A DNA stretch of 64,000 nt from Vulcanimicrobiota bacterium (GCA_963820825.1 CAWGBN010000002.1:1-64000); one strand, 5' to 3'. Counted from the first letter of the stretch, positions 1-64,000 are shown. Notes: generated by a model not told the origin, from the sequence alone. A program made the numbers and translations.

Positions 1-1
1 C

Positions 2-1672
2 CTAGTTCGGACGGCCGACGGCCGAACGAGAGCACTGACGCGCGTCGGCGGCGACGTCATCGACGAAGCCTGGAGTCCCGACGGCCGGTGGCTCGCCTTC
101 GTGGCCGCCGACCCCGAGCCGAATGCGCCGTTCTTTTACGCCGGCGACAACGACTATACGGCGACGGCGCTGACGCCTGCCGATCATCTTTGGGTCGTCT
201 CCGCCGACGGCGGGCCGGCCCGGCGCCTGACGAGCGGATCGTGGACGATTGCGCCGACCGATCCCGGCGGCATCTTCTCGCCGCAGATCGCCTGGACTCA
301 CGACGGGCGGCAGATCGCCTACACCCGCATCGAGAATACGTTCTCCGGCGACAGCGAATACTCGACGCTCTGGCAGATCGACGTAGCGACGCGCTCAACG
401 CGCAAGCTCACCGATCGCACCGCCTTCGAGCTGAGCCCCGCCTATTCACCCGACGGACGCCATTTCGCATATTGGTATCCGCTCAACGGCGATTTCAACG
501 CGGAGAACACCCTGCGCATCAAGGACGGAGAGGCCGATCGTCAACTCGTTGCGGCGCTCGATCGCAACGTCGCCTCTTCGAACTGGCTCCCCGACTCGAA
601 GCATCTTCTGATCTGCGCGACCGACGGCACGGAGGACGTCTTCTGGCGGGCCGATCTCGCCGGCGCCTACGTCCGCATGCCGCTGGGAGCGATCCATCCG
701 GTCTGCGACCCCTATTCGAGCAGCACGTTCGACGCGGGCCTTGCCGGCGACGTTGCGCGAGACGGCTCGACCGCCTTCATCGCGACGACCGCTCGCAGCG
801 CTCGCGAGCTCTACTACCTGCCCGCCGGCTCGACGACGGCGCGTCAGATCACGCACTTCAACTCGTTTCTTTCGAAGATCGCGCTCGGCACGATGAGCGA
901 GCTCGATTGGACCGGGCCCGACGGTTTCGCCGAAAATGCCGTCGTCACGCGCCCGCCGCGCCAGCGCCCCGGCGTGAAGTATCCCGTCGTCCTGCTCATC
1001 CACGGCGGGCCGGGATTGTCGAGCACGCGCGACTTCGTCTTCGAAGAGTGGCCGCTCGCGCAGATGATCGCCTCGCGCGGCTACATCGTGCTGCAGCCCA
1101 ACTATCGCGGCAGCGACAACCTCGGCAACGCCTACATGACCGCGATCGTGCACAATACGGTGGTCGGACCGAGCGCCGATATTCTGGCCGGTCTCACCGC
1201 GCTCGAGCGTTCTCCCGACGTCGACGCCTCGCGCGTCGCCGTCTCCGGCTGGTCCTACGGCGGCGAACTCACCTCGTGGCTGATCGGCCACGACCATCGC
1301 TGGCGCGCTGCGGTCTCGGGCGCCGCCGTCAATAGCGAGTACGACGAGTACAATCTCTCGACCTCAAACGTCCAGGATCGCTATCCGCTCGGAGCAACCC
1401 CCTATAGCGATGACGGCGAGCGCATCTATCGCGACAACTCCCCGATCACGTACTACGCGCAGATCACGACGCCGACGCTGATCTGGGGCACGACGCTCGA
1501 TCCGGTCGTCCCGATCACGCAATCCTACGCACTCTACCACGCGCTCAAAGAGCATCACGTGTCGGTGCGGTTTGCCGTCTTTTCGGCTCCGACGCACGGC
1601 CCCGCCGACCCGCGGCAGCGGGCCGCGCTGACCCGCCTCTGGCTCGACTGGCTCGACGCGCACTTGCGCTGA
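2..1672 (+). CDS. S9 family (prolyl oligopeptidase/acylaminoacyl) peptidase, 5' end runs off the window
   Basis: PD40-like WSPDG repeats, IHGGP, GWSYGG nucleophile motif, late Asp (DPVV) and His (THG). The frame is open back to base 2. Confidence 0.9.
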   Translation, partial: LVRTADGRTRALTRVGGDVIDEAWSPDGRWLAFVAADPEPNAPFFYAGDNDYTATALTPADHLWVVSADGGPARRLTSGSWTIAPTDPGGIFSPQIAWTHDGRQIAYTRIENTFSGDSEYSTLWQIDVATRSTRKLTDRTAFELSPAYSPDGRHFAYWYPLNGDFNAENTLRIKDGEADRQLVAALDRNVASSNWLPDSKHLLICATDGTEDVFWRADLAGAYVRMPLGAIHPVCDPYSSSTFDAGLAGDVARDGSTAFIATTARSARELYYLPAGSTTARQITHFNSFLSKIALGTMSELDWTGPDGFAENAVVTRPPRQRPGVKYPVVLLIHGGPGLSSTRDFVFEEWPLAQMIASRGYIVLQPNYRGSDNLGNAYMTAIVHNTVVGPSADILAGLTALERSPDVDASRVAVSGWSYGGELTSWLIGHDHRWRAAVSGAAVNSEYDEYNLSTSNVQDRYPLGATPYSDDGERIYRDNSPITYYAQITTPTLIWGTTLDPVVPITQSYALYHALKEHHVSVRFAVFSAPTHGPADPRQRAALTRLWLDWLDAHLR

Positions 1673-1718
1673 AGGCCCGCGGCTCATCCAATTCCGCCGG
1701 ACGAGCGTTATAAGGGAC

Positions 1719-2357
1719 GTGAAACGTTCGAGCGCAATCGGTCTCTTCTTCTGCCTTCTGCTCGCCGCAGCCGCACCGGCGACGGCCGCCGCTCCGGCGG
1801 CCACACAGCGCGTCGTGCTTGCGGGCGGATGCTTCTGGGGAATGCAACTGGTCTTCGAATCGCTCAACGGGGTCGAGCGCGCCGTCGCCGGCTACGCCGG
1901 CGGCAATGCCGATACCGCGCAGTACGAAACGGTAAGCACCGGCACGACGGGCCACGCCGAGTCGGTCGAGATCATCTACGATCCGTCGCGAATCTCGTTT
2001 GCCCAGCTGCTCGATGTCTACTTCCGGGTCGCGCACGATCCGACGCAACTCGATCGCCAAGGTCCCGACTACGGTACGCAGTACCGCTCGGAGATCTTTT
2101 TCACCACGCAGCAGCAACGTACCGAAGCCCTCGCGATCGTCGCCCAGCTTCAGCGGCAACGCGTCTACTCGGCGAAGATCGTCACCATCATCGCACCGTT
2201 GCACAGCTTCTATCCCGCCGAATCATACCATCAGGATTACGCGATCCACAATCCCGACAATCCTTACATCGTCTTCAACGATCTGCCGAAGCTGCGCAAA
2301 CTCCGTCAAGCGTATCCGCAGCTCGTCAAACCCGACGCCCCATTTAAGAATCAGTAG
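1719..2357 (+). CDS. msrA: peptide-methionine (S)-S-oxide reductase with signal peptide
   Basis: GGCFWG, GHAESV, YRSEIF and AESYHQDY motifs. Confidence 0.95.
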   Translation: MKRSSAIGLFFCLLLAAAAPATAAAPAATQRVVLAGGCFWGMQLVFESLNGVERAVAGYAGGNADTAQYETVSTGTTGHAESVEIIYDPSRISFAQLLDVYFRVAHDPTQLDRQGPDYGTQYRSEIFFTTQQQRTEALAIVAQLQRQRVYSAKIVTIIAPLHSFYPAESYHQDYAIHNPDNPYIVFNDLPKLRKLRQAYPQLVKPDAPFKNQ

Positions 2358-2385
2358 AAAGATTTCATTTAGTTCAGCTCTAGAA

Positions 2386-2428
2386 GCCGAGTGGCCGAAG
2401 TTTGCCGTGGCAAATGAGGCCCGAGGCG
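2386..2428. repeat. intergenic imperfect palindrome (REP-like hairpin) between convergent genes
   Basis: GCC..GGCC..TTTGCC-GT-GGCAAA..GGCC..GGC nested stems. Confidence 0.4.
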
Positions 2429-2458
2429 ACAACGAGATGGACTTATAATGAAGGCTTT

Positions 2459-3358
2459 CTAAAGCGGCGCGTCGTTCACGTGGGCGGCATACGACCGCGG
2501 ATCGAAGTACCAGTCGGGTAGCGATGCCGGAAACGTGATATCGTTGAAGTCGTAGTCGACGGTCGCATCGCGCCCGAGGTAGTCGGAATCGGCCTGATAG
2601 GTCGGCGTGCCGTGAATGTGCGTGACGACCGGCATGTTGTTCATCCAGTCGAGCGTGACCGTAAAGAGCATCGGGTAGACGTGGTGGCCGCTATCCTCTT
2701 CGTAGAGTTTATCGGTCGCGACGACCTCTTTGAGCTCGAGGGTCTTGCGATCGACGAAGAGCTCGCGCAGCCGGTTGCGATCGGGGTCTCGGCGCGGCAG
2801 CAGACTGACGTGGATTTGGTCACCTTCGTCGGCGATGCGCGTGACGCGATAATCGAACTCGCCGAGCGCCGTTACGGTCGCGATGACCGGCGGAAGGCTC
2901 GCGGTCGGCTCGGGTGTCGGGACGAACTCGCGCGGATTGCTGTGCGGATGCGCGGGTGCAGGCTCGAAGAGATCTGCGGTCGGCGGCCCGGGATCCCACG
3001 GTTCGTTGAACGACGGCCGGAGAAACTCCAGCGTCCCGCGCGCGGAGCCGCGATAGACGCGACGCCCGAGAGCCGCGCGATCGTACGTTCGGCACCAGAT
3101 GTGATACGTGTAACTGTTCAGGAGATCGGCATAGCCGTCGTCGAGCGTCTGCTTGCGAACCAGCGTGTAGGTTACGTAGGGCGGCGGTGGACGATGCGAC
3201 CGAAACTGGCGCCGAATTTGATAGAGCAATAACTCCGGCGACGGCAGCGCGACCGGAGTCGCGAGACTCGACGGTCGTGGCGGTGGCGTCGCTACCGACG
3301 GCGCCGCCGCGATGCAAACGCCAAACGCCACGAACGCGGCAACGAGCGCGGATTTCAC
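2459..3358 (-). CDS. exported hypothetical protein
   Basis: signal peptide, Pro-rich linker, beta-rich body; coding-like composition. Confidence 0.75.
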   Translation of the reverse strand: MKSALVAAFVAFGVCIAAAPSVATPPPRPSSLATPVALPSPELLLYQIRRQFRSHRPPPPYVTYTLVRKQTLDDGYADLLNSYTYHIWCRTYDRAALGRRVYRGSARGTLEFLRPSFNEPWDPGPPTADLFEPAPAHPHSNPREFVPTPEPTASLPPVIATVTALGEFDYRVTRIADEGDQIHVSLLPRRDPDRNRLRELFVDRKTLELKEVVATDKLYEEDSGHHVYPMLFTVTLDWMNNMPVVTHIHGTPTYQADSDYLGRDATVDYDFNDITFPASLPDWYFDPRSYAAHVNDAPL

Positions 3359-3381
3359 GCTCGGCTCTTAGCGAGACCCAC

Positions 3382-4146
3382 TTACCGCGGCGCCATCCGA
3401 ATCGCGCCGTCGAGACGAATGACTTCGCCGTTGATCATTTGGTTCTCGGCGATATGACGCGCGAGCGCGGCATACTCGGCGGGCCTGCCCAGACGCGACG
3501 GGAACGGCACCTGTTTGCCGAGTGACTCGCGCGCCGCCTCGGGCAATCCGGCGAGCATCGGCGTATCGAATATTCCCGGTGCGATGCTGGCGACGCGGAT
3601 CTGGTGTTGCGCGAATTCGCGTGCGATCGGCAGCGTCATTCCGACGACGCCGCCCTTCGAGGCGGAATAGGCGGCTTGGCCGATCTGCCCGTCGTAGGCG
3701 GCAACCGAAGCGGTGCAGACGATGACGCCGCGATCCTCGCCCGGTTCGACCGCGCGCTCGATCATCTTCGCCGCGGCAAGGCGGATGACGTTGAACGTGC
3801 CGATCAGGTTCACCGCGATGACCTTGGTAAAGTTCTCGAGCGGCAGCGGGCCGTTACGTCCGATCACGCGTTCGGCAGTCGCAATGCCGGCGCAATTGAT
3901 CGCACCGTGGAGCGCGCCGAACTTCTCGGCGGCGAGATCGACCGCGCGTTGGACCTGCGCGCCGTCGGTAACGTCGGTCCGCGCGAAAACGACCGAATCG
4001 CCCAGCTCGCGCGCGAGCTCCGCGCCGCGTTCGCTGACGTCGCAGATCACGATGTTGGCACCGGCGCGCGAGAATTCCGTCGCGCAGGCCGCGCCGAGTC
4101 CGGAGCTGCCGCCGCTTACTAAAAAGGTTCGTCCGTCTAACTGCAT
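3382..4146 (-). CDS. SDR family 3-hydroxyacyl-CoA dehydrogenase (HSD17B10-like)
   Basis: [29 protein letters not shown]. Confidence 0.92.
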
Positions 4147-4252
4147 AGCCGCCGTGGTACAGCTTTACGGGGCCGATATCCTGGAGACCGGCCGTCGTGC
4201 AAACCCGGGCAGCTACCGCGGGTAATAAGCTTCACAGAGAGGAGGTTGGCCG

Positions 4253-4756
4253 GTGGACGTTGCGGTCGGCGTGGCATTTTTGGTCGTTCGAGTGATTCTG
4301 GGAGTTGCTTTGATTGCCCATGGAACGCAGAAGCTCTTCGGGTGGTTCGGCGGAGGCGGAATCGCCGGAACGGGCGGCTTCTTTGAAGGCATTGGATTCC
4401 GCCCCGGCCGCCTCTTCGCGCTCATGGCCGGCCTTGGCGAAGCAGGCGGCGGCACGTTAACGCTGCTCGGTCTTGGCGGCGCGCTCGGGCCGGTACTCAT
4501 CGTGCTCGTCATGCTCGTCGCGATCGGTTCGGTCCACATCACCAAGGGATTCTTTGCTAGCGGCGGCGGCTACGAGCTTCCGTTGACGAACATCGCCGTC
4601 GCCTTGGCCATTGCATTCGGCGGCAGCGGAATCTATTCGCTCGATAACGCATTGAAACTGAACTTCCTCACCGACCCGCTGCAGATTTGGTACGCGCTCG
4701 CCGCCGCGGCGATCGTCGCTGCTCTCAACCTTTTTGCGAGGAGACCGGCTTCTTGA
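4253..4756 (+). CDS. DoxX family membrane protein
   Basis: HGTQKLFGWFGG and GGYEL motifs, four hydrophobic segments. Confidence 0.9.
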   Translation: MDVAVGVAFLVVRVILGVALIAHGTQKLFGWFGGGGIAGTGGFFEGIGFRPGRLFALMAGLGEAGGGTLTLLGLGGALGPVLIVLVMLVAIGSVHITKGFFASGGGYELPLTNIAVALAIAFGGSGIYSLDNALKLNFLTDPLQIWYALAAAAIVAALNLFARRPAS

Positions 4757-5589
4757 CGGTCGCATTCTATGGAGCCGGAATGCTCGGCTCGGCCATGATT
4801 CGTCATCTGCTGCAGCGCGGTGTCGAGGTCCGCGTCTGGAGCCGCACGCCGGAGAAAGCGCAAGCCCTCGAGACTTACGGCGCGCACGCATTCACCGACC
4901 TCGCCGAGACCGCGCGCGATGCCGAATTCGTCCATTGTTGTTTGAGCGACGATGCGAGCGTCGACGCGGTAATCGACGGTGCGCTCGAGGGAATCGCTGC
5001 ACAGAGCCCGATCGTCGATCACACCACCGTCCTTCCGCAACGCGTCGCCGAGCGAGCGCAGCGCCTCACGGAGGCGGGTTACACGTTTCTCCACGCACCG
5101 GTCTTCATGGGGCCGCCGATGGCGCTCGAGGCGAACGGCGTCATGCTCGTCTCGGGTGACCGGCCGCTCGTCGAGCACCTTCGCCGACAGCTCGAGCTGA
5201 TGTGCAGCGACCTTCGCTATTGCGGTCCGCGCCCCGAGGACGCGGCGGTCTTCAAGCTCATGGGCAATACGTTGATCTTAGCGGTGCTCGGTGGGCTCAA
5301 CGACATGTTCCGCATCGCCGAGCAGCAAGGCTTCACGCGCGAGCAGGCGTACGCGCTCTTCGACTTCTACGATCCCTCCGGTCAAGTCAAAGGACGCGGC
5401 AAGCGTATGGTCTTTGAGGACTACGAGCCGTCCTGGACGATCGACATGGCGCGCAAAGATGCGACGCTAATGCAGGGTGCCGCACATCACGAACGCCTGC
5501 CGGTCGTCGACGCGATGGAGGCACTGCTTCGGAACGTCTCCGATCGCGGGCTCGGTTCGTTCGATCTCGCCGCAGTCGCAGCGCGCTGA
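4753..5589 (+). CDS. NAD(P)-dependent oxidoreductase, 3-hydroxyisobutyrate dehydrogenase family
   Basis: VAFYGAGMLG Rossmann motif, HAPVFMGP, FKLMGN; TTG start overlaps the doxX stop. Confidence 0.85.
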   Translation: MTVAFYGAGMLGSAMIRHLLQRGVEVRVWSRTPEKAQALETYGAHAFTDLAETARDAEFVHCCLSDDASVDAVIDGALEGIAAQSPIVDHTTVLPQRVAERAQRLTEAGYTFLHAPVFMGPPMALEANGVMLVSGDRPLVEHLRRQLELMCSDLRYCGPRPEDAAVFKLMGNTLILAVLGGLNDMFRIAEQQGFTREQAYALFDFYDPSGQVKGRGKRMVFEDYEPSWTIDMARKDATLMQGAAHHERLPVVDAMEALLRNVSDRGLGSFDLAAVAAR

Positions 5590-5590
5590 A

Positions 5591-6076
5591 CTAATCGCGC
5601 GGCGGCGGCAATGGCAGCGCGGTCCGGCGCGGCATCGGCGAGCCGGTCCATAGCGGTCGCGGCGTCGGCGCTTCGAACGGCGTGAAGACGGCGCGCGGTG
5701 CGGCCGACGAGGCCGCGGGGTTGAACGGCGTCGGCGACGCGAGCGCGCCGCGCGCCGGGAGCGTTACGACGAGCCGGCGGCCGGCCGGATCGTAACGGAC
5801 CGATGCTCCGAGCGCGCGTAGCACCGGGCCGGCGGGGACGTACGCTGCGCCGAGCTCGCCGTCAGCGCTTGGGGCGAGACGCACCTGCGCGAGATGCCCG
5901 TCGCGCTCTACCACTAGGATCCCGCCCTCGAGCCAGAAGCGGTCGGCGATCCGCGTGATCAGCGGAGCGACCGGTGCAAAGATGCGCCCATCCGCCAGGT
6001 ACGCGCGCTGGTAGGCGGCGAGAGGACGGCCGTCGACGATGACGGCGACTGTGGTGGCCGGTGGGAATAGCGGCAC
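5591..6076 (-). CDS. hypothetical protein with copper amine oxidase N-terminal-like (stalk) domain
   Basis: GRIFAPV ... AYVPAGPVLRALGASVRYD pattern; start uncertain. Confidence 0.6.
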   Translation of the reverse strand: MPLFPPATTVAVIVDGRPLAAYQRAYLADGRIFAPVAPLITRIADRFWLEGGILVVERDGHLAQVRLAPSADGELGAAYVPAGPVLRALGASVRYDPAGRRLVVTLPARGALASPTPFNPAASSAAPRAVFTPFEAPTPRPLWTGSPMPRRTALPLPPPRD

Positions 6077-6098
6077 GTTGCACGATATACCGCCCGGG

Positions 6099-6926
6099 AT
6101 GCATCGACTCATCTCCGCCTTCCGCGAAGCGATCCTACGATTCGCCCGCGACGGGTGCGCGTTTCACGCACAGTCGGTGGCATTCAACGCGCTCTTCGCG
6201 CTATTTCCGCTGAGCGTTCTGGCGCTGAGCGCCATCACGCTGGTCTTTCCCGAATCACAACATCGCGCGCTGGCCTTCTTCGATACGCTCTCGCCGACCC
6301 TCCACGACTACCTCGTCGCCAATTTGGAGACGTACATTTACGGGCGCGGCATCTCGAGCCTCATCGCGTTGGCCATCTTACTCTGGTCGGGAAAGAATCT
6401 CTTCATGGGGCTCGCCTACGCGCTCGATCGAGCCCTCAACGTGCCGAAGGGACGGCCGCTGGTTCACAATCTCGCGCTTTCGTTCGTTATGCTGCCGGTA
6501 ACGGGCGTACTGCTGTTGATCGCTATCGCGCTTCCGATCATCTTATCGATCGCCTTCCAGGTAACCGGCCTCTACGACCCGCGGCGCGTCACGCATATTC
6601 TCGCATATCTCCTCTCGATCGCGCTGGTCTTCATCGTCGCGGTCGTGCTCTATCGGTGGCTGCCGAACCGTACGGTCTCCTGGACCTTTGCCCTGCGCGG
6701 CGCCGCGGTCGTCGCCATCGCATGGCCGGCCGTGCAGTATGCGTTCGCCGCCTACCTGACGCACGTGGACTTCGGTTACATCTACGGAGCGCTCTCGGCG
6801 CCGCTGGTCTTGCTGCTCTGGTTCTATTGCATCGGATCGATCTTTCTCTTCGGCGCGGAGTACAGTATCGCGTGGCAGACCGGACATCCGGCGCCGATGC
6901 GCGAAGAAGCGCCCGTTGATGCCTAA
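6099..6926 (+). CDS. YihY/virulence factor BrkB family membrane protein
   Basis: AFNALFALFP, LYRWLPN, YGALSAPLVLLLWFY...GAE motifs. Confidence 0.9.
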   Translation: MHRLISAFREAILRFARDGCAFHAQSVAFNALFALFPLSVLALSAITLVFPESQHRALAFFDTLSPTLHDYLVANLETYIYGRGISSLIALAILLWSGKNLFMGLAYALDRALNVPKGRPLVHNLALSFVMLPVTGVLLLIAIALPIILSIAFQVTGLYDPRRVTHILAYLLSIALVFIVAVVLYRWLPNRTVSWTFALRGAAVVAIAWPAVQYAFAAYLTHVDFGYIYGALSAPLVLLLWFYCIGSIFLFGAEYSIAWQTGHPAPMREEAPVDA

Positions 6927-7938
6927 GAACCTCTCACTGCGCGGCCTTTTCGGCCTGGCCGCTCTCGCTTGCGCGCTGCTCCTCTTCGCAACCGCCGCCA
7001 CGCCGCCGCCGGTGCCGACGCCGGGCCCGACCCCCGCCTCGGGAATCCAGCAGTTGCCGATCGTCGTCATCTACCCGTTCGACGTTCAGACCGGCGCCGA
7101 TCCGCGCATCGGCAGCGCGATCGCGCAGATTCTCGCCCAGGAGATGGTCGCCGCCGGCGGGATCAACGTTCCACCGGTGCCGCAAGGTATCAAGCGCGCC
7201 GATTTTCTCCAGAACGCGCAAACCGCGCATGCCGACTTCTACATCAGCGGCTACGTTACGCCGGTCGGCGACAGCGCCGCGGTGGTCGAACAGGTGGTGA
7301 GCGTCGAGAGCGGCGTGATCCTCTTCTCCCAGACGGCACAAGTCTCGAGCGTTGCCGACGTTGCCTCGCAATCGCTGCTCGCGCGCTCGCAGATCCTCAC
7401 GTTCCTTGGACGCGGCACGCAATCGGTCGAGACTCAGCCGTCGAATACGCCGGCCCCGACGTCAACCAACGGTGCCCAGGTTCCGATTCGCGGTCTCAGC
7501 AGCATCGTCAATGCGGTCTTCAAGCATAAGGGTCCGACCCATACGCCGGCGCCAGGACCCGTCGTCAAGCCGTCGCGCGGCGTCATCGTGGCACCGGTCA
7601 CCGCGTCGGCACCCGTCGTTGCCGGAGATCTCACCAACGCCGAGCGCGAGCTCTACTTCGCGCTCAGCGGGCATTTCAACGTGCAGATGACGGCGGTCGA
7701 ATCGAGCGTGCCGCAATCGGCCGATTCTATCTGCGGCGCCAACCGGAATAACACCATCGCGACCGGCACGCTTCAAGAGGCTGCCGCCCACCACGGCAAA
7801 GAGTACACTTTCGATCTCGTGATCTACACCTGCTTCGGTGCGCCGCTCGATCGCCAAACCGGCAAAGGGTCGTCGATCAAAACTGCCGTCGACGCCGCCG
7901 CGGCGGCGTACGTTCTCGCCCACCCCGATAATAGCTAG
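6919..7938 (+). CDS. exported hypothetical protein, possibly two CsgG/TolB-N-like alpha/beta domains
   Basis: signal peptide; VVIYPF...ADFYISGYV pattern repeated more loosely in the second half. Confidence 0.6.
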   Translation: MPKNLSLRGLFGLAALACALLLFATAATPPPVPTPGPTPASGIQQLPIVVIYPFDVQTGADPRIGSAIAQILAQEMVAAGGINVPPVPQGIKRADFLQNAQTAHADFYISGYVTPVGDSAAVVEQVVSVESGVILFSQTAQVSSVADVASQSLLARSQILTFLGRGTQSVETQPSNTPAPTSTNGAQVPIRGLSSIVNAVFKHKGPTHTPAPGPVVKPSRGVIVAPVTASAPVVAGDLTNAERELYFALSGHFNVQMTAVESSVPQSADSICGANRNNTIATGTLQEAAAHHGKEYTFDLVIYTCFGAPLDRQTGKGSSIKTAVDAAAAAYVLAHPDNS

Positions 7939-8456
7939 GCGTCGGAAGAACTGCGCGGTTCGAGGAGATCCGCGGGCGGGTCGATGACGATCCGTCGCGC
8001 GGGCAGATCGATCTCGGAGACGATCGCACGCACCATCGGTACCATCGAGGCGCCTACGACGAGCATGTCGCTCGCCGGAAAATGTTCGACGCCGTCGACC
8101 GTTCCATACGACGTGCCGTCGCATCCTACGACCGCACAACCGACGAGGTCGTCGTCGAGATACTCACCCTCGGCGAGGCGAACGTTCGCGCGCGGCGCGT
8201 AGAGCACGGCGCCGGAGAGCGCCGCCGCCGCGCCGGCGTCATCGATTCCATCGATGCGAACGAGCAGCCGGCCTTTATGGGGTCGTACCGTCTCGATGCG
8301 CACCGTTCGTTCGTCGTCACCGGTCACGCATCTCAGCGCCGCACCGGTTAAAATAAGGGTGCGACCCGCACTGGTCGGGTCGCACTTCAACTCTCCGCGA
8401 ACGCCGAACGCGCCGGCAATACGTCCTACGACGACGGTTTCATTCGGCGTCTTCAC
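7935..8456 (-). CDS. rimM: ribosome maturation factor RimM
   Basis: VGRIAGAFGVRGELK, EGEY..DLVG, MVPMV; context after rpsP-khpA. Confidence 0.93.
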   Translation of the reverse strand: MKTPNETVVVGRIAGAFGVRGELKCDPTSAGRTLILTGAALRCVTGDDERTVRIETVRPHKGRLLVRIDGIDDAGAAAALSGAVLYAPRANVRLAEGEYLDDDLVGCAVVGCDGTSYGTVDGVEHFPASDMLVVGASMVPMVRAIVSEIDLPARRIVIDPPADLLEPRSSSDA

Positions 8457-8937
8457 CCTGTGCCGCTTCTTCGCTATCGAGAATGTCGACGGCAACGCGC
8501 CCTTCGGCCGTCGCGCGCACGACCGTGCGCAGCGCCTGCGCGACGCGTCCGCTGCGCCCGATCACTTTCCCCAAATCTTCGGGATCGACGATCAGCTCGA
8601 TCACCGGCTGAGCCTGCTCGTCGACGAAGAGCTCGACGCTGACGGACTCCGGCTTCTGCACGAGCTTACGCGCCAGGAAATCGAGCAGTTCGGTCGCGCG
8701 GCGATGTCCGGCCCAGGGATCGTCTCCCGCGCTAGAGCGTCGTTCGCGCCGCGGGGCCGGTCGCGGCGGCCGCGGAGCAGACTCCGTGCGCGGCGTGGGC
8801 TCTTTGCGCGCTGTGGGCTCCTTGCGCGGTGCGGACTCCTTGCGCGGCACCGACTCCTTGCGCGCCGTCGCTTTGCGCTCGGGCTCGTCGACGACCGTTT
8901 CGCTAAAGAGACCGAACTCGTCGTCGAACGAGCTCAC
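8440..8937 (-). CDS. khpA: KH-domain RNA-binding protein (KhpA/YlqC) with N-terminal extension
   Basis: [20 protein letters not shown] motif; rpsP-khpA-rimM synteny; GTG start at 8937 inferred. Confidence 0.85.
8771..8878 (-). repeat. 18-bp coding tandem repeat, about six RKE(S/P)xx units, in the KhpA N-terminus
   Basis: [35 protein letters not shown]. Confidence 0.8.
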
Positions 8938-9232
8938 GAGGCGCCCCCTCAGCGCTCTTCGGCGCACGCTTCGTCGTCGGGATCGGTCCGCGTTCCACGA
9001 GTCCCTGCTCGGCGAGAGGCGACGGACCGGATCGGACGGCTGCGCGCCCTTGGCAAGCCACTGGCGTCGCCTTCTCGTCGTCGACGACGACGGTTTTCGG
9101 CTCGGTGCGGGGATTGTAATGTCCCAGGATCTCGATGAATCGTCCGTCGCGCGGCGCGCGCGCGTCGGCAACGACGAAACGATAGGTGGGTTGTTTCTTC
9201 GCGCCCATCCGGCGCAACCTGATTCGTACCGT
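8934..9232 (-). CDS. rpsP: 30S ribosomal protein S16 (indels and ACG start, probably sequence errors)
   Basis: [40 protein letters not shown], then [10 protein letters not shown] in another frame. Confidence 0.9.
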
Positions 9233-9244
9233 ATACTTTCCTCG

Positions 9245-10554
9245 TTATAAACTCCGCCTGCTTCGGCTCAGCTGTTTGGTCATTTGGCGCGCCTGATCGA
9301 ACTGCTTCACGAGCCGGTTGACGTCGGATACCTGCGTGCCGCGAGCCGAGCGCAATTCGCTTGCGGCGCGACCGTTCAGGATCTCAGGGTTGCGTCGCTC
9401 GCGCGCGTCATCGAGCAGATGATCGCTTCGACTTTCGGCGAACGTCGCGCTCGTCGATTTCGAAGTTTTTCGGCAAGCGCCTTCGACAGACCCGGAATCA
9501 TCTTCATGATATCGTTCATCGAGCCCATTTTGCGCACTTGCCGCAACTGCGCGAGAAAATCGTCGAGCGTAAAGGTCTGTTTGCGGAGCTTCTGCTCGAG
9601 CTTCTTCGCCTGCTCCTCGGAGTAGACGTTCTGCGTCTTCTCGATGAGCGTGAGCACGTCGCCCATCCCGAGAATGCGCGATGCGATGCGGTCGGGGTGG
9701 AAGGCTTCGAGCGCGCTGACCTTCTCGCCGACGCCGACGAACTTGATCGGCGCACCCGTGACGCTGAAGATCGAGAGGGCTGCGCCGCCGCGAGCGTCGC
9801 CGTCCATCTTGGTGAGGATGACGCCGGTGATGCCGAGCCGGTCGTCGAAATCCCTTGGCGACGCTCGTCGCTTCTTGACCGGTCATCGCGTCGGCGACGA
9901 AGAGGATTTCTTTGGGCGGCGTGCGCGGCTCTTGATGCGCTCGAGTTCGTCCATGAGCGCGTCGTCGATCTGCAGGCGGCCCGCCGTGTCGAGGATGACC
10001 GTCGAGAGCCCGAGCCGCCGAGCCTCGGCGACGCCGCGCTCCGCGATGCCGACGGGATCGCCGGAGCGTCTCCGAATAGACGGACACGTCCGTCTGCTTG
10101 CCGAGCGTCTTTAGCTGCTCGATCGCGGCCGGACGATTGCACGTCCGCGGCAATCAGCAGCGAGCGCCGGCCTTGCTCCTTGAGACGCAGCGCGAGCTTC
10201 GCCGGCGTGCGTCGTCTTTCCGGAACCCTGCAAACCGACGAGCATGATCACCGACGGTGGCGCGTCCGAGAACTGCAGGCGGGCAGCGGCGCCGCCGAGC
10301 AGCGAGACGAGCTCGTCGTGGACGATCTTGATGACCGACTGTGCCGGGGTGAGCGACGCCATGACGTCGGCGCCGACGGCTCGCTCTTTGATCCGTGCGA
10401 CGAACTCTTTGGCGACGCCGAGGTTGACGTCGGCCTCGAGCAGGGCGACGCGAACCTCACGCGCGACGTCGTTGACGTCCGCTTCGGTGAGCCGCCCGCG
10501 ACTGCCCAGGCGCGCAAAAATGGCGCCGAGGCGTTCGCTCAGAGCTTCGAGCAA
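9245..10554 (-). CDS. ffh: signal recognition particle protein Ffh (several apparent frameshifts)
   Basis: [51 protein letters not shown] spread over different frames. Confidence 0.92.
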
Positions 10555-10557
10555 AGG

Positions 10558-10815
10558 CTAACCCGCCGGCTTCGGAGCGGTCGATTCGATCCTGGCGACG
10601 GCATCGCCGACGGTCTTGATCTTCTCCGCTTCTTCATCGGGAATATCGATGTTGAACTCGGTCTCGAACGCCATGACCAGTTCGACCTGGTCCAAGGAGT
10701 CCGCGCCGAGGTCTTCGGTGATCGACGCCTCAGGCGTCACTTCCGATTCGTCGACGCCGAGCTGCTCGACGATGATCTTCTTGACCTTATCGAAGGTGGT
10801 TGAATCAGTTGACAT
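10558..10815 (-). CDS. acpP: acyl carrier protein
   Basis: [17 protein letters not shown]. Confidence 0.97.
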
Positions 10816-10843
10816 CAGTCTCCCTACGCGCTCGTGCGCCCTT

Positions 10844-11590
10844 TCACATCAAAAAACCGCCATCGACGACGATGGTTTGGCCGGTCACGTACCGCGCTGC
10901 TTCCGAGCAAAGGAACGTCACCACTCCGCTGACGTCGTCAACGGCTTCCCGGCTCGTCCGAGCGGCATACTCGCCAAGTACGCGGTGCGGGCCTCGTCGG
11001 GCATAGACTCGGTCATGGCAGTCTCGATGAAGCCCGGTGCGACGGCGTTGACTCTTATATTCCGCGACCCCAATTCCTTTGCTACCGACTTTGCCAAGCC
11101 GAGCAGGCCGGCCTTGGCTGCGGCGTATGCGGCCTGACCCGCGTTGCCGCAAGCCCGACGATGCTCTCATCAGGACGATCGAGCCGCCGGCGGCTCATCA
11201 TCGGCTGTGCGACGGCGCTGACGAGATAGAACGCCGACTTGAGATTGACGTCGAGCATGACGATCGAGTGCTCGGGCTTTGAGCCGAACAACAGCCCGTC
11301 TCCGACTTGGCCGGCGTTGGCGATTGCGAAGTCGATCCGCCCGAAGCGCTCCAACGCCGCGCCGGTCTGCGTTGACCGCCGCTTCGATCGCTCACGTCGC
11401 CTTCGAAGACGTGTGCGACGCACACTCGGCCGACGTTTGCGCCGGCAGGCAGCGCTCTCGTCGAGCGCGCTCACGTTCGTCCGACGAGCGCGACGTCGGC
11501 GCCGTGACGCGCGAGCTCGACCGCGATCGCTTTGCCGATACCACGACTGGCGCCGGTGATGAGTGCGTCTTTCCCGTGAAGAACGCTCCC
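10844..11590 (-). CDS. fabG: 3-oxoacyl-ACP reductase (apparent frameshifts)
   Basis: [22 protein letters not shown] (split frame), [12 protein letters not shown]; start approximate. Confidence 0.85.
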
Positions 11591-12529
11591 TCGACTGCGC
11601 CTTCGATCGTGCACGCAGGCGTTCCACGCCGGCTTCGTGACGGTCACTCCGCCGCGGTCTCGCTGCGCACGTTCGGCATTCGCCGAACGAGCGGGATCAG
11701 GACGCCGCTCGCGCCGAACTCGACGACGATGTCGGGATCGTCGGTGAGGATTCGTTCCGCCGTGTCGTGCCAGCGACTTCGTCGTCACCGAACGATTAGA
11801 TTGCGCTTGATCGTCTCGGGTCGCGATAGGGACGCCCGTCGACGTTCGATATCACGACGATCGGCGGCAGCGAAAAGCGGCTCGCTTCGACCGCCGGACG
11901 AACGCGTGCGCGCGCGGGTTCCATGAGCACGCTATGCCACGCGCCCGAGACGTTGAGCGGCACGACGCGCTTGGCGCCGGCTTCGAGCATCGCCTGGCCC
12001 GCACTCTGAACCGCATCGAGCTCGCCGCTGATTACGATCTGCGTCGGCGAGTTGAAGTTCGCCAGTCGCGACGCGGCCGCGATCTTGCATGGCGTCGAGC
12101 ACCTGGCGAACTTGCACCGCTTCGAGACCGAGGATCGCCGACATTCCGCCGCGAGCGCGCTGCGCCGCCGCCTGCATCGCCTGACCGCGCTCGCTGACGA
12201 TGTGCAACGCATCTTCGAACGAAAGCGACCCCGCGACGACGAGGCTGCACAGCTCGGCAAAGGAGTGGCCGGCGGTGACGACCGGCGTGAAGCCTTCGCA
12301 ACGGCGACAATACAGCGCGAGATTCGTCGTGAAGATCGCCGGCTGGCTAAACTCGGTCTCGCGCAGCCGTTCTTCCGGACCTTCGCGCTGCAGAGCGAGC
12401 AGATCGTATCCGAGTACTCGCCTCCGCCCGATCGAAGAGTCTCGCTGCGGCGGGCGCGCTTGCGGCAACGTCGCTGCCCATGCCGACCATTGCGAGCCCT
12501 GACCGGGGAATGACGACGGCAACGCGCAC
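11590..12529 (-). CDS. fabD: malonyl-CoA:ACP transacylase (apparent frameshifts)
   Basis: FPGQGSQ, SQPAI, AGHSF, ANFNSPTQIVISG, VSGAWHS; 3' end approximate. Confidence 0.88.
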
Positions 12530-13517
12530 TACGCGGCCCAGCGCCAGGCGACGGCGCCCCACGAGAGACCTGCACCGAACGCAACGAAGATAATGAGATC
12601 CTCGGGCTTGATCAGGCCGGCGCGCACCGTCTCGGAGAGCGCGATCGGAATCGACGCTGCCGAGGTGTTGCCGTATTCGGCGATGTTGACGACGACTTTC
12701 TCTTCGGGCAGATCGAGGTATCGCGCCGTCGCGTCGATGATCCGCCGATTCGCCTGATGCGGAACCAGAAAGGTAACGTCGCTCTTGTTCAGCCCGGCCT
12801 TCTGCAGCACGGTCTCGGTCGCTTCGACCATTCGCTGAACGGCCAGCTTGAACGTTTCGCGACCCTGCATGTGGATGAGATGGACCTTTGCGTCGAGCGC
12901 GGCGTGGTCGAGCGGCCGTCGCGCGCCGCTGCCCTGCGCGTAGAGCAGCTCGGGCCGGCTTGCATCGGCGCCCAAAGCCGAGGCGAGAAAGCTGTCTTCG
13001 GAGTTCTGCTCGAGGATGACGGCGCCTGCGCCGTCGCCGAAGAGGATCGCCGTCGCGCGGTCTTCCTTGTCGAGAATTTTCGAGAGCGTCTCCGCGCCGA
13101 TGAGCATGATGCGCCGGTAGACACCCGAGCGAATCATACCCGACGCGACCGTAAGCCCATAAATGAATCCGCTGCACGCGATTCCGATGTCGAAGGCGGG
13201 CTTCTCCGTGACGCCGAGCTTCGAGGCGACGAGACACGCCGTCGCCGGAAAATATAATCCGGCGTGACGGTCGCGACGATGAAGCAATCGATTTCCTGCG
13301 GTTGCAATCCGGCGTGCACGAGGGCGGCGCTGCCGGCGGCCGTTGCCAAATCGCTCGTCGCTTCCTCTTCGGAGGTCCAGTGACGGCGCTTCATTCCGGT
13401 GCGAGTCGTGATCCAGTCGTCGGTCGTATCCAACCACGCCTCAAGGTCGTGGTTGCTGACGATGCGTGGAGGCGCGTAATGGCCGACGCCGACGATCTTC
13501 ACGCCAGAAGAGAGCAC
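12529..13517 (-). CDS. fabH: beta-ketoacyl-ACP synthase III (one apparent frameshift near 13250)
   Basis: WITTRTG, ACSGF, LFGDGAGA, PHQAN, GNTSAAS, FGAGLSWG. Confidence 0.93.
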
Positions 13518-13520
13518 GAA

Positions 13521-13715
13521 CTAACCGGCCGGCTCTTCTTGCATCTTGACGACTTGACGTCCCTTATAAGTGCCACAGGTCGCGCAGGCAAAATGCGGCC
13601 GCTTGGGTTGATGGCATTGCGAGCAGAGGACGGTCGTGACGTCTCCCAGCTTCCAGTTGGCCGCTCGACGGCTCCGAGTCTTACTCCGAGGCGTCTTCCA
13701 TTTTAAGTTGGCCAC
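13521..13715 (-). CDS. rpmF: 50S ribosomal protein L32
   Basis: basic N-terminus, CxxC...PH..CxxCG.Y.GR; yceD-rpmF-fab synteny. Confidence 0.92.
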   Translation of the reverse strand: MANLKWKTPRSKTRSRRAANWKLGDVTTVLCSQCHQPKRPHFACATCGTYKGRQVVKMQEEPAG

Positions 13716-13736
13716 ATTCTTCTCCGTTTCGAAAGA

Positions 13737-14198
13737 TTACGCAGATTCGCACGAGCATTCGCCCGCATTCCGATTCGCCCCGCACGAGGGGCAGAGGCCC
13801 CGGCATTCGGTGCTGCATCGCAGCCCCATCGGCAGCGCGCTCAAGACGCTCTGCTGCGCCAGGTCGGCGACGTCGAGCCGCTCACCGGTCAAGACGTTGC
13901 TCTCGCCTAACGGTTCGACGTCCCGCCCGTGGGCCGGATCGAGCCGCTCGTCGACCTCCACGTGCATTTGCAGGTCGACGTCCTCCAGACAGGCGTCGCA
14001 CTGGCCGTGGACCCGGCCGTCCACGCTGCCTTCGACGGCGAGCATCCGGTCGGCCTGATGCAGTTCGAGCTTGACCCGTACGGGCTGGGGAAAAACGAGA
14101 CCCTCGAACGGCTCGAGGGGCACTTCATCTTCAACCACCATCAGCTGGCGGCTGCCCGCGAGAAGCCCGCTGACGTCAACCCTGTGCGAACGATCCAT
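13737..14198 (-). CDS. DUF177/YceD family protein
   Basis: CDACLE and LPM..RC...CRGLCPSCG.N.N...CSC. Confidence 0.9.
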   Translation of the reverse strand: MDRSHRVDVSGLLAGSRQLMVVEDEVPLEPFEGLVFPQPVRVKLELHQADRMLAVEGSVDGRVHGQCDACLEDVDLQMHVEVDERLDPAHGRDVEPLGESNVLTGERLDVADLAQQSVLSALPMGLRCSTECRGLCPSCGANRNAGECSCESA

Positions 14199-14261
14199 AA
14201 AAGCCACGGCTCCGCAGCACGAGGCCCCGCCTACCAGGCAGGGCCGCCACGGACTTTTGCC

Positions 14262-14291
14262 ATTCTAGAACCCGCCGCCGCGCCTTGTCAA
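14262..14291 (-). promoter_or_regulatory. sigma70-type promoter for the yceD-rpmF-fab operon
   Basis: TTGACA-N18-TAGAAT on the minus strand. Confidence 0.65.
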
Positions 14292-14321
14292 ACACGCCCG
14301 ACCGGGGGATAGAAGGCTGCC

Positions 14322-14969
14322 ATGAGCATCGATCCAACCGCCTCGCGCCTCGCCGGACAAGGCGTCGCATTTGCCCCGCAAATCGCCAATGCCGCGCGGC
14401 GCTACGGTCTCGATCCCGGCCTCCTGGCGGCGGTCGCCGCACAAGAGACGGGCGGACCCGATACCAACGCCGGGCACAACGTTGTGGGCGACGGCGGCCA
14501 TGGCCACGGCATCTTCCAAATCGACGACCGGTGGCATCCGTTCGCCTCGACCGCCGGGGCTATGGATCCGGCTCAGAATGCCGACTATGCGGCCGGAATG
14601 ATCTCCGGCCTCGTCAAGCGCTACGGCGGCAACCTGCACGAGGCGCTCTCCGCCTATAACGCCGGGTCGCCGTCGGCGACGGGAACGAAGACGCGCTGGT
14701 CGGACGGCAGCGAGCTCGGATACGCGGACTCGGTGCTGCGGCATTACGACCGGCTGACCGGCGAGTCGCCGCAATCCTCGGCGATCGCCGAGTCGAGCGC
14801 GACGGTCGCAAGCGTCGGCGCGCTGGAATCCCGCGCGCAGAGCCTGCCGCCGATGCCGGCGATTCCGCCGCCCATCGCGATGATGATGGCGCCGCACCCC
14901 GCTCGCACCTTCCACGAGCAAACGACGGACTACGTCGCCTTGTTCGACAACGACGACAAGAACTCATAA
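14322..14969 (+). CDS. lytic transglycosylase (SLT/goose-lysozyme-like domain) with unique C-terminal tail; no signal peptide
   Basis: AARRYGLDPGLLAAVAAQET (catalytic Glu), GIFQI, DPAQN, ALSAYNAG, YADSV. Confidence 0.88.
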   Translation: MSIDPTASRLAGQGVAFAPQIANAARRYGLDPGLLAAVAAQETGGPDTNAGHNVVGDGGHGHGIFQIDDRWHPFASTAGAMDPAQNADYAAGMISGLVKRYGGNLHEALSAYNAGSPSATGTKTRWSDGSELGYADSVLRHYDRLTGESPQSSAIAESSATVASVGALESRAQSLPPMPAIPPPIAMMMAPHPARTFHEQTTDYVALFDNDDKNS

Positions 14970-14983
14970 AGGAGAAAGCAGAC

Positions 14984-15289
14984 GTGTCATTCTTGCCTTC
15001 AATCGAGGGAGCGCTCTCGGCAAAGCCGCTCGCCGGCGCGATCGCCGGCACGGTGAGCGGCGCGCTCGAATCGCCCAAGACGGGTGCAGCGCTTTCGAGC
15101 GCGCTCGGCGGCTCGTTGCAGAACTCGGCAATTGCCGAGGTCGGGAATCTGATCTCATCGCTCGGCACGCTCTCGGCACAAGCGCAGAGTCTGCCGCTCA
15201 GCCCGCCGAGCCTACCGGGCTTGCCGCAGAGTCAGAGCTACAAGCCGCAATCGACCGATTATACGCAGTTCAGCGACGACTCGAACTGA
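14984..15289 (+). CDS. small hypothetical protein sharing its C-terminal tail with the upstream transglycosylase
   Basis: AAAGGAG RBS; SAIAE...AQSLP...QSTDY matches the SLT tail. Confidence 0.8.
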   Translation: MSFLPSIEGALSAKPLAGAIAGTVSGALESPKTGAALSSALGGSLQNSAIAEVGNLISSLGTLSAQAQSLPLSPPSLPGLPQSQSYKPQSTDYTQFSDDSN

Positions 15290-15316
15290 TCGTCACCCAT
15301 TAAAGGAGCAACGAAC

Positions 15317-15649
15317 ATGGCATTCCTGCTTCCAGTCCTCGAAGGTCTTGGCTCGGGCCTGCTCGGCAACGCGATCGGCGGCGCGCTCGGATCGGGCACC
15401 GCCGGCAACGCCGAGAACTCCGCAATGAACGCGCTGAACACGCAAGACGAAACCTTTCAGCTCGGAATGTACGCTTCGGAAGTTCAGAACCAAGAACAGC
15501 TTCAGATGCAATCGGAAGTCTTCGATCAGATGATGGACGAGCGCAGCGAGAATATGCGCGAGGTCGACACCCTTCGCAACGTCGATATGGCGCAGCGCAA
15601 GATGGATGACTCCATCACCAAGAAGTTCATCCAATCGATCACTGAATGA
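15317..15649 (+). CDS. small helical protein, Hrp-pilin/T3SS-filament-like (tentative)
   Basis: strong AAAGGAG RBS; Gly-rich N-terminus, Q/M/E-rich helical C-terminus ending DDSITKKFIQSI. Confidence 0.7.
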   Translation: MAFLLPVLEGLGSGLLGNAIGGALGSGTAGNAENSAMNALNTQDETFQLGMYASEVQNQEQLQMQSEVFDQMMDERSENMREVDTLRNVDMAQRKMDDSITKKFIQSITE

Positions 15650-15909
15650 CGAGCGCGGCGCTTCCTCCGCTTCGCAACGAACGCACGGCCGCGGCGCGCG
15701 GTACCCACTCCGCGCCTCGCGGCAGCTCCGCCTCGCCCGACCTAAATCCCGACGACCAAACGACGATCGCCGCGCAGCGCGGCGCCTTCGACTACGAAGC
15801 CGCCGAACGGGCCGAAATCGAGCGCGAACACGAAGCGCTCGAAGCACTGTTGATGGCCTTCCTCAAAAATGAGGACGAGATCATGAAGAAGTGGATCTCG
15901 CTGATTTAG
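15646..15909 (+). CDS. small helical protein, paralogue of the preceding gene
   Basis: ATGA overlap; last 40 aa align ungapped to the preceding protein. Confidence 0.75.
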   Translation: MTSAALPPLRNERTAAARGTHSAPRGSSASPDLNPDDQTTIAAQRGAFDYEAAERAEIEREHEALEALLMAFLKNEDEIMKKWISLI

Positions 15910-15928
15910 AGCTCCCGACGCTCAGGCG

Positions 15929-16354
15929 TTAGTGCCTACACTCGTCATTGGTAACGTTAAAATACGCTTTCCCGACCAGCCGATCGGCACCGTTGTAGGC
16001 ATACATCACCACCGAGGCGGTCCCGCATTTTCGATCGGGATAGATTTTGAATTCGTTGAGCTTGACTTTAGCAAACTTGCAGAAAGGCTGGCACGGTTTG
16101 GGGCCCCAAGACTCCTCGTAAACCCCGGGTCCCGAGGAACTTACGGCGACATATTTCGTCTTCTTCAGAATAACCGGACAAGGATGAACCAGAACGCCAT
16201 GAGTGCCAGTGCAGTCAGGGTGCTTGGCCTCCCGAATCGCCCAACGAGCCTCAGCGGGAACGACGCCCGCGGTCGGGTTCCCGGACTGGCCGCTCGCTCC
16301 GCAACCGACCAATAGTGAGGTCCCGAGCGCGAAGGCAACTGATAAACGCAGCAT
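15929..16354 (-). CDS. orphan Cys-rich lipoprotein
   Basis: lipobox LVGC, AAAGGAG RBS, visibly lower GC than the flanks. Confidence 0.75.
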   Translation of the reverse strand: MLRLSVAFALGTSLLVGCGASGQSGNPTAGVVPAEARWAIREAKHPDCTGTHGVLVHPCPVILKKTKYVAVSSSGPGVYEESWGPKPCQPFCKFAKVKLNEFKIYPDRKCGTASVVMYAYNGADRLVGKAYFNVTNDECRH

Positions 16355-16445
16355 GGCCGAAATTTCTCCTTTTCAGAAGCGCAGCAGGGTGCAGGGACAA
16401 GACCGGCTTTATATCTTCGTGAAGCTGCTCTCGAACTCTGCCATC

Positions 16446-16466
16446 AAGTGGATTTCGCTCATTTGA
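16446..16466 (+). repeat. second, diverged copy of the last seven codons (KWISLI*) of the 15646-15909 gene
   Basis: AAGTGGATTTCGCTCATTTGA versus AAGTGGATCTCGCTGATTTAG at 15889-15909. Confidence 0.75.
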
Positions 16467-16485
16467 AGCCGTACAATGGGCCTCT

Positions 16486-17298
16486 ATGCAGCGGGAGGTC
16501 ACGCGCGGATTCGCCGACGTCAACGGTACCCGGCTCTACTACGAAGAGACGGGTCACGGAATTCCCGTGGTGCTTATACACGGGCTCTGCTTGAGCTCGC
16601 GCATGTGGGACGAACAAGTCGACTGCCTGGCGCAACGGTTTCGGGTCATTCGATACGACGTTCGCGGGTTCGGCAGATCGGACGTGCCCACCGACGAACC
16701 CTTTCGTCACGCCGACGACCTGCGAGCGTTACTCGACCACCTTGATGCGCCGACGGCACACGTCGTCGGCCTTTCGATGGGTGGACGAGTAGCGCTCCAT
16801 CATGCGCTCATCTATCCAGAGGCTACCCGCACGCTCGTTCTCGTCGACTCCGCTCTCGACGGCTTCGAATGGAGCGATCGCTGGGAGGCATCTCTCGACG
16901 CCATCGCGGCGCGCGCTCGCAGCGACGGCGCGACAGCGGCAAATCGGATGTGGGTGGAGCACGAGCTCTTTGCGCCGGCGCGCGAGCGTCCGTTCTGTTA
17001 TTCCAAGTTGGCCGAGATTGTCGGCAACGATTCGGGATGGGTCTGGCTGAACGCCAGCCCAGCTAAAGGCATCGATCCACCGGCTCGCGCGCGTCTAGGC
17101 GAGGTCCGCGCACCGGCGCTCGTAATCGTCGGCGAGCGAGATCTCGACGATTTCCAAAGCATCGCGGGCATACTCGCCGACGGAATACCAAACGCGAGAA
17201 AGGTCACCATGGCCGGTGCCGGTCACATGAGCAACATGGAGGAACCCGCGGAGTTCAACGATCTGCTGATGGAGTTCTTGACCGCCCACTCGCATTGA
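16486..17298 (+). CDS. alpha/beta fold hydrolase
   Basis: LIHG, DVRGFGRS, GLSMGG, GERD, AGHM. Confidence 0.92.
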   Translation: MQREVTRGFADVNGTRLYYEETGHGIPVVLIHGLCLSSRMWDEQVDCLAQRFRVIRYDVRGFGRSDVPTDEPFRHADDLRALLDHLDAPTAHVVGLSMGGRVALHHALIYPEATRTLVLVDSALDGFEWSDRWEASLDAIAARARSDGATAANRMWVEHELFAPARERPFCYSKLAEIVGNDSGWVWLNASPAKGIDPPARARLGEVRAPALVIVGERDLDDFQSIAGILADGIPNARKVTMAGAGHMSNMEEPAEFNDLLMEFLTAHSH

Positions 17299-17369
17299 CC
17301 GGGTCTGCCGCATCAACGCCGGCGGCAGGCGTCGACAGCGACCGCCTCGTATACTGCTTCCCGCATTTC

Positions 17370-17443
17370 GGGCCGTTAGCTCAGCTGGTTAGAGCGCATG
17401 CTTGATAAGCATGAGGTCCCTGGTTCGATCCCAGGACGGCCCA
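17370..17443 (+). tRNA. tRNA-Ile(GAT)
   Basis: cloverleaf GGGCCGT...ACGGCCC-A, anticodon arm CATGC-TTGATAA-GCATG, GGTTCGATCC T-arm; CCA not encoded. Confidence 0.96.
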
Positions 17444-17529
17444 GATACGCAGCAGATCGGAGGGACTACTCAAATGGGGAGCTTTGCTCGCTCACGGCTT
17501 TTCTTTAGCGTCGCTGTTATTTCGGCCGT

Positions 17530-18543
17530 ATGAATGCGCAACAGCGTCCCTTCTACGTTACCGGCGGCAAGCAGAAGCCCGTCGGTCCGACGCCCCGTGA
17601 AGAATGGGATCTCTACGAGGAGGGCATCATTCTGCGCGTCGACCCCGAGCTCGACTCGGTAGAGCGATGCGTCGAATATGTGACACCCGAAGCATTTAGC
17701 CCCGAAAGCGAGACTTCGATCAGCTTCGAAAATGGGGAACTGAAAGGGAATTCTCTTTACGTCTGTACGCGCACGGAGGCGTTAGTCTATCGGGTTCCCC
17801 AATTCGAACTGCTGGAACGCGTCTCTCTGCCGTGCTTCAACGACGTCCACCACGTACGGTCGACTGAGGAAGGGAATCTCCTCGTGGCGAGCACCGGCCT
17901 CGACATGGTGATAGAGACAACGCTAGAGGGCAGGGTGCTGCGAGAGTGGGACGTCCTCGGTGGAACGCCATGGACGCGTTTCTCGCCCAACGTCGACTAC
18001 CGGAGAGTGCCGACCACCAAACCGCACCGCTCGCATCCCAACTACACCTTCTTCCTTGACGGCGAGCCTTGGGTCACGCGCAGCCAGCAAGCGGATGCGA
18101 TCTCTCTCACGGATCCGAGCCGGCGTATTACGGTTGCTGATAATCCAGGCTGCCACGACGGCGAAGTTTACCGCGGCAACGTCTACTTCACGACCGTCAA
18201 CGGAACCGTCGTGGTCGTTAATGCCCAAACGCTGAAGACCGAGATGGTCGTCGACCTCAATAAGATCGACAACCCCCTGGGCTCGCTTTTGGGCTGGTGC
18301 AGCGGTCTATGGATCGTTGATGAATCTCACGTGTGGGTCGGCTTCACGCGACTTCGGAGTACCCGCTTTATCGAGAACCTGTGGTGGGTCCGCCGCTTGA
18401 TCCAGCAGGGCGAAAAGGCCAGCCACGTCGCGCTCTATGACATTTCAGCCGGCAGGCTTCTTGCCGAGGTAAACCTCGAGCCGCACGGGATCAACATGGT
18501 CTGCGGAATCTTCCCCGCAGACACGGCCGGCGCAACGTTGTAG
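17530..18543 (+). CDS. hypothetical cytoplasmic beta-propeller-like protein
   Basis: long ORF with repeated beta-strand blocks (NDVHHV, HPNY, CHDG); no signal peptide. Confidence 0.7.
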   Translation: MNAQQRPFYVTGGKQKPVGPTPREEWDLYEEGIILRVDPELDSVERCVEYVTPEAFSPESETSISFENGELKGNSLYVCTRTEALVYRVPQFELLERVSLPCFNDVHHVRSTEEGNLLVASTGLDMVIETTLEGRVLREWDVLGGTPWTRFSPNVDYRRVPTTKPHRSHPNYTFFLDGEPWVTRSQQADAISLTDPSRRITVADNPGCHDGEVYRGNVYFTTVNGTVVVVNAQTLKTEMVVDLNKIDNPLGSLLGWCSGLWIVDESHVWVGFTRLRSTRFIENLWWVRRLIQQGEKASHVALYDISAGRLLAEVNLEPHGINMVCGIFPADTAGATL

Positions 18544-18683
18544 ACCAGCGCAATCCACGGCACACGCGGCGTCTTTGGCTGGCTTCCTTCGTGGAGAATA
18601 GACATTACGCTCGCTTTTGCCTCCGCTCGCATGTGGCGCAGTGCTATGATGCATGCAAACCTTTCTCTCACCCGGGGGGAACT

Positions 18684-19703
18684 ATGCGCGGATACCAGCC
18701 TGTACCAGCAGTCCTAAGCCTCGTGGGCATTCTTGCGGGCTGCGCCGGCAGCGGCTCCCAGTGGCAGCCGTCCGTCGCCGCGCCCGGCGGCCTTCCCGCC
18801 ACGCATGCATCGGTGCAGGGCTCCTGGATTCTTCCCGAGGCAAAGAAAAACGATCTGCTCTACATCTCCGATCTCATCGGCCAAGTCGTCGACATTTACA
18901 CGTATCGCGGCCATAAGCTCGTCGGTATGTTGACCGGCTTTTTCAACCCGGAGGGGCTCTGCGCCGATAAGGCGGGCGATGTGTACGTCACCAACGACAC
19001 GAGCGACGGCGTTCACCAAATCAGCGAGTACGCCCACGGCAGCACGACGGTTCTCCGCACGCTCAACGATCCCGATGGCCGGGTGAACGGCTGTTCGGTC
19101 GATCCCAAGACGGGCAACCTTGCGGTCACGAATTTCTGGGGCGCGACCGACAGACAGGGCAACGTCGCGGTCTACGCGCACGCGAGCGGTTCCCCGACGA
19201 TCTACTCCAATCCGAACATTTATTACTACTACTACTGCAGCTACGACAATCGCGGAAATCTCTACGCAGACGGCGAGACGTACGGCAGCGTCTTCGGGCT
19301 CGGCGAGCTCCCCAAAGGCGGTAAAAAACTCAAGTTCATCACCATCGATCAAACGATCTACTTACCCGGCGGCGTTCAATGGGACGGAAAGTACCTTGCC
19401 GTCGGCGATCAGGTGGCCGTCAAGCACGGCTTCACGAGTACGGTCTACGATTTTGCCATCAGCAAACATACGGCGACGACGGTCAACACGATGGTTCTGA
19501 CCGGTTCGAGTGAGGTCGCTCAGTTTTGGATCCCGTTCGTCGACACCGGCGGCAGGCACGGGGAGGGCAAGCTGCTTATCGGTCCCAACCAAAACGGTGC
19601 CGACACGTTGATCTGGGACTATCCAACCGGCGGCAATCCGATCCAGACGATCTCCGGCGAGACCGACCCGATCGGCGCGACGGTGAGTCTCGCTCCGAAG
19701 TAG
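18684..19703 (+). CDS. beta-propeller (NHL/SMP-30-like) lipoprotein
   Basis: lipobox LAGC; LLYISD, GLCADKAGDVYVTN, GCSVDPKTGNLAVTN, GGVQWDGKYLAVGD. Confidence 0.85.
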   Translation: MRGYQPVPAVLSLVGILAGCAGSGSQWQPSVAAPGGLPATHASVQGSWILPEAKKNDLLYISDLIGQVVDIYTYRGHKLVGMLTGFFNPEGLCADKAGDVYVTNDTSDGVHQISEYAHGSTTVLRTLNDPDGRVNGCSVDPKTGNLAVTNFWGATDRQGNVAVYAHASGSPTIYSNPNIYYYYYCSYDNRGNLYADGETYGSVFGLGELPKGGKKLKFITIDQTIYLPGGVQWDGKYLAVGDQVAVKHGFTSTVYDFAISKHTATTVNTMVLTGSSEVAQFWIPFVDTGGRHGEGKLLIGPNQNGADTLIWDYPTGGNPIQTISGETDPIGATVSLAPK

Positions 19704-19705
19704 CC

Positions 19706-19909
19706 CTACCTCAGGCTCGTGCTGGTGCTCGTGCTCGTGCTCGTACTCGTGCTAAAGCCGCCGGCATCTGGAGCGAACTCGCACGAACCGCTCCAATGCG
19801 TCGTCTGACAGGCCCGCTGCAAGAATACGCTCACTGATTGGCTCGGGTTCCCCAATAGTATTACGATTGTTGCGACGATAATCAGAACGAGAGCAGTAGC
19901 ACCTTTCAT
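19706..19909 (-). CDS. possible small secreted peptide with Ser/Thr tail
   Basis: MKGATALVLIIVATIVILLG hydrophobic leader, two Cys, (ST)n tail. Confidence 0.35.
   Translation of the reverse strand: MKGATALVLIIVATIVILLGNPSQSVSVFLQRACQTTHWSGSCEFAPDAGGFSTSTSTSTSTSTSLR
19716..19753. repeat. hexamer tandem repeat (CTCGTG), about six copies
   Basis: ctcgtgctggtgctcgtgctcgtgctcgtactcgtgct. Confidence 0.8.
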
Positions 19910-20116
19910 GCCGGGCGACTTCGACAATCGTCGCATCTTCCCGTCGCACACATGTAGCAAAAAATGCCATCTTCTCACGGAAACCAGTGAAGCAATTTAA
20001 TGCTATTTATTGATGTTTAAGCCCGCCTGTTCGTGGGAATAACATCCCATTACCCATGACGGTCATCTCTTCGTTTCGAACGACCAGCTGGCTATTCCGG
20101 TCACGCCCGAACTTAC

Positions 20117-22117
20117 TCACCCGCCGGGAACGAGATATCGATCGAACCACTCGAGCGTTTGATTGAGAATGTCGATTTGATTCGCAATCTTCCTCGGACC
20201 GTGTCCCTCGTCTGCGTAGACGATCAACTTGGTCGGAACGCCGAGCGTCACCATGGCGTGCCAGAACTCGAAGGCCTGCGGCGCCGGAACCTCTTCGTCG
20301 CGCTCGCCCTGCAGAATGAGCACGGGCGTTTTCGACTGTGTAATAAACGTAATCGGTGAGCTCCGCGCGTAGACCGCCGGATCTTGGTAGACCGACGCGC
20401 CAAAGAACGGAATCATCCATTGATCGATCTTGTTCTGCCCGTAGTACGATTGCCAGTTCACGATCCCGGCGCCCGCGACGATCGCCTTGAAGCGCGTCGT
20501 CTGCGTCTCGGCCCACATTCCCATGTAGCCGCCGTAGCTCCAGCCCATCAAGCCTAAACGATTCGGATCGATTGGCGCGGCTTTGAGCGCGGCATCGACG
20601 CCGGTTACGTCGTCACGCCAGTCGCCGTAGCCGAAGTCCTTGACGTCGGCGCGCGTAAAGGCCTCGCCTTTACCGAAGCTGCCGCGCGGATTGGGCATGA
20701 AAACGAAGTAACCTTGCGATGCGAGCGCGCTGAGATTGCGGCCTCCGAATGACGGAACGGTCTCCGCGGAGGGTCCGCCATGGATCATCGTGACCATCGG
20801 GTAGCGCGCGTGCGGATCGTAGTTCAGCGGATAGATCAGCCAGCCCTGAACCGTGAATCCGTCGTTCTGCCACTGCAGTGAGACCGCCTTACCGTAGAGA
20901 TGCGTCGCGCCGGCGTTACTCGAGCTGATTTGCCGAAGTGCGGAAGGCGGTCCGGCCCAGACCTCGGGCGGCTCGGCGAACGAGGCTCGTACCAGCGCAA
21001 CGCTCGCGCCGCCGCCGGCGCTGGCCCAACTCCAGAGCGACTCCTCGCGGTCGGTCAAGGACGTGAGCGCGGATTGACCGCTCGTTGGAATGTCGAGGCG
21101 CATCAGGCGCATCGAGCCCGAGACGTGCGCGACCAGATCGATGCTCTTGGCATCGTTCCAGCGCAGCGACTGCACCGAGACCGGCGCACCGTCGGTGACG
21201 TCAACCGGCGCGCCGCTTCGAGCGTCGACGAGATAGACGTCGCCTCCGGTCGAACCGAAGTCGCTCATGATTCCGCCGATAACGGCGATCCGGCTTCCAT
21301 CGGGCGACCATTGGGGATCGTCGATCTGATACGGCGGCGAAAGCAGGTCGTGCATCGTTCCGCTCGCGGCGTCGATGCGCGCGAGCCGCGCGATCCACCA
21401 GTTGTTGTCGCCATTGCCGTTCGCGTAGGTCACCGCGATCTCACCGCCATCGGGCGACCAACCATACTCGTAGACGTACGCATCTGCCGGCGAGATAAAC
21501 CGAACTGCGCCGCGGGCCGGATCGACCGTCGCGAGGCGTTGCTCGTCGACCTCGCTCCCGATGACGCCGACGTCGCGCGCGCCGGGAGCGAGTGCGCCCG
21601 CGAGCCGGTGCGCCGCGGCGATGTAGAGAACGGCGAGCAGCTTTCCGTTGGGCGACCACGTGAGCCGCTGCACGTCGCCTTTGAACTGCGCAATCTGCCG
21701 GACCGATTGCCCGCTCGCGTCGGCAACGAAGAGCTGGAGCTGCCCTTTGGTCTGCGCGTCGGAGAGAAAGGCGATCTTGCGCCCGTCGGGCGACCAGACC
21801 GGATTCTCCTCCATATAGTTACCGCTGCGATTGCCTGCGGTCAAACGAATCGGCGAAGCGTTGCCCGCGACTTGCCCGACGTAGAGCGCGCCGTAGGCCG
21901 GCGATTGCAGCAGGTTGTTCGGATCGTGGTACTCCTCTTGCCACGCAACCGCTTGGCCATTGGGCGAAAGATCGACGCCCTTGAGGTCGCGCACGCGATA
22001 ACTCGCTGTTAAGACGTCCCGCATCGAGGGTGCGGCGGTGGCCGTCGTCACCGCGCCCGCGCAGCACGCAACGGTCAGTACGATCGCGAGCGACGGAATC
22101 CGAAGCATTCTTGCCAT
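20117..22117 (-). CDS. secreted S9 family peptidase
   Basis: signal peptide, WSPDG repeats, IHGGP, GWSYGG, GERD, EGHG. Confidence 0.93.
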   Translation of the reverse strand: MARMLRIPSLAIVLTVACCAGAVTTATAAPSMRDVLTASYRVRDLKGVDLSPNGQAVAWQEEYHDPNNLLQSPAYGALYVGQVAGNASPIRLTAGNRSGNYMEENPVWSPDGRKIAFLSDAQTKGQLQLFVADASGQSVRQIAQFKGDVQRLTWSPNGKLLAVLYIAAAHRLAGALAPGARDVGVIGSEVDEQRLATVDPARGAVRFISPADAYVYEYGWSPDGGEIAVTYANGNGDNNWWIARLARIDAASGTMHDLLSPPYQIDDPQWSPDGSRIAVIGGIMSDFGSTGGDVYLVDARSGAPVDVTDGAPVSVQSLRWNDAKSIDLVAHVSGSMRLMRLDIPTSGQSALTSLTDREESLWSWASAGGGASVALVRASFAEPPEVWAGPPSALRQISSSNAGATHLYGKAVSLQWQNDGFTVQGWLIYPLNYDPHARYPMVTMIHGGPSAETVPSFGGRNLSALASQGYFVFMPNPRGSFGKGEAFTRADVKDFGYGDWRDDVTGVDAALKAAPIDPNRLGLMGWSYGGYMGMWAETQTTRFKAIVAGAGIVNWQSYYGQNKIDQWMIPFFGASVYQDPAVYARSSPITFITQSKTPVLILQGERDEEVPAPQAFEFWHAMVTLGVPTKLIVYADEGHGPRKIANQIDILNQTLEWFDRYLVPGG

Positions 22118-22123
22118 GTCGCT

Positions 22124-22420
22124 CTATCCTCCGGCCATCGCGCCAACGACCAGAAATGGTTCGCCGCCCTCGGCGACCGCGCGCGGCAGCGGAGCATCGG
22201 GTCGCTCGTGCGATAGGTCGCGTTCGCAGGCAAAGAACCGCACGTAGGCGCGCCGCTTCTTGGTAACTTGATCGCGAACGGTGCCTTTCAATGCGGGATA
22301 CCGCGACTCGAGCGCGTCGAGCAACGATTGCATCGTCGCCTCTCCCTCGACCTCGAGCCGCACCTCGCCTTCGACCCGCGCGAGCGTACGCAAATGCGCG
22401 GGCAGAAGCACGCGGATCAT
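22124..22420 (-). CDS. MoaD/ThiS family ubiquitin-like protein
   Basis: VRVLLP-like N-terminus, C-terminal AMAGG di-glycine. Confidence 0.9.
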
Positions 22421-23532
22421 GCGAGCGTCTGCACTTCCACGGAGAGCACTGCCGGCAGATCGTGAACGATTGCATTCCACGTTTTACCCGAGTCCGGCGA
22501 GACGTAGACCTGACCGCCGGTCGTGCCGAAGTAGATGCCACATGAATCGAGCGAATCGACCGCCATCGCATCGCGCAGCACGTTCACGTAGCAGTTGCGT
22601 TGCGGCAGACCGTTGGTCAGCGCCTCCCACTCGTTGCCGCCGGTGCGGCTGCGATAGACGCGCAGTTGCCCATCGATCGGGAAGTGCTCGGAATCGCTCT
22701 TGATCGGAACGACGTAAATCGTCTCGGGCTCGTGCGCGTGAACGTCGATTGGAAAACCGAAGTCGGTCGGCAGATTTCCGCTCACCTCGCGCCACGACTC
22801 GCCCGCATCGTCGCTGCGCATCACGTCCCAATGCTTCTGCATGAAGAGCGCGTCCGAGTTCGCCGGATGCATCGCGATGCGGTGGACGCAATGCCCCACC
22901 TCCGCCTCCTGCTGGGGAATACCGTTCGACTTGAGGCCGCGGTTGATCGGGCGCCAGCTCCGGCCCGCGTCGTCGCTGCGAAAGGCGCCGGCCGCCGAGA
23001 TCGCAGTGAAGATGCGGTTCGGATTCTGTGGATCGAGAACGATCGTATGGAGGCACATCCCTCCCGCGCCGGGCTGCCACGAGCCCGCCGAGGGATGCGT
23101 CCGAAGTCCCGAGAGCTCTTCCCAGTTTTGGCCGCCGTCGGTCGAACGAAAGAGTGCCGCATCTTCGGCGCCGGCGTAGACGAGATCGCGATCGCTCAAC
23201 GACGGTTCAAAATGCCAGACGCGCGCGAACTCCCACGGATGCGGCGTACCGTCGTACCAAAGATGCGTACCGGGCGTTCCATCGTAGACGAAGCGATTTC
23301 CAACCGGCGCCCAGGTGCGGCCGCCGTCGTCGGAGCGCTGAACGACCTGTCCGAACCAACTCGACGACTGCGAGGCGTAAATCCGATTCGGATCGACGGG
23401 AGAGGCCTTGACGTGGTAGACCTCCCAGCCGGCGAAATATGGGCCGTCAACGTTCCACGCTTCCCGCTTTCCGTCCGACTCGAGGACGAATGCGCCTTTG
23501 CGCGTGCCGACTAAGACGCGTACGGAACTCAT
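22417..23532 (-). CDS. BNR/Asp-box beta-propeller (sialidase-like) protein
   Basis: [10 protein letters not shown] start; repeated S.D.G.(T/S)W Asp-boxes. Confidence 0.88.
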
Positions 23533-23882
23533 GTGGATGCCAGCGGCGATGGGTGTTGGGGCTGGTAGAGGGCGAGGTGCTCGCCGCCGGGGAGTATCAA
23601 CGTCGTCAGCAAGCCCCAACCTCGATCGGAAATTGGCCCGTCGGTTTCGATACCGCGCTCGGCGAGCTTGGCCACGACCGCCTCGACATCGTCGCACATC
23701 AAATAGACTTCGTGCTCCGGCTGGTCGTCGGTCGGATGAACCGCGATCTCCGTCGGAGGTGCGGCAAAGATGAGCCAGCCGCCGCCGGCATCGACCGAGC
23801 GCAGGCCCAGCACCTCGCCGAGAAATTGCCGCACCGCCTCGGCCTGCCGGCTAAAGAGAATCACGTGCATTCCGGTAATCAT
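23529..23882 (-). CDS. VOC/glyoxalase family protein
   Basis: [26 protein letters not shown]. Confidence 0.85.
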
Positions 23883-23921
23883 CGCATCGGTACCTCGCGC
23901 ATAGGAGTACGCGGCCATTCT

Positions 23922-24164
23922 TTAGGCGCCCTTTGCATTCGCAGGGAGATCGATCGCGAAGCGCTTCTGCCGGCTGCGCGCGCCCCGCACCAGCTGCACC
24001 GCGCTCGGCGCGACGCCGTATGCAGCCGCGAGCGCTCGTATGCACGCCGCGTTTGCGGCGTCGTCGATCGCCCGTTCGCGCACGCGCACGACCAACGCTC
24101 CATCCGCTTCCACGATTCCCGGCTGCTTCGAGCCCGGCTTGCAGGTAACGTCGACGATTCTCAC
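23922..24164 (-). CDS. DUF167 (YggU) family protein
   Basis: KPGSK, AANAA, LVRGARSRQK. Confidence 0.85.
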   Translation of the reverse strand: MRIVDVTCKPGSKQPGIVEADGALVVRVRERAIDDAANAACIRALAAAYGVAPSAVQLVRGARSRQKRFAIDLPANAKGA

Positions 24165-24274
24165 AGCCGGCGCCCAATGCCGTCGCTGAGCGATCCGAGT
24201 CGCTCGACGCTGCGTCCGGCGATTTCGTTGTAGGATTCGGAAGGTAACATCGGCCTCTCCGCGGAGTATTCGCC

Positions 24275-25210
24275 ATGAACCGATTGCCTTCTTGGATTCG
24301 AGCGTGCGGCCTATTCACGGTCGCGACCTTTACCGCCGGCTGCAGCGGCCTCGGGTCGCAAACGAATCTTCCGCCCGCAGTACCGTCGTCTACAGCATCG
24401 CAACCCGCCGTGCACGGTGCGCTTCTCTACGTCTCCGATACCGCCACCAGCGAAGTCTACGTCTTCTCCTATCCGAAGGGGAAGCTTCTCCAGTCGCTGA
24501 CCGGCTTCGAAGAACCCGGGGGCGAGTGCGTCGACAAGAGCGGAGACGTCTTTATCACCAACACCGGTGGAAGCAACATCATCGAATACGCGCACGGCGG
24601 CAGCACGCCGGTTAAGACGTTGAAGGACACGGGGTGGTTTCCCATCGGCTGCTCCGTCGACCCCGCCACCGGGAACCTCGCGGTCACGAACTTCTCCTCG
24701 AGCAGCAGCGGCGCGGGTAACGTCGTCATCTATAAGCACGCCAAGGGCCGTCCAACCGGACACTACATGGATGCCGCGATGCCGAACATGCTGCTCTGCA
24801 GCTACGACGGCGCGAGCAATCTCTTCCTCGACGGCCTAACGCAAGGCAGCGCTTTTACCTTCGCCGAGCTGCGTCACGGGGCGACGAAGCTGACGAATAT
24901 TTCCGTCGACCAGAGCATCGGTAGCGCCGGCGGTGTCGCGTGGGACGGCAAGTACGTTGCCGTCGGCGACCAAACGACGAACACGATCTATCAGTTCAGC
25001 GTTTCCGGAAAGCACGCGACCAAGGCCGGCTCGACGGTGCTGGGCGGCGCAACCGAGGTCTTTCAGTTCTGGATCGACGGCACGAAAGTGATCGGTCCCG
25101 ATGCGCTCGGCAGCGACGTCGGAATCTGGGACTATCCGGGCGGAGGTTCGGCAACCAAAATCATCGAGGGTCTCTACGCGCCATTAGGGGCGGTCGTCAG
25201 CAACGGCTAG
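24275..25210 (+). CDS. beta-propeller lipoprotein, paralogue of 18684-19703
   Basis: lipobox TAGC; LLYVSD, GECVDKSGDVFITN, GCSVDPATGNLAVTN, GGVAWDGKYVAVGD. Confidence 0.85.
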   Translation: MNRLPSWIRACGLFTVATFTAGCSGLGSQTNLPPAVPSSTASQPAVHGALLYVSDTATSEVYVFSYPKGKLLQSLTGFEEPGGECVDKSGDVFITNTGGSNIIEYAHGGSTPVKTLKDTGWFPIGCSVDPATGNLAVTNFSSSSSGAGNVVIYKHAKGRPTGHYMDAAMPNMLLCSYDGASNLFLDGLTQGSAFTFAELRHGATKLTNISVDQSIGSAGGVAWDGKYVAVGDQTTNTIYQFSVSGKHATKAGSTVLGGATEVFQFWIDGTKVIGPDALGSDVGIWDYPGGGSATKIIEGLYAPLGAVVSNG

Positions 25211-25452
25211 GTAGAGGCGCGTTGGGCCGTGTAGCGAAACTGCCCCGGCTGCCAGGCACAGATGCTGCCGTCGTTCATAGCAAACGATTCGAAGCCATCG
25301 ACCTCGGGGTTAAAGTCTTCGTTGAGGCGCTTGGTTGCCGGCCAGTTGACGGCGGCTTCTTGACGCGCCGCACCGCGCGCCTTCGAGTTTGAGAACTGGC
25401 GATCTTTCACCAGCGCGTTGAGCGCCGAAGCCAGCCTTTTCGCGTCATCCAT
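25207..25452 (-). CDS. hypothetical protein
   Basis: start overlaps the cyclophilin stop; plausible composition. Confidence 0.55.
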   Translation of the reverse strand: MDDAKRLASALNALVKDRQFSNSKARGAARQEAAVNWPATKRLNEDFNPEVDGFESFAMNDGSICAWQPGQFRYTAQRAST

Positions 25453-25942
25453 TATCGGGGAGCGCCTCGACCTTCACGCCGGTCATGACGTCCCCGCGCC
25501 GGATTGCATCGAGCGCTTCGAAGCCATCCGTCATTTGCCCGAAGACCGTATACTGCCGATCGAGAAACGGCGCATCGTCGAGGCAGATGTAGAACTGCGA
25601 GCCGGCAGAGTCGGGATTGGAGGCGCGAGCCATTGCGACGGTTCCGCGCCGGTGCGCGCGCGCGTTGAACTCGGCTTTGAGCTTGTAGCCGGGCCCTCCC
25701 GTTCCATCGCCCCGCGGGTCGCCGCCTTGAACGACGAAACCGGGTTCGACCCGGTGAAACGCGAGCCCATTGTAAAAACCGGCCTCGGCGAGCTTCATGA
25801 ATGCGGCCACGTGCAGCGGCGCGTCGTCGGGAAAGAACGTGAAGACGATGTCGCCGTGAGCCGTGGCGATGCGGACGCGCGAGCGGCGCGCTCGTTCGGA
25901 ATATTCGCTCAGCTCGGATGGTTGCGGCGGAACGTTTGGCAT
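25445..25942 (-). CDS. cyclophilin-type peptidyl-prolyl isomerase
   Basis: FYNGLAFHRV, FVVQGGDP, AMAR, SAGSQFYI, LDRQYTVFG. Confidence 0.95.
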   Translation of the reverse strand: MPNVPPQPSELSEYSERARRSRVRIATAHGDIVFTFFPDDAPLHVAAFMKLAEAGFYNGLAFHRVEPGFVVQGGDPRGDGTGGPGYKLKAEFNARAHRRGTVAMARASNPDSAGSQFYICLDDAPFLDRQYTVFGQMTDGFEALDAIRRGDVMTGVKVEALPDNG

Positions 25943-26148
25943 GCTTGCACCTTGTGCATCGAGACGCCAAAGGCCTCGTCGTATCCTGAGAAACGCCTGA
26001 GACAAAGAGTTCTAAGAGGCATCAAAAATAGCTCAAGCCGCGCTTGACGCACTTTTGAGTTTTCTTCTATTGCCGCGCTGCACGCCTCGGGAGCACGCTT
26101 GCACTTAGGGTGTTTACCTTAGTCTTGAAAGTTCGAGGTTAACCAATC

Positions 26149-26517
26149 ATGGCAAGAATACTCTCGCTGCGAGGCGCCCTGGTTCTGTTCGGCATGCTTG
26201 CTGCGTTTATGGGCCAGGCAGGTTGGGCCGCGGCCGGCACGCTCGGCGGAATCGGCGGCATCGTGACCGATGCGAAGAGCGGAGCACCGATCGCTGGAGC
26301 GCACGTGCAGATAAGCTCGCCGTCCCAAGTGGTAACGGTGACGACCGACGTGCACGGGCATTACATCGCCTTCTCGCTGCAACCCGACGATTATACGTTG
26401 ACCGCGCAGAAGGACGGATACGAAACTCAATCGTTCTCCGGGTACAGCGTTAGCGCGGACCAAACACAGCTGTACGATCTGCGGCTGGAGCCGGGCTCTA
26501 CGGCAAACTCAGGGTAA
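26149..26517 (+). CDS. secreted stand-alone carboxypeptidase-regulatory-like domain protein
   Basis: signal peptide; GIVTD...GAPIAGAHV...TTD..G.Y....LQPDDYTLTAQKDGY. Confidence 0.8.
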   Translation: MARILSLRGALVLFGMLAAFMGQAGWAAAGTLGGIGGIVTDAKSGAPIAGAHVQISSPSQVVTVTTDVHGHYIAFSLQPDDYTLTAQKDGYETQSFSGYSVSADQTQLYDLRLEPGSTANSG

Positions 26518-26599
26518 CGTACCGGACGGCGCAACGGAAACGGTCACGCCCGGAGCGCCGCCCCTTCATCGGCGTGCCGCCCTGCGGATACCGTGCGCT

Positions 26600-27050
26600 A
26601 CGGTGTCAGCGCGTAGACCGTTCCGCAGCTTTTCCGCCTTGCCTGGAGCATCCCGGTCCGCCGCCGCTTTCGGTTGTCCCGTACAACGTACCATTCACGA
26701 TCAGAAGGCCCGCAAATGGAGCCGCTCCATCCTTACCGCCTTTGAAGCTGTGCAACACCGTCACCGACTCGCTCGGCGTAATTGCGTGAACCGTGCCAAA
26801 TCCCGATGCGCCGCCAAGCAAAGCGGTGCCGTAGAGTGTACCGTTTAGACCGTTGAGCAGACCGGCCGACGGATTGCCGCCATCGCTGCCTCCGGTGAAG
26901 CTGTAGAGCATGTGCTCCGAGCCCGATGTGCTGATACGGTAAACCGTTCCATAGGTGGATGGCCGCCGTAGGTGGTCGTGCCGCGCCGTCGGATCCACCT
27001 GCGAAGGAGTATAAGAGTAGCCCTGCGCCTCGCCCACGCTTTCGCAAGCG
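26600..27050 (-). pseudogene. truncated, frameshifted GloVer-type repeat protein remnant
   Basis: GLLNGLNGTLYGT, GLLIVNGTLYGTT and CGTVYALTP* in shifting frames; no N-terminus. Confidence 0.65.
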
Positions 27051-27317
27051 CACTGGATGAGGTAGCGACGCTCGTGACTAACACCGCGCCTTAAGTAGTA
27101 CAACGCCATCCTGCAACAGGCGCGAGCAAAACGAAAACCCTGCGGCGCAACAACCGTCGGCGGCTCTGGTACGCGCTCAATGCGCTGGTTCTCGGCTCGA
27201 TCATGGCGCTGCGACGCGATCCGCGGAACGGGCGAACGACCAAACACAGGGCGTGGTTCAGCTTGGTCGGAAAGTGTTCAGGCAGCCGATCTAGAGCCGA
27301 CCGGGAGCACCTACAAA

Positions 27318-28637
27318 ATGAAGATTCTTGACTCGATCCGATTCTCACTCTGTTATGGCGCGGCTGCTCTGGCGCTTTCGAGCTGCGGAGGGCTGCTGCT
27401 CCCCGTCGGGGCGCCAAGCGTGAAGCAGCAAAGCGCAGAACTCGCAGGTCCTTCGACATCGTATCACGTGGTGTATGCCTTCGGCGGCGACCACGATGGC
27501 GTGCACCCATATGCAGGTTTGCTCAACGTAAACGGCACGCTATACGGCACGACTATTCAAGGCGGCGCGGATCGTTGTGGCGCAAAGGGGAAGTCTTGCG
27601 GAACGGTCTTCAGCGTTACGGCGGCCGGCAAGGAGCATGTGCTTTACCGCTTCAACGGCTCTTCCGGCTCTTTCCCGAGGGCCAGTTTGGTCGACATAAA
27701 AGGCATACTGTACGGCACAACGAGCGGCGGCGGCCCGCACGGTGACGGAACGGTCTTTAGCGTTACGACAGCCGGCAACGAGAAGGTACTCCACAGTTTC
27801 GGTGGCGGCTCCGACGGAATGGGGCCGGTTGCAAACTTGCTCGACGTGGACGGCACGTTGTACGGTACAACAACCGGCGGCGGCGCGAACAACGGTGGAA
27901 CGCTCTTCAGCGTTACCACAACCGGCAAAGAGAAGGTGCTGCACGGCTTCGGCGGCGTCTCCGACGGATCGAACCCGTCGGCCGGCTTAATCAACGTGAA
28001 CGGCACGCTCTATGGTACAACTTATAACGGTGGCTTGGGCTGCGCCGGAAGTTACGGTTGCGGAATCGTTTTTAAAATAGCGACGACCGGCAAAGAGAAG
28101 GTGCTGCACCGCTTCAGTGGTGGCTCCGACGGAGCGCATCCGCAGGGGAGCTTGATCGACGTGAACGGAGAGCTGTACGGCACGACTACCGGCGGCGGCT
28201 CAGGATGCGGCAGTAGCGGGACTGGTTGCGGGACCGTCTTCGGCATTACGACGGACGGCAAGGAAAAAGTACTGTACAGCTTTTTCAGTAACGGCTCGGA
28301 AGACGGGTTCAGTCCAACAGCCGGCCTGATCAATGTCAAGGGCACCCTCTACGGCACGACGGAGGTCGGCGGGACACATTATGTCGGAACGTTGTTTAGC
28401 GTTACATTGACCGGCAGAGAGAAGGTGCTGTACAGCTTCTCGGGCGCGGTCACCGATGGTGCAGACCCGCTCGCGGGTCTAATCGATGTGAATGGCACGC
28501 TGTACGGAACGACATCCTCGGGCGGTTCTTACAAGAGCTGTGGAACCGTCTTCGCATTCAGTCTTCACCGTCAGCTGCACTCGTTAACGTTCATGACCCA
28601 GTCCACGCCCCTGGTGCGTTTTCGGTGCGATGTTTGA
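27318..28637 (+). CDS. lipoprotein with about seven GloVer-type (GL..V.GTLYGTT) beta-propeller repeats
   Basis: lipobox LSSC; repeated P.AGLINVNGTLYGTT..GG...GTVFS...GKEKVL. Confidence 0.88.
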   Translation: MKILDSIRFSLCYGAAALALSSCGGLLLPVGAPSVKQQSAELAGPSTSYHVVYAFGGDHDGVHPYAGLLNVNGTLYGTTIQGGADRCGAKGKSCGTVFSVTAAGKEHVLYRFNGSSGSFPRASLVDIKGILYGTTSGGGPHGDGTVFSVTTAGNEKVLHSFGGGSDGMGPVANLLDVDGTLYGTTTGGGANNGGTLFSVTTTGKEKVLHGFGGVSDGSNPSAGLINVNGTLYGTTYNGGLGCAGSYGCGIVFKIATTGKEKVLHRFSGGSDGAHPQGSLIDVNGELYGTTTGGGSGCGSSGTGCGTVFGITTDGKEKVLYSFFSNGSEDGFSPTAGLINVKGTLYGTTEVGGTHYVGTLFSVTLTGREKVLYSFSGAVTDGADPLAGLIDVNGTLYGTTSSGGSYKSCGTVFAFSLHRQLHSLTFMTQSTPLVRFRCDV

Positions 28638-28700
28638 AAAACCCGCGAAGGCCGACTTGGGCTGAAGCGAAAACCCTTACAGCGTAAGGGCCCTTCGTTA

Positions 28701-28773
28701 TGGAGATGAGGGGGCTCGAACCCCTGACCCCCTGCTTGCAAAGCAGGTGCTCTACCAGCTGAGCTACATCCCC
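28701..28773 (-). tRNA. tRNA-Ala(TGC)
   Basis: GGGGATG...CATCTCC-A with G3:U70, anticodon loop TTTGCAA; CCA not encoded. Confidence 0.96.
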
Positions 28774-28900
28774 GCGGCGCCTTAGCTTGTTTCCCTATTG
28801 CCGTTTGCCCTTCGCCGCTCATGCCTCCCCCGGCTGGCGCTAGCGAAGGATTCCGAGCCGCACCGTAATGAATAGCCCGGGTCGCAGCGGACGCGCCTGT

Positions 28901-28976
28901 GGGGGCATAGCTCAGCTGGTAGAGCATTACGCTGGCAGCGTAAGGGTCAGGAGTTCGAGTCTCCTTGCCTCCACCA
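28901..28976 (+). tRNA. tRNA-Ala(GGC)
   Basis: GGGGGCA...TGCCTCC-ACCA with G3:U70, anticodon arm TTACG-CTGGCAG-CGTAA. Confidence 0.96.
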
Positions 28977-29032
28977 AAGAACCCGCGACGAACCTAAACG
29001 CTGCTCGCGGCGATCATCCTCTTGAAGATCTG

Positions 29033-30031
29033 CTAGAAGACCTGCCCGTTACTTAGCGCGACGCCCTCAAGCTGGCCAGGAACCTGATCGAGTACCGTCC
29101 ACGTCGAACCTTTCGTCAGCGGATATGGCGTGACGTACAGATTCCTATTCTCAAACGACCCGACGAAGAGTTCGCTTTCGTCTGCCGTGATCGCGATTTG
29201 AGTCGGATCGCTCCCGGTAGGAAGTTTGACGCGAAACTTCGGTCGCGTTTTACCCGGTCGAAAGAGCGCAACTACTCTCTCGCGCGCAGAGGTCTCTGCA
29301 ACCAGAATATTGCCTTCGTTGTCGACGATGAGGCCCTGCGGCTGATGAACTTTCATGCCGAGAACCTGGCCTTGCGACGAACCCGGCGCGAACTTCTCGA
29401 CGCTGCCCAATCCGTTACGCTTTGTCGCGCCACGATATGCGACGTAGAGATTTCCCTGCTGGTCGAAATCCATGCCGTCGGCCTCCGTTCCGGGCGTCTG
29501 CAGCACCTGATGCGCACTCGTGCTTCCCACCAAGAACTCGACGACCGTTCCGCCTTTGGTGCCGTTAGCGTTGCCGGCGAAGACGTCCCCGTTTTGATCG
29601 GCGATCACGTAGAGCGGCCGATAGAGGTCTTGCGAATACGTGGCAGATGGATCCACGGAACCCGGAGGGTACACGGTCACCTTACCGCTTGAGTTGGCGA
29701 CGTAGAGATTACCGTTCTTGTCGACCCACAAGCCCCATGGCTCAGAGATGCCGTTCATAATTTTTCCTATCGGCGCTTGATTCGTGCCGAGTTCGGGGTA
29801 GATCAGAACCTCGTCATCGCTTTCAACTGCCGCGTACACCAGCGGGCCGCTCGTGCCGTTACGCACTGCAAGCGAAAGCCATCCCGGAGCGATCGGCCCT
29901 CTCCGCGGGGTTGGAGCCGGACTGCCGTCAACGACTGGGAGCTCGGGATTTTGCGAAGCTTGATTGCCCGCCGAGCATCCGGCTAGGAGTGCCGCGACGG
30001 TAATCCAGAGCACCGAAACAAAAGGACGCAT
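29033..30031 (-). CDS. NHL-repeat-like beta-propeller lipoprotein
   Basis: lipobox LAGC; PWGLWVDKNGNLYVAN, GMDFDQQGNLYV, PQGLIVD. Confidence 0.85.
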   Translation of the reverse strand: MRPFVSVLWITVAALLAGCSAGNQASQNPELPVVDGSPAPTPRRGPIAPGWLSLAVRNGTSGPLVYAAVESDDEVLIYPELGTNQAPIGKIMNGISEPWGLWVDKNGNLYVANSSGKVTVYPPGSVDPSATYSQDLYRPLYVIADQNGDVFAGNANGTKGGTVVEFLVGSTSAHQVLQTPGTEADGMDFDQQGNLYVAYRGATKRNGLGSVEKFAPGSSQGQVLGMKVHQPQGLIVDNEGNILVAETSARERVVALFRPGKTRPKFRVKLPTGSDPTQIAITADESELFVGSFENRNLYVTPYPLTKGSTWTVLDQVPGQLEGVALSNGQVF

Positions 30032-30059
30032 GATGTTCTGCTCCTTCCTCGGTATCATT

Positions 30060-30689
30060 CTAAAAAACCGCGGTGGTAATGCGCAACGTCTGAAGACGTT
30101 TTTCGCCGGGATTCGGCACGACTTGCGCGGTCCAGATCGTTCCGGCCGCCCGATCCGGGAAACCGGCAATCCATCCGGAGCGAACGCAGGCGTAGTTCAA
30201 TCGCCGCCCGGCAACGACGTCGGTTGCGCCGGTGATGACGGCGCATTTGTCGCCGTTGTCGAGCCGAACCGCCCACGGTTGGCCTTTATGTTGCAGCCAG
30301 TGCGTCATCGCCCCGTTCCTCTCACTCAACGCCTTGCTCAGGCGAATGAAGACGAGGCTTCGCGAAAACGGCGTCTCTGCGCAGACGACCTCGTCTCGGT
30401 GCTCGGGGTTCACAAAGCACGGATCGTAGATGTCGTTGCCGGCGGTACACCGCCAAGCATCGGGACGGGTCGTCGCGATCGCGTGGGTCCAGCAAAGGCC
30501 CCTGACCCGCACCGAAATGCCGAAGCCGCCTTGCAGTCCCGAGGCGGTCCACGGCATAAAGACGAGGACCTGTGTCGGCTTCGCGGCGATCGCCAACAGC
30601 GTCGCCGAGAGCACGAACGCAACCGCGCCAAGCACCGCACAGAACCGAACCAAGGCCTTCGATCGAACCGGCATCGACATGGGCGTCAC
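30060..30689 (-). CDS. secreted Cys-rich hypothetical protein
   Basis: signal peptide; CW...RPDAWRC..GN.IYDPCF, PWAVRL..G.KC, RLNYAC. Confidence 0.75.
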   Translation of the reverse strand: MTPMSMPVRSKALVRFCAVLGAVAFVLSATLLAIAAKPTQVLVFMPWTASGLQGGFGISVRVRGLCWTHAIATTRPDAWRCTAGNDIYDPCFVNPEHRDEVVCAETPFSRSLVFIRLSKALSERNGAMTHWLQHKGQPWAVRLDNGDKCAVITGATDVVAGRRLNYACVRSGWIAGFPDRAAGTIWTAQVVPNPGEKRLQTLRITTAVF

Positions 30690-30742
30690 GGTCGACCGCT
30701 TCTATTGCAAGAGACCGGCTCCTCGCTGCCGCAATCCTGAGT

Positions 30743-31849
30743 CTAGCGCTCGTACAACCAGCGCGCGAGCCCGGCGCGCACGACGCCGCGTTCGAGGTCG
30801 TGAACCCGTTGCATTAGGTCTTCTTCACTCTCGCCGGGCGCGACTCGAAGCGGCCGGCGGACCATGACGGGTCCGCGATCCGTCGCCCCGGTGACGCGAT
30901 GGAGCGTCGCCCCGACCCACGGACTCGATGCGCCAAGTGCGTCGCGCACCGCGTGCGGACCGCGAAAGGCCGGCGTCTGCGTGCCGTCGGGCATCACCAC
31001 CTCATCGCGGCTCGGATCGAGCGGAAGAAAGGCCGGATGCAGATTGAGTATCTCGGGGAAGGTACTGACGAACGAACTGGGGAGCAGATGCATCCATCCA
31101 AGCAGCAAGACCAGATCGGGACGTTCGGCTCGCGCCGCTTCGAGCAGCCGCGCGTCGTATGCCGCACGCTCTTCTTCCGCTCGATTCCAGGCAACGACCC
31201 GCACCGACGACATGCCGGCGTTACGCGCGCGCTCCACGGCGAAGGCGCGTGCTCTGTTGCTGACGAGGGCAACGACGTCGATCGGCAGTTCACCGGTGCG
31301 CGACGCGTCGAGCACCGCTTGAAAGTTGCTCCCGTTTCCGGAGGCCATGATCAGCACGCGCCGGCCGGGGCGGTAGAGCGCCGCTCGCTCGAGGCGTTCG
31401 GCGACACGCGCGCCGACGAAATCCATGTAATAGCGCACGAGCGCTTCATCAGTCACCGCCGGGATCACCGCGCGCACATATCCCCGGTCACGCAACGCAT
31501 TGAGTGCGCCGCGCAGCAAAACCGCGCCGATTCCGCGGCCACGCTCCGCGGGCGCGACGCCGAAGGGCCCGAAGATGCCCTTTCCCGGCTCGCGTGACGA
31601 TGCATCGAGCCAGGCAAAGCGCAGCCCTTTTGGATCGAGCGCCGCAAATCCAATGGGTTCATCGCCGCGCCGCGCAACGATGGTGAGTCCCGCCGCCGCC
31701 TCCGAGCTCCAGCAGCCGCCGAAGACGGCATCAATCCACGCCAGCACGCGTTCTTCGGCCACTGCGGCCGGCGCGATCTCAATGCCGTGCAGCGAATCGG
31801 TTGGAAACGGGCGATCGAGCTCGACGACGAGGTTGAGGAGCTCGGACAC
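30743..31849 (-). CDS. purN: GNAT acetyltransferase fused to phosphoribosylglycinamide formyltransferase
   Basis: N-half GPFGV...RGRGIG (GNAT motif A); C-half ASGNGSNFQA, GWMHLL, NLHP, GATLHRV, DRGP. Confidence 0.88.
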   Translation of the reverse strand: MSELLNLVVELDRPFPTDSLHGIEIAPAAVAEERVLAWIDAVFGGCWSSEAAAGLTIVARRGDEPIGFAALDPKGLRFAWLDASSREPGKGIFGPFGVAPAERGRGIGAVLLRGALNALRDRGYVRAVIPAVTDEALVRYYMDFVGARVAERLERAALYRPGRRVLIMASGNGSNFQAVLDASRTGELPIDVVALVSNRARAFAVERARNAGMSSVRVVAWNRAEEERAAYDARLLEAARAERPDLVLLLGWMHLLPSSFVSTFPEILNLHPAFLPLDPSRDEVVMPDGTQTPAFRGPHAVRDALGASSPWVGATLHRVTGATDRGPVMVRRPLRVAPGESEEDLMQRVHDLERGVVRAGLARWLYER

Positions 31850-31854
31850 GCCGG

Positions 31855-32262
31855 CTAATCGTAGAGCGGGCGAAGCACCGCCGCACACTCTTCCAAGAAG
31901 CGAATCTCTTCGTCGGAGAACGCGTCGGTGCGATCGCTCTCAACGGCGAGCGTGCCGATAACGATGCCGCTCTCCGCGCCGAGCACCGGCACGACGACCT
32001 CCGAACGGCCGGCGTTGGTGCTGACGACAGTCGCGCGCGCGCGAACAGCCTCCCCGCTCAAACCCTCGTTCACCGGCTGCGGACGATCGGGGGCCGAGCC
32101 GGCGTGCGCGACGAGCGAGATCTCCTCGTCGCCGACGTCGTAAATACCAACCCAACGGTACGTACGCGCGCTGCGGATGATCTCGGCGCTCGCGCGAGCG
32201 CGCTGCTCGCGCGGCGATTCGGTGTCGGCCGCACGCGCGAGGCTGCGCACGGTTTCGTTCAT
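31855..32262 (-). CDS. GAF domain protein (MsrC-like fold)
   Basis: YRWVGIY, GLSGEA, SEVVVP, GTLAVES, AFSDEE. Confidence 0.8.
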   Translation of the reverse strand: MNETVRSLARAADTESPREQRARASAEIIRSARTYRWVGIYDVGDEEISLVAHAGSAPDRPQPVNEGLSGEAVRARATVVSTNAGRSEVVVPVLGAESGIVIGTLAVESDRTDAFSDEEIRFLEECAAVLRPLYD

Positions 32263-33326
32263 CGGTCGTCGCGCGCCGGATGAACGATCACTTGCGGCTC
32301 GTCGCCGGCTCTCGACTCGACCCAGCCGATCACCTTCGCTCCCGCAACGGCGGCGATGGCGGCCGGCGCGTCGGTAACCGGGACGATAAGCGTATAGCCG
32401 ACGCCCATATTGAGAACGCGATACCGCTCCTCGATTCCGAGACTCCCACGGCGAACGAGCTCTTGCATAATCGGCGGGACGCTCCAACGCTGCTGCTCGA
32501 AGACCGCCTTGCATTCGCGGGGCAGCGTCCGCGGCACGTTCTCGAGCAGACCGCCGCCGGTAATATGCGCCATCGTCTTGACCGTTGCGACGCTCTCGAT
32601 CGCACGCACCTCGCGGTAGTACGACGGATGTGCGGCGAGCAGCGCATCGGCGAAGGTCGTACCGGCAAAAGGTTCCTGCCACTCGCTCTGGGGTACGAGC
32701 GCGCGTGCGAGCGAGTAGCCGTTCGTGTGCAGGCCGATCGACGGCAGCCCAAGGATCGCATCGCCCGGCACCACGCGCTGCACGTCGGGAATCGCATCGA
32801 CCGAAACGATGCCGACGATCGTTCCGGCCAAATCGAAGTGATCACGCGCGTAGAGACCGGGCATCTCGGCGGTCTCGCCGCCGAGCAGCGCACACTCGTG
32901 CGCCCGGCATGCTTCGGCGCAGCCGGCGACGATATCGGCGGCCACGGCCGGGTCGAGCTTACCGACGGCGAGGTAATCTAAAAAGAAGAGCGGCGTCGCG
33001 GTACAGACCAAGATGTCGTTCACGCAGTGGTTGACGAGATCGCGCCCGACGCCGCCGTAGCGTTTGAGCTCGGCCGCAATCAGGATCTTCGTACCGACGC
33101 CGTCGGTCGACGCGACCAACGCGCGGCTGCCGTCGCCCGGAAGACGAAAGAGACCTGCGAATCCGCCGATCGCATCGATCTGGTCGGGATGACGCCACTG
33201 CGCGAGGAGGGTGCGATACCGCGCAACGGCATCGTTTCCGGCCGCTACGTCGACCCCGGCGTCGGCATAGCGGTCGGAAACCGCGGCTTTTTGGCCCGAA
33301 CGAGGATTCTCCCAGCTTTCCGCCAT
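32259..33326 (-). CDS. purM: AIR synthetase
   Basis: YADAGVD, STDGVGTK, PLFFLDY, GGETAEMPG, GLHTNGYSL, HITGGG. Confidence 0.96.
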   Translation of the reverse strand: MAESWENPRSGQKAAVSDRYADAGVDVAAGNDAVARYRTLLAQWRHPDQIDAIGGFAGLFRLPGDGSRALVASTDGVGTKILIAAELKRYGGVGRDLVNHCVNDILVCTATPLFFLDYLAVGKLDPAVAADIVAGCAEACRAHECALLGGETAEMPGLYARDHFDLAGTIVGIVSVDAIPDVQRVVPGDAILGLPSIGLHTNGYSLARALVPQSEWQEPFAGTTFADALLAAHPSYYREVRAIESVATVKTMAHITGGGLLENVPRTLPRECKAVFEQQRWSVPPIMQELVRRGSLGIEERYRVLNMGVGYTLIVPVTDAPAAIAAVAGAKVIGWVESRAGDEPQVIVHPARDDR

Positions 33327-33361
33327 AGGCTGGCAGTACTTCACCGTCCGAAAGGTCCACC

Positions 33362-34923
33362 ATGCAAGTCTATCTCACCGCTGACGCCGCGAGCGACGTC
33401 GGCGCCGGCGCCCTCGTCGTTCCATTCTTCTCCGAAAGCCCGCTCGAGGGCACCACCAAAGACATCGATGCGACAAATGGCGGCTTCATCGCCGAGGCGC
33501 TGGCCTCGGGTGAAATTCGCGGAAAGCTCGGCGAACACGTCCTCGGCTACGCGAAGGACCGCCCTTATCGCCGCGTTCTGGCGATCTCGCTCGGCGATCG
33601 CGTGAGCTTCGAACCGTATATGCTCGCCCGTTATGCCGGAAGCGCCGTTCGCTATCTCGGGCGGCGCAACGTCGAGAAAATTGCAATCGCGCTGCCGCAA
33701 CAGGCGCTCGGACGCGAAGCGATCTGTGCCTCATTCGTAGCCGAAGGCGCGATCACGGGAAGCTTCGACACGACGCTCTACCAAGGCAAGCCGGACCGCC
33801 GTTTGGCAACCAATGAAGTCGCCATCCTCAGCGCGGGATTCGATACCGGCGAGATCGATCGCGGCATCGCGCGCGGAACGGCGCTTGGTGAAGCGGTCAA
33901 CCTGGCCCGCCGCCTCGCGGTCACGCCGGCGAACGACATGACGCCGACGCATATGGCCGAAGAGGCGTCGAAGATGGCGAAGGCCACCAGCCTCGAGATC
34001 GACGTCCTCGACGAAGAACGCGCGCGCAGCGAAGGCATGGGATCCTTTCTCTCGGTCGCCGCCGGCAGCATTCAGCCGCCGAAGTTCATCGTGCTGCGCT
34101 ACGCCGGCGATCCGTCGAGCAAAGAGCTGCTCGCCCTCGTCGGCAAGGGCATCACGTTCGATACCGGCGGCATCTCGATCAAGCCGGCGGAGCGAATGGA
34201 GGAGATGAAGTACGACATGTCCGGCGGCGCGGGCGTCATCGCGGCAATGAGTGCGATCGGCCGGCTGAAGCCGAAGCTCAACGTCGTCGGCATCGTTCCC
34301 GCGACCGAGAACATGCCCGGCGGAAAAGCGACGAAGCCCGGCGACATCGTGACGGCGATGAACGGCAAGACGATCGAAGTGATCAACACCGATGCCGAGG
34401 GCCGGCTCATTCTCGCCGACGCGCTCTGTTATGCCAACAAGCTCGGCGCGACGAAGATCGTCGACGTCGCGACGCTCACCGGCGCCTGCGTCATCGCGCT
34501 CGGACACGCCGCGTCGGCGGCGATCACGAATAACGATGCGTTCGGCGACGCAATTCCTTGCCGCGGCGAAGCCGACCGGCGAACGCTACTGGCAGATGCC
34601 GTATTACGACGATTACACCACGCAGATGAAGAGCGACATCGCCGACCTCAAGAATACCGGCGGACGCGCCGCCGGAACGCTTACGGCCGCCGCATTCCTG
34701 CGCGAGTTCGTCGGAGACGACGCCGTGGGTTCACCTCGACATCGCCGGCACCGCCTATCTCGACAGCGAGTCCCCTTGGCAGGCAAAAGGCCCCACCGGA
34801 ACCCCGGTGCGCGCGTTCGTCGCCTTGGTGGAGTCTCTCGCCAACGCCGACCGCGGGCAGGAAGCGGCCGATTCGAAGGACGGGCACGGGAACGGCGCCC
34901 GAACGGAAGAGCTGCGCGTGTGA
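33362..34923 (+). CDS. pepA: leucyl aminopeptidase M17 (frameshifts near 34560 and 34725)
   Basis: VGKGITFDTGG, MKYDMSG, NTDAEGRL, ATLTGA; later motifs ADLKN and HLDIAGT in other frames. Confidence 0.9.
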
Positions 34924-35747
34924 CCCTTCGGCAGTCTCACGTCGAGAGCGCACGTCCGTACGAACCCGAGAAGAATCCCGCGATCCGCCGCGTCACTGCG
35001 GGTGCGATCAAACGGCGCAAGGGCAAGACGATTTTTCCGATCGCCACCGCCTACGATGCGCCGTTCGGGCAGTTCGTCGAGGCCGCCGGCATCGACGTCA
35101 TCTTGGTCGGCGATAGCGTCGGAAACGTCGTGCTCGGATTCGACGAGACGACGCCGGTAACGCTAGACAACATGATCCACCACACGCAGGCGGTCGTGCG
35201 CGGGACGACGCGCGCGCACATCATGGCCGACATGCCCTTCGGTTCATACCAGATCAGCAACGAAGAGGCTCTGCGCGCCGCGATCCGATTCGTTAAAGAG
35301 GGCGGAGCCTGTTCGGTGAAGCTCGAGGGCGGCCGCGAACAGGCCGAGCGCATTCGCGCGATTACCGGCGCCGGAATCCCGGTCGTCGGCCACATCGGCG
35401 TCACCCCGCAGACGGCGGGCCTCGGTCCGGGCTTCAAGATGCGAACCCACCGCGACCGTTTGACCGACGACGCGCGATCGGTCGAAGCGGCCGGCGCCTA
35501 CGCGATCGTCCTCGAGGTCGTCGATTTCGAGATCTCGCGCGAGATTACCGAACTGCTCTCGATTCCGACGATCGGCATCGGCGCGGGACCGCACTGCGAT
35601 GCGCAAGTTCTCGTTCTGCACGACATTCTCGGCATGTACCCGCACTCGCCGAGCTTTGCCAAACGCTATGCCGAGGTCGGGAGCCTCGCCACCCAAGCCC
35701 TCGAAGCCTACGCGCGCGACGTGCGCGACAGAAAGTTTCCGGGCTAA
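34920..35747 (+). CDS. panB: 3-methyl-2-oxobutanoate hydroxymethyltransferase
   Basis: TAYD, ILVGDS, ADMPFGSY, VKLEGG, GHIG.TPQ, IGIGAG. Confidence 0.95.
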   Translation: MTLRQSHVESARPYEPEKNPAIRRVTAGAIKRRKGKTIFPIATAYDAPFGQFVEAAGIDVILVGDSVGNVVLGFDETTPVTLDNMIHHTQAVVRGTTRAHIMADMPFGSYQISNEEALRAAIRFVKEGGACSVKLEGGREQAERIRAITGAGIPVVGHIGVTPQTAGLGPGFKMRTHRDRLTDDARSVEAAGAYAIVLEVVDFEISREITELLSIPTIGIGAGPHCDAQVLVLHDILGMYPHSPSFAKRYAEVGSLATQALEAYARDVRDRKFPG

Positions 35748-35770
35748 ACCCGCTTGCACAAAGGAGCTTC

Positions 35771-36100
35771 ATGACCGAGTATCACGAGCACGCCGATCTC
35801 TCGCTTCTGCCCGAGCTGCGTAAACTCGACCAGGCCGGGTTCGACGGTTTCGTCGCGCTCGACAAAACCGTCGGGCGCACCGATGGAACGATCCCGCAGA
35901 AGTATCGCGAACTCATCGCGCTCGGCGTCGCTTTGACGACCCAGTGCCCCTACTGCCTTGACGTTCACACCGCCAACGCCAAGAAGGCCGGAGCGACGCG
36001 TGAAGAGCTCGCCGAGACGGTGCATATCGCGGCGGCGCTGCGCGCCGGTGCCGCGCTCACGCACGGCTTGCTCGCGCTCAAGCTATACGATAAGAGCTGA
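35771..36100 (+). CDS. carboxymuconolactone decarboxylase/AhpD family protein
   Basis: KYRELIALGVALTTQCPYCLDVH. Confidence 0.9.
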   Translation: MTEYHEHADLSLLPELRKLDQAGFDGFVALDKTVGRTDGTIPQKYRELIALGVALTTQCPYCLDVHTANAKKAGATREELAETVHIAAALRAGAALTHGLLALKLYDKS

Positions 36101-36198
36101 GCCGGCCGTCGCGGGTCGCGCTCCGTGCCTACCAGTTGGCACTCCGGAACGCTACCATCGCGGCATGTTCGAAACCGCCGACTCTTCCGATCCGCTCC

Positions 36199-36729
36199 TT
36201 ATCGCGATGCGCGCTTTCGAGCGCGTCCTTCTTGCGTGCGACGCCACGCCTCGAGCGCATCGAGGCGCCGCCGCACGGCGTGAAGCTCGTCGATCAGTGC
36301 AAGGCCACCCGTCGCCAAGTGCCCCGCTTCCGGCGTCAAACGTGATTCCGCTTCCTCTTCGCCGGCGTTAGGCGTCGCCTCGCGAACGCGGGCGCCGGCC
36401 CGCTCGAGCGCCGTCGTCACGAAGGCTTGGGCGCGCGAGCGCGCGGCTTCGCTGAGTTTGCGGCCGAGGAGGCGAACCTCGACGATCATCGCGGCCTTGT
36501 TCGCTTCGACGAGCAGCCGCGGTTCTTCGCGTTCGATCCCGTAGAGCGCCTCGGCGCTCGTCCCGAGCGCTCGAGCGATGCGAACGACGACGCTGATCGT
36601 GGGATTGAGACGCTGGTCGGCTTCGATTTTATAGAGCGTCGGGTGATTTACTTCGGCACGCCGAGCCAGCTCGTTCTGCGACCAGCCCAAGGCACGCCGC
36701 CGCGCGGCAATTCTCTTTCCCAGCGTCAC
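36199..36729 (-). CDS. XRE-family HTH transcriptional regulator
   Basis: LGKRI...GWSQNELARRAEV...LYKIE...NP...IARALG. Confidence 0.85.
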   Translation of the reverse strand: MTLGKRIAARRRALGWSQNELARRAEVNHPTLYKIEADQRLNPTISVVVRIARALGTSAEALYGIEREEPRLLVEANKAAMIVEVRLLGRKLSEAARSRAQAFVTTALERAGARVREATPNAGEEEAESRLTPEAGHLATGGLALIDELHAVRRRLDALEAWRRTQEGRARKRASR

Positions 36730-36789
36730 GCATCTGGACTGTAGCAGCCGGGCGCGAAGGCCCTTGAACCAATCGGTCTTGGCGGACGG

Positions 36790-38154
36790 TTAGGCCTTTT
36801 GGAGCTGGTGCGCCGCCGGTAGATTCGGATATTCGCCGATCAGACAGCCGAGGCACATCTCTTCGCGCTTGCGGCCGACTGCGGCGATCAATCCGCCGAG
36901 GCTCAGATAGCCCAGCGAATCGGCACCGGTCTTCTGCCGAATCTCTTCGACCGAATGATTTGCCGCGATGAGCTCGCCGTAGGTCGCCATGTCGACGCCG
37001 AGATAGCACGGGTGCTTGATCGGCGGCGAGGTGATCCGCAGGTGAACCTCGTTCGCCCCCGCTTCGCGAAGCAACGCGACGATGCGAGGCGTCGTCGTTC
37101 CGCGGACGATCGAGTCGTCGACCACGATCACGCGTTGGCCTTCGAGGTTTTCGACGACCGGATTGAACTTCAAATGCACCCCGCGCGAACGCATGCGCTG
37201 GTCGGGGCTGATGAACGTGCGGCCGATGTAGCGATTCTTGATCAAGCCTTCGATATACGGTAATCCGCTCTCCGCGGCGTAGCCGATGCCGCCGGCAACG
37301 GCCGAGTCGGGAACCGCCATGACCACGTCGGCTTCGACCGGGTGCTCGCGGGCGAGCTCTCGTCCCATCGCGTAGCGCGCCATGTAGATGGAGCGCTCGC
37401 TGAACTTCGAATCGGGGCGCGCAAAGTAAATGTACTCGAACATGCAGAGCGCCGGCTTCGCGAACTCGACCTCCGTCTGGTGCGACTCCAGGCCGTCCGG
37501 CCCGATCCGGATGATCTCGCCGCGCTCGATCTCGCGCAGATATTGAGCGCCGACCGTTCCCAGCGCGCACGACTCCGAGGCGACGACGTATCCGTTGTCG
37601 CCGAGTCGGCCGAGGCAGAGCGGGCGAACGCCCCACGGATCGCGGAACGCGTAGAGTTCGCTCTGGGTGCAGAGGACGATTGAGTAGGCGCCGCGCGCCG
37701 ATGCGAGCACCGCCTTGATGCGGTCGAGCATCGTGCCCTTCGACTCGACGATCAGCTTCGCCATCACCTCGGAATCGGAGGTCGCCTGCAAAACCGTCGT
37801 CGGCGCGAGCCGATCGCGCAGCTCGTCGGTGTTGGTGAGGTTACCGTTATGCGCGAAGGCGAAGTCGCCGAGCTCGCTGCGTTCCAGCAGCGGCTGGGCG
37901 TTGACGACGATCGACGAGCCGGTCGTCGAATAGCGCGTGTGGCCGATCGCGATGTGGCCGCTCAGATCGCTGAGGATATCCTCGTCGAAGATGGCGCCCA
38001 AAAGCCCCATCTCCTTGTGCGAACGGATCGTCCCGCCGTCGGCGGCGGCGATGCCGGCCGATTCTTGCCCGCGATGCTGGAGCGCGTAGAGTGAAAAGAA
38101 CGCAAGGCGAGCCGCGTCGCGTCCGGGTGCGAAGACGCCCGTTATCCCGCACAT
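36790..38154 (-). CDS. purF: amidophosphoribosyltransferase
   Basis: MCGI start, LQHRGQE, GHTRYST, CMFEYIYFARPDS, VDDSIVRGTT. Confidence 0.97.
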   Translation of the reverse strand: MCGITGVFAPGRDAARLAFFSLYALQHRGQESAGIAAADGGTIRSHKEMGLLGAIFDEDILSDLSGHIAIGHTRYSTTGSSIVVNAQPLLERSELGDFAFAHNGNLTNTDELRDRLAPTTVLQATSDSEVMAKLIVESKGTMLDRIKAVLASARGAYSIVLCTQSELYAFRDPWGVRPLCLGRLGDNGYVVASESCALGTVGAQYLREIERGEIIRIGPDGLESHQTEVEFAKPALCMFEYIYFARPDSKFSERSIYMARYAMGRELAREHPVEADVVMAVPDSAVAGGIGYAAESGLPYIEGLIKNRYIGRTFISPDQRMRSRGVHLKFNPVVENLEGQRVIVVDDSIVRGTTTPRIVALLREAGANEVHLRITSPPIKHPCYLGVDMATYGELIAANHSVEEIRQKTGADSLGYLSLGGLIAAVGRKREEMCLGCLIGEYPNLPAAHQLQKA

Positions 38155-38162
38155 CCTAGCTC

Positions 38163-38171
38163 ATTATACCA
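38163..38171 (-). promoter_or_regulatory. extended -10 promoter (TGGTATAAT) just upstream of the purF ATG, likely leaderless
   Basis: perfect TGnTATAAT 8 nt before the start codon. Confidence 0.55.
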
Positions 38172-38196
38172 GACTTACCGCTCGCGCAGGGCGCGA

Positions 38197-38868
38197 TTAG
38201 TCTGATGACCGCCTTCCGCCGAAAATTTGCAACAAGGCAAGGAAGATATTGATCGCATCGAGGTAGATGCTCATCGCCATCAAGACGGGGGTCAAGCCGT
38301 CGCCGCCGGCACGCAGCCGGGCGAAGTCGACCAGCACCAGCCCCGAAAAGATGACTAGCGTAATCCACGCATAGACCTCGGGATGAATGAACCGTACGAA
38401 GATCGAGATAATGCCGACGACGATCAAACCCAGCAGCGCGATTAACAAGATGCCCTGGAAGCGCCGCAGATCGAGGCCGGTGGCGTAAACAACCGCGGCG
38501 AGAGCGAACATACCCAGCCCCGTGGTGAGCGCCGCGTTGACCACGACGTCCGGCCCGAAGGCGCGAACGTACTGTCCGATCACCGGCGCGATGCCGACGC
38601 CTTCGCAAAAGGTGAACGCGTAGAAGAGCACCAGCGAGATCGCCTCGTTGCGCCGCGTCGCGTTGATGCAGAGCAAGAGGATGAAACCGGCGATCATGGC
38701 GATGAGCCCGACGCCGTACGGCAACCCTTGGAAGAACCAAGCCGCCACCGCGGTGACGCAGAGCCCGAGGGCGGTAATGCCGAGTACCTGCGCAAGCAGC
38801 GAATTCGTCGGTACGGCCGGCGCGAGCGGACCGCCGTATTGATTCTGCGGCTGGAAGCGATAAGCCAT
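38197..38868 (-). CDS. Bax inhibitor-1/YccA family membrane protein
   Basis: seven hydrophobic segments, IYLDAINIFLALL. Confidence 0.92.
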   Translation of the reverse strand: MAYRFQPQNQYGGPLAPAVPTNSLLAQVLGITALGLCVTAVAAWFFQGLPYGVGLIAMIAGFILLLCINATRRNEAISLVLFYAFTFCEGVGIAPVIGQYVRAFGPDVVVNAALTTGLGMFALAAVVYATGLDLRRFQGILLIALLGLIVVGIISIFVRFIHPEVYAWITLVIFSGLVLVDFARLRAGGDGLTPVLMAMSIYLDAINIFLALLQIFGGRRSSD

Positions 38869-38902
38869 GACGTTCTCTACTAACCTCCTTACGGGCGAGA
38901 GG

Positions 38903-40174
38903 TTACACCGGGCAGGCGGCGATATCCGTTCGGTAGGTCAGGGCGTCGGTTCCGAGGCGTCCCGCGAGCTGCTTCACTCCGGCGTAGGCTTTCGAGCGCG
39001 CCTCCGCGAGCGCGTCGCCGAGGGCGGTTACGGTGAGCACCCGGCCCCCGCCGGTGCTGACGCTTCCGTCGACGCGGCGCGACGCGCCCCAAAATGCGCG
39101 GCAGCCCTCACCGAGCGAGAGGTCGGGAGTCAATCCCTCGAGCGGCGTGTTGCTGCGCGGATAATCGGCCGTCGCTAAGACGACGCCGACGCAATGCTGT
39201 GCCGACGTGGACGCGAGCGAGAGATCCATCGCGCCGCGCGCGACCGAATCGAGCAGCAGCGCGAAGTCGCCGCCGATCCGCGGCAGCAGTACCTGCGTTT
39301 CGGGGTCGCCGAAGCGCGCGTTGAACTCGATGACGTGCGGACCCGCCTCGTTCCACATCAAGCCGCAGTAGACGACGCCGACGTAGTTCTCGCCTTCGGC
39401 GAGCAAGGCGCGCAGCAACGGCCCGAGGATGCGCTCGCGCACCCGATCCTCGAGATCGTCGGGAAATCGTGCCGGCGGCGAGTACGCGCCCATGCCGCCG
39501 GTATTGGGTCCGGTGTCGCCGTCGCCGGCGCGCTTATAATCGCAGGCTCCGCCGATGGGAACGATCGCCCGGCCGTCGCAGAGTGCGAAGATGCTCACCT
39601 CGCGACCCTCCAAACGCTCTTCGAGCACGACGTCGGAGCCGCCGCCCGGCAGGTGCGCGCCGTCGTACCATTCGTGCAGCACGGCGCGCGCCGATTCAAC
39701 GTCGGGCGCCACGACCACGCCCTTTCCGGCGGCAAGCCCGTCGGCTTTCACGACGACCGCGCCCTTCCAAACGTCGAGCGCTTTCTGTGCGGCGTCGAGC
39801 GAATGCGCGACCACGGCGCGAGCGGTCGGAATGCCGTGGCGTTCCATGAAACGCTTTGCAAAGATCTTGCTCGATTCGAGCCGTCCGCCCGAACGATTGG
39901 GGCCGAACACCGCGATTCCGGCGTCGCGCAGACGATCGCCGACGCCGGCCGCTATTGCGGTCTCCGGGCCGAGCACGACGAGATCGATGCGCTCGTCGAG
40001 GCAACGCTGCGTCAGGCTCTTGCCGTCGGTCGCGGCGATATCCCAGTTCTCGCCGCGCGACGCGGTGCCGGCATTGCCGGGCGCGGCGAAGACGGCCTCG
40101 CACGACGGCGACTCGGCGATTCGCCACGAGAGCGCATCCTCGCGCGCGCCGTTACCGACGACGAGGACGCGCAT
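38903..40174 (-). CDS. purD: phosphoribosylamine-glycine ligase
   Basis: VGNGAREDAL, APGNAG, KADGLAAGKGV, GPNTGGMG, EFNARFGDPE. Confidence 0.97.
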   Translation of the reverse strand: MRVLVVGNGAREDALSWRIAESPSCEAVFAAPGNAGTASRGENWDIAATDGKSLTQRCLDERIDLVVLGPETAIAAGVGDRLRDAGIAVFGPNRSGGRLESSKIFAKRFMERHGIPTARAVVAHSLDAAQKALDVWKGAVVVKADGLAAGKGVVVAPDVESARAVLHEWYDGAHLPGGGSDVVLEERLEGREVSIFALCDGRAIVPIGGACDYKRAGDGDTGPNTGGMGAYSPPARFPDDLEDRVRERILGPLLRALLAEGENYVGVVYCGLMWNEAGPHVIEFNARFGDPETQVLLPRIGGDFALLLDSVARGAMDLSLASTSAQHCVGVVLATADYPRSNTPLEGLTPDLSLGEGCRAFWGASRRVDGSVSTGGGRVLTVTALGDALAEARSKAYAGVKQLAGRLGTDALTYRTDIAACPV

Positions 40175-40177
40175 CGG

Positions 40178-41719
40178 CTACTCCCACTCGACGGTCGCCG
40201 GCGGCTTCGTCGTGACGTCGTACGCGATCCGGTTGACGCCGCGCACTTCGTTGACGATGCGCGCAGAGATCCGCTCGAGCAGCTCGTGCGGAAGCCGTGC
40301 CCAGTCGGCCGTCATTCCGTCCTCGCTGGTAATCGCGCGAATCGCCACGAGATTCGCGTACGTACGTCCGTCGCCCATCACGCCGACGCTCTTAACCGGC
40401 GTCAGCACCGCGAAGTATTGCCAGGGGTGCGGATCGAGCGTCGCACCGTCTATCTCCTCGCGGACGATCGCATCGGCGGCGCGCACCACCGCGAGCCGCT
40501 CGGGCGTAACGTCTCCGATGATCCGAACCGCGAGCCCCGGGCCGGGAAAGGGTTGCCGGCCGACGATCCGCTCGGGAAGACCGAGCGCGCGGCCGAGCTC
40601 GCGCACCTCATCTTTGAAGAGCGTGCGCAGCGGCTCGATCAGCGCGAGCCCCATCTTCTCCGGCAGGCCGCCGACGTTGTGATGCGATTTGATCTTCTCG
40701 CCGGCCTTACTCCCGGGCGTCTTCGATTCGATCACGTCGGGGTAGAGCGTGCCTTGCACCAAGTACTTCACGCCCGGAATCTTTGCCGCTTCGCGTTCGA
40801 AGACGTCGATGAACTCGTGGCCGATGATTACCCGCTTGCGCTCCGGATCTTCGACCCCGCGCAGCTTGCTCAAGAACCCGTCGCTCGCATCGACCGCGAC
40901 GACGTTGAGGTGCAGCAGCTCGCGAAAGGCCCCGATTACCTCCTCCGCCTCACCCTGGCGCAGGAGTCCGTGGTCGACGAAGATGCAGGTGAGCTGCTCG
41001 CCGATCGCCCGTGCGACCAGCGTCGCCGCAACCGCCGAATCGACTCCGCCCGAAAGCGCGCAGATCACCTTGTCGTTGCCGACTTGAGCGCGGATCTCGC
41101 CGATAGACTGCTCGAGGAATGAGTCCATCTTCCAATCCCGGCCCAGCCCGGCGACCTCGTGGAGGAAGTTGTCGAGAATCGTTCGCCCGTGCTCGGTATG
41201 CACGACCTCGGGATGGAACTGCACCCCGTAGATCTTCCGCTCGGGATCGCCCATCGCCGCAACGTGACAACGCGCCGTCGACGCGAGCATGCGATACCCG
41301 TTGGGGAGCGAGACGACCGAATCGCCGTGCGACATCCAGACCCGCGACTCTTCCGGGACGCCATCGAAGAGCGGCGTCTCGCGATCGAGAACGACCAGCC
41401 TCGCCGGACCGTACTCTGCGTGATCGAGCTTGACCAGCTCCGCGCCGACGTCGCGCGCGACGAGCTGCATGCCGTAGCAGATGCCCAAAATCGGAACGCC
41501 CGATTCGACGATTGCCGCATCCATCTCCGGTGCGCCCTCGACCATCGTGCTTTCCGGTCCGCCCGAGAGAATCAACGCCGCGGGGTCGCGCGCCGCGAGC
41601 GTATTCCACGGCGTATCGTGCGGAACGATCTCGCAGTAGACGCCGAGCTCGCGGATTCGGCGCGCAATGAGCTGTCCGTACTGCGCGCCGAAGTCGAGAA
41701 CGAAGACGGTTGCGGGCAT
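40178..41719 (-). CDS. guaA: GMP synthase (glutamine-hydrolysing)
   Basis: [43 protein letters not shown]. Confidence 0.97.
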
Positions 41720-41722
41720 CGA

Positions 41723-42262
41723 CTATGCCGCGGCTGCGGCAGCTTTCAGTGCAGTGTCGTAGTCGGGCTCGCTGGCGACGTCGGGGACGATCTGCACGTA
41801 TTTGATCGTGCGGTCCTTGCCGATCACGACGATCGCGCGGGCGTGGAACCCGAGCTCCTCGATCAACAGACCGTAGTTCAACCCGAAACTATGATCGCGA
41901 TAATCCGAGAGCATCCCGAGCTTGATCCCGTCCTGTGCGCCGCACCAGCGCGCCTGCGCGAAGGGCAGGTCCATGCTCACCACGGCGACGCGAACGTTCT
42001 CGGGCAGCTCTCCTAACCGGGCGTTGAACTTCTGCGACTCCATCGAGCAGACGGGCGTATCGAGCGAGGGGACGACGATGAGCATCACCGCGTTCTTCCC
42101 CTCGTCGGTCAAGATCCTGGGCGAGACGGTGGAGAGATCGCCGGTCGTCAACGTAAACTCGGGCGCCGGATCGCCGGCGCGCAGCTCGGGTCCGAGCAGC
42201 GTCATCGGCTTTCCTTTAAATGTCGTAACTCCGGTGCGTGTTTGCACCCCATTGACGGTCAT
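41723..42262 (-). CDS. tpx: thiol peroxidase
   Basis: VPSLDTPVC, SMDLPFAQARWC, EPDYD. Confidence 0.93.
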   Translation of the reverse strand: MTVNGVQTRTGVTTFKGKPMTLLGPELRAGDPAPEFTLTTGDLSTVSPRILTDEGKNAVMLIVVPSLDTPVCSMESQKFNARLGELPENVRVAVVSMDLPFAQARWCGAQDGIKLGMLSDYRDHSFGLNYGLLIEELGFHARAIVVIGKDRTIKYVQIVPDVASEPDYDTALKAAAAAA

Positions 42263-42291
42263 CGGTACCTCCATTAGCGGCTGTTGGTATG

Positions 42292-43428
42292 TTATGTCAA
42301 CACATCTTCGAGGCGATCGGTGTCGCGCGCCATGACGATCTCCATCGCGATGCGCTCGCCGACGGAAACGTCGCGTCCCCATCGGTAGGCGGAGTAGGGC
42401 GTGTAGCGCGTTCCGGGCGAGCCCGGGATGCGCAGCGAGACGTCGTAGCAGACGAGCTCCTTCGGCGGGCCCGCCGTCACGACGCACTGCAATGCGAAGG
42501 GGCCGATCACGCCGGGCGGCTGCGCCTCGCACGCCGCAGCGACGAAACGATCGCCCATCGCAAAGGCCGGTTCGAGCATCGACTCGAGAACGGTGGCCGC
42601 GATATGCCCCGCCTCCTCGAGACGCATCGGCACGTCGCGCACGGCCTCGAACGCAAAGGGCGGCAGGTTGCGAAAGCCTTCGAGATTCGTCTGACGCCGC
42701 GTATCGGTGCCGCTCAGCTCGAGCTCGCCGAGCAGCGGCGAGTAGAAGAAATTGAAGTTGACCGAAGGGCCGAGCGCATACTCCTCGATCCGCGCCGCCG
42801 CAAGCCCCTCCGCGGTCAGCACACCGGCTTCGATCAATCGGTCGCTCGTCGCGCGGTACTCCGCAGGCGACGATGCCAAGAAAAACGCGCGCTCGAAGCT
42901 GACTCGCGCGTGCGGCGCCTTCACCATCACGAGCCGGTCGATCTCCTCCGGTGAGGAAAACTCGCGCGGATGCCTGATCCCGGCCCACCGCAGCAACGCG
43001 TATTGGTTTCCCTCTCCTTCGCGCTCCTCGGCTTTGAGCAGTGCGCGATTGCCGAAAAACGGTACGAGCATCCGCCGTTCGATCTCGTCGTACTCGAACT
43101 TCTGGTGCAAGTAGACCTCGAACGACCGGTTTGCGACGAAGATCACGTTTTGATCGAGCAGCCGGCGCTGCACGTCCGCGCGCAGAATCTCCGTAAAGGC
43201 GTCGAGCTCCAGGGTCGCATCGACGCATCCCCGTCGCGGATTCTCTGCGACGGCAAAGTATCGCGCATACGTCTGCTCGCGTCCCTTTGCGGTCACGACG
43301 AGATTGCGGAGGCCCTGAGTCCGCGCTCCGTATGCCACCTCGAGCGCCGAATGGCTGCCGATCGAACACAGGGTCAAGGCAGAACGATCGTAGACCGCAA
43401 GCGCATCCGTGACGTGCTCCGTACTCAC
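42292..43428 (-). CDS. PurP-like ATP-grasp protein (FAICAR synthetase family), paralogue 2
   Basis: IGSHSALE, NRSF, FFGNR, ERAFF, NFNFFYSP, D.RRQTN, GPFALQ, RIPGSPG, GERIAMEI. Confidence 0.85.
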   Translation of the reverse strand: MSTEHVTDALAVYDRSALTLCSIGSHSALEVAYGARTQGLRNLVVTAKGREQTYARYFAVAENPRRGCVDATLELDAFTEILRADVQRRLLDQNVIFVANRSFEVYLHQKFEYDEIERRMLVPFFGNRALLKAEEREGEGNQYALLRWAGIRHPREFSSPEEIDRLVMVKAPHARVSFERAFFLASSPAEYRATSDRLIEAGVLTAEGLAAARIEEYALGPSVNFNFFYSPLLGELELSGTDTRRQTNLEGFRNLPPFAFEAVRDVPMRLEEAGHIAATVLESMLEPAFAMGDRFVAAACEAQPPGVIGPFALQCVVTAGPPKELVCYDVSLRIPGSPGTRYTPYSAYRWGRDVSVGERIAMEIVMARDTDRLEDVLT

Positions 43429-43435
43429 GACCGCG

Positions 43436-44422
43436 TCATTCGACGCGAACCTTGCCGCCCATGCGCCGCCACACGATCGGCGCATAGATTGCGACGACGG
43501 CGATGCCGGCTACGTTGACGGCGAGCGCGCAGCTCAAGGCGATCGCTGAAGGAGCCGCCGCAAAGATCGAGATCCCTCCGCGTCCGAACGGAAGTCCCGG
43601 CAAAAGGTATGGAAAGATCGTTCCCGCAAACGCGACAAGCAGCGCGATGATAAATGCCGACGTCGCTAGGAAAGCCGTAGCCGGCCGCCCGCGCCGGGCG
43701 CTCCGCCACATCAGGAGGAGCGCCGAGACCGAGACCGCCGGCATCGCGAAGAGCCACGCCGCCCGAACCGGCCCGTGCGCTACGAACGTAAGCCCGGTTA
43801 CGACGAGATAAAGCGCACCGACGACCCAAACCCCGGCGCCCACAACACGCATCGCGCGGGCGCAGGGCTTGCCCTCGATCCGCATGGCCGCAAACGCGGC
43901 CCCGTGCGTTGAAAGCGTAACCAGTGCGAAGAGGGCCACCAGCAGCGCGTACGGATTCAACAAGAATGCAAACGTCCCGCGAAAGTACCCGGCCGCATCG
44001 AGCGGCAGACCGTGAAGTAAGTTCCCCAGCGCGAGCCCGAAGATGAAGATCAGCAGCGCACTCGAGAGCGCGAATGCCGTATCCCAAGCCTGATGCCAGA
44101 GCGCCGACGCAAAATGGTCGCGCAGCTCGATCGCGATGCCTCGAAACATGAGCAGCCAGAGACTGACGATGAACGGCAGATAAAAGCCGGAGAATGACGA
44201 GGCGTACGCCGCCGGAAAGAGCGCGAAGAGCGCCGCCGCCGCCGCAATGAGCCATACCTCGTTTCCGTTCCAGAACGGTCCGATGCTCGCCATCACCGCG
44301 CTGCGCTCCCGGTCGTCGCGCGCGATCAGCGGCGCAATCGCGGCGGCGCCGAGGTCGAACCCGTCGAGCACGACGTACGCCGTCAACATAAAGGCGATCA
44401 CGATAAAGGCCGCGACGCTCAC
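43436..44422 (-). CDS. cydB: cytochrome bd oxidase subunit II
   Basis: YVVLDGFDLG, GPFWNGNEVWL, FRGIAIE. Confidence 0.94.
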   Translation of the reverse strand: MSVAAFIVIAFMLTAYVVLDGFDLGAAAIAPLIARDDRERSAVMASIGPFWNGNEVWLIAAAAALFALFPAAYASSFSGFYLPFIVSLWLLMFRGIAIELRDHFASALWHQAWDTAFALSSALLIFIFGLALGNLLHGLPLDAAGYFRGTFAFLLNPYALLVALFALVTLSTHGAAFAAMRIEGKPCARAMRVVGAGVWVVGALYLVVTGLTFVAHGPVRAAWLFAMPAVSVSALLLMWRSARRGRPATAFLATSAFIIALLVAFAGTIFPYLLPGLPFGRGGISIFAAAPSAIALSCALAVNVAGIAVVAIYAPIVWRRMGGKVRVE

Positions 44423-45747
44423 GCCACGCGCCCTCGGCGTGACGGGCCCTCACCGATCTCGCGCAGCATCGAGTATAGGAAGATCACGCCGATCAGGAAG
44501 TACATTCCGAGAAAGCCGATCAGGGTAAAGACCGTTTCGCCGGTCGCGACCGTGGGCGAGCCGCCTTGCGCGGTTTTCATGAGGCCGTAGATAATCCACG
44601 GCTGACGGCCGACTTCGGTAACGATCCAGCCCGCCTCGTTTGCGACGTACGGAAACGGCATCAGCAGCATCAAACACCACAACATTAATCGGGCGCGCCA
44701 GAGACGGCCGGCGAGCAGCAAGAATGCCGCGAGCCCCGACGCCGCCGCAAAGATCATGCCGAGTCCGACCATGACGTGATAGGCGTAGTACGTAAGTTCG
44801 ACCGGGGGCCAAAGGTCACGCGCGTACGCGCTCAGGCCGCCGACGTTCGCGTAACGGTTGCCGTAGGCCAGGAAGCTCAGGAACTCCGGCACGTAAATGG
44901 GATCGATCAGACGGGCGTTCGCAACGTCGGGCATGCCGACGATTGCCAGCGGCGCGCCGCGGGTCGTCTTAAAGAGTCCTTCCATGGCCGCCAGCTTCAC
45001 CGGCTGAAAACTCGTGACGCTCTTGCCGTTACGGTCCCCAGTCGGAAAGACCGCAAGCACGGCAAAGATTAGCCCAACGATCACCCCGGCACGCACGAAT
45101 CGCCGCCCGGCCGACTCGTCACGTTCCGAAAGAAGATAATACGCACCGATGCCCGCGACGATGAAGGCGCCGCAGAGAATCGCCCCGGCAAGGACGTGTG
45201 CGAACTGCCAGAACAAGAATGGCGACGAGAGCACGCGCCAGATGTTTTGCAGCTCGATCGTGCCGTCGGTCCGAATCGCGTAACCGACCGGATGCTGCAT
45301 CCAGGCCTCCGTCGCAATCACGAAAAAGCCGGAGAGCCACGAACCGAGGCACACGAAAACGGCCGACCACGCGGTGAACGCGTCCGGCGGTCCGCTGCGC
45401 CCGTAGAGCACCACGCCGAGAAAGATCGACTCCAGGAAGAACGCAAAGACGCTTTCCATCGCGAGCGGCTGCCCGACAACCGAGCCGGATCGTTGCGCAA
45501 AGGCAGCCCAGTTGGTACCGAACTGAAACTCCATGGGGATGCCGCTGACCACGCCGACGGCGAAGTTGATCGCGAAGATTCGCGTGAAAAACCTCGCGAT
45601 CCGCGCCGATTCTTCATCGCGGTCGCGGGCGGCTTTCCACGTATAGGCCGCGACAAACGGCGCCAACCCCATCGTTCCGATCGGAAAGAGGTAATGGAAC
45701 ATGACGGTAAACGCGAACTGCAGACGGTCGGCGAGTACCGGATCCAC
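44419..45747 (-). CDS. cydA: cytochrome bd oxidase subunit I (short Q-loop)
   Basis: RLQFAFT..FHYLF, EFQFGTNW, WMQHP, QPVKLAAMEG, GWIVTEVGRQPW. Confidence 0.95.
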   Translation of the reverse strand: MDPVLADRLQFAFTVMFHYLFPIGTMGLAPFVAAYTWKAARDRDEESARIARFFTRIFAINFAVGVVSGIPMEFQFGTNWAAFAQRSGSVVGQPLAMESVFAFFLESIFLGVVLYGRSGPPDAFTAWSAVFVCLGSWLSGFFVIATEAWMQHPVGYAIRTDGTIELQNIWRVLSSPFLFWQFAHVLAGAILCGAFIVAGIGAYYLLSERDESAGRRFVRAGVIVGLIFAVLAVFPTGDRNGKSVTSFQPVKLAAMEGLFKTTRGAPLAIVGMPDVANARLIDPIYVPEFLSFLAYGNRYANVGGLSAYARDLWPPVELTYYAYHVMVGLGMIFAAASGLAAFLLLAGRLWRARLMLWCLMLLMPFPYVANEAGWIVTEVGRQPWIIYGLMKTAQGGSPTVATGETVFTLIGFLGMYFLIGVIFLYSMLREIGEGPSRRGRVA

Positions 45748-45762
45748 GGCAAAACCGCGAGG

Positions 45763-46878
45763 CTACGTTCCCAGCAGCTTGCGCGCTTGGGCGCTGTCTT
45801 GATATTCTACGGTGAGAATCGCCTTGATCTCCGACGCGGCACCGCGCGACTGCCGGTCGGTCATGCGCTGCAGCGTCGTGTAACACCAGTAGAGCAGCAT
45901 CGGAAGATCGCGATCGCGGGGATAGACCCGCTGCATCGCAACGATTGCCTTGGCAACGTCCATCGCCGGGTCGCTCTCGGCGTTGCCGTAGTTGTAATCG
46001 AGCATGAAATTGATGTGCTTGAGCCGGTTCTCGATCTCGAGAATCGACATGCCCATCGGCCCGAAGTATTCGTCGGCCGGAGCGAGCGTCGACAGGTAGG
46101 CGTCGTGCGGCATGGAGCTGACGGTGGCGATCACGCGAAGCGGATCGACGGCTTTCAGCCGCGCGAGAAAGCGCTGCGCGTTGGCGACCTCCGCTCCGCT
46201 ATATCCACGATCGGTCGAGGCGCCGCTCGCGGCGTTCACCAGCTCGTTGCCCCAGGTCGTCGGCAGATGCGCGACCGGAAAGTTCGGCGCCGCGGCGCGC
46301 GAAAACGCAAGCGCTCGCCACGACGGATTGTGCGTCAAGAGCCACCCGCGCCAATCGGCCTCGACTTGGATCAGCAGCGCGTCGATATCCCCGGGGTAGG
46401 CTTTGACGTTCGCCGTCGCATCGGCATCGGCGAAACGAGCGAGCTGGGCCGGATCGTCCTCGGAGTTCACGCGCTGCAGTAGGTTCTGCGCCTGCGAGAG
46501 CAGTTGCAGATCCTCCGAGTGCTTCGAGACCCAATCGGCGGCCTCGCGCACCCACCAGACGGCGGCGTCGTGATTGGTCAACGGATTGTAATGCAAGCCC
46601 TGACCGATGCGGACGGTGAGCGTGGCCAGCTCGCCGTAGTTCGTATCGTCCGGATACTGCAGCGAATAGGCCCGGCCGGCATTGAAAATCGTCGAAAGAT
46701 AGAGCTCCTGCGAGCGAAAGTCCCAGCCGGCCGCCGAGCCTTTCGCGTACGCGTCCTTCATTTGCGCGTAAAGGACGGCCGGATCGACCTCGAGCGTCGC
46801 TAGCGCCGGCGTCGGTGCGACGACCGTCACGAGCAGCGCGAATACGAGCGCAGCGCCACTACAGAATGCTCGAGTCAT
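45763..46878 (-). CDS. exported alpha-helical hypothetical protein
   Basis: signal peptide; APADEYFG motif; start overlaps the purP stop. Confidence 0.75.
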   Translation of the reverse strand: MTRAFCSGAALVFALLVTVVAPTPALATLEVDPAVLYAQMKDAYAKGSAAGWDFRSQELYLSTIFNAGRAYSLQYPDDTNYGELATLTVRIGQGLHYNPLTNHDAAVWWVREAADWVSKHSEDLQLLSQAQNLLQRVNSEDDPAQLARFADADATANVKAYPGDIDALLIQVEADWRGWLLTHNPSWRALAFSRAAAPNFPVAHLPTTWGNELVNAASGASTDRGYSGAEVANAQRFLARLKAVDPLRVIATVSSMPHDAYLSTLAPADEYFGPMGMSILEIENRLKHINFMLDYNYGNAESDPAMDVAKAIVAMQRVYPRDRDLPMLLYWCYTTLQRMTDRQSRGAASEIKAILTVEYQDSAQARKLLGT

Positions 46879-47881
46879 CCAAAACCAAATGTAAATTATT
46901 GGTCAGCAGCGCGTTCTTGATCTCGCGTGCGATCCGCCGTCCCGTCGACATCGGCTCCGAATAGTTGAGATACGAATAGGGCGAGCCGTCGATGAAGAGA
47001 TTCGTCCCGGCGACGATCCGCGCTGAGATCTCCATCACGTAGAATTGAATGTCGGGTGTAATGATCGTCTCGATGCAGAACGCGCCGAAGAGACCTTTCG
47101 GGCCGCAGATCTCCTTGCTCACGCGCACCACGTCGTCACCCATGCGCAGCGCCTCGGCGAGCATCGATTCACGCAACGAGACCGGCTGATTGCCGACGAC
47201 CACGTACGAGGGGCTGACGTCCATGCCTTCCTGCGCCGCGGCCGGAATGCGGCCGAGCGAATCGACGTTCGTCTCGTAGCGGCGATCCATCGACATGATC
47301 TCGAGCTTGTGCTGCAGCGGCGAGTAGAAGTAGTGAATGTAGAGCGGTACCCCGATGATGTACTCTTGGATCGTATAGGCTTCTTTCAGATGCGCCGCGC
47401 GGACTTCGAAGTCGTGCGTATCTTGAATGAACATGTAACCCTTGCCGCCCGCCGCCCCGTAGAGCTTGACGATGACCGGCCGGTCAATCTCGGCGCCGCT
47501 GCGAAACTGGCGCGGCAGCTTCAGGCCCGCGCGCGAGAGCCACTCGCGCTGCAGCTCGCGGCTCGCCTCCCAATCGAGAACCGCCTTATTACCGAAGTAG
47601 GGTATCGTCATCTTCTTATGTTCGTCGAGCGAGAGGTACGCGACGAACGAGCCGTGCGGAACGATGATGACCTTGCGCTTCTGGAGCTCCGCGATCTGGG
47701 ACATGAACTCGGAGTAATCGTTGAGCGCGATCACCCCGTCCACGAAGGCGAACGACTTATAGAGGCGCTCCGTGTCGCGATTCGAGACGGCGAGGGTGCG
47801 AAAACCCTCGTCGTGCGCGCCTTTTAATATCTGCAGCGCCGAGTGCGAGCCGAGCGTCGCGATCGTGTACGGGCGGTCCAT
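46859..47881 (-). CDS. purP: formate-dependent FAICAR synthetase (archaeal-type PurP)
   Basis: IATLGSHSALQILKGAHDEGF, VPHGSF, GAAGGKGY, DRRYETN, EISARIVAGTN, MSTGRRIAREI. Confidence 0.92.
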   Translation of the reverse strand: MDRPYTIATLGSHSALQILKGAHDEGFRTLAVSNRDTERLYKSFAFVDGVIALNDYSEFMSQIAELQKRKVIIVPHGSFVAYLSLDEHKKMTIPYFGNKAVLDWEASRELQREWLSRAGLKLPRQFRSGAEIDRPVIVKLYGAAGGKGYMFIQDTHDFEVRAAHLKEAYTIQEYIIGVPLYIHYFYSPLQHKLEIMSMDRRYETNVDSLGRIPAAAQEGMDVSPSYVVVGNQPVSLRESMLAEALRMGDDVVRVSKEICGPKGLFGAFCIETIITPDIQFYVMEISARIVAGTNLFIDGSPYSYLNYSEPMSTGRRIAREIKNALLTNNLHLVLDDSSIL

Positions 47882-47891
47882 GCGCTCCTAG

Positions 47892-48320
47892 TTACTCGCC
47901 CTCGCCGCGATTGTCCCGGTCGCGCTCATGCTGCGACGTAACCGCGCGGTCGATCGCCGGATTGCACAAAAGTCGCTCGATCGCCGCGTCGAGCACGGCG
48001 CGCCCCGCCGGCGCACCGCTCTCGTCGAAGAGGCGCCAGGCGGTCACGGCATGCCGTTCGTGCGCGGCGAGCGGTTCGATCCAGACTTCGCCGGCACGCG
48101 GGCGCGTTTCGTCGAGGACGGCGAGGCGGTGCTTGTTGGGATTGAAGATCGTCTCGTCGGCGCGAACGCGCGCCGCGAGCGCGGCGGCGTCGTCCGATTC
48201 GTAGAAATAGACCTCGCTGCGTTCGAGCCGCGCGACGTCGACGCAGAGGCGGCGCAGCGTCACGAGCGCCGTATACGCGGTGTTGTCGGGGATCTTGAGC
48301 GAGATCGCGACCGCGCGCAT
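47892..48320 (-). CDS. PurS-like FGAM synthase subunit, double length
   Basis: follows purL-purQ; ISLKIPD start; two NP motifs (IFNPNKH, LLCNPAID) resembling the PurS LLANPVIE motif. Confidence 0.6.
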   Translation of the reverse strand: MRAVAISLKIPDNTAYTALVTLRRLCVDVARLERSEVYFYESDDAAALAARVRADETIFNPNKHRLAVLDETRPRAGEVWIEPLAAHERHAVTAWRLFDESGAPAGRAVLDAAIERLLCNPAIDRAVTSQHERDRDNRGEGE

Positions 48321-49084
48321 TATGCCGATACCGCCGCAACGAAGCTTTTAAAGAGCGTTGCCCCGCCCGAGGGCGCGAGCACCTCGCCGTCGCGACGGTC
48401 GAGATGATTGAAATTCCACCCGTCGCGTTCGGGATGCGGCATGATCGCCAGCACGTTCCCCTCCGGATTGACGAGCCCGGCACAGCCGAGCGCCGAGGCG
48501 TTGGGGATTGCCGCCTCGTCGACGCGGCCGTCGGCGTGCGCGTACACGAAGAGCAAGTGCCCGCCGGCACGGATCTCGTCGAGGTGTTCCGGTGTGGCGG
48601 CAAGACGCCCCTCGGCATGCGCCGCCCACGCCGGAACGAGCGCCTCCTCGGGCAAGGCCGCGGTGATCGCGCTGCGCGACGGAGCGGCCGCGAGCTTCAT
48701 GTAGACGTGACGGCAGACAAAGTGCGGCTCCGGACCGTTGCGGGCAAATGCCGCCGTGGGTTTGCGAATCGCTCCGGTACCCGGCACGAGGCCCGCCTCG
48801 AGCAGAATCTGCGCGCCGTTGCAGATGCCGAAGACGAGCCGTCCGCGCTGCACCCCCTCGATCACGAAATCCATCATGCGGTCGTGCGCGGCGATCGCGC
48901 CGGCGCGAACGCGATCCTCGTAGGCGAAGCCTCCGGAGAGAACGTACGCGTCGTACTCGCGCAGCCGCTCCGCCTGCGTCCAGTGCACCAGCGCCGCCTC
49001 GCCGCCGCAGTCGCGCAGCAGACGCAGCGTTTCGTCCTCCGAGTTCGTTCCGGGAAAGACGAGCACCGCAATGCGCGCGCTCAT
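48320..49084 (-). CDS. purQ: FGAM synthase glutaminase subunit
   Basis: VFPGTNSE, GGFAYED, GICNGAQIL, HAEGR, MPHPER. Confidence 0.95.
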   Translation of the reverse strand: MSARIAVLVFPGTNSEDETLRLLRDCGGEAALVHWTQAERLREYDAYVLSGGFAYEDRVRAGAIAAHDRMMDFVIEGVQRGRLVFGICNGAQILLEAGLVPGTGAIRKPTAAFARNGPEPHFVCRHVYMKLAAAPSRSAITAALPEEALVPAWAAHAEGRLAATPEHLDEIRAGGHLLFVYAHADGRVDEAAIPNASALGCAGLVNPEGNVLAIMPHPERDGWNFNHLDRRDGEVLAPSGGATLFKSFVAAVSA

Positions 49085-51294
49085 GGGTAGATCCCCGCCA
49101 AGGGCTGCGACCATATCGCGTAGAGACGCGCTAGGTCGAAGCGAATCCCGTTTACGATCAGCTCGCGCCCCGCGATCGTCCGGCCGATGCGAAGCGCACC
49201 GGTGAGATCGATCTCGCGTTCGTCGCTCACCTCGCAGATGAACCCGCCGGCTTCGCAGAGCGGGTTGCCGAAGTCGATCTCGGCGCCGATCTCGCGTCCG
49301 CGCAGCGTCGCGTCGAATGCGAGCCGCGCGAGCGCGGTGAGCATGCCGCCGTTGCCGATCGCGCGACACGAGAGCAAGGCGCCGCGCATATTTGCGTCGT
49401 GAACGATTCCCAGCGCGGCGCGTTCGCCGGCGTAGGAGATTGCCGGCAGTGCGCCTTCAATGCCGAGCAGTTCGGCGAGGACCGATCCCCCGACGGCGAG
49501 CTCGCGGCTTCCGATCCAGAGCAAGGTCGAATCGGACGCCTTCAACCCCGGCGTCACCACGCGCGAAACGTCGTCGAGCGCACCGATGCAGGCGACGATC
49601 GCCGAGGCGGGGACGGCGCGGCCAGTGCTCGATTCGTTGTAGAAGCTGACGTTGCCGGAGACGAAGGGCAGATCGAGCTCGGTTGCCGCTCGCGCCAAGC
49701 CGTCGACCGCGGCGACGAACTCGCCGTATTGATCGGGCTTGCGCGGATTTCCGAAGTTCAGGCAATCGGTCAGGCCGATCGGTCGCGCGCCGACCGCCGC
49801 AACGTTACGCATCGCTTCAACGACGGCGTGTTCGGCGGCGTACCCCGGATCGATCCGCCCGTAACGCGGATTTCCGGCCACGGCGAGTGCGACGCCGAGC
49901 GTCGAGCCGGGGACGGGCGCGAGCACGCCGGCATCGGCAACGCCGCGCGCAAGGACGGTGCAACCGCGCACGACCGCATCGTAGCGGCGGTAGAGCGGCT
50001 CGCGCGAGGCGACGTCGCGATGGGCGAGGATGCGTGGAAAGAGCCGCTCGACGTCGACGGCTGCGAGTTCTTCGACCGCGCCCTCGTGGCGAATGACCTC
50101 GGTATAGGGCAGCTCGTCGCGGATGGAGCCGGCGAGAAAATCGCTCTCGACGTCCATCACGACCTCGCCGCGGTAGCGCAGAACGTAACGCGGCTCGGAG
50201 GTAACGCGCCCGACGATCGTCGCACAGGCGTTGAAGGCGATCTCCGGCAGCGTAAACTCTTCGTTATAGATGCGCACCGCCTCGCGGGCGATCTCCGGCG
50301 GGAGAATCCAGAGCAGGCGCTCTTGGGTCTCGCCGACGGCGATCACCTCCGGCGGCATACCCTCGACGGCAACGTTGACCCGATCGAGATCGATCTCCGC
50401 GCCGTAACCGCCTTGCGCCGCTATCTCGGCCGAACACCCAACGATGCCGCCCGCGCCGAGATCTTTGAACCCCGCGCAGATCTTCTTCTCCCGCAGCAAC
50501 GCGAAGAGCCGATAGCTCGCGCGCATCAGCACGTTCTTCAAGAACGGATCGGGGACTTGAACCGCGCCCTTATTGAGCTCCGCCTCCTGCGCATCGAGCG
50601 TCAGCGATGAGAACGACGCGCCGCCGAAGCCGCTCGGATCGGTTGCTTTGCCGACGAGCACGATCGCCCAATCGTCGGCGCCCTTTGGTGCCGACGAATG
50701 GACGATCTCCGACTCTTTGACGATGCCCATCGCCACGACGTTGACCAGCGCGTTCTCGTCGAAGCCTTCGTCGAAATACACGTCGCCCGCGAGGTTAGGA
50801 ACGCCGATCGCGTTGCCGTACGATCCGATGCCGTCGACGACGCCCTGCGCGACGTGGCGCGCGTGCGTTCCGCTCTCCTCCACCCGTCCGAAGCGCAGCG
50901 GATCGGCGACGCCGATGACTTCGGCGCCCATGCAGAGCACGTCGCGCACGATGCCGCCGATTCCGGTCGCCGCGCCCTCGAAGGGAACGATCTGCGAGGG
51001 ATGGTTATGCGACTCGTGAGCGACGACCACGGCGTACCGCTCGCCCTCGTGGACGCCCAGGTGGAGCGCTCCGGCGTCCTCTCCAGGACCGAGGACGACG
51101 CTGCCGCCGCTGGTCGGAAGCCGCTTTAAGTGATGGCGGCTCGATTTGTAGCTGCAATGTTCGCTCCACTGCGCGTCAAAGGCGTGCAGCTCGACGATCG
51201 TAGGTTCGCGTCCGAGCCGCTGCTTGATGCGCTGCAACTCGTCGTCGCGCAGTGCGACGTTCGGAGCTCCATAGAGCCCACTAACCAAGGGCAT
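49081..51294 (-). CDS. purL: FGAM synthase subunit (small PurL)
   Basis: WSEHCSYKSS, ESHNHPS, GAATGIGGIVRD, DLGAGG, ETQER, DCLNFGNP, SGNVSFYN. Confidence 0.96.
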   Translation of the reverse strand: MPLVSGLYGAPNVALRDDELQRIKQRLGREPTIVELHAFDAQWSEHCSYKSSRHHLKRLPTSGGSVVLGPGEDAGALHLGVHEGERYAVVVAHESHNHPSQIVPFEGAATGIGGIVRDVLCMGAEVIGVADPLRFGRVEESGTHARHVAQGVVDGIGSYGNAIGVPNLAGDVYFDEGFDENALVNVVAMGIVKESEIVHSSAPKGADDWAIVLVGKATDPSGFGGASFSSLTLDAQEAELNKGAVQVPDPFLKNVLMRASYRLFALLREKKICAGFKDLGAGGIVGCSAEIAAQGGYGAEIDLDRVNVAVEGMPPEVIAVGETQERLLWILPPEIAREAVRIYNEEFTLPEIAFNACATIVGRVTSEPRYVLRYRGEVVMDVESDFLAGSIRDELPYTEVIRHEGAVEELAAVDVERLFPRILAHRDVASREPLYRRYDAVVRGCTVLARGVADAGVLAPVPGSTLGVALAVAGNPRYGRIDPGYAAEHAVVEAMRNVAAVGARPIGLTDCLNFGNPRKPDQYGEFVAAVDGLARAATELDLPFVSGNVSFYNESSTGRAVPASAIVACIGALDDVSRVVTPGLKASDSTLLWIGSRELAVGGSVLAELLGIEGALPAISYAGERAALGIVHDANMRGALLSCRAIGNGGMLTALARLAFDATLRGREIGAEIDFGNPLCEAGGFICEVSDEREIDLTGALRIGRTIAGRELIVNGIRFDLARLYAIWSQPLAGIYP

Positions 51295-52480
51295 TTCCTT
51301 GCGCGACCGGAGCCTGCTGCTGTAACGCGGCGTCGGCGTGGAGCACGCTCGAGCGAGCGTTGGCCTGCATGAGCAGCGTTCGTCCGAAGAGCACCGTGTC
51401 TTCGAGGCCGAGCAGTTTGGCGCACTGCATCGCCAGTTGCTGCGGCGCGATCGCCCCGTCGAGCACCGGAGCCGACGAGGTCTCCTCGAGCATCGAGCGC
51501 AGCAAATCGTTCTCGCCCACCGCGATCAGGATCAACCGCCCGAAACTCGTCTCGAGCTGTTGGACGAGTTGCAAGACGTAGGCGGGGGTCGAGGACGGGC
51601 TGGCGACGTGACGGACCGTCGGAAGTCCGAGTTGCCCGAGCATCTTGACGACCTCGTTCGCCCGCTCGATCTGCGCCGGCGAGTCGGCGATGACGGCGCC
51701 CATCCCCGGACGCATGACCGGGAAGGTTCCGACGAAATCGGCGACGCGTTCGTACGCGCGCTTCACCCGCTCGAGCGCTTCGTCGTCGACGCTCTCCAAA
51801 TTCCGGTAGATCTGCTTGTCGAGCATCAGCTCTTCGCGGCCCTGCGGCCAGAGACGCCACGAATCGTTGTCGATCACGTCGGCGATGACGAGCTGGCCTT
51901 GGTTCTCGCCGCCGGCCAGGCGCCCGAACTCGATCTTCAAATCGACGAGCAGCACGTCGCGCCGTCGCCAGGCGTGCGAGAGAATCTCGAAGGTCAAGCG
52001 CGCGAGCTCGGTCATCACGCCGACCTCTTGCGGCGACGCGAGGTTGCGGGCGATGATTTGATCCGGAGTAATCAGCGGATCGTGGTTGGCATCGTCTTTG
52101 AAAAAGAACTCGATGACCCGCGGGACGAGCAGCGTGCCGCGCTGCAGACTTGGATTGCGCTTGATAAACGAACCGGCCGCAACGCCGCGTGTGACGACCT
52201 CGAGCGGAATCATGTTGCAGCGCCGCACGACCATCTCGTTGTCGTCGTCATCCTCGCCGCCGTTGAGATAGTGGGTCGGCAAGCCGCACAAGTTGAGCAA
52301 GCGAAAGACTCGTGCGGTCGTCTGGGCGGCGAGCCGCCCCTTACCGGAGATCTCGTTGCGGCGCGCGCCGTCGCCGGCCGAGATATTATCCATCTGGTCG
52401 ACGACGAGCTGATGCGGCTGACCGGGATTCTCGTAGAGAACCTTGGTCTTGCCGCGCGCGATCTCGATGCCCTTATTCAT
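51281..52480 (-). CDS. purC: SAICAR synthetase fused to a degenerate class II PurE-like domain (PAICS-like)
   Basis: GKTK, MIPLEVV, FFKDDANHDP, VDLKIEFG, ADVIDNDSWRLWP, DKQIYR, plus a roughly 140-aa C-terminal extension. Confidence 0.92.
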   Translation of the reverse strand: MNKGIEIARGKTKVLYENPGQPHQLVVDQMDNISAGDGARRNEISGKGRLAAQTTARVFRLLNLCGLPTHYLNGGEDDDDNEMVVRRCNMIPLEVVTRGVAAGSFIKRNPSLQRGTLLVPRVIEFFFKDDANHDPLITPDQIIARNLASPQEVGVMTELARLTFEILSHAWRRRDVLLVDLKIEFGRLAGGENQGQLVIADVIDNDSWRLWPQGREELMLDKQIYRNLESVDDEALERVKRAYERVADFVGTFPVMRPGMGAVIADSPAQIERANEVVKMLGQLGLPTVRHVASPSSTPAYVLQLVQQLETSFGRLILIAVGENDLLRSMLEETSSAPVLDGAIAPQQLAMQCAKLLGLEDTVLFGRTLLMQANARSSVLHADAALQQQAPVAQGNALG

Positions 52481-53895
52481 GAGACGCGCACCTCGATCTG
52501 GCGCGGAAACGGCTCGAGATGCTCGATGCGGCCGGCGAGCAGCCGGGCCCGCTGCGGTGCGGTTCCTACCTGCGTGCTCGGATCGAGCAGGCGCCTGATC
52601 TCGGCGGGGTCGAGCAACGCGGTCAACTCGGGATCTTCGGCAAGCAGGCGCGAGAGCGGATTATCCTCGCCGCGACCAACCGCCGCCCACGCCTCCATCG
52701 ATGCACTGCGCAGTCTTTCGTGGAGCTGCTGGCGGTCTCCGCCGGCGCGGACCGCCTCGAGCATGACGGCCTGCGTGCCGGCAAACGGCGCGTAGGTTCG
52801 CAAGTTCGCGGCGATTCGGCGCTCGTCGACCCGCATGCCGTCGACGACGGTGCGCGCCAGCGTTACGATCTCGTCGGCGCAGAGCAGCGCTTCGGGAAGC
52901 ACCACGCGTCGGTTCGCGCTATCGTCCAACGTTCGTTCCAGGAAGTTCGTCGCGGCGTTCTGCCAAGTGACGTCGGCGTATGCGGGAAGGAGCCGCGCGA
53001 GCGAGCCGATGCGCTCGCTCAAAATTGGATTGCGCTTGAACGGCATCGCGGAGCTGCCGACTTGCCCCTTGCCGAACGGCTCCGAGATCTCGCCGAAGCC
53101 GGGGCTCGCGAGCACGCGTACGTCTGCGGCGAACTTCGAGAGCGATGCTCCCAGACCGGCGAGCGCCGAGAGCAGCAGGTAATCGAGCTTGCGCGGATAG
53201 GTCTGCGTGCTGATCTCGCGCGCCATCAGACCGAATCGCTCGAGGACGAAGGCCTCGATCTCGCTCGAGCGCCCGCTGTGTTGAAGGAGGCGTTCGTACG
53301 ACGCCGCGGTGCCGACCGCACCGCGTAATCCCTTGGTCGTCAAGTTCTCGAAGACGAAGCGCAGCGTCCGGTCGTCAACGAGCAGATCCTGTGCGTAGGC
53401 CGCGAGCCGGTAGCCGACCGTCGTCGGCTCCGCAGGCTGCAGATGCGTGTAGGCCATGCAGATGAGATCCGCGTGCTCGCGAATCTTCGCGGCGAAGGTA
53501 ACGAGCAGTTCGTCGAGGTTCCGGCCGACGTACGAGAGCGCGAGGCGCAAGCGATAGGTCTCGACGGTGTCTTCGATATCCATCGACGTCGCGCCAAGAT
53601 GCAGCTTTCCGCCACCGCGCCGCGCTTGCTGCGCGAAGACCCGAATCTCCGCCATGAGATCGTGGTGGATCTCCCGCTCGATCTCGACGGCGGCTTCGAC
53701 GTCGATTTCGCCCGCGTGCGCGCGCAGGTCGGCGACCTCGCCTTCCTCTATGAGACCGTGGACCGACTGCGCCTCGGCGAGAGCGACCCAGGCCGCACGC
53801 CAGAGCCGGCGGCGCATCTTCTCCGAAAAGAGCACGCGCAGCGGCGCGCGTCCGTATCTCCACGAGAACGGAGAGGCGTAGGATTCGTAATCCAT
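52477..53895 (-). CDS. purB: adenylosuccinate lyase
   Basis: SPFSWRY, HLGATSMD, THLQPA, GSSAMPFKRNP, ERTLDDSANRR. Confidence 0.95.
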   Translation of the reverse strand: MDYESYASPFSWRYGRAPLRVLFSEKMRRRLWRAAWVALAEAQSVHGLIEEGEVADLRAHAGEIDVEAAVEIEREIHHDLMAEIRVFAQQARRGGGKLHLGATSMDIEDTVETYRLRLALSYVGRNLDELLVTFAAKIREHADLICMAYTHLQPAEPTTVGYRLAAYAQDLLVDDRTLRFVFENLTTKGLRGAVGTAASYERLLQHSGRSSEIEAFVLERFGLMAREISTQTYPRKLDYLLLSALAGLGASLSKFAADVRVLASPGFGEISEPFGKGQVGSSAMPFKRNPILSERIGSLARLLPAYADVTWQNAATNFLERTLDDSANRRVVLPEALLCADEIVTLARTVVDGMRVDERRIAANLRTYAPFAGTQAVMLEAVRAGGDRQQLHERLRSASMEAWAAVGRGEDNPLSRLLAEDPELTALLDPAEIRRLLDPSTQVGTAPQRARLLAGRIEHLEPFPRQIEVRVS

Positions 53896-53954
53896 GGACG
53901 AGGTTGCCCTTCGCCTCACGGGAAGCCGCCGCCTCGTCACCGTACTGCACGAAA

Positions 53955-55583
53955 ATGAGGAGTACGGCGGCACGCGTGATCGCCGCCGCGATCGCCCTTG
54001 CCGCCTGCACGAAGACCGGAGACGTAACCGCCGGCCGCCACCCATGGACGGTACCGGGACTGCTGCGCGTCGCGGTCCCCGAAGAGCCGAAGAATCTCAA
54101 TCCGCTGCTTGCCGGAACGACGATCGAGATCTTCATCGATCGACTGATGTTCGAACCGTTGCTCTCGGCCGATCCCCGCGGAAATCCGGTGCCGATGTTG
54201 GCGGCGAAGGTGCCGACGCAGGATAACGGCGGCGTTTCGCGCGACGGCCTAACGATCGTCTATCGCCTGCGCGACGACGCGCGCTGGAGCGACGGGACGC
54301 CGGTCACCGCCCACGACGTCGCCTGGTCGTGGCAGGCGATCGAGAATACGCGCAACAACGTCGTCTCGCGCCACGGCTACGACGACGTCCGCGCGATCGA
54401 TACGCCCGATCCGCATACCCTGGTCGTTCACCTGAAGCAGCCCTTCTCGCCGTTCGTGAACACCTTTTTCGCTGAGAGCGACCAGCCGTACGAAATCGTG
54501 CCGGCGCACGTGCTCGGCCGCTATCCCGACATCAATCAAATTCCGTTCAACGACCGGCCGCTGGTCAGTGACGGCCCCTTTCGCTTCACCTCGTGGCAGC
54601 GCGGCGATCGCATTCTGCTCGATGCCAATCCGTCGTTCTTCAACGGTCCGCCGCGATTGAAGCACGTCGAGATTCACTTCGTTCCAAACGAAGAGACGGC
54701 GGTGAATCTCTTGCGGACGCACACGATCGACTACATCCAGCAGCCGTCGATCGGAACCTACCCCGCACTGCGAGGACTGCCCGATACGCAGATCGTTTGG
54801 GTGAACGTCAACGGCTTCGAGGGGATGGAGATGAATCTCTCGCATCCGCCCTTGGACGACGTTCGCGTACGCCGGGCAGTCGCGGCCGCGCTCGACAAGG
54901 CCGCCTTCACTCGTGAGGTGACGCACGGCCAGACCATCACCGCAACCGAGGATCTGCCCAACTGGATCTGGGCCTTCGATCCGTTCGTGCGCTCGGTGCC
55001 GTTCGATCCTACTGCCGCCGCCGCATCGCTCGCGCGCTTAGGCTGGATCGCGGGCTCCGATGGCATCGCGCGCAAGAACGGCCGGGCGCTCGAGCTCACC
55101 CTCACGACCGATTCGGTCACCGCAGCCCATCGCGCCGAGAGCCTTCTCGTGCAAGCGGCGTTACGCCGAATCGGCATCGCGGTGCAGGTGAAGTACTATC
55201 CGCTCGACATCCTCTACGCACCGGCGGGGATGGGCGGCATTCAGCACGGCGGAAAGTTCGATCTGCTCGTCTACGGCTGGTATGCGGGAATCGATCCCGA
55301 CAATTCGTCGGAACTCACCTGCGAGAACTTCCCGCCGCACGGCTACAACGATCCGCGCTACTGCAGCCGCGAGATGGACGCGCTGCAGGCCGCCGCGCTA
55401 ACGCACTACGATCGCCGCACGCGTAAGGGCGCCTATTCGAAGATCGAGCACCTGCTCTCGATCGACAATCCGATTCTCTACTTTTGGTGGCAGCGACAAC
55501 AGGAGGCGATCAGCGTCGACTTCCACGGTTTCGCACCGAATCCGGTGACCGAATCGTGGAACGCCTGGCAATGGAGTACTTAG
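53955..55583 (+). CDS. peptide ABC transporter substrate-binding lipoprotein (family 5)
   Basis: lipobox LAAC, LNP, WSDGTPVTAHDV, GPFR, DVRVRRA. Confidence 0.92.
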   Translation: MRSTAARVIAAAIALAACTKTGDVTAGRHPWTVPGLLRVAVPEEPKNLNPLLAGTTIEIFIDRLMFEPLLSADPRGNPVPMLAAKVPTQDNGGVSRDGLTIVYRLRDDARWSDGTPVTAHDVAWSWQAIENTRNNVVSRHGYDDVRAIDTPDPHTLVVHLKQPFSPFVNTFFAESDQPYEIVPAHVLGRYPDINQIPFNDRPLVSDGPFRFTSWQRGDRILLDANPSFFNGPPRLKHVEIHFVPNEETAVNLLRTHTIDYIQQPSIGTYPALRGLPDTQIVWVNVNGFEGMEMNLSHPPLDDVRVRRAVAAALDKAAFTREVTHGQTITATEDLPNWIWAFDPFVRSVPFDPTAAAASLARLGWIAGSDGIARKNGRALELTLTTDSVTAAHRAESLLVQAALRRIGIAVQVKYYPLDILYAPAGMGGIQHGGKFDLLVYGWYAGIDPDNSSELTCENFPPHGYNDPRYCSREMDALQAAALTHYDRRTRKGAYSKIEHLLSIDNPILYFWWQRQQEAISVDFHGFAPNPVTESWNAWQWST

Positions 55584-55601
55584 CAAGGAATAAGGGCGAA
55601 A

Positions 55602-56831
55602 CTAGCGCGTTTCGTTACGGATTGCGGGTGAAGCGACGGCGATCGCCGCGATAATAACGTAACCAACTGCGGAGAGCACCATCGCCGTGTGGGGCGAGCG
55701 ATGATCGGCGACCCAGCCGAAGAGCAGAACGCCGGGAGCGATGCCGGCGAGCACCAAGAGACGCACCGCACCCATGACGCGGCCGACCATATCGGGAGGC
55801 GTGACGCGCATTCGAAAACCGAGAATCTGCGCGACCTCGAAGTTGGCCAGTGCGTTCGCACTCGCCCAGAAGAACGCCGCAACCCAAATGTTCGAAGCGA
55901 GGACGACGGGGATGAAGAGCACCGCGTCGAGCGTATACGCGACGGCGAGGGCGCGCCCGAAGGGCCACCGGTTCGGATAGCGTGCGGCGAGCGACGCACC
56001 CCCGACCGAGCCCAGCGCGGAGATTGCGAAAAAGATGCCGACCTGTTGATCCGTTGCCTCGAAGCCTTTCTTGAGAAACGGAATCAAGATCGCGTATCCG
56101 CCGACTCCGAAGATGTTGAGCGAGAACGCGGCAAAGGCTTGGGCGCGCATGCCGAGATCACCCCAGAGGTGACGGTATCCAAGCGCGACGTCGTCGATCA
56201 AGTGCCGCAGCGACGGAAGGCCCGCGACCTTCTCTGGACCGAGCGACGGAATCCATATGAGCGAAAGCTGCGAGGCAAGGTAGGTGAGCGCGTTGATCGT
56301 CAGCGCGGGCAGCGGACCGAAATAGGCAAAGAGCGCGCCGCCGATGGCCGGAGTCATCAGATCCGACGTGTTCTCGGCAGTCATGAGCACCGCGACTCCC
56401 TTCGTCGCCTGATCCCGGCCGAGCAGATAGGGAATGCTCGGCGCCTGACCGCCGAGAAACCCGGCCGCGCAGACCGAGATGAGGATCAGACCGCCGTAGA
56501 TCATCGGAAGGGTCAGCACGTGCAGCGCGTAGGTGATCGCAAAGCCGCTCATCACCAGGAAGCGCACCGCATCGCAGCCGAGCATGAGCCGTCGCCGGTC
56601 GACGCGATCCGCGAGCGAGCCGCCGACCAGCGCGAAGAGCGAGAAGGGCGCGATCTCGCAGATCAGCGCCGTGCCGGTGGAGAGCGCGGAGTGGGTGAGG
56701 TGATAGGCGAGCAGCGGAACGGAGAGCGTACGCAATCCGTCGCCGATGAAGCTGAGAGATTGACCGGCGAAGTATCGCCGAAAGGCGCGCGACGCAAAAA
56801 TGCCCGGCGCGCCGCTCGCACCGGCGCTCAC
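55602..56831 (-). CDS. MFS transporter (MFS_3/EntS-like)
   Basis: FRRYFAGQSLS, G.LADRVDRRRLM, 12 hydrophobic segments. Confidence 0.9.
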   Translation of the reverse strand: MSAGASGAPGIFASRAFRRYFAGQSLSFIGDGLRTLSVPLLAYHLTHSALSTGTALICEIAPFSLFALVGGSLADRVDRRRLMLGCDAVRFLVMSGFAITYALHVLTLPMIYGGLILISVCAAGFLGGQAPSIPYLLGRDQATKGVAVLMTAENTSDLMTPAIGGALFAYFGPLPALTINALTYLASQLSLIWIPSLGPEKVAGLPSLRHLIDDVALGYRHLWGDLGMRAQAFAAFSLNIFGVGGYAILIPFLKKGFEATDQQVGIFFAISALGSVGGASLAARYPNRWPFGRALAVAYTLDAVLFIPVVLASNIWVAAFFWASANALANFEVAQILGFRMRVTPPDMVGRVMGAVRLLVLAGIAPGVLLFGWVADHRSPHTAMVLSAVGYVIIAAIAVASPAIRNETR

Positions 56832-56832
56832 G

Positions 56833-57816
56833 TTAGCGCCGCGAGAGCCCGGCGAGCTCGACGGTGATCCGGTCGACGAGCGTGCGCTGATCGTCGGGAT
56901 CGCTCCCGGCGCGGCCGGTCACAATCGCTTCGATTCCACGAACGGCTCGCTCGTACGCGACGCGCGCCCGGCGTTCTCCGACTCGCTGCGCGACCGGGCG
57001 CAAGGCGCGCTCCCGCCAGCGAGCGCGGGCGGGCAGCTCGCCGCCGGGGCGGGCCAGTTCCCACAGGCTCATGCATTCGGTGGCGAGCGCCGAGAGCAGT
57101 GCGATCCCGGCGCGAGAATCGTTGGCGAACGACTCGTGCGCGATCGCCAGCGCTTCGTCGACTCTGCCTTCCGCGAGTGCGCTGGCGTAGCGATAGGCCT
57201 TCGGATCCTCGATCGAGATCGCTTCGCGTTCCAGATCCTTCAGCGTGATCTTCTTCCCCGCCAACGCGAGCTTTTCGAGATCGTTTCGCACGGCAGCCAG
57301 CTCGGCGCTGCTTCGCGCAAGCTCGTCGACTGCGCGCGGTTCGGCCGTTGTGTTCAAACGGGTCAGCAGCTCCTCGACGAACCGCGCGCGCGTCTCTTCG
57401 CCCGCGGTCGTGTCGATGCGCATCGCCGCGCGTCCCGCCATGACGCCGAACGATTGCGGACCCTTGCCGCGCGGTGCGAGCAGGTCGATTAGCACTAGCG
57501 TACTTCCTTCGGGGACGTTCTGCGCGACCTCCCAGAGATCGCGGCGCGGCTGCGCGCGCATCGTCTGCGTCTCCGAGACGACGACGACGCGCCGCTCGGC
57601 GAGAAAGGGCATCGCCTGCAGCGCCTCGGCGACGCGACCCGCATCGCCGGCATCCTCGGCCGGGAAACGCTCGAGGTTGAGATCGCGAACGTCGGGCGGC
57701 AGCAGCCGATCGAGCAATATCTCGAGCGCGCGCTCGGCCAGCGCACGTTCGGTCCCCTCGATGACGACGAGCTTGCCGATCGCCGGCTCGCGGTCGAGAA
57801 AATCGTAAAACTTCAC
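56833..57816 (-). CDS. holA: DNA polymerase III subunit delta
   Basis: IEGTE..L, DLNLERF, MPFLAERRVVVV, NDLEKLAL. Confidence 0.85.
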   Translation of the reverse strand: MKFYDFLDREPAIGKLVVIEGTERALAERALEILLDRLLPPDVRDLNLERFPAEDAGDAGRVAEALQAMPFLAERRVVVVSETQTMRAQPRRDLWEVAQNVPEGSTLVLIDLLAPRGKGPQSFGVMAGRAAMRIDTTAGEETRARFVEELLTRLNTTAEPRAVDELARSSAELAAVRNDLEKLALAGKKITLKDLEREAISIEDPKAYRYASALAEGRVDEALAIAHESFANDSRAGIALLSALATECMSLWELARPGGELPARARWRERALRPVAQRVGERRARVAYERAVRGIEAIVTGRAGSDPDDQRTLVDRITVELAGLSRR

Positions 57817-57820
57817 GCGG

Positions 57821-58822
57821 CTAGACGCCGGCGCTCAAGATGCGCGGTGCGAACTCCAACGCCGGAATCGATTCGACGTAGGGCGGCCTCAGAATGCCGT
57901 ACTCCGTGACGAATGCGGTCACGAGTCGCCCCGGCGTAACGTCGAAGGCCGGATTATAGACGGCGGCGCCGTCGGGGGCGGTCCGATTGCCGGCGAAGGC
58001 GGCGACTTCAGCGGCATCGCGTTGCTCGATCGGAATCTCCGCCCCGCTCTCGCTGCGCAGATCGAACGTCGAACGCGGAGCGGCGACGTAGAACGGTATG
58101 CCGTGGTGTGCCGCGAGTATCGCGAGGCCATAGGTTCCGATCTTATTTGCGGTGTCGCCGTTACGTACGACCCGATCGGCGCCGACGATCACCAAGTCGA
58201 TCCGCTCTTCTTTCATCGCGAGTGCCGCGGCGGAATCGACGAGCAGCACCGCATCGACCCCGGCGTCGCGCAGCTCCATATAGTTCAGCCGCGCCCCCTG
58301 CAGCAGCGGACGCGTCTCGTCGACGAAGGCGCGCGGCTTCTTCCCGCCGAGCTGCGCGGCGATGATCACGCCGGCCGCCGTCCCGCCGCCGGCCGTGGCG
58401 AGCGGTCCGGTGTTGCAGTGGGTGAGGATTCGCGCGCCCTTCGGAACGAGCTCAAGGCCGTTGCGCGCGATGGCCGCGTCGATCGCGATCTGCTCGTCGT
58501 GGATCGTGCGAGCCTCGTCGAGCGGATCGCCGGCGGCCAGAACGCGATCGACCGCCCAGGCGAGATTGACCGCGGTCGGGCGCGCCGCTCGTACGCGCTG
58601 CGCCGCCGCCGCGAATGCCGCGTCGTCGGAGATCGTGCGCCGAAGCAGCGCGACGCCGTACGCGGCGAAGACCCCGATGCAGGGCGCGCCGCGGACCGCG
58701 AGGCTCTTGATCGCATCGACGAGCTCGTCGGCGCTCTGTGCGCGAACGTACCGAACCTCGTGGGGAAGCAGACGCTGATCGAGATAGCAAACGGCGTCGC
58801 CGTCCCATTCGATTACCGTTAT
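57821..58822 (-). CDS. mtnA: S-methyl-5-thioribose-1-phosphate isomerase; intact frame starting at an ATA codon
   Basis: IEW....LDQRLLP, VRGAPCIG, RPTAVNL, THCNTG.LAT, ETRPLLQGARL, GDTANKIGT, NPAFDVTP, all in one frame. Confidence 0.92.
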   Translation of the reverse strand: MTVIEWDGDAVCYLDQRLLPHEVRYVRAQSADELVDAIKSLAVRGAPCIGVFAAYGVALLRRTISDDAAFAAAAQRVRAARPTAVNLAWAVDRVLAAGDPLDEARTIHDEQIAIDAAIARNGLELVPKGARILTHCNTGPLATAGGGTAAGVIIAAQLGGKKPRAFVDETRPLLQGARLNYMELRDAGVDAVLLVDSAAALAMKEERIDLVIVGADRVVRNGDTANKIGTYGLAILAAHHGIPFYVAAPRSTFDLRSESGAEIPIEQRDAAEVAAFAGNRTAPDGAAVYNPAFDVTPGRLVTAFVTEYGILRPPYVESIPALEFAPRILSAGV

Positions 58823-58861
58823 GGCGTGTTCACCCCGCTGCGCGCCGGCGCAGGGAACGGC

Positions 58862-59158
58862 TCAGACCCCGGCCGGTACCTTCGACGAATAGCACGACCG
58901 GCAGTAGACGGGCCGGTCGCCGCGCGGACGGAACGGGACCGTCGTCTCCACGCCGCAGGCCGCGCAGACCGCACCGTAGCTCGGACGGCTCTGCGCGCTC
59001 GCGCTCCTCTCCCCGCCCTGGGCCCTCCGAGCCTGGCGGCACTCGCGACAGCGCAGCGGCTGGTTCGCGAAGCCCTTCTCGGCGAAGAACACCTGCTCTC
59101 GCTCGGTGAAGATGAACTCGTTCCCGCAGTCCTTACAGCTAAGAATCTTATCTTCCAA
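58862..59158 (-). CDS. double zinc-ribbon protein (CxxC-x17-CxxC type)
   Basis: CKDCG.EF.FT..EQ.FF.EKGF.N.P.RC..C and C..CG....VPFRP...RPVYC..C. Confidence 0.88.
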   Translation of the reverse strand: MEDKILSCKDCGNEFIFTEREQVFFAEKGFANQPLRCRECRQARRAQGGERSASAQSRPSYGAVCAACGVETTVPFRPRGDRPVYCRSCYSSKVPAGV

Positions 59159-59208
59159 CGCTCTACTCCCCGTGCAGCTCGAACTGCGCTACATGCGACT
59201 AAGGTCAC

Positions 59209-59703
59209 TTAGTTCCTGCGGGCCCCTGCACGGGTGACGGACGCGGCGGCGCTCAGTAGCGCAGCGGCGGCAAGAGCGGCTCCGTAGCCCTTGTCGCCGC
59301 CCTGCGGCGAGGCACGCTCCGTCGCCTGCGCGAGCGTCTCGGTCGTCAAGACGCCGAACCCGATCGGGGTCCCCGTCGCGAGCTGAACGTCCATAATCCC
59401 TCTGGCGCACTCGCCGGCGACGTACTCGAAGTGGGGCGTCTCGCCTCGCACGACAACCCCCAGCGCGACGACCGCGTCGAAGCGATCCGAGGCGATGAGA
59501 TTGCGGCACGCCAGCGGGAGTTCGAAGCAGCCCGGCACCTCGAAGAGCGCGACGTCGTCGTCGCCGACGTTGCAGTCGCGCAACGCGCGTTTGGCGCCAT
59601 CGACCAGCATATCGGCCAAGTCGCCGTAGAATCGCGCGGCGACGATCGCGAAACGCCGGCCCGCGCAGTCGGGCGCCGGCAGCACTCCGCCGCCGCCCTT
59701 CAC
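59209..59703 (-). CDS. ribH: 6,7-dimethyl-8-ribityllumazine synthase
   Basis: FAIVAARF, VPGCFELP, GVVVRGETPHFEYV, FGVLT, KG. Confidence 0.94.
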   Translation of the reverse strand: MKGGGGVLPAPDCAGRRFAIVAARFYGDLADMLVDGAKRALRDCNVGDDDVALFEVPGCFELPLACRNLIASDRFDAVVALGVVVRGETPHFEYVAGECARGIMDVQLATGTPIGFGVLTTETLAQATERASPQGGDKGYGAALAAAALLSAAASVTRAGARRN

Positions 59704-61109
59704 GATGCCGCGACTTCGTCGATCATATGACCGAGCTTCGAGCGCTTGGTGTCGATGTAGTGTTTGTTATGCGCCGTCGGCGTCGTCTGCAATGGGACGC
59801 GGCCGACGATGCGCAGACCGTATCCCTCCAGCCCGAAGATCTTCTTCGGATTGTTGGTAATGAGCCGCATTTCGCGCACGCCGAGATCGGCGAGGATCTG
59901 CGAGCCGATGCCGTAGTCGCGTTTATCGATCGGAAGTCCCAACGCAATATTCGCCTCGACCGTATCGGCGCCGCGGTCTTGCAGCTCGTAGGCGCGCAGC
60001 TTATCGGCCAGGCCGATGCCGCGCCCTTCCTGGCGCAGATAGAGTAAGACGCCGCGCCCCTCGCGAGCGATCATCTCCATCGCGCCGTCGCGCTGGGCGG
60101 CGCAGTCGCAGCGTACGGAGTGCAGAGCATCGCCGGTCATGCATTCGGAGTGAACGCGAACGAGCAGCTCCTTGCCGCTGCCGATCTCGCCCATGACCAG
60201 TGCGACGTGCGTGTTCTCGTCGATCGTGGTGGTGTAGGCTACGCCCCTCCACTTGCCGATCGTCGTCGGCAGATCGAATTCCGCGATCCGCTCGACCAGC
60301 TTCTCCGTGCGCATCCGGTACGCAATCAGGTCCTTAACGGTGATCAGCTTGAGTGAATGCCGATCGGCGTAGCTGCGCAAACCCTCGAGGCGTTCCATCG
60401 TGCCGTCGTCGGCCATGATCTCGCAGATGACGCCGGCGGGATAGAGGCCCGCCAGTCGCGCTAAGTCGACCGCCGCCTCGGTCTGCCCGGCGCGCACAAG
60501 CACGCCGCCGTCGCGCGCGCGCAGCGGAAACGTATGTCCGGGGCGCAGGAAATCGGCCGCGCGCGCTTCGGGATCGAGCAGTTTGGTAATCGTCGCGGCG
60601 CGGTCGTGCGCCGAGATGCCGGTCGTCGTGATGTCGCGCGCCTCAACCGAAACGGTGAAGGCTGTTTCGTGGAGGGCGGTGTTGTCGCGAACCATCGGCG
60701 GGATGTGGAGATCGTCTAGCCGCGCGCCGACCATCGGCACGCAAATCAACCCGCCCGCGTGTTTGCGCATGAAGTTGATCGCTTCGGGCGTGACCATCTG
60801 CGCCGCCATGACGAGGTCGCCTTCGTTCTCACGATCCTCGTCGTCGAGCACCACGACCATCTTCCCGGCACGAACATCGGCGATCGCCTCCGCGATCGAA
60901 TCGAAGGGCCCGTCCTCCTCGGTCAGCTGCTCGCCGAGCGAGGGAAAGAGCTGGGTCAGCCGCTGCAGCGTGCGATAGGACGGCTCCCGCCGCCCGGCGC
61001 GCAGCAGAGAGATCGCGGATTCGGTGAGGCCGGCGGTCTCGGCCACCTCGGCGGCACTGAGACCGGCCGCATTCATCGCCTCGTTCAGCAGATCGGCAAA
61101 AGCACTCAC
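59700..61109 (-). CDS. ribBA: XRE-HTH fused to bifunctional DHBP synthase/GTP cyclohydrolase II
   Basis: N-terminal roughly 60-aa HTH; DDEDRENEGD, RAGQTEA, RVHSEC.TGD...S.RCDC, QEGRGIG, TNNP.K. Confidence 0.93.
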   Translation of the reverse strand: MSAFADLLNEAMNAAGLSAAEVAETAGLTESAISLLRAGRREPSYRTLQRLTQLFPSLGEQLTEEDGPFDSIAEAIADVRAGKMVVVLDDEDRENEGDLVMAAQMVTPEAINFMRKHAGGLICVPMVGARLDDLHIPPMVRDNTALHETAFTVSVEARDITTTGISAHDRAATITKLLDPEARAADFLRPGHTFPLRARDGGVLVRAGQTEAAVDLARLAGLYPAGVICEIMADDGTMERLEGLRSYADRHSLKLITVKDLIAYRMRTEKLVERIAEFDLPTTIGKWRGVAYTTTIDENTHVALVMGEIGSGKELLVRVHSECMTGDALHSVRCDCAAQRDGAMEMIAREGRGVLLYLRQEGRGIGLADKLRAYELQDRGADTVEANIALGLPIDKRDYGIGSQILADLGVREMRLITNNPKKIFGLEGYGLRIVGRVPLQTTPTAHNKHYIDTKRSKLGHMIDEVAAS

Positions 61110-61115
61110 CCATCC

Positions 61116-61143
61116 AGCCTAGGGGCTACTTTACAAATGTCAA
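61116..61143 (-). promoter_or_regulatory. promoter of HTH-ribBA (TTGACA-N16-TAGGCT, leaderless) overlapped by palindrome TTGACA-TT-TGTAAA
   Basis: -10 box 6 nt before the GTG start; near-perfect inverted repeat at 61130-61143. Confidence 0.55.
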
Positions 61144-61144
61144 G

Positions 61145-61841
61145 TCGCGGAGCCCGGGAACACGCTAGCGCGAATATGCGGAATCAACTCCGACCGCTTG
61201 CGGCCCGTGAACGACCATCGCCTTGACGCGGCTCTTGCCGCGTCCGTTGCGCTCGGCCATGCCGAACACCAACGTCTTGCCTTCGGTCGGCCCGTGCTTC
61301 ATCTTGCGGAACCCGAGGCCCGTGGTCATCGTGGCCTTGCGGCGACCGCCGACGAAGGTTTCGTCCGCTTCGATCTCTCCGTCGAACATACGGTCATCGG
61401 TCGGAGCCATCGCCTCGCGGATGCGATGCAGCATGAACCAAGCCGTCTTTTGCGTGTACGCCAAGGGCGCGGCCTAGCTCATGCGAGGACGTTCCGTTCT
61501 TCGTGTTGGCGAGGAACCAAACGGCGGGGAGCCACTTGCTCAGCGGAAGCGGGCTGTCCTCAAAGATCGAGTTGACCTTGACCGAGAACTGCCGCTTGCA
61601 GTCCTTGCAGCGCCAAATCTTGCGGTCTTGATAAACTGGACGCTAGCCGACCCGCAGCCCAAGCGCGGGCAAGCCACGCCGTGCGGCCACCGGATTTTGA
61701 TCGCGTAGGCGTGAGCTCGGTCGGGGTCCGCAAAGTAGGTGACGGCTTCGAGCAGGGTGGTCGGCGTCGTTTCCATGCACCAAGCGTATACTCGCCGAGT
61801 GCCAACTGGGTGGCATTTGGTGCGTCAGCTATATCATTCCC
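61145..61841 (-). mobile_element. IS1595-family transposase remnant (frameshifted, 3'-truncated)
   Basis: RWP.G..CP..GC zinc ribbon, CK.C..QFSV, TQKTAWFMLHRIREAM, EADETFVGG; candidate terminal repeat ending CTATATCATTCCC at 61841. Confidence 0.85.
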
Positions 61842-61937
61842 ACAAATGTCAAGCCACCGAACGCGCAGGGCTGGTACAGGTTCGATGACCCAGCGCACTA
61901 AAATTAGCCGTCGTTCCCCCAAGAAAGTTTGGGCACC

Positions 61938-62921
61938 ATGCGCACTTTTCTGTCGATCCTAAAGGCGTCGCCCGGGTTCGCCGCGCTCCTTTTCGGTGCG
62001 GGCTGCAGCGGAGGAACGACCTCAACTCCGGCCGTGCCGGCCGCCTCGCGGCGCGCAGCGCAGGCGTCGCCCTCCGGCTTCAAAGAACCGGCGCTGATCG
62101 CTTTCAACACCGAGAACGGCACGCTCGAGTACTGGCCGATCAAACACGGCGGCGGAGAGACGCTGCAGCCGCTTTCCGGTTCGCTCGGGATCAACGAAGG
62201 GTACGCGCTCGCTTCGGTTGGCCATACGGTGGTCATCGCAAACTATTCGCCGGCCGAAGTCGTCACGTACAACCTCAAAACGAAAGCCGAAGCGACGATG
62301 AGCGATCCGTACGGCAATCCCTACGACATTGCCGTCGATACAACGGGTAATTTCTACGCCCTCTCTTCGAAGAACGTCGCCGTCTATAAGGTTGGATCGT
62401 CGCAGCCGACGGAGTTGACGTGCTCGAAGATTGACGAGGCTGAAGCGATCGCAGTCGATCGGGAAAGCGACGTCTTCGTCGCCGGCTACGGTCCAAGCTT
62501 CCAAGGCGTCGTGGAGTTTCGCGAGCGCTCGACGCAGTGCATCGTGCCGCATCTGCGAAAGTCGCGCGGATACATCGGCGGCATCGGCGTCGAGCCGACA
62601 ACCGATAATCTCATCGTCGTCGACGATCCCGATCTCTGCGCCGGCGGCATCGAAGGCCGAATGGTCATCTATCCAAAGCCCTACGAGCAGCGCACGTCTG
62701 TACGGCGGATCCTGTATGCCAACTATTGCTCCGGAACGATCCGTCTCGATGGCGGCGCATCGCACATCTTCTACGGCGACGCGACGGTAAGCGACGGTTT
62801 TCCACTCATAGAGCAAGCTCGATACCCGTCGGGCAAGTGGGAGGGCACTTACGAAGACGGTTATTACTCGGGCGGCAATTTCGCGGGCTTCACCGTGATG
62901 TCGAACGGGGCGCCCAACTAG
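61938..62921 (+). CDS. beta-propeller lipoprotein
   Basis: lipobox GAGC; NPYDIAVDTTGNFY, AIAVD...DVFV, GIGVEP.TDNLIV. Confidence 0.8.
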   Translation: MRTFLSILKASPGFAALLFGAGCSGGTTSTPAVPAASRRAAQASPSGFKEPALIAFNTENGTLEYWPIKHGGGETLQPLSGSLGINEGYALASVGHTVVIANYSPAEVVTYNLKTKAEATMSDPYGNPYDIAVDTTGNFYALSSKNVAVYKVGSSQPTELTCSKIDEAEAIAVDRESDVFVAGYGPSFQGVVEFRERSTQCIVPHLRKSRGYIGGIGVEPTTDNLIVVDDPDLCAGGIEGRMVIYPKPYEQRTSVRRILYANYCSGTIRLDGGASHIFYGDATVSDGFPLIEQARYPSGKWEGTYEDGYYSGGNFAGFTVMSNGAPN

Positions 62922-62996
62922 GTCGTCCGTCGTCCTTCGTCCTTCGTACTTCGTCCTTCGACACGAGCCACTGATGCGGCTCGGCTCAGGATGACA
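62922..62996. repeat. heptamer tandem repeat (CGTCCTT-like, about five copies) joined to a CCTTCGAC...GCTCAGGATGACA palindromic element
   Basis: gtcgtccgtcgtccttcgtccttcgtacttcgtccttcgacacgagcc...ggctcggctcaggatgaca. Confidence 0.6.
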
Positions 62997-63058
62997 TCCG
63001 GGTAGCAACACCGGCCCGGCGACCCCCGCCAAAACGTCGCTGCGCATAGCGCATAGCG

Positions 63059-63086
63059 CATACTTGAAACGAGTGTTTCAAGTATG
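63059..63086. promoter_or_regulatory. perfect 12-bp-arm palindrome, probable TetR operator over the promoter
   Basis: CATACTTGAAAC-GAGT-GTTTCAAGTATG directly upstream of the TetR start; TGnTAGGAT -10 follows. Confidence 0.75.
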
Positions 63087-63098
63087 TTAGGATAGGCC

Positions 63099-63635
63099 GT
63101 GTCGCGAACCGCGGACGAGGCCCGGCGCGCCGAGCTGCTCGACCGGGCCGTCGATTACGTCTGCCGGCACGGTTTGGCCGAGCTGTCGCTTCGGCCGCTG
63201 GCCAAAGCCGTCGGCTCGAGTCCCCGAGTCTTGCTCTATTACTTCGGATCGAAGGAGGCGTTGGTTGTCGAGATCGTCCGGCGCGGCCGCGAACGCCAGC
63301 GCGCCATGATGATGCAACTCAAGCTGCGCGGCCATTCGCCTCGCGAGGTCGCGCGGGCGCTCTGGCGCGAGTGGAGCAAGCCGGAGTGGGAACCGTTGAC
63401 GCGACTTGCCTTTGAAGTCTACACGCTCGCATTGCAAGACCGTTCGCGTTTTCCCGGCTATCTCGACGGTTCGATTAACGAGTGGCTCGACGCGCTCAAG
63501 GGATGCACGGCGACGCAAGCGACGCTCTTGATCGCCGGCTTCCGCGGCTTCTTACTCGATCTCTTGGCAACGCACGATCGCGCGCGCATCGACCGGGCAG
63601 TCGATCTCTGGCTCGAGGCGGTTTACGATGCGTGA
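63099..63635 (+). CDS. TetR/AcrR family transcriptional regulator
   Basis: RAELLDRA...GL...SLRPLA...GSSPRVLLYYFGSKEAL. Confidence 0.92.
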   Translation: MSRTADEARRAELLDRAVDYVCRHGLAELSLRPLAKAVGSSPRVLLYYFGSKEALVVEIVRRGRERQRAMMMQLKLRGHSPREVARALWREWSKPEWEPLTRLAFEVYTLALQDRSRFPGYLDGSINEWLDALKGCTATQATLLIAGFRGFLLDLLATHDRARIDRAVDLWLEAVYDA

Positions 63636-64000
63636 TCCAAGCCGTCGCGCCGCGACGACGTTCATCTTCGTCACCGTGCTAATCGACATGATGACCTTCG
63701 GTATGATCGGACCGGTGCTGCCCAAACTCATCGCGAGCTTCGTGGGCAACGATTATGCGTGGGCCGCCGAGATCATCGGGCTCTTTGCGACGGCCTGGGC
63801 GTTGATGCAGTTCTTCTGCTCGCCGCTGCTTGGCATGCTCTCCGATCGCATCGGCCGCCGGCCGGTGATCCTCGTTTCCAACGCCGTCACCGTCGTCGAT
63901 TACGCGATCATGGCGCTGGCACCGAACCTGTGGTGGCTCTTCGCCGGGCGAATTCTTTCGGGGATCGCAACGTCGAACATGAGCGCGGCAAGCGCGTACA
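63628..64000 (+). CDS. TetA-like (TCR/Tet) MFS efflux pump, runs off the window
   Basis: FIFVTVLIDM, ALMQFFCSPLLG.LSDRIGRRPVIL, LFAGRILSG. Confidence 0.88.
   Translation, partial: MRDPSRRAATTFIFVTVLIDMMTFGMIGPVLPKLIASFVGNDYAWAAEIIGLFATAWALMQFFCSPLLGMLSDRIGRRPVILVSNAVTVVDYAIMALAPNLWWLFAGRILSGIATSNMSAASAY

Follow-up and report, generated by a model that had tools for sequence, protein, structure and literature searches.

What export machine, if any, serves a cassette of four small genes in which a wall-cutting enzyme stands beside three short proteins, and what would such a machine build or deliver with them? The question arises from the genome (here G000) of a bacterium of the Vulcanimicrobiota (Eremiobacterota) close to Ca. 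Cybelea. The window analysed, a stretch of 64,000 nucleotides (GCA_963820825.1, CAWGBN010000002.1:1-64000), carries the cassette at 14322-15909; features are given by their position in the window with the strand in parentheses, and loci elsewhere in G000 carry the prefix C3, C7 or C8. A preliminary description had proposed a stand-alone filament or rod plus wall-opening module whose export apparatus is encoded elsewhere. G000 is counted among the 82 genomes of the class referred to below, and some tallies include unpublished genomes (e.g., G048 and G249), on which no claim rests.

Organization and origin of the cassette

Gene calls confirmed that the four ORFs are tightly packed and co-oriented on the plus strand, divergent from yceD. 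The first gene, g1 (14322-14969, +), encodes 215 aa, comprising a GH23 (SLT-fold) domain (residues 1-146) and a 69-residue Pro-rich tail, while g2 (14984-15289, +; 101 aa, GTG start) joins a g3-type N-terminus to the g1 tail. The putative major subunit is encoded by g3 (15317-15649, +; 110 aa), in which a variable, Gly-rich N-terminus precedes a nearly invariant C-terminal helix; its paralogue g4 (15646-15909, +; 87 aa) has a Pro/Ala/Arg-rich N-terminus and a conserved C-terminal helix. Both ribosome binding sites of the form AAAGGAG noted earlier were located, that of g2 at 14968-14974 (+; a duplicated copy, read from the sequence and the alignment) and that of g3 at 15302-15308 (+; read from the sequence), as was the single ATGA overlap (15646-15649), through which g3 and g4 are translationally coupled. 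By inspection, the products have no K or R in the first eight residues and no long hydrophobic run, in agreement with the earlier statement that a Sec signal peptide is lacking.

Upstream, a putative sigma-70-like promoter of the divergent yceD-rpmF operon lies at 14262-14291 (-), with TTGACA and TAGAAT boxes separated by 18 nt and both kept in most upstream regions compared. A promoter-like conserved element (14301-14313, +) lies 8 nt 5' of the g1 start and is conserved across all three families, 5' of either g1 or g3. Within g3, at codon 97/98 (15600-15615, +), is an integration site for large serine-recombinase elements that is empty here and occupied in relatives, several of which have g3 broken after codon 97 with the missing 3' end found beyond recombinase ORFs.

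The proposed construction from two homologous pairs was borne out, as neither the g1 tail/g2 match (local score 93) nor the g3/g4 match (66) was equalled in 1000 shuffles. The helix common to g3 and g4 is real, although somewhat longer than the 40 aa claimed: the profile-profile match (hhalign 99.0%, E 4.8e-18) covers 58 columns, which puts it at 51-58 residues. A third homology, unnoticed before, relates the N-terminus of g2 to that of g3 (score 46; 2/1000 shuffles as high). At the DNA level, 14755-15110 aligns with 15102-15440 continuously through stop codon, ribosome binding site and start, and the DNA 3' of the g1 and g2 stop codons alone scores 58 (0/1000 shuffles as high). Judging from this alignment, g2 is a chimera in which a g3-type N-terminus is fused to the g1 tail, and it arose when the g1/g3 junction was duplicated in tandem, an event that would account for both g2 and the second AAAGGAG copy. 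The gene is present in 20/20 loci of the window's genus (L001-L020), and a similar leader-plus-tail gene occurs in another genus, suggesting that a g1-type tail has a use of its own, separate from the enzyme.

Distribution of the cassette

Searches with the g4 profile found the g3/g4 family in 81/82 genomes of the class versus 0/69 from elsewhere in the phylum. The g3 profile matched 200 proteins among 1.84 billion representatives, and the weakest 115 of the 150 listed were all g3- or g4-like or fragments thereof. Three weak matches beyond the class failed to match when compared as profiles, and a single match on a plasmid was due to chance. The composition of the locus changes with distance from the window's genus. 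The outer family has one gene, divergent from rpmE-prfA, in 14/15 loci (the fifteenth gave only a partial match); the sister family has g3 and g4 divergent from yceD in 5/5; other genera of the window's family have SLT, g3 and g4 in 22/26; and the window's genus has g1-g3 in all 20 best-hit loci, with g4 whole in 19 and truncated by a contig end in one. No g1 orthologue was found in five genomes of the two outer families (best E 6e-13). From this distribution, the cassette appears to have been built up stepwise, from one gene to g3 and g4, then to SLT, g3 and g4, and then to four genes. The earlier suggestion of a lineage-conserved system therefore holds for the genes, which are class-wide, but the four-gene form is limited to the window's genus; synteny is reduced to three genes in other genera and to two or one, without a linked SLT, in other families.

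A reduced flagellum-derived type III system

As predicted, G000 encodes a type III export apparatus at other, scattered loci, with one FlhA-family gene and one fliP. The main cluster (C8:197.9-209.7 kb) comprises a 72-aa protein at the FlgB position, FlgC, FliE, FliF with a FliG middle domain, FliH, FliI, a 199-aa ORF, an FlgF/G-like protein, an FliM/N-like protein, FliN, FliP, metF, FliQ, FliR, FlhB and FlhA. Of these, the 72-aa protein owes its name to its position and has no family match, and FlhB was identified by eye from its NPQH motif. The top Foldseek matches of the 199-aa ORF were the FliK C-domain (E 2.5e-4) and PscP (E 3.9e-4), and a homologue matched Pfam Flg_hook (E 7.9e-5); the ORF is predicted to fold like the FliK/SctP ruler/switch domain. 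An FlgF-like protein, FlgG and a sigma-70-family factor, read as sigma-28-like, are encoded at C8:294.6-297.2 kb, and FliJ (E 2.2e-11) at C7:73.2 kb. G000 thus holds homologues of the core SctRSTUVN set together with an SctP-like ruler, and most components score as flagellar (FlhA 595 vs SctV 474 bits; FliP 221 vs SctR 186), although SctN exceeds FliI (333 vs 308).

Flagellin scored above the HMM cut-off in 0/25 other genomes of the genus and was not found in G000 either; the weak matches in the genus were EmrA-type efflux adaptors in 4/4 checked. Hook, junction, cap, L/P-ring, MotA/B and full-length FliG gave no tblastn match in G000, which is 85% complete, with the proteins of one flagellated relative as queries in a test that also missed FliJ. 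An outer-membrane ring gene was not found in the machine's loci. One secretin-like motif occurs at C3:54141, away from the three loci.

The main cluster adjoins secD in 10/10 relatives' loci fetched. FHIPEP was found in 77/82 genomes of the class, the flagellated ones having a second, higher-scoring copy, and among 192 genomes of the window's family an FliF-type protein was found in 174 and g3 in 179. By its gene content, then, the machine is a reduced flagellum-derived type III system that nearly all genomes of the class appear to keep in scattered loci, often without any flagellum. It occupies at least three loci and has a length ruler and switch, with no known distal subunit found.

Among described systems, the early-branching non-flagellar T3SS of Myxococcales is similar in being flagellum-derived, in being kept by free-living bacteria and in having no motor, secretin or recognisable SctF (PMC3459982). 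However, that system is described, in the relevant passages of Abby and Rocha (2012; PMC3459982), as being without FlgBCDEK and FliE/G, whereas the machine here keeps FliE, FlgB/C-like proteins, FlgF/G, FliF and a sigma-28-like factor. These retained components and the flagellar scores argue for a reduction independent of that in Myxococcales. In Chlamydiaceae, also non-flagellated, FliF likewise ends in a FliG middle domain (Bergeron, 2016; PMC4768692), but in the account given there Chlamydia retains just a small number of flagellar genes next to a complete injectisome, while here the gate, rod and ruler all remain and G000 yielded a single FlhA-family gene.

The g1 product is closer to goose-type lysozymes than to assembly transglycosylases

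The enzyme encoded by g1 matches Pfam SLT (E 1.1e-10), and 6/6 matches in a PDB sequence search were g-type lysozymes (best E 1.4e-5). Aligned to these, g1 has the catalytic Glu and the hairpin aspartates, and the QET, GD.G.G.G and QIDD motifs are kept in 119/119 g1 homologues among the matches listed. In their sources, g1 homologues are labelled Ca. Cybelea, Ca. Tumulicola, Baltobacteraceae or Eremiobacteraeota, apart from one labelled Binatia. In g-type lysozyme, a helix bearing the catalytic Glu is combined with a hairpin whose Asp97 positions the catalytic water, a residue only partly conserved across GH23 (PMC2976769). With goose-type lysozymes g1 shares the PDB matches, the Glu helix and a hairpin aspartate; it differs in being bacterial, in lacking a signal peptide and in carrying a Pro-rich C-terminal tail, a second copy of which lies in a separate gene. 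With EtgA, IagB, HrpH and FlgJ it shares the GH23/SLT fold, the catalytic Glu and a weak match to the IagB family model (32 bits; cut-off 208), but it has the g-type hairpin motif, and in other genomes (G143, G037 and G182) the export cluster has, after fliI, a conventional SLT of its own that is different from g1. HrpH and FlgJ are reportedly exported by their own machines. The likeness of g1 to HrpH found no confirmation in the literature consulted on the point.

From these motifs we infer that g1 is a muramidase rather than an assembly transglycosylase; at the level of sequence it is closer to goose-type lysozymes. Given this resemblance and the separate transglycosylase of the cluster, g1 is more likely to be cargo than a wall-opener, contrary to the role of wall-opening transglycosylase first assigned to it.

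The g3 and g4 proteins resemble pilins in anatomy

In the alignments of the g3 (A2) and g4 (A3) families, the N-terminus is variable and the helical C-terminus conserved, that of g3 being nearly invariant within the genus (dN/dS of the last 70 codons 0.02 over 351 pairs). Members of the g3/g4 family measure 87-140 aa and, by inspection, are without a basic-hydrophobic N-terminus; g3 homologues mostly have strong ribosome binding sites, and their N-termini contain GxxxG-rich, mildly hydrophobic stretches (best 19-residue mean 1.42). The AlphaFold monomer of g3 has helices at 4-23 and 28-109 (pLDDT 65, pTM 0.23), so that in place of the helical hairpin once envisaged the model has, at low confidence, one long helix of 82 residues.

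Relationship to known families was sought in several ways. No Pfam or NCBIfam family fits g2, g3 or g4, and HrpA and needle families were absent from the Pfam matches of 44 g3 and 40 g4 members. This homology test is insensitive, since even against its own Pfam model an annotated HrpA attains no better than E 0.079. A real HrpA scored 6.6 bits against the g3 profile (9/300 shuffles as high), and the scores of 21 filament, rod and stalk proteins equalled those of shuffled sequences or came close to them. By hhalign, the g3 profile gave 0.3% with Pantoea HrpA, 0.2% with the family of the 72-aa FlgB-like protein and 0.2% with the flagellin of one relative. A PDB sequence search with A2 gave three matches, none significant; the g3 model had no Foldseek match in the PDB and only generic long helices in a wide VIA-align search (best Z 7.1); and complex prediction for g3 with g4 residues 28-87 gave no verdict (score 0.00). 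The SctF needle has a central PxxP turn. No conserved proline occurs in the conserved region of A2 or A3, and a central WXG motif is absent from both, the sole W lying 3-7 residues from the C-terminus. The relationship to SctF, SctI, HrpA, FlgB or WXG100 that had been suggested thus obtained no sequence or fold match, the monomer model being of low confidence and the fold searches uninformative.

Language-model comparison (ESM Atlas), at recognition values under the reliable level, placed g4 with an HrpE-like cluster (0.92; 191/256 features; family on 55% of members) and g3 with HrpA pilin (0.89; 182 features; a lead only), with weak likeness of g3 and g4 to needle clusters (0.85 and 0.78). 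The clusters of g3 and g4 themselves were placed in Vulcanimicrobiota. Xanthomonas HrpE has a variable N-terminal half with a secretion signal and a conserved, helical C-terminal half (PMC6026121). The g3 and g4 proteins agree with Hrp pilins (Xanthomonas HrpE, Pseudomonas and Pantoea HrpA) and SctF in being small and without a Sec signal, and in this division into a variable N-terminal and a conserved helical C-terminal half (PMC6026121); they differ in having no detectable sequence homology, in lying far from export genes and in forming two paralogues, and their partner machine differs in keeping flagellar rod genes with no linked secretin found. The comparison with pilins or needles therefore stands for anatomy and language-model look-alikes (HrpA, HrpE and needle), but not for sequence or fold homology. 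Membership in HrpA, HrpE or SctF is not established; from their alignments, g3 and g4 are best described as a paralogous pair of a pilin-like family that has no existing annotation.

Association between the cassette and the machine

Both cassette and export genes are class-wide, but four genomes have an intact cassette without the apparatus; moreover, since both traits are near-universal in the class, their co-occurrence alone says little. The cassette was adjacent to the export cluster in none of the cassette or cluster loci examined, and no promoter common to the two was found. The element at 14301-14313 is not specific to export genes: upstream regions of export genes rank at background with a matrix derived from it, and similar motifs lie 5' of ordinary genes, e.g., comEA-like and thiG-like ORFs (named by eye).

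More can be learned from genomes that have lost the machine. Among the 192 genomes of the family, the FliF-type protein was not found in 18, g3 in 13 and the sigma factor in nine. Flanking sequences of the 18 FliF-negative genomes indicated true deletion or decay in 13 and probable gaps in G252, G287 and G291; G035 and the unpublished G249 were left out of the 13 verified export-less genomes. In these 13, the cassette is clearly damaged in eight, altered in one and intact in four (G134, G170, G171 and G008). The damage takes the form of a g4 pseudogene with g1 and g3 not found (G140), a 24-residue deletion within the invariant g3 helix (G268), a stop in g1 (G267), frameshifts in g1 and g3 (G036), a frameshift, stop and insertion (G239) and element insertions (G219, G202 and G273), and the alteration is a Leu-to-Pro change (G102). 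In G140 and G268 the sigma factor is missing too. Within genus g17, the cassette is intact in 5/5 export-bearing genomes and damaged or altered in 3/4 export-less ones.

Overall, g3 is broken in 6/13 export-less versus ~20/168 export-bearing genomes (p 0.004), related genomes not being independent and the latter count being an approximate, partly inspected tally in which some breaks are probably long-read indels. The two groups do not differ within the window's genus (2/6 vs 12/51, p 0.46), and g3 is often split by recombinase elements also where the machine is intact. Six export-less genomes of this genus likewise show no relaxation of selection (dN/dS of g3 0.019 vs 0.020, and of the SLT gene 0.083 vs 0.119). 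However, these losses are evidently recent, since the export-bearing G012 nests among export-less genomes of the genus and G170 and G171 retain cluster remnants. FliJ, a known part of the machine that is unlinked to the cluster, persists in export-less G036, G102, G134, G170 and G171, and not in G140; it thus lingers after machine loss in the same way as the cassette. Raw co-absence of FliF and g3 (4/192, p 0.023; 3/190, p 0.079 without two unpublished genomes) was set aside, because G291 ends at a contig end, g3 of G268 is decayed rather than absent and several cases are assembly gaps.

Loss of the machine is therefore often accompanied by damage to the cassette. Taking these observations together, we consider a link between the two likely, with the cassette products as secreted cargo of a type III system that is as yet undescribed. 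It is the best candidate for the exported material of the class-wide machine, both export and filament being putative.

Alternative explanations

The same machine might export these proteins and build no filament, g3 and g4 being translocon-like, pore-forming helices and g1 an antibacterial muramidase in a kit for contact killing or predation. The shared decay of cassette and machine would fit this equally, as would the closeness of g1 to g-type lysozymes with its hairpin aspartates kept, and the SLT in the clusters of G143, G037 and G182 would leave g1 unneeded for opening the cell's own wall. The Gly-rich, amphipathic, GxxxG-rich N-termini of g3 could insert into a target membrane, but they are only mildly hydrophobic, and g3 is much shorter than the known translocators. 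Since no immunity gene lies beside g1 in the loci examined, g1 is missing from the two outer families though g3 is retained, and an invariant C-terminus would fit a polymer core better than an effector, we regard such a kit as unlikely.

We give the same low probability to a cassette unrelated to type III export, in which g3 and g4 would be a class-specific coiled-coil pair with a scaffold, division or developmental role, cytoplasmic or membrane-associated, and g1 would leave the cell by another route. A wall hydrolase without a Sec signal needs an export route, a machine with ruler and switch would be left with no known late substrate, and point-type decay (stops, frameshifts and the 24-residue deletion) affects G140, G268, G267, G036 and G239, all export-less. 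In favour of such a role are the intact, selected cassettes of four export-less genomes with unrelaxed dN/dS, the lack of linkage, common promoter and homology to filament proteins, and the frequent splitting of g3 by serine-recombinase elements whatever the export status; competence and developmental genes are known targets of such splitting. Finally, g3 and g4 could be displaced ATPase stalk proteins of the FliJ/SctO type, as no fliJ adjoins fliI in the cluster and one FliJ matched the last 45 columns of the g3 profile (z 4.3, 0/200 shuffles as high; one of 42 tests). This is largely refuted and very improbable: a profile of 29 FliJ sequences gave hhalign values of 0.4% and 0.1% (2/40 and 32/40 column shuffles as high), and the true FliJ lies at C7:73.2 kb.

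Proposed mechanism

The explanation we favour, that the cassette supplies substrates of the reduced type III machine with g3 replacing hook and filament, stands as a whole just short of an even chance; given the link to the machine, a filament role for g3 and g4 is fairly probable. After completion of the rod, the FliK/FlhB switch would admit later substrates. The g3 protein would be exported by means of its variable N-terminus and pack by its invariant helix on the rod, its polymer forming a tube, like a needle or Hrp pilus, that would stand in for hook and filament, and g4, translationally coupled and weakly translated, may serve as minor subunit or adaptor. Since g1 is without a Sec signal and would be useless in the cytoplasm, it may leave by the machine's route as wall-cutting cargo. 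As a g-type muramidase, it would then cut the peptidoglycan of the producing cell while the machine is being assembled, or else that of a neighbour. The second copy of the g1 tail, in g2, would be carried behind a g3-type N-terminal export leader.

A bolder version, rather unlikely in our view, would see in this whole class a second, independent conversion of flagellum to injectisome, caught half-way: gate, rod and ruler kept, hook, filament and motor dropped, and a new needle or pilus (g3 major, g4 minor) of a new protein family delivering a goose-type lysozyme to other bacteria, while mobile elements that repeatedly integrate in g3 may toggle the appendage off and, by excision, on.

Novelty and biological significance

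No description of the cassette or the machine was found in open-access main texts, and the supplements of PMC9758169 (Table S8) and PMC9259500 may list these flagellar genes. A cultured member of the phylum has type IV pili and no flagella, and the word "secretion" is absent from the main text of its description (PMC9758169); the available text of PMC9259500 reports a TXSSCAN run on another family. Descent of injectisomes from flagella is known in a single lineage, and Myxococcales supply the sole intermediate described, according to the text of PMC3459982. In our assessment, the cassette and machine together represent a novel variant of type III secretion involving a new protein family. If the proposal is true, the class would offer a second natural experiment on filament replacement, in which rod and ruler are kept without hook or filament and a new axial subunit takes their place. 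The cultured, non-flagellated member of the phylum would make this testable if it carries these genes (PMC9758169), and attack on, or contact with, other cells would be a possible function of the system in these abundant soil bacteria.

Integrity of the cassette and insertions into g3

Within the window, ffh, fabG, fabD, and rpsP appear to be split by frameshifts (window 8400-12600); these splits are probably long-read errors of the assembly. The cassette, unlike these neighbouring genes, is intact. Among relatives, large serine-recombinase elements have a hot spot of integration in g3, one of the two paralogous genes of the cassette, at codon 97/98 (window 15600-15615). In at least 11 relatives, g3 was broken after codon 97 (or 77), as scored at loci L064, L068, L101, L107-L111, L114, L118, L119, L123, L225, and L227-L229, and its missing 3' end was found in frame at the end of recombinase ORFs of 503-517 aa. 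In one relative (G219), g4 is interrupted at the paralogous codon by the same junction sequence as seen at the g3 breaks.

Composition of the export cluster

In many genomes, the short repeats CGGCAAC and GTTCATC/GTTCCTCAT, spaced ~20 nt apart, precede the first export gene (upstream of position 9669 in locus L079; loci L139-L158). They resemble a regulator-binding array. The export ATPase of the window's genus is ~350 aa (L079:5875-6918; L097:12602-13657), whereas the ORFs of other genera encode 416-460 aa, and its N-terminal domain appears to have been lost. metF lies inside the cluster in most family genomes and is retained where the cluster has been deleted. In five other genera, the cluster also contains a signal-bearing protein of 530-590 aa with two aspartyl-protease domains (L089:12838-14493; also L090, L092, L093, and L096).

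Flagellar genes outside the cluster and type III systems of the phylum

At the position of a flagellated relative's large flagellar cluster, the window's genome keeps only FliJ and a 66-aa FlbD-like ORF, named by eye (C7:73014-73657, minus strand). A second locus (L159, C8:294644-297153, minus strand) encodes FlgF-like and FlgG proteins, a 64-aa FlgJ-N-like ORF (named by eye and without a Pfam match), and a sigma-28-like factor. Although this factor was detected in 183 of the 192 family genomes, flagellin was not found in the window's genus. In a draw of phylum genomes, other classes showed up to nine FlhA/SctV-family matches per genome, and many of the genomes with such matches lack flagellin. 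Judged from these sequence matches, single genomes of these other classes would harbour several type III systems that have yet to be described.
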